IMG/VR virus record: IMGVR_UViG_2671180360_000013 | Span: 1-24,008 of that record | Strand: one strand, 5' to 3' | Length of the DNA: 24,008 nucleotides | From: a virus | Lineage: Duplodnaviria; Heunggongvirae; Uroviricota; Caudoviricetes | Notes under the pieces: generated by a model | Databases searched by the model: none | Told to the model about the DNA's origin: nothing | Seen by the model: only the letters and a program-made list of their open reading frames with translations | Shown here: in pieces, positions 1-24,008 of the stretch | How positions within the stretch are numbered: position 1 is the first letter of the stretch | Layout: each line of letters starts with the position of its first letter | Position numbers and translations under genes: made by a program

Positions 1-1248
1 ATGGCACTGAATATTCCATTCAGAAATGCGTACTATCGTTTTGCATCCAGTTACTCATTTCTCTTTTTTATTTCCTGGTCGCTGTGGTGGTCGTTATACG
101 CTATTTGGCTGAAAGGACATCTAGGGTTGACAGGGACGGAATTAGGTACACTTTATTCGGTCAACCAGTTTACCAGCATTCTATTTATGATGTTCTACGG
201 CATCGTTCAGGATAAACTCGGTCTGAAGAAACCGCTCATCTGGTGTATGAGTTTCATCCTGGTCTTGACCGGACCGTTTATGATTTACGTTTATGAACCG
301 TTACTGCAAAGCAATTTTTCTGTAGGTCTAATTCTGGGGGCGCTATTTTTTGGCTTGGGGTATCTGGCGGGATGCGGTTTGCTTGATAGCTTCACCGAAA
401 AAATGGCGCGAAATTTTCATTTCGAATATGGAACAGCGCGCGCCTGGGGATCTTTTGGCTATGCTATTGGCGCGTTCTTTGCCGGCATATTTTTTAGTAT
501 CAGTCCCCATATCAACTTCTGGTTGGTCTCGCTATTTGGCGCTGTATTTATGATGATCAACATGCGTTTTAAAGATAAGGATCACCAGTGCGTAGCGGCA
601 GATGCGGGAGGGGTAAAAAAAGAGGATTTTATCGCAGTTTTCAAGGATCGAAACTTCTGGGTTTTCGTCATATTTATTGTGGGGACGTGGTCTTTCTATA
701 ACATTTTTGATCAACAACTTTTTCCTGTCTTTTATGCAGGTTTATTCGAATCACACGATGTAGGAACGCGCCTGTATGGTTATCTCAACTCATTCCAGGT
801 GGTACTCGAAGCGCTGTGCATGGCGATTATTCCTTTCTTTGTGAATCGGGTAGGGCCAAAAAATGCATTACTTATCGGAGTTGTGATTATGGCGTTGCGT
901 ATCCTTTCCTGCGCGCTGTTCGTTAACCCCTGGATTATTTCATTAGTGAAGTTGTTACATGCCATTGAGGTTCCACTTTGTGTCATATCCGTCTTCAAAT
1001 ACAGCGTGGCAAACTTTGATAAGCGCCTGTCGTCGACGATCTTTCTGATTGGTTTTCAAATTGCCAGTTCGCTTGGGATTGTGCTGCTTTCAACGCCGAC
1101 TGGGATACTCTTTGACCACGCAGGCTACCAGACAGTTTTCTTCGCAATTTCGGGTATTGTCTGCCTGATGTTGCTATTTGGCATTTTCTTCTTGAGTAAA
1201 AAACGCGAGCAAATAGTTATGGAAACGCCTGTACCTTCAGCAATATAG
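1..1248 (+). CDS. MFS permease, LacY/HcaT-like H+ symporter family; likely host gene flanking the prophage
   Basis: 415-aa ORF, highly hydrophobic with about 12 predicted TM segments; N-terminal region resembles LacY/HcaT-type permeases (recalled); GC content host-like. Confidence 0.65.
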   Translation: MALNIPFRNAYYRFASSYSFLFFISWSLWWSLYAIWLKGHLGLTGTELGTLYSVNQFTSILFMMFYGIVQDKLGLKKPLIWCMSFILVLTGPFMIYVYEPLLQSNFSVGLILGALFFGLGYLAGCGLLDSFTEKMARNFHFEYGTARAWGSFGYAIGAFFAGIFFSISPHINFWLVSLFGAVFMMINMRFKDKDHQCVAADAGGVKKEDFIAVFKDRNFWVFVIFIVGTWSFYNIFDQQLFPVFYAGLFESHDVGTRLYGYLNSFQVVLEALCMAIIPFFVNRVGPKNALLIGVVIMALRILSCALFVNPWIISLVKLLHAIEVPLCVISVFKYSVANFDKRLSSTIFLIGFQIASSLGIVLLSTPTGILFDHAGYQTVFFAISGIVCLMLLFGIFFLSKKREQIVMETPVPSAI

Positions 1249-1777
1249 ACGTAAACTTTTTCCGGTTGTTGTCGATAGCTCTATATCCCTCAACCGGAAA
1301 ATAATAATAGTAAAATGCTTAGCCCTGCTAATAATCGCCTAATCCAAACGCCTCATTCATGTTCTGGTACAGTCGCTCAAATGTACTTCAGATGCGCGGT
1401 TCGCTGATTTCCAGGACATTGTCGTCATTCAGTGACCTGTCCCGTGTATCACGGTCCTGCGAATTCATCAAGGAATGCATTGCGGAGTGAAGTATCGAGT
1501 CACGCCATATTTCGCTATCAGGATTCTGTGTGATGGTTACATCGCCCGGCCCAGGGCTGTTTAGTCATCAGCGCTTTCTGACAGTGCTGAGATTTCAACC
1601 TGTTGCAGTAAAAATGAGTAGATATAAGGCAAGTGTGCTGCCAAACCCATCTTTTACGGGGTGAAGGTAGATTTCGTTTGAAGGGTATCTGGTGTCCCCT
1701 GCAGACATCTACTTGAGGCAGCAGGGGATTGATTGGAATGGTGTTTTTTAGGTGTGAGAAATATTTTACCCGCTATT

Positions 1778-1978
1778 TTACCCATTGGCGCGGCTTAAGA
1801 GCTTATTTTTGAATTCACAATGGTCACGATATAACCATCTTGCTCGACCGTGGATAACTTTGGCTTTTGGCAGGTCGCCGGACTTAATCCGGTCGTAGAT
1901 GAAGGTTTTACCAAAGCCAGTATCGGCCATGATGAATTTCAAATCAACCAGTGAATCAGGTTGTAGTTCGTGTTGCAT
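1778..1978 (-). CDS. AlpA-family excisionase / small DNA-binding regulator
   Basis: 66-aa ORF with an AlpA/Xis-like HTH segment (LKFIMADTGFGKTFIYDRIKSGDLP); GGAGAT Shine-Dalgarno 8 nt upstream; sits at the prophage left end where xis is expected. Confidence 0.55.
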   Translation of the reverse strand: MQHELQPDSLVDLKFIMADTGFGKTFIYDRIKSGDLPKAKVIHGRARWLYRDHCEFKNKLLSRANG

Positions 1979-2023
1979 GAGTGCTATCTCCGAATAGGGA
2001 ATCGAACCTGCAAATCAGGCAAG

Positions 2024-2050
2024 AAAAAACCGCCATCAGGCGGCTTGGTG
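2024..2050 (-). terminator. Putative rho-independent terminator (minus strand)
   Basis: Minus-strand hairpin GCCGCCTGATGGCGG followed by TTTTTTCTT, downstream of the zinc-ribbon ORF. Confidence 0.4.
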
Positions 2051-2109
2051 TTCTTTCAGTTCTTCAATTCGAATATTGGTTACATTGTTTTCATATATGA
2101 ATAAATAAA

Positions 2110-2289
2110 TTAGCTTTTTTCGTTGCCTTCGCGTTCTTTATTAATTTTGACAAAATCGTTTTTACCACGCTCTCCAAATGCGTCTTTAGAGTCGTTGTAT
2201 CCGCAATCGCAGCACACATAATCATCAGACCATCCACGCATTGTTTTTTCTTTTGCAATATTTCCAGAACCGCATTTTGGACAAGACAT
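2110..2289 (-). CDS. Small Cys4 zinc-ribbon protein
   Basis: CPKCG...CCDCG motif; GGAGG Shine-Dalgarno before the internal ATG (MSCPKCGSGN), so the start is taken at 2289 rather than the longer track ORF. Confidence 0.5.
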   Translation of the reverse strand: MSCPKCGSGNIAKEKTMRGWSDDYVCCDCGYNDSKDAFGERGKNDFVKINKEREGNEKS

Positions 2290-2385
2290 ATCACTACCTC
2301 CAAAGCATGAGAGAGATGACAACGTAACATTGATTGGAGATTAACAATAGATTGCTGATGTAAAAGATATGTATAAGCTTAGCTA

Positions 2386-3033
2386 TCAAAGGGGAGGCTC
2401 TGGTAGCGGCATCCAGTGTGACGGTTTCCACGACGCACCAGGAATTATCCACCCATCATTAGCGTCAGGATGCCCCGGGATGTAAGTCGCCCATTTCATT
2501 CGCCAGTCACCTTTCCTGTCAAACTCCCTGGCAACAAGAACGGCTGTTTTGGTATCCGGCATTCGCTCACTACAGCTTATCCAACCATCAGGAGTTACCG
2601 GAGAGTTGCCGGGTTCTTTAATGTGCAAGCGAGGCTCACCATCTTTTGGCTCAGGCCACTGGCGCTCCATGTTGATCTTCAATTTATCTTCCATAGCAAC
2701 GTTAATTTCAGCATCGCTGATGCCAGCACGGCGCTGTGCATCCCACAACAGAAACTGCATATCAGCCCACTCGCTAAGATCGTCTGGTTCGGCTGCGGCT
2801 TCCAGTGCCTCTTTTGAGAGATGTTTCAGCGGACCAATGGGGCCAACGCAGCCAAATGTGGAGTCAGACCATTTGGCATGCTCGTGGCGAATCTGTTCGC
2901 GTTCCAGTGATGCCAGCGCAATTCGTGCCAGTTCTTCCGCTTCTTCTGCTGGCAGTACAACGTTGCTACCCGGTCCGTATGTTTCGCGCCACTGCTTGAT
3001 TGTCAGTAGTCGATCTTTGGTTATAGCGCTCAT
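2386..3033 (-). CDS. Phage accessory protein with Trp-rich C-terminus (DUF551-like), possible N-terminal NTP-pyrophosphohydrolase-like domain
   Basis: Start taken at MSAITKDRLL within track ORF 2386..3195 because the upstream ORF ends at 3035; C-terminal motif WISCSERMPD...GWIIPGASWKPSHWMPLPEPP. Confidence 0.5.
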   Translation of the reverse strand: MSAITKDRLLTIKQWRETYGPGSNVVLPAEEAEELARIALASLEREQIRHEHAKWSDSTFGCVGPIGPLKHLSKEALEAAAEPDDLSEWADMQFLLWDAQRRAGISDAEINVAMEDKLKINMERQWPEPKDGEPRLHIKEPGNSPVTPDGWISCSERMPDTKTAVLVAREFDRKGDWRMKWATYIPGHPDANDGWIIPGASWKPSHWMPLPEPPL

Positions 3034-3034
3034 A

Positions 3035-3805
3035 TCACTCTCCTTTGATGCGAATGCCAGCGGCGCGCTCGGCTTCACTTTGTTCCCAAAACCACTTGTG
3101 AAGCTCCATGAGATTTTCGTCAATCGGTGCATATTTGCGATTAAAGTAGGCCTGAGCATCTTTCTCAGATTCGTCCGGTAATTCGCCAGGGCCAAACAGT
3201 GTGTTATAAATCCATGCCAGTCCGCTCTTAGCGTCGCCAGTTGCCTGCCATTCGATAATGGCAGCCTGCATGACCAGAATGTTTTTCCCGATTAATAGGT
3301 CCAGTTCTTTGTACCGGTTGCGGATGTATGCATTCTCGCTTTGTAATTTTGCGTTGCGCTTTTCTGAGGCTTCAAGTAACGCCTGCTTATCGCGTAGAGC
3401 TTCTTCCAGTTCAGCAACATGGCATTCACTATCAATAAGGTTGTTCTCTGCTGCTTCAAGCTCAACACGCAGCTTCCCAACCGTAAGCGCAATCTCCTCG
3501 TTCTCCTGGTCGCGGCGTTTGATGTATTGCTGGTTTCTTTCCCGTTCATCCAGCAGTTCCAGCACGGTAGCCGGGTTAGCCTCTGCTATGAATTCAGCGT
3601 TTGCATAAGCCTGAGCATCTGTTTCAACCAGGCAGTTAACGTGACATTCTGCAATCACGCCACCGGGTTCTCCTTTCCATTTTTGACAAACAAAAACTCC
3701 TGTTAAATTGCCATGCCGATTAACAGATGTATGCCCTACGATGTAGCTTCCTTTAGTTGCTTTTTCTGCCTTTTCACGCAGTGCCTGATAATTAATTTCG
3801 CTCAC
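3035..3805 (-). CDS. Ead/Ea22-like coiled-coil protein
   Basis: 256-aa ORF with long charged heptad-like central region; position equivalent to lambda ea22 between xis and exo; start overlaps upstream gene stop. Confidence 0.55.
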   Translation of the reverse strand: MSEINYQALREKAEKATKGSYIVGHTSVNRHGNLTGVFVCQKWKGEPGGVIAECHVNCLVETDAQAYANAEFIAEANPATVLELLDERERNQQYIKRRDQENEEIALTVGKLRVELEAAENNLIDSECHVAELEEALRDKQALLEASEKRNAKLQSENAYIRNRYKELDLLIGKNILVMQAAIIEWQATGDAKSGLAWIYNTLFGPGELPDESEKDAQAYFNRKYAPIDENLMELHKWFWEQSEAERAAGIRIKGE

Positions 3806-4023
3806 TTCGAACCTCTCTGTTTACTGATAAGCTCCAGATCCTCCTGGCAACTTGCACAAGTCCGACAACCCTGAACGGCCAGGCGTCTTCGCTCATCTAT
3901 GGGATCGCCACACTCACAACAATGAGTGGCAGATATAGCCTGGTGGTTCAGGCGGCGCATTTTTATTGCTGTGTTGCGCTGTAATTCTTCAATTTCTGAT
4001 GCTGAATCAATGATGTCTGCCAT
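3802..4023 (-). CDS. TraR/DksA-family C4 zinc-finger protein
   Basis: 73 aa, CCECGDPIDERRR...CRTCASCQ motif typical of phage TraR-like proteins. Confidence 0.65.
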   Translation of the reverse strand: MADIIDSASEIEELQRNTAIKMRRLNHQAISATHCCECGDPIDERRRLAVQGCRTCASCQEDLELISKQRGSK

Positions 4024-4077
4024 CTTTCATTAATCCCTGAATTGTTGGTTAATACGCTTGAGGGTGAATGCGAATAA

Positions 4078-4100
4078 TAAAAAAGGAGCCTGTAGCTCCA
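4078..4100 (-). terminator. Putative rho-independent terminator inside the leftward early operon
   Basis: Minus-strand hairpin GGAGCTACAGGCTCC followed by TTTTTTATT. Confidence 0.4.
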
Positions 4101-4121
4101 TGATGATTTTGTTTTTCATGC

Positions 4122-4337
4122 TCACCGTTCCTTAAAGACGCCGTTTAACATGCCGATCGCCAGGCTTAAATGAGTCGGTGTGAATCCCATCAGCGTTACC
4201 GTTTCGCGGTGCTTCTTCAGTACGCTACGGCAAATGTCATCGACGTTTTTATCCGGAAACTGCTGTCTGGCTTTTTTGATTTCAGAATTAGCCTTACGGG
4301 CAATGCTGCGAAGGGCGTTTTCCTGCTGAGGTGTCAT
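4122..4337 (-). CDS. Small early protein, lambda orf61-like by position
   Basis: Start taken at internal MTPQQENALRSIARK within track ORF 4122..4403; position equivalent to the lambda orf61/63/60a cluster. Confidence 0.45.
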   Translation of the reverse strand: MTPQQENALRSIARKANSEIKKARQQFPDKNVDDICRSVLKKHRETVTLMGFTPTHLSLAIGMLNGVFKER

Positions 4338-4413
4338 TGAACAAGTCCCATGTCGGCAAGCATAAGCACACAGAATATAAAGCCCGCTGCCAGAAGAATG
4401 CATTCAGTGGTTG

Positions 4414-4605
4414 TCATACCTGGTCTCTCTCATCTGCTTCTGCTTTCGCCACCATCATTTCCAGCTTTTGTGAAAGGGATGCGGCTAACGTATGAAATTC
4501 TTCGTCTGTTTCTACTGATATTGGCACAAACCTGACTCCAATTTGAGCAAGGCTATGTGCCATCTCAATGCTCGTTCTTAACTCAACAGGAGATGCTTTG
4601 TGCAT
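4414..4605 (-). CDS. Small early protein, lambda orf63-like by position
   Basis: 63-aa ORF directly downstream of the orf60a-like gene on the minus strand. Confidence 0.45.
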   Translation of the reverse strand: MHKASPVELRTSIEMAHSLAQIGVRFVPISVETDEEFHTLAASLSQKLEMMVAKAEADERDQV

Positions 4606-4766
4606 ACAGCCCCTCGTTTATTATTTATCTCCTCAGCCAGCCGCTGGGCTTTCAGTGGATTTTGGATAACAGAAAGGCCGGGAAATACCCAGCCTCGCTT
4701 TGTAACGGAGTAGACGAAAGTGATCGTGCCTACGCGGATATTATCGTGAGGATGCTTCATCGCCAT
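4578..4766 (-). CDS. Small early protein, lambda orf60a-like by position
   Basis: 62-aa ORF immediately downstream of exo on the minus strand ([19 protein letters not shown]...). Confidence 0.45.
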
Positions 4767-5437
4767 TGCTCCCCAAATACAAAACCAATTTCAGCCAGTG
4801 CCTCGTCCATTTTTTCGATGAACTCCGGCACCATCTCGTCAAAACTCGCCATGTAATTTTCATCCCGCTCAACCACGACATAATGCAGGCCTTCACGCTT
4901 CATTCGTGGGTCATAGTTGGCAAAGTACCAGGCATCTTTTCGCGTCACCCACATGCTGTACTGCACCTGGGCCATGTAAGCCGACTTTATGGCCTCGAAA
5001 CCACCGAGCCGGAATTTCATGAAATCCCGGGAGGTAAACGGGCATTTCAGCTCAAGGCCGTTGCCGTCACTGCATAAACCATCGGGAGAGCAGGCGGTGC
5101 GCATACTTTCGTCGCGATAGATGATCGGGGATTCAATAACATTTACGCCGGAAGTGAACTCAAACAGGGTTCTGGCGTCGTTCTCGTACTGTTTTCCCCA
5201 GGCCAGCGCTTTAGCGTTAACTTCCGGAGCCACACCGGTGCAAACCTCAGCCAGCAGGGTGTGGAAGTAGGATATTTTCATGTCAGGCCACTTCTTTCCT
5301 GATCGGGGCTTTGCTATCACGTTGTGAACTTCTGAAGCGGTGATGACGCCGAGCCGTAATTTGTGCCATGCATCATCCCCCTGTTCGACAGCTCTCACGT
5401 CGATCCCGGTACGCTGCAGGATAATGTCCGGTGTCAT
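4757..5437 (-). CDS. exo: Lambda exonuclease (Red alpha)
   Basis: 226-aa protein near-identical to recalled lambda Exo ([40 protein letters not shown]...). Confidence 0.95.
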
Positions 5438-6219
5438 GCTGCCACCTTCTGCTCAGTGGCTTTCTGTTTCAGGAATCCAAGAGCTTTCACTGCTTCGGCC
5501 TGTGTCAGTTCTGACGATGCGCGAATGTCGCGGCGAAATATCTGGGAACAGAGCGGCAATAAGTCGTCATCCCATGTTTTATCCAGGGCGATCAGCAGAG
5601 TGTTAATCTCCTGCATGGTTTCATCGTTAACCGGAGTGATGTCGCGTTCTGGCTGACGTTCTGCAGTGTATGCAGTATTTTCGACAATGCGCTCGGCTTC
5701 ATCCTTGTCATAGATACCAGCAAATCCGAAGGCCAGACGGGCACACTGAATCATGGCTTTATGCCGTAACATCCGTTTGGGATGCGACTGCCACGGTCCG
5801 GTGATTTCTCTGCCTTCGCGGGTTTTGAATGGTTCGCGGCGGCATTCATCCATCCATTCGGTAACGCAGATCGGATGATTACGGTCCTTGCGGTAAATCC
5901 GGCATGTACAGGATTCATTGTCCTGCTCAAAGTCCATGCCATCAAACTGCTGGTTTTCATTGATGATGCGGGACCAGCCATCAACGCCCACCACCGGAAC
6001 AATGCCGTTCTGCTTATCAGGGAAGGCGTAAATTTCTTTCGTCCACGGATTAAGGCCGTACTGGTTGGCGACGATCAGCAATGCGATGAACTGCGCATCG
6101 CTGGCATCACCTTTAAATGCCGTCTGGCGAAGAGTGGTGATCAGTTCCTGTGGGTCGACAGAATCCATGCCGACACGTTCAGCCAGCTTCCCAGCCAGCG
6201 TTGCGAGTGCTGTACTCAT
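5434..6219 (-). CDS. bet: Bet (Red beta) single-strand annealing protein
   Basis: 261-aa protein matching recalled lambda Bet ([20 protein letters not shown]...); start overlaps exo stop. Confidence 0.95.
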
Positions 6220-6224
6220 CCGTT

Positions 6225-6641
6225 TTATACCTCTGAATCAATATCAACCTGATGGTGAGCAATGGTTTCAACCATGTACCGGATGTGTTCTGCCATGCGC
6301 TCCTGAAACTCAACATCGTCATCAAACGCACGGGTAATGGCTTTTTTGCTGGCCCCGTGGCGTTGCAAATGACCGATGCATAGCGATTCAAACAGGTGCT
6401 GGGGCAGGCCTTTTTCCATATCGTCTGCCAGTTCTGCCTCTTTCTCTTCACGGGCGATCTGCTGGTAGTGACGCGCCCAGCTCTGAGCCTCAAGACGATC
6501 CTGAATGTAATAAGCGTTCATGGCTGAACTCCTGAAATAGCTGTGAAAATATCGCCCGCGAAATGCCGGGCTGATTAGGAAAACAGGAAAGGGGGTTAGT
6601 GAATGCTTTTGCTTGATCTCAGTTTCAGCATTAATATCCAT
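6225..6641 (-). CDS. gam: Gam, RecBCD inhibitor
   Basis: 138-aa protein matching recalled lambda Gam ([36 protein letters not shown]...). Confidence 0.93.
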
Positions 6642-6739
6642 TTTTTATAAGCGTCGACGGCTTCACGAAACATCTTTTCATCGCCAATAAAAGTGGCGAT
6701 AGTGAATTTAGTCTGGATAGCCATAAGTGTTTGATCCAT
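6596..6739 (-). CDS. kil: Kil (host cell-division inhibitor)
   Basis: 47-codon reading frame [47 protein letters not shown] matching recalled lambda Kil; start chosen at internal ATG of track ORF 6596..6865. Confidence 0.8.
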
Positions 6740-6872
6740 TTTTTGGGACTCCTGGCTGATTAAGTATGTCGATAAGGCGTTTCCATCCGTCACGTAATTT
6801 ACGGGTGATTCGTTCAAGTAAAGATTCGGAAGGGCAGCCAGCAACAGGCCACCCTGCAATGGCATATTGCAT
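6708..6872 (-). CDS. cIII: cIII (FtsH/HflB inhibitor)
   Basis: Hand translation of minus strand gives [54 protein letters not shown] then stop, matching recalled lambda cIII; too short for the ORF track. Confidence 0.85.
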   Translation of the reverse strand: MQYAIAGWPVAGCPSESLLERITRKLRDGWKRLIDILNQPGVPKNGSNTYGYPD

Positions 6873-6944
6873 GGTGTGCTCCTTATTTATACATAACGAA
6901 AAACGCCTCGAGTGAAGCGTTATTGGTATGCGGTAAAGCCGCGC

Positions 6945-7256
6945 TTAGGCGGCTGATGTTTCTTCTTTCAGGCTTTCGAGATATTTACGTGGGTCGTCGT
7001 AACATTGGCATTCGCTGTACCAATCCACCCAGCGATCAGTAAGCCCCATCTCTGATAAATCTTCATCGGTAAGGCTCTCATCCCACATCTCAAGGCCGTT
7101 AGCATTGCAGTAATCAGGCTTGATGTTGTTGTCATACTGAAAGGCGTCATAATCAGCCAGTGCGTCCATCAGACGAACACCCTCTTCAACACTTGCCACT
7201 TCTACAATGAACGGCTTCATAGGTACTTGCGGGATATGCCAGACACGTAATTTCAT
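6945..7256 (-). CDS. Ea10-position early protein
   Basis: Internal start MKLRVWHIPQVP preceded by GGAGG Shine-Dalgarno; position equivalent to lambda ea10 left of cIII. Confidence 0.55.
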   Translation of the reverse strand: MKLRVWHIPQVPMKPFIVEVASVEEGVRLMDALADYDAFQYDNNIKPDYCNANGLEMWDESLTDEDLSEMGLTDRWVDWYSECQCYDDPRKYLESLKEETSAA

Positions 7257-7267
7257 ATATCCTCCGT

Positions 7268-7300
7268 CAAAAAAATTGCCCTCACACTGGAGGGCAAAGA
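7268..7300 (-). terminator. Putative rho-independent terminator (tL-like)
   Basis: Minus-strand hairpin GCCCTCCAGTGTGAGGGC followed by AATTTTTTT, between the 156-aa gene and the ea10-like gene. Confidence 0.4.
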
Positions 7301-7399
7301 AGATTTCCAATAATCAGAACAAGTCGGCTCCTGTTTAGTTACGAGCGACATTGCTCCGTGTATTCACTCGTTGGAATGAATACACAGTGCTTATTCGTA

Positions 7400-7870
7400 C
7401 TAATAAAATACCCAATTTTCTGTTTCTTGGTTATGTCCAAAGTTATATTCAATATCTGGTGTTGATGTATCAATATTTTTCATCCCATCAACAAGAGTTG
7501 ATACAACAGCCAAATCTTGTTTTATTCTCATTAAATGGTATTTCTTCCGGCGCAATAAACTTTCAATAGCAAGTTTCTTCGTTGGGAATGCAAAAGATCT
7601 TTCTGCATTTTTTGCTACTTTCTTAATTGCATATCTATTTCTCCTTTGTTTCCATTCCTGTAACCACTGATTTGGTGCTGGTTTAAAATTAACAATCCAA
7701 TGCGCAGGAACCAACCATGCATAATGCTCTGTCTGATGAAAAGCTATATATTGAAGTGCGAATATTTTTATCCCATCTTCTTCAACTGTCGCCTGGAATC
7801 TCCAGAAAACAGGCATTCCATCATGTTCAGTTTCTAATTCAGGAAAAGGTACGCTCCATGATTTTGTCAT
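7400..7870 (-). CDS. Hypothetical 156-aa protein (AT-rich moron at the ral/sieB position)
   Basis: ORF with GAGGTGAG Shine-Dalgarno 5 nt before ATG; AT-rich relative to flanks; co-oriented with the pL operon between ea10 and N; no family recognised. Confidence 0.6.
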   Translation of the reverse strand: MTKSWSVPFPELETEHDGMPVFWRFQATVEEDGIKIFALQYIAFHQTEHYAWLVPAHWIVNFKPAPNQWLQEWKQRRNRYAIKKVAKNAERSFAFPTKKLAIESLLRRKKYHLMRIKQDLAVVSTLVDGMKNIDTSTPDIEYNFGHNQETENWVFY

Positions 7871-7928
7871 ATCTCACCTCAAATAAGTGGTTTGCTGCCT
7901 AATTTCATTTTCTGGCGACCAACACAAG

Positions 7929-8312
7929 TCACCTCGCCGTCAGTTGTTTGGATTTCCGGTAGCCTGCCGCGTAAATGGCTACGTTTGGAAGACATACACC
8001 AGTTTCTGGTTGCTTATGTCCAAACTCATTCGCGTACACAATGGCCGCTCGCTCCAGATTGCGTCTGTATTCTTTCTGTTGCCAGATCACGTCCTGTGCC
8101 ATGAACTTAATTGGCTTAGCGTCTTCTATACGCTCAGGCGTTTCGTGAGTACCTTTAGCCTGAATCTGCGCTCTGCTTAGAGTAGGGCGGTGTAATACTT
8201 CTGAACTTATTGCTTCTTCGCGGGCCAGTACGCCGTTAGCTAATGCCTTTACCTTTAAACGCTCACGACGACGAGAACGTGAATTGCCTTTGAACTGAGT
8301 TCTGCGTGTCAT
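7929..8312 (-). CDS. N: N-like transcription antiterminator, P22 gp24-type (not lambda N)
   Basis: Arg-rich N-terminus (GNSRSRRRERLKVKA) and C-terminus LPNVAIYAAGYRKSKQLTAR resembling recalled P22 gp24 tail; AGGAGG Shine-Dalgarno; first gene downstream of pL. Confidence 0.75.
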   Translation of the reverse strand: MTRRTQFKGNSRSRRRERLKVKALANGVLAREEAISSEVLHRPTLSRAQIQAKGTHETPERIEDAKPIKFMAQDVIWQQKEYRRNLERAAIVYANEFGHKQPETGVCLPNVAIYAAGYRKSKQLTAR

Positions 8313-8477
8313 ATAGACCTCCTGATGAACTTTGGTGGTGTGGTAGGTGGGAGACCCATTTCGACCTGTTTCGGCCTACTTCAATTCGGCAATAGTCCCG
8401 CAGGCCTCGCCGCTTTACGTGCGACATATTCCCGTCCATGAACCCTTCACCACACCCCAAAGTTCACTTTGGTTATT

Positions 8478-8492
8478 GCGCTTTGTCAGCGC
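8478..8492 (-). promoter_or_regulatory. nutL boxB hairpin (P22-type GCGCUGACAAAGCGC)
   Basis: Minus-strand sequence GCGCTGACAAAGCGC in the pL leader upstream of N. Confidence 0.6.
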
Positions 8493-8549
8493 CGTAGATT
8501 CATATTCGAATCGTTGTATATTCACCGCCCTGGTGAGTAGTGCGTCCTG

Positions 8550-8625
8550 CTGATGTGTTTAGTATCACCGCCAGTGGTATTTGTGTCAACACCGCTAGAG
8601 ATAATTCATCACCGCAGATGGTTAT
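8550..8625. promoter_or_regulatory. pL promoter with OL1-OL2-OL3 operators (lambda type)
   Basis: TATCACCGCCAGTGGTA (about 8563-8579), CAACACCGCTAGAGATA (about 8587-8603), ATCACCGCAGATGGTTA (about 8608-8624); leftward -35 TTGACA and -10 GATACT on the minus strand overlapping OL1/OL2. Confidence 0.85.
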
Positions 8626-8778
8626 CTGTATGTTTTTTATATGAATTTATTTTTTGCAGGGGGGCATTGTTTGGTAGGTGAGAGATCAGAATTGCACTGT
8701 TTAGCAAGTTGTATCTATCAATTTTTCAATAAATACAATGAGTTATGTTTTTTTAGGTGGGGGATCGCGAGGCAAAGA

Positions 8779-8803
8779 AAACCCGGCGCTGAGGCCGGGC
8801 TAG
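8779..8803 (-). terminator. Putative rho-independent terminator ending the cI-kinase transcript (timm-like)
   Basis: Minus-strand hairpin CCCGGCCTCAGCGCCGGG followed by TTTTCTTT, between the kinase stop and OL. Confidence 0.5.

Positions 8804-24008: not shown

Follow-up and report, generated by a model that had tools for sequence, protein, structure and literature searches.

The 529-bp gap between a sucrose permease gene and an excisionase gene (positions 1249–1777) in the analysed stretch of 24,008 nucleotides, hereafter the window, is very probably an ordinary attR, belonging to a prophage that occupies argW of Escherichia coli and uses the IntS/TorI module of KplE1 (CPS-53), HK620, and Sf6. 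Every feature of this module that can be tested within the window is present, namely TorI itself, the att core, the P arm with its repeats, and the joining of the host side into attB.

The window corresponds to the final 24,008 bases of contig CYDK01000003.1 (GCA_001285005.1, 268,728 bp), with 0 mismatches over 13,805 comparable bases, and runs from the start codon of cscB to the exact end of the contig. The contig break falls within the open reading frame of a nanS-p-like SASA esterase that starts at 23176, a multi-copy gene of lambdoid prophages. This assembly break truncates the prophage, whose far end is unassembled. Within the window, the early region retains exo, bet, gam, cI, cro, cII, O, P, and Q as intact open reading frames. 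The features around the junction are as follows, in order along the window.

1–1248, plus strand: cscB, sucrose/H+ MFS permease (415-aa ORF; Pfam LacY_symp, E 1.3e-193)
1249–1689, no strand: host intergenic DNA, lying between cscB and argW in the unoccupied locus (synthetic attB search)
1258–1301, no strand: perfect 11-nt inverted repeat TTTTCCGGTTG / CAACCGGAAAA, just past the cscB stop codon
1331–1510, minus strand: DUF4942 relic, N-terminal ~60 residues with an in-frame stop (Pfam PF13708, E 3.5e-9, profile positions 5–62 of 190)
1690–1704, minus strand: attR core TGGTGTCCCCTGCAG, the final 15 nt of the tRNA-Arg(CCU) gene argW, reading CTGCAGGGGACACCA on the minus strand (the sole exact match in the window)
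1695–1702 and 1721–1728, no strand: inverted repeat TCCCCTGC (in the core) / GCAGGGGA (in the P arm), with 8-nt arms 18 nt apart
1705–1801, no strand: phage P arm of attR, reaching into the 3' end of torI (2 mismatches to K-12 attR and HK620/Sf6 attP)
1762–1783, no strand: direct repeat TATTTTACCC, two copies at 12-nt spacing (repeat search; HK620 'attP' repeat_region 1441–1463)
1778–1978, minus strand: torI, excisionase / recombination directionality factor (66 aa; 66/66 identity to PDB 1Z4H, 'Tor inhibition protein'; RefSeq torI)
1985–2023, minus strand: HK620-type 'phage integration' promoter region with a cII-binding site (HK620 features 1664–1702 and 1689–1701, offset 321)
2027–2046, minus strand: terminator-like hairpin between eag and torI (hairpin scan)

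The core at 1690–1704 is the site of strand exchange and carries the displaced 3' end of argW, equivalent to the argW fragment 'pawZ' of K-12. The published 16-nt KplE1 core is CTGCAGGGGACACCAT (PMC2951348), and the core of the window is this sequence less its last base (15 of 16 nt); the sixteenth base differs because the host flank is unlike that of K-12. In the attL of strain O104:H4 2011C-3493, argW terminates at its 3' side in these same 15 nt. In an alignment of the window with K-12 attR, HK620 attP, and Sf6 attP, the torI gene, the P arm, and the core are nearly identical, with two substitutions in the window. Past the core the sequences diverge completely, the window continuing into the flank of cscB, K-12 into that of dsdC, and HK620 and Sf6 into the P' arm. 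A tRNA scan of the whole window calls no gene, as the 15-nt argW fragment is too short for the scan.

The host side of the junction is defined by the unoccupied locus. A synthetic attB, composed of window positions 1300–1704 followed by the remaining part of argW and the beginning of yfdC (both from O104:H4), was queried against complete E. coli genomes. It finds a 100% identical match in a single piece in many of them, and in 1414 of 5426 genomes a single locus accounts for at least 80% of its length. In the prophage-free strain CFSAN061769, for example, the order is cscA–cscK–cscB–(DUF4942 fragment)–argW–yfdC. Since the reconstructed attB is intact in empty genomes, positions 1249–1689 are host DNA that was in place before the phage, and the core marks the start of the prophage. 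The initial annotation offered, as one of two readings, a boundary or att site somewhere within the interval, and this suggestion is borne out by the attR core, which the alignment with K-12, HK620, and Sf6 together with the empty site locates to the base. Alignment with the uninterrupted host locus, which had been proposed as a check, likewise joins the junction seamlessly to argW at 1690–1704, identifying a true attB.

The permease gene at the window start belongs to the host. RefSeq genomes name it cscB or "oligosaccharide MFS transporter", with cscK, cscA, cscR, and dsdA as neighbours, and in this annotation cscB closes the cscR–cscA–cscK–cscB sucrose locus beside dsdA. It is a chromosomal gene and not phage cargo, and the early description of a host-like permease holds, with cscB standing beside argW in prophage-free genomes as well. 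That cscB was instead carried in by the phage, with the true prophage boundary upstream of position 1, has a vanishingly small probability. The adjacency of gene and prophage is the one point in its favour, but the gene sits in the cscRAKB locus next to dsdA and adjoins argW where no prophage is present, the homology to phage attP has its limits at 1704/1705 (phage side) and 1690 (host side), and published work treats csc as chromosomal genes located at the argW hotspot (PMC11251922). The same work describes this hotspot as a frequent target of lambdoid phages (PMC11251922). Phage cargo had been named in advance as an outcome that would move the boundary, and it is ruled out by the empty-site genomes, in which cscB lies next to argW.

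Within the interval 1249–1777 the longest open reading frame encodes 44 aa, in agreement with the statement in the initial annotation that no frame of at least 60 aa separates the permease from the excisionase. Pfam searches with the three frames of 43–44 aa found there return nothing. The sole recognisable coding sequence is the DUF4942 relic at 1331–1510, which shows 90% identity to a RefSeq-annotated DUF4942 fragment of strain 2013C-4465. A DUF4942 fragment is also found between cscB and argW in prophage-free genomes, and some RefSeq genomes annotate it as a pseudogene. An older island at the argW hotspot is the likely source of the fragment, and the segment 1331–1510 is host-side debris rather than an integrase remnant. 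One of the three short frames, at 1654–1785 on the minus strand, matches the position of HK620 hkaB and Sf6 gene 17, which spans the attP core; in the window it continues into host DNA, which makes it a hybrid frame and probably not a gene.

Immediately downstream of cscB lies the perfect 11-nt inverted repeat at 1258–1301, which is stronger than the inverted repeat near the core. An inverted repeat of 11 nt occurs in 0.5% of shuffled sequences, and the DNA of this segment folds at −10.4 kcal/mol (z −4.9). The repeat is probably the host terminator of cscB. The terminator scan makes no call at 1258–1301, as the 22-nt loop exceeds the limit of the scan.

The minus-strand frames of the interval had been described as reminiscent of int, and the junction as possibly that of a prophage from which int had been deleted. 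A tblastn search of the window with two queries, IntS and a second lambdoid integrase, finds nothing in 1249–1777, and the best match anywhere in the window (E 0.076) lies inside exo. The int-reminiscent frames have no integrase similarity, and the DUF4942 relic remains the only coding trace among them. The int-deleted reading rests on the gene order of lambda, and the interval it concerns is host DNA in prophage-free genomes. A related proposal, in which int once lay between cscB and torI in the lambda-type order and has since decayed into the short minus-strand frames, draws on the absence of a long open reading frame and on those frames, with nothing else to add, and it is improbable in the extreme. 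Not only do the two queries find no integrase and the single recognisable frame encode DUF4942, but positions 1300–1704 recur base for base next to argW in genomes without the prophage, and int is never found on this side in the IntS/TorI module, whether in O104:H4, 2013C-3342, HK620, or Sf6.

On the phage side of the core, the P arm leads directly into torI. The published primer attR-IHF2 (PMC3509656) has an exact match at 1782–1801, and this primer site identifies the segment between the core and 1801 as the phage half of the attR that served as substrate in the published in vitro excision assays. The two TATTTTACCC repeats at 1762–1783 are probably arm-type sites for IntS, a putative assignment for which the HK620 annotation and the TAAA motif are the basis; this motif is present in all P' arm sites (PMC2951348). 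The sequence GGGTAAAA has three copies in the window, two of which lie within 1762–1783.

An inverted repeat straddles the boundary between the core and the P arm. The initial annotation noticed it and called it long; the repeat exists, but its arms at 1695–1702 and 1721–1728 are of 8 nt. Perfect inverted repeats of at least 8 nt with a loop of at most 40 nt appear in 18% of dinucleotide shuffles of the interval, and the DNA fold of 1695–1728 has a z-score of −2.0. Both arms are unchanged in K-12 attR, HK620 attP, and Sf6 attP, and O104:H4 carries a substitution in one arm. The repeat is part of the att site and not a separate element, and it may represent either an additional core-type contact of IntS or a chance feature. 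A promoter scan yields one weak site against 2.6 expected from shuffles and is thus uninformative. An Rfam search of 1200–2400 with E values up to 1 returns just a sub-threshold match to STnc130 at 1928–2055 (24 bits, where the gathering score is 55; E 0.49), which is judged to be due to chance.

The gene at 1778–1978, described at the outset as excisionase-like, proves to be torI, its product matching the structurally characterised protein at every residue. It is directed outward, toward attR. Upstream of torI, the window at 2010–2050 is 92.9% identical to lambda 29091–29132, just upstream of xis, and the stretch of Sf6 that matches the hairpin region carries the label 'bsq2 boundary sequence'. 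In several other genomes with the same cscB–torI junction, an extra segment of ~440 bp with a gene for a 114-aa hypothetical protein lies between torI and eag, at the place of window 1979–2109. This segment confirms the torI–eag intergenic region as a mosaic joint. Meanwhile, prophages with identical Ea22, DUF551, and Eag carry alternative integration modules past the hairpin, some with lambda-type Exc and Int next to torS and another with a 428-aa Int next to mlrA. These alternative modules beyond the boundary sequence are a clean example of cassette swapping, and a conserved boundary sequence is the point at which the IntS/TorI module, a mobile cassette, is joined.

The gene order of the module provides the explanation for the lack of an integrase at this end. 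The HK620 record lists on one strand int, the attP arm repeats, the attP core, and hkaC (equivalent to TorI), and Sf6 is annotated likewise. In the free phage, torI, attP, and intS thus follow one another on one strand, and integration at the core separates the two genes. After integration, torI remains at attR, as in the window, and intS comes to lie tens of kilobases from it, at attL and next to the restored argW. An intact far end in this genome would read from the late genes through intS, the P' arm, ATGGTGTCCCCTGCAG, and the body of argW to yfdC. By analogy with the published work on KplE1, TorI, IntS, and IHF would assemble on both attL and attR for excision; TorI-, IntS-, and IHF-dependent excision is known for K-12 and HK620 substrates (PMC2951348, PMC3509656). 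In that system, intS is transcribed from a promoter of its own that overlaps attL, with IntS and TorI acting as repressors of this promoter (PMC2951348), and the module, including its att sites, is conserved among argW-integrating phages (PMC3509656).

Since attP lies between xis and int in this module, the missing int at this end is uninformative and no sign of decay. The premise that int lies between att and xis is valid for lambda, but it fails for the IntS/TorI module in HK620, Sf6, O104:H4, and 2013C-3342. Two genomes with a junction equal to that of the window illustrate the arrangement. In O104:H4 2011C-3493, a P22-like prophage runs from the cscB–torI junction to intS–argW–yfdC, and in 2013C-3342, a lambda-like long-tailed prophage with nleG7 cargo runs from the same junction to the same far end. 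Overall, intS–argW is found at the far end in two of the three related genomes that were followed there; an integrase on the other side had been named in advance as the outcome that would refute the int-deleted reading.

A different explanation assumes that the prophage truly has no cognate integrase and is locked in, the far intS/attL end having been lost or displaced, for example by recombination or inversion between lambdoid prophages, rather than int having been deleted from 1249–1777. This is unlikely, though it carries appreciably more weight than the alternatives above. No integrase is detected by tblastn with the two queries across the 24-kb window, and half-module remnants do exist, as in 2013C-4465, which has intS and argW and no torI. 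Furthermore, strain Z1323HEC0393 (NZ_CP148357.1), alone among complete genomes in matching the window at 100% identity across torI–attR (296 nt), carries a prophage that ends at ybhB/bioA without an integrase. Against this, the attR, torI, and the early genes of the window are all intact, the intS–argW end is seen in two of three genomes traced that far, and intS–attL–argW occurs in more genomes (1863) than torI–attR does (1405) among 5426 complete genomes. These counts fit an intS partner for most torI ends, the pairing itself having been checked in three genomes. Moreover, the window and Z1323HEC0393 are related as a mosaic, with ~98–99% identity in blocks, so the two are not the same clone. 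An intact module, with intS at the far end, is probable in this very genome.

In Z1323HEC0393 itself, the cscB–torI prophage ends with tail fibre, EspS, and NleG genes next to ybhB–bioA, the region of the lambda attB. This strain has apparently undergone a large rearrangement that joined parts of two lambdoid prophages and was roughly symmetric about the terminus.

Among known systems, the junction shares its layout with KplE1 (CPS-53) of K-12, where the order is argW–attL–intS ... torI–attR (pawZ)–dsdC. The two share an identical TorI, the att core, and a P arm with two mismatches between the core and the attR primer site; in both, torI is directed outward at attR, with intS known in KplE1 at the other end next to argW. 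They differ in the host flank, which is cscB in the window and dsdC in K-12, with 15 of the 16 core nucleotides duplicated here. They differ also in the prophage itself, as that of the window looks like a full lambdoid and has genes for recombination, immunity, and replication together with nin and Q, whereas that of K-12 is a 10-kb defective remnant.

In the case of HK620 and Sf6 (Lederbergvirus), the core, the P arm, torI, and the region upstream of it are 97.5–98.3% identical to the window, and the annotated attP core and attP repeats of HK620 map onto 1689–1704 and 1762–1784. Other argW phages include Kapi1, HK633, and phiv205-1. However, HK620 and Sf6 are P22-like podoviruses, whereas the early region of the window is lambda-like (exo/bet/gam and O/P) and the relatives that share its junction include long-tailed lambda-like prophages.

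The lambda-type cassette, ordered att–int–xis–early genes, resembles the IntS/TorI module in its tyrosine integrase and small winged-helix excisionase, in the assistance by IHF, and in a core with flanking arm sites. The region at 2010–2050 upstream of torI is homologous to lambda DNA just upstream of xis, and a lambda-type xis–int pair occupies this end in sister prophages that have the Ea22, DUF551, and Eag genes in common with the window. In contrast, the module in the window has attP between xis and int, which places int at the other end of the prophage, and intS is governed by a self-repressed promoter in attL, unlike the pI/pL transcription with sib control of lambda (PMC2951348). Neither an integrase nor a remnant of one lies between att and xis in the window.

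A search of complete E. coli genomes with the whole window finds none with at least 80% cover; the source prophage is a mosaic, and its source is a draft assembly. The 252-aa protein close to the window end has no matching record. In the nin region, a 617-aa open reading frame at 16846–18699 (minus strand) runs on the opposite strand; Ser, Thr, and Asn abound in its N-terminal part, and it has no Pfam match. It is adjoined by a TATTTC hexanucleotide array of 13.8 copies at 18934–19016, and the Stx1 prophage of 2013C-4465 carries a related 'hypothetical protein' at the equivalent place. This frame is possibly a moron or an effector-like cargo gene. Meanwhile, the immunity region holds at 8967–10877 (minus strand) a eukaryotic-type Ser/Thr protein kinase (348 aa, Pkinase E 2e-46), a 153-aa frame without a Pfam match, and a DUF3024 protein, and these genes adjoin the LexA-family cI repressor (10887–11600).

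A further stretch of argW sequence, from the body of the gene, lies on the phage side. The sequence GGAATCGAACCTGCAA at 1998–2013, within the HK620-type promoter region and just upstream of torI, agrees at every position with the 16 nt of argW next to the att core, and the homology goes no further than the boundary of the core. This motif, between torI and eag, is the precise insertion point of an argW-specific island of ~10.5 kb in strains 2013C-3342 and 2015C-4498. The island encodes its own 428-aa tyrosine integrase, and its attP carries the last 23 nt of argW. Islands of this type are usually located at tRNA-Arg, with junctions formed by the last 23 nt of argW, and 228 genomes cover at least 80% of the int–att end of the island. 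The insertion at the argW mimic shows a heterologous 6-nt stretch, and it looks like a one-off integration at a secondary site, into a tRNA mimic. That the GGAATCGAACCTGCAA copy serves as a functional decoy attB is very improbable. If such a decoy were selected, argW islands could ride in the genomes of IntS/TorI phages or disrupt the phage, and a satellite–helper relation by way of the tRNA mimic would be implied.

An attR of this well-studied type is a textbook feature, and its presence here points to no new biology. The host/phage boundary is fixed to the base in a csc-positive E. coli at the argW hotspot, with the core at 1690–1704. For the annotation of prophages, calling an element "int-less" from one end is unsafe, because in the IntS/TorI family, as in other modules that carry attP between xis and int, the two genes flank the prophage.

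Follow-up and report, generated by a model that had tools for sequence, protein, structure and literature searches.

A conserved 156-codon gene carried as cargo in an exchangeable expression slot behind antiterminator N of lambdoid phages

The window, i.e., the whole stretch of DNA that was analyzed, comprises 24,008 nucleotides of a Caudoviricetes virus (IMG/VR record IMGVR_UViG_2671180360_000013, positions 1 to 24,008). In its leftward early region a 156-codon gene follows the gene for antiterminator N, and the features that frame it are listed here from the promoter onwards.

8561 to 8589, minus strand: pL-like promoter (TTGACA, 17 nt, GATACT; 10 of 12 consensus positions)
8478 to 8544, minus strand: nutL, by alignment to the 933W annotation (locus record L001 4327-4393)
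7929 to 8312, minus strand: antiterminator N, 127 aa, of the 933W/H-19B/HK97 type (PF25694 N_peptide, E 4.8e-15; phrog_271)
7868 to 7932, minus strand: left linker, with a relic of the 3' end of an N of the lambda/21 type (...TCVGRQKMKLGSKPLI*), the Shine-Dalgarno sequence GAGGTGA and the ATG
7400 to 7870, minus strand: the 156-aa gene, with ATG at 7870-7868 and TAG at 7400 (PHROG 1636; 18.6 kDa, pI 9.1)
7353 to 7390, minus strand: imperfect hairpin with 17-bp arms directly after the stop codon (arms 82% complementary, no U-tract)
7270 to 7390, minus strand: right linker of 121 bp, holding hairpin and terminator, 99.2% identical to lambda 33925-34045, with a breakpoint at 7270
7269 to 7297, minus strand: intrinsic terminator (8-bp stem at 7297-7276 with 5 GC pairs, 6-nt loop, T7)
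6945 to 7256, minus strand: P22 gp17-like gene (PF17420 'GP17', E 1.2e-55; phrog_1510) with the Shine-Dalgarno sequence GGAGG

The ATG-to-TAG frame reported by the first-pass annotation was recovered, together with the strong Shine-Dalgarno sequence ascribed to it (GAGGTGA at 7880-7874, its GAGG core 6 nt from the ATG) and a base composition richer in AT than that of its neighbours (GC 0.348 and GC3 0.248, against GC 0.49 for N and 0.46 for the downstream gene). By arithmetic, about 7% of random codons are stops at 35% GC, and 156 open codons would occur by chance with a probability of about 1e-5. This value, a dN/dS of 0.08 relative to the HK97 copy and 87 profile matches (see below) rule out a chance ORF and show that the gene is a genuine, conserved protein-coding gene. 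When compared with homologues of about 60% identity, dS is saturated and dN is 0.25-0.30.

The gene was proposed to belong to the pL operon, and this holds, as it is co-oriented with N (same strand, 58-nt gap) behind the pL-like promoter, which lies just upstream of the stretch aligning to the nutL annotated in 933W. An N of the window's type is annotated as N in both 933W and HK97. Read leftward, the order is pL (8589-8561), N, the 156-aa gene and the first good terminator (7297-7276). A terminator scan from pL to the end of the gene gave a single weak candidate, a 5-bp stem within N that lacks a U-run and was disregarded, and the spacer between N and the gene folds weakly and holds no terminator. 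Since no intrinsic terminator separates pL from the end of the gene, the gene is probably co-transcribed with N; Rho-dependent termination may occur between the two. A consensus scan of the minus strand from the gene to pL found no sigma-70-like promoter of the gene's own, and pL is repressed by cI, so the gene should be silent in a repressed lysogen. Judged from this arrangement, the protein is probably made within minutes of infection or induction and not in the repressed lysogen. In HK022-like prophages, a terminator lies between nun and the 156-aa gene.

On the plus strand, a promoter-like site at 7381-7409 (TACACA, 17 nt, TAAAAT) lies antisense to the 3' end of the gene and is kept in another locus record (L026). 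It agrees with the consensus at 9 of 12 positions and was dismissed as probably due to chance, since shuffled sequence contains more sites of this kind than the region does.

The gene had been described as followed by a terminator hairpin. Both a hairpin (7353-7390) and a terminator (7297-7276) are present, but they are separate elements: the hairpin next to the stop codon lacks a U-tract, and the intrinsic terminator lies about 100 nt beyond it. The 148-nt 3' region of the gene is unusually structured (-50.8 kcal/mol, z = -4.9), and the terminator element is annotated as 'terminator' in HK97, phage 21, mEp234, HK75 and O276.

The gene beyond the terminator had been labelled ea10. This label does not stand, as the product is a PF17420 protein, with a match covering residues 19-116 of a TTG-started ORF, and BLASTP against lambda Ea10 gave E 0.27. 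Translation most likely starts at the ATG at 7256. In the window this P22 gene 17-like gene takes the place that ea10 has in lambda and 933W. The 316-bp stretch at 7269-6954 aligns to none of 933W, HK97 and lambda, and the P22 gp17-like gene is a second cassette swap immediately past the terminator. The P22 gene 17 product (PF17420, 'superinfection exclusion gene product 17') is likewise an accessory cassette of the pL region that is swapped at mosaic junctions, although the P22 gene 17-like gene is unrelated in sequence to the 156-aa gene and lies on the other side of the terminator.

Elsewhere in the window, a gene for the Stk serine/threonine kinase (8967-10013, minus strand, 35% GC) is accompanied by a co-oriented ORF at 10007-10468. 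The kinase matches the PADLOC defence models mad6 (E 7e-50) and PD-T4-6 (E 1e-37). As stk lies upstream of a terminator at 8801-8780, it belongs to the repressor-side transcript, as in the 933W annotation.

Alignment to 933W, HK97 and lambda delimits the segment that carries the 156-aa gene. Positions 8553 to 7270 of the window align to 933W (L001 4318-5601) at 99.1% identity, and positions 8695-7270 align to HK97 at 97.1% identity. Lambda homology resumes at 7390, 10 nt past the stop codon of the gene, and the homology to all three phages stops at 7270, straight after the T-run of the terminator. The gene therefore replaces sieB-orf28-ral exactly relative to lambda, and its earlier assignment to the ral/sieB interval is borne out by the 99.2% identity of the right linker to lambda. 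The lambda counterpart of this linker (33925-34045) is the stretch between ral and ea10, which may correspond to tL2a. The right linker was found in 325 phage records, about four times the number that carry the 156-aa gene, and several of these annotate a terminator in it.

The left linker (7932-7868), just after N, is 93-97% identical in phages 21, 1717, mEp234 and CUS-3, all of which carry other cargo. Read in another frame (38-aa ORF at 7879-7995, minus strand), the 58-nt spacer in front of the gene still codes for the C-terminal residues of an N of the lambda/21 type (...TCVGRQKMKLGSKPLI*). This spacer is thus the fossil of a lambda/21-type N, which means that the cassette formerly stood behind such an N and acquired the present 933W/P22-type N by recombination. 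Collectively, our results show that the 156-aa gene is cargo in an exchangeable expression slot right behind N (or Nun) of lambdoid phages, and that the left side of this slot provides the ribosome-binding site and the start codon, and its right side a hairpin and an intrinsic terminator. The gene can accordingly be filed as an accessory cassette of the lambdoid pL operon.

Recurrence of the gene at this locus was confirmed in other lambdoid phages. Upstream genes were surveyed in 77 IMG/VR loci that carry the gene at at least 99% protein identity with enough upstream sequence. The upstream gene was an N of the 933W/P22 type in 39 loci, an N of the lambda/21 type in 18 and an HK022-type Nun in 11, and four N/Nun types were found in front of the gene altogether. 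At the 18 loci of the lambda/21 type, 8 nt separate N from the gene, whose Shine-Dalgarno sequence includes the TGA stop codon of N. Across phages of these different N types the gene has spread at at least 97% identity.

The content of the slot varies between phages. In phage 21 the cargo is ral alone, and in 1717, mEp234 and Sakai Sp5 it is an acidic 83-86-aa 'VT2-Sap20' protein, whose gene in 1717 begins at the same ATG as the 156-aa gene. CUS-3 carries ral and a 140-aa 'hypothetical' protein that is hydrophobic by eye, and phi367 carries a small ORF, ral and the 156-aa gene in tandem. HK022 has no cargo: its right linker comes straight after nun and is split by an IS903 with a 9-bp target duplication (L098 5494-5601 and 6659-6678). 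Sakai Sp5 was considered as a carrier of the 156-aa gene and rejected, as its slot holds the VT2-Sap20 gene (ECs_1180). Mutual exclusion between ral and the 156-aa gene was also rejected: none of 80 loci had ral, but phi367 has both. A simple reading of the gene as a substitute for ral fails on the same tandem arrangement, which argues that the two genes are probably not redundant. In phi315, phi367 and their relatives, which carry the 156-aa gene, the anti-defence genes reported by DefenseFinder are only methyltransferases, Ral and Gam (PMC12502783).

The sequence of the gene is already catalogued. At the DNA level it is 98.7% identical to L0079 of 933W and to ORF-60c of Stx2 phage I, and 98.7-99.6% identical to the copies in the best 30 of 80 matching phage records. 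At the protein level it is 98.7% identical to HK97 gp45, and the phage copies including gp45 lie at 98.7-99.4% identity over the full length. The phi24B name of the gene is vb_24B_11c, and the RefSeq entry is WP_000167595.1. In 933W, HK97 and phi24B the same gene stands in the same place after N with the same terminator downstream, and no difference of substance from the window's gene was found; a single residue (L12 for S12) separates the window's protein from the common allele. The first-pass annotation could not assign the protein to any family. It does, however, fall in PHROG 1636 (function unknown), with a match over residues 1-156 of the 156-position profile at E 2.7e-111, and is the same protein as 933W L0079 and HK97 gp45.

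Copies of the gene were found in 80-85 phage records. Of 5426 complete E. coli genomes, 598 carry it, with as many as four copies, and the annotation is always 'hypothetical protein'. Homologues at 55-99% identity come from Enterobacterales only. A profile search of 1.8 billion cluster representatives gave 87 matches to the family, about 70 of which are 130-160-aa proteins at 20-25% identity, and all of the matches belong to PHROGs of unknown function. Every member of a diverse family alignment (83 of 83) matched the PHROG 1636 profile. Full-text literature searches under L0079, HK97 gp45, vb_24B_11c, WP_000167595 and AAD25424 found no study of the gene, nor was it found in the literature on HK97/933W/Stk exclusion, lambdoid hotspots and anti-defence. 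Among the hits examined from a phi24B lysogen expression study, vb_24B_11c is absent.

The family extends to phages without N, such as T1-like phages and marine prophages. The T1-like phage Bas81 carries a homologue at 62-64% identity, and no integrase or repressor is found among its 97 annotated features. Early operons of Bas81, of NX263 (Salmonella), of a Vibrio phage and of a metagenomic phage have the homologue in first or second place. In several prophages it adjoins xis and int at the distal end of the early-left operon, and in a Cronobacter prophage the order is N, an 88-aa ORF, the homologue and cIII. This 88-aa ORF (L010 5252-5518) encodes a C2H2-like motif (CPLCGKKF...HINDYH) and is absent from the gene calls of the contig. 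Neighbours of the distant homologues include Lar, Mom, orphan DNA methylases and a Tad2-like protein. Distant homologues are also found among genes for Erf, RecT, YqaJ, SSB, RdgC and RusA, and next to ParB-like proteins.

In T1-like phages the homologue heads a five-gene island (Bas81, L004 3501-5770; NX263, L003 3501-5901) in which the gene for a ParB-like protein begins 11 nt on, and the last gene is annotated as a RusA-like resolvase in Bas81 and as a DNA polymerase III beta subunit in NX263. A distant homologue is likewise two genes from a ParB-like protein in VLCpiS10a, an unrelated 60-kb Klebsiella phage (L006 3959-5694). The ParB-like neighbour may reflect a functional link or a coincidence.

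Searches of Pfam, NCBIfam, PADLOC and PDB sequences, with the single protein and with an 83-sequence profile, gave nothing significant. The sole match in PADLOC-DB 2.0, Cas1_II (E 0.018, 12 bits, 45 residues), is noise. AlphaFold performed poorly with 23 close homologues (pLDDT 60) and gave a confident model with 83 diverse sequences (pLDDT 96, pTM 0.83). In this model, strands at residues 19-30, 33-46 and 50-55 are accompanied by short helices and a strand at 83-86, followed by a 33-residue helix (98-130) and an ordered C-terminal tail. The product is thus predicted to be a soluble alpha/beta protein of 18.6 kDa with a long three-stranded beta-sheet and a fourth strand. Comparison with PDB chains by fold and sequence found no significant similarity, which includes a lack of significant fold likeness to known DNA- or RNA-binding domains. 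In BFVD, 14 models match the predicted fold (E <= 1e-3, TM 0.45-0.65), and all 14 are uncharacterised proteins from phages of Proteobacteria and Bacteroidota. Though catalogued, the gene matches nothing characterised in function or fold.

The protein is basic (pI 9.07; 21 K+R versus 18 D+E), and its charge is unevenly distributed, with a net charge of -5 for residues 1-56, +13 for residues 57-131 and -5 for residues 132-156. Basic residues are kept across the distant family at positions 24, 75, 83, 84, 87, 92, 98, 108, 109 and 118, and only G33, T47, K87 and A101 are near-invariant. The conserved E46 of the family is Q in the E. coli clade, the window's protein included. The central charge and the ten conserved basic positions argue for binding of nucleic acid or an acidic partner and not for catalysis, i.e., the pattern of charge and conservation fits a binding protein better than an enzyme. 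A basic surface is nevertheless compatible with many roles.

Among known systems, Ral of lambda is the closest in placement, as it occupies the same slot (from the 3' end of N to the 121-bp element), operon and orientation. However, Ral has 66 aa against 156 aa for the window's protein, and the two are unrelated by sequence (BLASTP E 24; no match in Pfam or NCBIfam). In lambda, ral is placed past tL1 and depends on N; the window's gene, by contrast, has no intrinsic terminator in front of it. The protein is also unrelated to lambda SieB (BLASTP E 0.21), in line with the initial description of an ORF unlike ral and sieB. SieB is expressed in the lysogen from its own promoter against the direction of pL, whereas the window's gene is co-oriented with pL and no promoter site was found from 7871 to N. 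Compared with morons, the gene has the deviant GC and the downstream terminator, but a promoter of its own was not found in the minus-strand consensus scan. By its place at the front of an early unit the gene resembles T7 Ocr (gene 0.3), and its product would be made before host defences act. Ocr and ArdA are strongly acidic DNA mimics. The 156-aa protein, by contrast, is basic, with a net charge of +13 over residues 57-131, and has no sequence or fold likeness to them; an Ocr-like DNA mimic was therefore ruled out.

The wiring to N, the spread at at least 97% identity over four N/Nun types and the presence in T1-like phages together point to a selected accessory function that is needed very early. 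We tentatively favour a basic early protein that binds nucleic acid or a partner and serves counter-defence or host takeover in a way distinct from Ral. The gene would ride the first N-independent leftward transcript together with N, and during lytic growth the protein would counter host defences or help the phage to take over the host. Its target would be a component of host immunity or nucleic-acid handling, or else the phage's nucleic acid itself, and binding to this target would let early development proceed. Counter-defence is favoured because the same slot holds ral, because the next gene in the window is P22 gp17-like, because distant homologues adjoin Lar, Mom, orphan methylases and a Tad2-like protein, because the cassette has spread at high identity across unrelated N types, and because such proteins need very early expression. 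Of these, the argument from gene position is weak, as early-left operons also house recombination, regulatory and host-killing genes, and an 'anti-restriction' role is a positional guess. Two further points count against the counter-defence reading: DefenseFinder reported no such gene beyond methyltransferases, Ral and Gam in phi315, phi367 and their relatives, and the homologue of several prophages stands beside xis and int, well away from the operon's head.

A more far-reaching version of the counter-defence reading is somewhat doubtful: that the protein founds a family spread across phages, has a fold not represented in the PDB and neutralises a host immune system by an undescribed mechanism. 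Its basic face might, for example, bind a nucleic-acid signal or a nucleic-acid-sensing defence protein. Lambdoid phages would then have hard-wired the gene to N, through a shared transcript and sometimes a shared stop codon and Shine-Dalgarno sequence, so that the protein is made before anything else.

The protein may instead help the phage in its own nucleic-acid transactions, either in transcription elongation or termination with N or Nun (through RNA polymerase, Rho or Nus) or as an aid to recombination or replication, which we consider rather unlikely. The tight linkage to four N/Nun types, with the N stop inside the Shine-Dalgarno sequence in 18 loci, would suit such a helper, and so would the conserved basic surface and the distant homologues among Erf, RecT, YqaJ, SSB, RdgC, RusA and ParB-like neighbours. 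However, an N-specific role is not general, since the family occurs in phages without N, and a slot that is empty (HK022) or otherwise filled in many lambdoid phages argues that the gene is dispensable for core functions. The predicted fold also lacks significant likeness to known DNA- or RNA-binding domains.

An improbable alternative is that the protein modulates host physiology or the choice between lysis and lysogeny by binding and inhibiting a non-immune host protein, in the manner of cIII, an inhibitor of FtsH, or Kil, an inhibitor of FtsZ. No target can be named for it, and a lysogeny-specific role is hard to reconcile with the homologue in T1-like phages without annotated integrase or repressor, even though the gene shares operon and timing with cIII, kil and gam, encodes a small accessory protein of a phage-restricted family, and has spread across N types at an identity that suggests a backbone-independent benefit.

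Superinfection exclusion or abortive infection by a prophage, i.e., expression in the lysogen that blocks other phages, is very improbable despite the replacement of sieB by position, the moron-like AT-richness with a terminator downstream and the nearby prophage defence gene stk, as the gene has no promoter-like site of its own on its strand, is co-oriented with the cI-repressed pL, is parted from nun by a terminator in HK022-like prophages, has no meaningful PADLOC match and has a 62-64% homologue in a T1-like phage without annotated integrase or repressor. The candidacy for exclusion or abortive infection proposed by the first-pass annotation was thus an over-reach, given the missing promoter and the Bas81 homologue. 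Its observation is otherwise partly confirmed: the gene is real, and one neighbour was mislabelled.

Roughly one complete E. coli genome in nine has the gene, as do 933W, many further Shiga-toxin phages and the model phage HK97, and after 25 years in the databases its product is still without a structural relative. We regard the gene as a candidate well worth experiments, not as a discovery. If the counter-defence reading is true, the counter-defence catalogue would gain a new fold and probably also a new target, and the protein could bear on the establishment of Stx phages in new hosts.

The slot, flanked by conserved linkers, also makes it simple to collect further candidate accessory genes from lambdoid phages. 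The VT2-Sap20 gene, likewise uncharacterised, is another such candidate, located at L103 1900-2160 in 1717, at L104 1908-2159 in mEp234 and at L106 4721-4972 in Sakai Sp5 (ECs_1180). The VT2-Sap20 protein ends in ...NKAA, like Ral.

What the first reader, a model, noticed from the sequence alone, without database searches (positions are those of the whole stretch)
7929..8492. Mosaic antitermination module: P22-type N and boxB inside a lambda-immunity phage
The operators, cI and cro are lambda-type, but N has the P22 gp24-like C-terminus (LPNVAIYAAGYRKSKQLTAR) and an Arg-rich N-terminus. Both nutL (GCGCTGACAAAGCGC) and nutR (TCGCTGACAAAGCGA) carry the P22-type boxB loop. Recombination joints therefore fall between OL and nutL and between cro and nutR, and the downstream cII is also non-lambda.
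Basis: partly seen in the sequence, partly recalled or inferred. Interest (0 to 1): 0.5.

Follow-up and report, generated by a model that had tools for sequence, protein, structure and literature searches.

The report
H-19B/HK97-type N antiterminator beside lambda immunity
This prophage joins phage lambda's repressor switch to the N antitermination gene and RNA sites of the Shiga-toxin-phage/HK97 type (which share only a P22-like RNA-recognition code), a module combination that is real but common and already described.

Summary
7929-8312(-) encodes a 127-aa N antiterminator with an Arg-rich N-terminus and a C-terminal 20-mer that is 16/20 identical to P22 gp24. The boxB hairpins GCGCUGACAAAGCGC (8478-8492, -) and UCGCUGACAAAGCGA (11940-11954, +) lie just downstream of lambda-type pL and cro. 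cI (235/237), Cro (63/66) and the six operators (0-1 mismatch) are lambda's; cII is not.

The module is not P22's. There is no DNA similarity to P22, and gp24 aligns only at the Arg-rich motif and the tail (39 identities in 91 columns). N is 99.2%, 97.6% and 96.9% identical to N of 933W, HK97 and H-19B. Both nut sites, including their spacer hairpins, match the experimentally studied H-19B sites apart from one base in the nutR boxA.

The joints map to the start of the pL transcript (8539-8553) and the last codons of cro (11893-11895). The same joints recur with five different operator types in 72 IMG/VR loci, of which the lambda type is the commonest (22). The same combination of lambda immunity with this N, these nut sites and this cII is already sequenced and annotated in HK97, mEp234 and HK106. 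This is ordinary, already known lambdoid mosaicism.

The parts
7929..8312 (-). N gene, 127 aa. Arg-rich motif at residues ~9-24 (GNSRSRRRERLKVKAL). The C-terminal 22 aa form a tail shared with P22, HK620 and VT2-Sakai N proteins.
   Evidence: ORF; Pfam PF25694; PHROG 271; 99.2% to 933W N, 97.6% to HK97 N, 96.9% to H-19B N; alignment A2
8325..8344 (-). 3' arm of the long-range N-leader helix. It ends 12 nt before the N start codon and pairs with 8449-8467.
   Evidence: MFE fold of 8300-8554(-), z = -3.56, 0 of 200 shuffles as stable. The same helix is predicted in H-19B, SPN9CC, g341c, SF6, HK620, P22 and lambda, with compensatory differences in its inner segment.
8449..8467 (-). 5' arm of the long-range N-leader helix (GUGAACUUUGGGGUGUGGU).
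8478..8492 (-). nutL boxB, GCGCUGACAAAGCGC: 5-bp stem with a GACAA pentaloop.
   Evidence: Identical to P22 nutL boxB and to H-19B/933W/HK97 nutL. Invariant in 72 of 72 IMG/VR loci. Annotated as nutL boxB in mEp234 record EF120460.
8497..8512 (-). nutL spacer hairpin (GAUUCGAAUAUGAAUC), the H-19B-type 'reducer' dyad.
   Evidence: Fold. The stem is conserved with a different loop in Salmonella phages SPN9CC, g341c and SF6.
8522..8536 (-). Upstream hairpin CACCAGGGCGGUG in the pL leader. There is no canonical boxA in nutL; the 'putative boxA' of the mEp234 annotation maps to about 8536-8544 (CGCACUACU).
8539..8553 (.). Joint J1. The last 933W-specific site is 8538 and the first lambda-specific site is 8554 (8540 is a 933W private SNP). 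The joint lies in the conserved CATCAGCAGGACGC that begins the pL transcript, with +1 inferred at 8554.
   Evidence: Informative-site map. Alignments with four immunity types that diverge exactly here.
8561..8623 (-). Lambda-type pL (TTGACA-17-GATACT, 8589-8561) and operators OL1 8563-8579, OL2 8587-8603, OL3 8607-8623.
8726..8748 (.). Joint J2: lambda-like OL flank to the left, 933W-like Timm/stk cassette to the right.
   Evidence: Timm-like terminator at 8801-8780(-)
8800..10877 (-). 933W-type cargo in the rexAB position: orf54, the stk protein kinase (8967-10013), a RuvC-like 153-aa protein and a DUF3024 protein.
10887..11600 (-). Lambda-type cI, 235/237 identical. Joint J3 lies in its last codons (10887-10914), which lambda, 933W and H-19B share.
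11611..11676 (+). Lambda-type OR3 (11611-11627), OR2 (11634-11650) and OR1 (11658-11674, one mismatch shared with HK97/mEp234), plus pR (11648-11676).
11701..11901 (+). Lambda-type cro, 63/66 identical. Joint J4 lies at 11893-11895, in its last codons.
11909..11917 (+). nutR boxA, CGCUCUUUU. H-19B and 933W have CGCUAUUUU; HK97 and mEp234 match the window.
11924..11935 (+). nutR spacer hairpin GGACAUUCGUCC ('reducer').
   Evidence: identical in H-19B
11940..11954 (+). nutR boxB, UCGCUGACAAAGCGA.
12040..12336 (+). cII of the 933W/HK97 type: 96% identical to those, 35% to lambda cII.
7276..7297 (-). Intrinsic-terminator-like site in the pL operon downstream of N. A second lies at 6902-6921(-). 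These are candidate targets of N-modified polymerase.
   Evidence: pattern match only

Best explanation
The region is the early-left control module of a lambdoid prophage. It consists of an N antiterminator gene of the H-19B/933W/HK97 type with its two cognate nut sites, and it is joined at standard module boundaries to a lambda-type immunity cassette (OL/pL, cI, OR, cro).

Inferred mechanism:
1. After repressor loss, pL (start about 8554) and pR fire.
2. Each nascent transcript folds a boxB hairpin with a GACAA loop (8478-8492 and 11940-11954).
3. The N Arg-rich helix (GNSRSRRRER...) binds boxB with the same recognition code as the P22 N peptide.
4. The central part of N recruits NusA, and the conserved C-terminal tail contacts RNA polymerase.
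5. The modified polymerase reads through the terminators in the pL operon (towards gp17, cIII, gam, bet, exo) and through tR1 and the nin terminators in the pR operon (cII, O, P, Q).
6. A long leader helix (8325-8344 with 8449-8467) brings nutL next to the N ribosome-binding site, as in lambda. There it supports RNase III processing and autoregulation.

The mosaic arose by homologous recombination in short sequences shared by all lambdoid phages: the first ~15 nt of the pL transcript, the Timm region, the 3' end of cI and the 3' end of cro. N/nut specificity and immunity specificity therefore reassort freely.

Shown here: sequence identities, positions, predicted folds and recurrent joints. 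Inferred: binding, antitermination and host-factor needs.
For: - N is 99.2% identical to 933W N, 97.6% to HK97 N and 96.9% to H-19B N.
- The pL leader from +1 through boxB, and the cro-to-cII interval, match H-19B except for one boxA base. H-19B N with H-19B nutR/tR1 is an experimentally used antitermination system (PMC3526286, PMC4499122).
- Both boxB hairpins and both spacer hairpins fold as expected.
- pL and pR are found at the lambda positions.
- 933W-specific sites end at 8538, lambda-specific sites run from 8554 to 8725 and from 10915 to 11893, and 933W-specific sites resume at 11895.
- Loci carrying this N with four or five other immunity types diverge at the same two points.
- HK97, mEp234 and HK106 carry lambda-type cI, cro and operators with this N, these nut sites and this cII. 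The mEp234 record annotates nutL and nutR boxA/boxB.
- Of the 19 positions of the P22 N peptide, 6 are identical here, including Asn1, Arg5, Arg6, Glu8 and Arg9. Those are the residues reported to contact boxB (with the alignment).
- The leader helix is significant (z = -3.56) and is conserved with compensatory changes.
Against: - Nothing here tests function. The prophage could be defective elsewhere.
- The window allele has Val21 in the Arg-rich helix where 933W, HK97 and H-19B have Ala. It occurs in 5 of 71 IMG/VR loci and 486 blocks of the assembly index, so it is not a private lesion, but it is untested.
- nutL has no canonical boxA.
- The terminator calls are pattern matches only.
- The reduced host-factor requirement and the 'reducer' role of the spacer hairpin rest on Neely & Friedman 2000. 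I could confirm only its title and otherwise recall it from memory.
Confidence: 0.93

Rival explanations
1. One reading: the N gene and both nut sites are a P22 (gene 24) module moved by recombination from a P22-like phage into a lambda-immunity phage.
For: - nutL boxB is identical to the P22 nutL boxB 15-mer (PMC11480772).
- The C-terminal 29 aa are 69% identical to gp24.
- The Arg-rich motif is similar.
- Other parts of the window really are P22-like at the DNA level, for example the Q/gene 23 region at 93.9%.
Against: - blastn finds no match to P22 in N, the leader, nutL, nutR or cII.
- There are only 39 identities in 91 aligned columns, and N is 27 aa longer with a centre that does not align.
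- The P22 nutR boxB stem differs, and P22 nut sites have boxA 10-11 nt from boxB with no spacer hairpin.
- Near-identical modules exist in H-19B, 933W and HK97.
Confidence: 0.03
2. N and the nut sites are lambda-type after all.
For: The first ~30 nt of the pL transcript and the leader helix motif CUUUGGGGUGUG resemble lambda. Lambda N shares the RRRER core.
Against: - Lambda N gives only a 48-column, 35% match, E 0.007.
- Lambda boxB is GCCCUGAAGAAGGGC / GCCCUGAAAAAGGGC.
- blastn similarity to lambda stops at 8522 on the left and 11915 on the right.
Confidence: 0.005
3. The module is a decayed remnant in a cryptic prophage: the sequence is recognisable but no longer working.
For: - This is a prophage window with host lacY-like DNA at the left end.
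- Ala21Val lies in the RNA-binding helix.
- One relative, LZHX12, has its antitermination gene annotated as incomplete.
Against: - The ORF is intact and differs at one residue from 933W N.
- The nut sites, promoters and operators are intact.
- A 12.3-kb stretch is 100% identical in another assembly, and the exact protein occurs in 486 index blocks. That fits a circulating, selected allele.
Confidence: 0.04

Closest known systems
Phage H-19B N with nutL/nutR (also 933W and many Stx phages)
   Same: - N is identical at 123 of 127 residues.
- The pL leader from +1 through boxB is identical.
- The cro-to-cII interval is identical, including the spacer dyad and boxB.
- cII and O-P are of the same type.
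   Different: - The immunity region differs: H-19B and 933W have their own cI, cro and operators.
- nutR boxA is CGCUCUUUU here and CGCUAUUUU in H-19B/933W.
- The inner part of the N leader differs from H-19B but equals 933W.
Phages HK97, mEp234 and HK106: wild phages with lambda immunity (GenBank NC_002167, EF120460, EF120461; Degnan et al. 2007, citation confirmed)
   Same: They have the same overall mosaic: lambda-type OL, cI, OR and cro flanked by this N, nutL, nutR (including the boxA C) and this cII. DNA identity is 94-96% over 7868-8799 and 10885-12376.
   Different: - The cargo between Timm and cI differs: hicAB in mEp234 and gp48/gp49 in HK97, against the 933W stk cassette here.
- OL2 and OL3 each differ by one base.
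Phage P22 gene 24 protein with boxB (PDB 1A4T peptide-RNA complex)
   Same: - The nutL boxB 15-mer is identical.
- The Arg-rich motif keeps Asn, Arg-Arg, Glu and Arg at the contact positions.
- The C-terminal 20 aa are 16/20 identical.
   Different: - There is no DNA homology.
- The central region is unrelated and the protein is 27 aa shorter.
- The nutR boxB stem differs.
- boxA lies close to boxB with no spacer hairpin.
Phage lambda N with nutL/nutR
   Same: - The gene position is the same: first gene of the pL operon.
- boxB is a 5-bp stem with a pentaloop.
- The long leader helix is present.
- The promoter and operator context is the same.
   Different: - The boxB loop is GAAGA/GAAAA.
- The N sequence is essentially unrelated outside the RRRER core.
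- boxA is required in lambda and lies 8-9 nt from boxB (boxA data in PMC2800207).

Membership tests
Lambdoid N/nut processive antitermination system | [quoted passage not shown] | tested here: met
   ORF 7929-8312(-) lies 242 nt downstream of the inferred pL start; Pfam PF25694 at 4.8e-15; PHROG 271
Lambdoid N/nut processive antitermination system | A boxB hairpin in each early transcript, downstream of pL and of cro, in the transcribed orientation | tested here: met
   8478-8492(-) and 11940-11954(+) each fold as a 5-bp stem with a pentaloop
Lambdoid N/nut processive antitermination system | A boxA element (consensus CGCUCUUUA) 5' of boxB | tested here: inconclusive
   nutR has CGCUCUUUU at 11909-11917, 8 of 9 positions matching, 22 nt from boxB. 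nutL has no canonical boxA, the same as H-19B.
Lambdoid N/nut processive antitermination system | Terminators downstream that must be read through | tested here: inconclusive
   Terminator-like sites lie at 7297-7276(-) and 6921-6902(-) (pattern only). The nutR-cII interval equals the H-19B nutR/tR1 template used as a Rho-dependent terminator (PMC3526286).
Lambdoid N/nut processive antitermination system | N- and NusA-dependent read-through in vivo or in vitro | not testable with these tools
   Needs a reporter or transcription assay.
H-19B/933W/HK97-type N-nut module | N protein near-identical over its full length | tested here: met
   99.2%, 97.6% and 96.9% identity over 127 aa
H-19B/933W/HK97-type N-nut module | nutL and nutR with a GACAA-loop boxB and a dyad-symmetric spacer hairpin | tested here: met
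   Identical to H-19B apart from one boxA base; the hairpins fold
P22 gene 24 / nut module | Full-length orthology of N to gp24, with DNA homology | tested here: not met
   No blastn match. There are 39 identities in 91 aligned columns and only the ends align.
P22 gene 24 / nut module | boxB sequence and loop | tested here: met
   The nutL 15-mer is identical to P22 nutL. nutR shares the loop and 13 of 15 bases with P22 nutL, but not with P22 nutR.
P22 gene 24 / nut module | nut architecture: canonical boxA about 10 nt upstream of boxB, with no spacer hairpin | tested here: not met
   The nutR spacer is 22 nt and contains a hairpin. nutL has no boxA and has two extra hairpins.
Lambda immunity group (imm-lambda) | Lambda cI, Cro and the six 17-bp operators | tested here: met
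   cI 235/237 and Cro 63/66; operators show 0-1 mismatch
Lambda immunity group (imm-lambda) | Homoimmunity with lambda in a plating test | not testable with these tools
   Needs a superinfection test.

The most novel reading that the evidence does not exclude
Within one homologous N/nutL scaffold, the RNA-recognition pair (the Arg-rich motif plus boxB) is itself swapped as a sub-module. The scaffold keeps the same leader, the same spacer hairpin, the same N body and the same tail.

- GNSRSRRRER pairs with a GACAA pentaloop: this window, H-19B and HK97, with the same code as P22.
- GTSRARRRER pairs with GCUCCGUCAACGAGC: Salmonella phage SPN9CC.
- GSAAGRRRERR pairs with a U-A-closed GAAA tetraloop: g341c and SF6.

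The Asn-to-Thr change accompanies the change at the second loop base. If real, this is a natural graded series for dissecting peptide-RNA specificity. It would also mean that N specificity reassorts at a finer scale than the gene.
Probability: 0.25. Interest if true: 0.35.

Novelty: already known. Interest (0 to 1): 0.12.

Why it matters
It matters little as a discovery. It is a clean example of the modular construction of lambdoid phages. Immunity specificity (operators, cI, cro) and antitermination specificity (N, nutL, nutR) are separate cassettes. They are exchanged at short conserved linkers, here the first bases of the pL transcript and the last codons of cro. Practically, it tells an annotator two things: this prophage should be immune to lambda, and it should regulate its early genes like H-19B, 933W and HK97. 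Labelling it 'P22-type' would mislead, because only the boxB-recognition code and the RNA-polymerase-binding tail are shared with P22.

Tried and rejected
- Rfam gathering-threshold scan of the whole window. It has no nut/boxB family and returned only the cIII thermometer.
- PDB sequence search with N. There was no meaningful hit. The 1A4T peptide is shorter than the 20-residue minimum of the library or too short to score.
- Degnan et al. 2007 could not be read. Its citation and main point were confirmed through PMC8585504 and through the GenBank annotation of EF120460.
- Neely & Friedman 2000 is not held. Only its title was confirmed.
- The search for related loci with a diverse N alignment returned only N proteins at least 98% identical. 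It served for counting immunity partners, not for a broad covariation table of Arg-rich motif against boxB. That table rests on six hand-picked phages.
- A strict pattern (5-bp stem, G...A pentaloop) missed the variant boxBs, which were then found by eye.
- A formal pair count on alignment A1 was dropped, because the GAAA-tetraloop boxBs are one base shorter and MAFFT did not place the gap.
- A Nun-like exclusion protein was considered and rejected. The gene has cognate nut sites in its own genome and an N-type tail.
- The + strand ORFs inside 7887-8180 were considered and rejected as antisense artefacts of the N gene.

Full report
WHAT IS THERE. The window is a lambdoid prophage with a host lacY-like gene at its left end. 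ORF 7929-8312 on the minus strand encodes a 127-aa protein. It matches Pfam N_peptide at 4.8e-15 and PHROG 271 'anti-termination protein N-like'. Upstream on the same strand lies an exact lambda pL (TTGACA-17-GATACT, 8589-8561) with OL1-OL3. By comparison with lambda, the transcript should start at 8554. The 242-nt leader contains, in order:
- a hairpin at 8536-8522;
- a second hairpin at 8512-8497;
- boxB at 8492-8478 (GCGCUGACAAAGCGC, 5-bp stem with a GACAA loop);
- a long-range helix (8467-8449 pairing with 8344-8325) that closes a ~100-nt domain and ends 12 nt before the N start codon.

To the right, lambda-type cI (235/237), OR3-OR1, pR and cro (63/66) are followed by a boxA-like CGCUCUUUU (11909-11917), a hairpin GGACAUUCGUCC (11924-11935) and a second boxB, UCGCUGACAAAGCGA (11940-11954). 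A cII follows that is 96% identical to 933W/HK97 cII and 35% to lambda cII.

WHAT TYPE OF N IT IS. The resemblance is real but partial.
- The nutL boxB is the same 15-mer as P22 nutL. It is the RNA of the solved P22 N-peptide complex 1A4T, as quoted in PMC11480772.
- The last 20 residues are 16/20 identical to gp24.
- The Arg-rich motif keeps the Asn, Arg-Arg, Glu and Arg positions of the P22 peptide.
- There is no nucleotide similarity to P22 anywhere in N, its leader, nutL, nutR or cII.
- A global alignment with gp24 has 39 identities in 91 columns, all at the two ends.
- P22 nutR has a different boxB stem, and P22 nut sites have a canonical boxA 10-11 nt from boxB with no intervening hairpin.

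By contrast, N is 99.2% identical to 933W N, 97.6% to HK97 N and 96.9% to H-19B N. The leader from +1 through boxB, and the whole cro-to-cII interval, are identical to H-19B except for one boxA base. H-19B N with H-19B nutR/tR1 is a standard experimental antitermination system (PMC3526286 and PMC4499122). [quoted passage not shown] From memory, it reports that NusB, S10 and boxA are dispensable and that the spacer dyad acts as a 'reducer' stem. The correct label is therefore H-19B/933W/HK97-type N-nut module. It uses the P22 boxB-recognition code and carries the tail that P22, HK620, VT2-Sakai and other N proteins share.

WHERE THE JOINTS ARE. The window, lambda and 933W were aligned three ways and classified by informative sites.
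- 933W-specific sites run up to 8538.
- Lambda-specific sites run from 8554 to 8725.
- 933W-specific sites run from 8749 to 10914.
- Lambda-specific sites run from 10915 to 11893.
- 933W-specific sites resume from 11895 onward.

Site 8540 is a private 933W SNP, since H-19B matches the window there. Relative to a 933W-like backbone, two patches are lambda's: OL/pL and cI-OR-cro. The cargo between them is 933W's (orf54, the stk kinase, a RuvC-like protein and a DUF3024 protein) rather than lambda's rexAB. The four joints lie in short sequences shared by all these phages: CATCAGCAGGACGC at the start of the pL transcript, the Timm region, the last codons of cI and the last codons of cro.

THE JOINTS ARE RECURRENT AND THE COMBINATION IS COMMON. 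The exact N protein of the window is listed in 486 blocks of the assembly index. Contigs carrying it show at least four different cI/cro pairs. In alignments, loci with lambda-type, 933W-type, H-19B-type and a fourth type of immunity are identical to the window from pL +1 leftward and from the cro stop rightward. They are unrelated in between. Among 72 IMG/VR loci with N at least 98% identical, the operator region upstream of +1 falls into five types: lambda 22, 933W 20, H-19B 18, a fourth type 9 and a fifth type 3. boxB is invariant in all 72.

Sequenced phages HK97 (NC_002167), mEp234 and HK106 (EF120460, EF120461) have lambda-type cI, cro and operators together with this N, nutL, nutR and cII. 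The mEp234 record annotates nutL and nutR boxA/boxB, the operators and a 'boundary sequence'. These records belong to Degnan et al. [quoted passage not shown] PMC8585504 cites that paper for the cI-to-N interval being a hotspot of mosaic diversity. One assembly (GCA_001285005.1) is 100% identical to the window over 12.3 kb. The finding is thus a correct description of something ordinary and already published.

HOW IT MOST LIKELY WORKS. This part is inferred from identity to characterised systems. After derepression, pL and pR transcripts fold their boxB hairpins. The N Arg-rich helix binds them, NusA is recruited, and the C-terminal tail modifies RNA polymerase so that it reads through two sets of terminators. 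In the left operon, terminator-like sites lie at 7297-7276 and 6921-6902. In the right operon they are tR1 and the nin terminators. The leader helix is predicted with z = -3.56, and 0 of 200 shuffles were as stable. It is also predicted in H-19B, SPN9CC, g341c, SF6, HK620, P22 and lambda, with an outer CUUUGG/CCAAAG segment and an inner segment that differs with compensation: GGUGUGGU/ACCACACC here, GGUGAAUGCAG/CUGUAUUCACC in H-19B, GAAAGCG/CGCUUUC in SF6. From memory, in lambda this helix is the RNase III site through which N translation is regulated. I infer the same role here.

A FINER MOSAIC, NOTED BUT NOT PROVEN. Salmonella phages SPN9CC, g341c and SF6 have N proteins 85%, 70% and 64% identical by tblastn. 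Their pL leaders are collinear with the window's, with the same upstream hairpin, spacer-hairpin stem and post-boxB sequence. Only the Arg-rich motif and boxB are replaced.
- SPN9CC has GTSRARRRER with GCUCCGUCAACGAGC.
- g341c and SF6 have GSAAGRRRERR with CGGCU-GAAA-AGCCG.
- VT2-Sakai (37%) has GTAASRRRARR with UGGCU-GAAA-AGCCA and a canonical boxA.

This fits the Arg-rich motif and boxB co-varying as a recognition pair, and it is the most novel reading left open. It rests on six phages and no binding data.

VERDICT. It is not a P22 module. It is the well-known H-19B/933W/HK97 N-nut cassette, and its pairing with lambda immunity is common and documented. Novelty: already known. Interest: low.

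Noticed in passing
window 8800-10877 (-): The slot between Timm and cI holds rexAB in lambda. Here it holds the 933W cassette: orf54, the stk eukaryotic-like protein kinase, a RuvC-like 153-aa protein and a DUF3024 protein, under lambda immunity. The kinase matches PADLOC PD-T4-6 and mad6, and DUF3024 matches PDC-S43. Only 3 of 5426 complete E. coli genomes cover at least 80% of 7900-12400 in one place, though several draft assemblies have the layout.
   Followed up: partly
window 11913 (nutR boxA, 11909-11917): boxA is CGCUCUUUU here, in HK97 and mEp234, and in some loci with 933W-type or H-19B-type immunity. It is CGCUAUUUU in H-19B, 933W and L013. The variable base corresponds to lambda boxA16 (C38A), which weakens NusB:NusE binding and abolishes lambda N action (PMC2800207). 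This natural polymorphism might tune NusB/E use.
   Followed up: partly
window 8325-8344 and 8449-8467 (-): A long-range helix in the N leader brings nutL close to the N ribosome-binding site. It is predicted in eight lambdoid N leaders, with compensatory changes in its inner segment.
   Followed up: yes
L016 (SPN9CC), L017 (g341c), L018 (SF6), about 480-700 of each locus: The pL leaders and N bodies are homologous, but the Arg-rich motif and boxB have been swapped together: a GUCAA variant in SPN9CC and a GAAA tetraloop in g341c and SF6. In SPN9CC an Asn-to-Thr change accompanies the loop change from GACAA to GUCAA.
   Followed up: partly
window 21013-21711 (+): The late antiterminator Q (207 aa, Pfam Antiterm) and the sequence just after it are truly P22-type at the DNA level: 93.9% identity to P22 37184-37884, which holds gene 23 and pR'/qut. 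The window does therefore carry a P22-type antitermination module, but it is the late one.
   Followed up: partly
window 16846-18699 (-): A 617-aa ORF lies on the opposite strand inside the nin region. It has no Pfam or PADLOC match and falls in PHROG 9230 (unknown function), so it looks like inserted cargo of unknown role.
   Followed up: partly
window 6827-6885 (-): This is the Rfam Lambda_thermo element (the cIII RNA thermometer) at 88.5 bits. It is the only Rfam family found in the window.
   Followed up: no
window 8587-8623 and 11658-11674: OL2 (C to T), OL3 (T to C) and OR1 (G to A) each differ from lambda by one base. The OR1 change is shared with HK97, mEp234, LZHX12 and L009. The OL2 and OL3 changes are shared only with LZHX12 and L009.
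   Followed up: partly
window 21874-24008 (+): H-19B carries stx1 downstream of Q. Here a 252-aa protein of unknown function (PHROG 1521) is followed by sequence 99% identical to phage 434 (TciB/SASA esterase region). There are no stx genes and no tRNA genes.
   Followed up: partly
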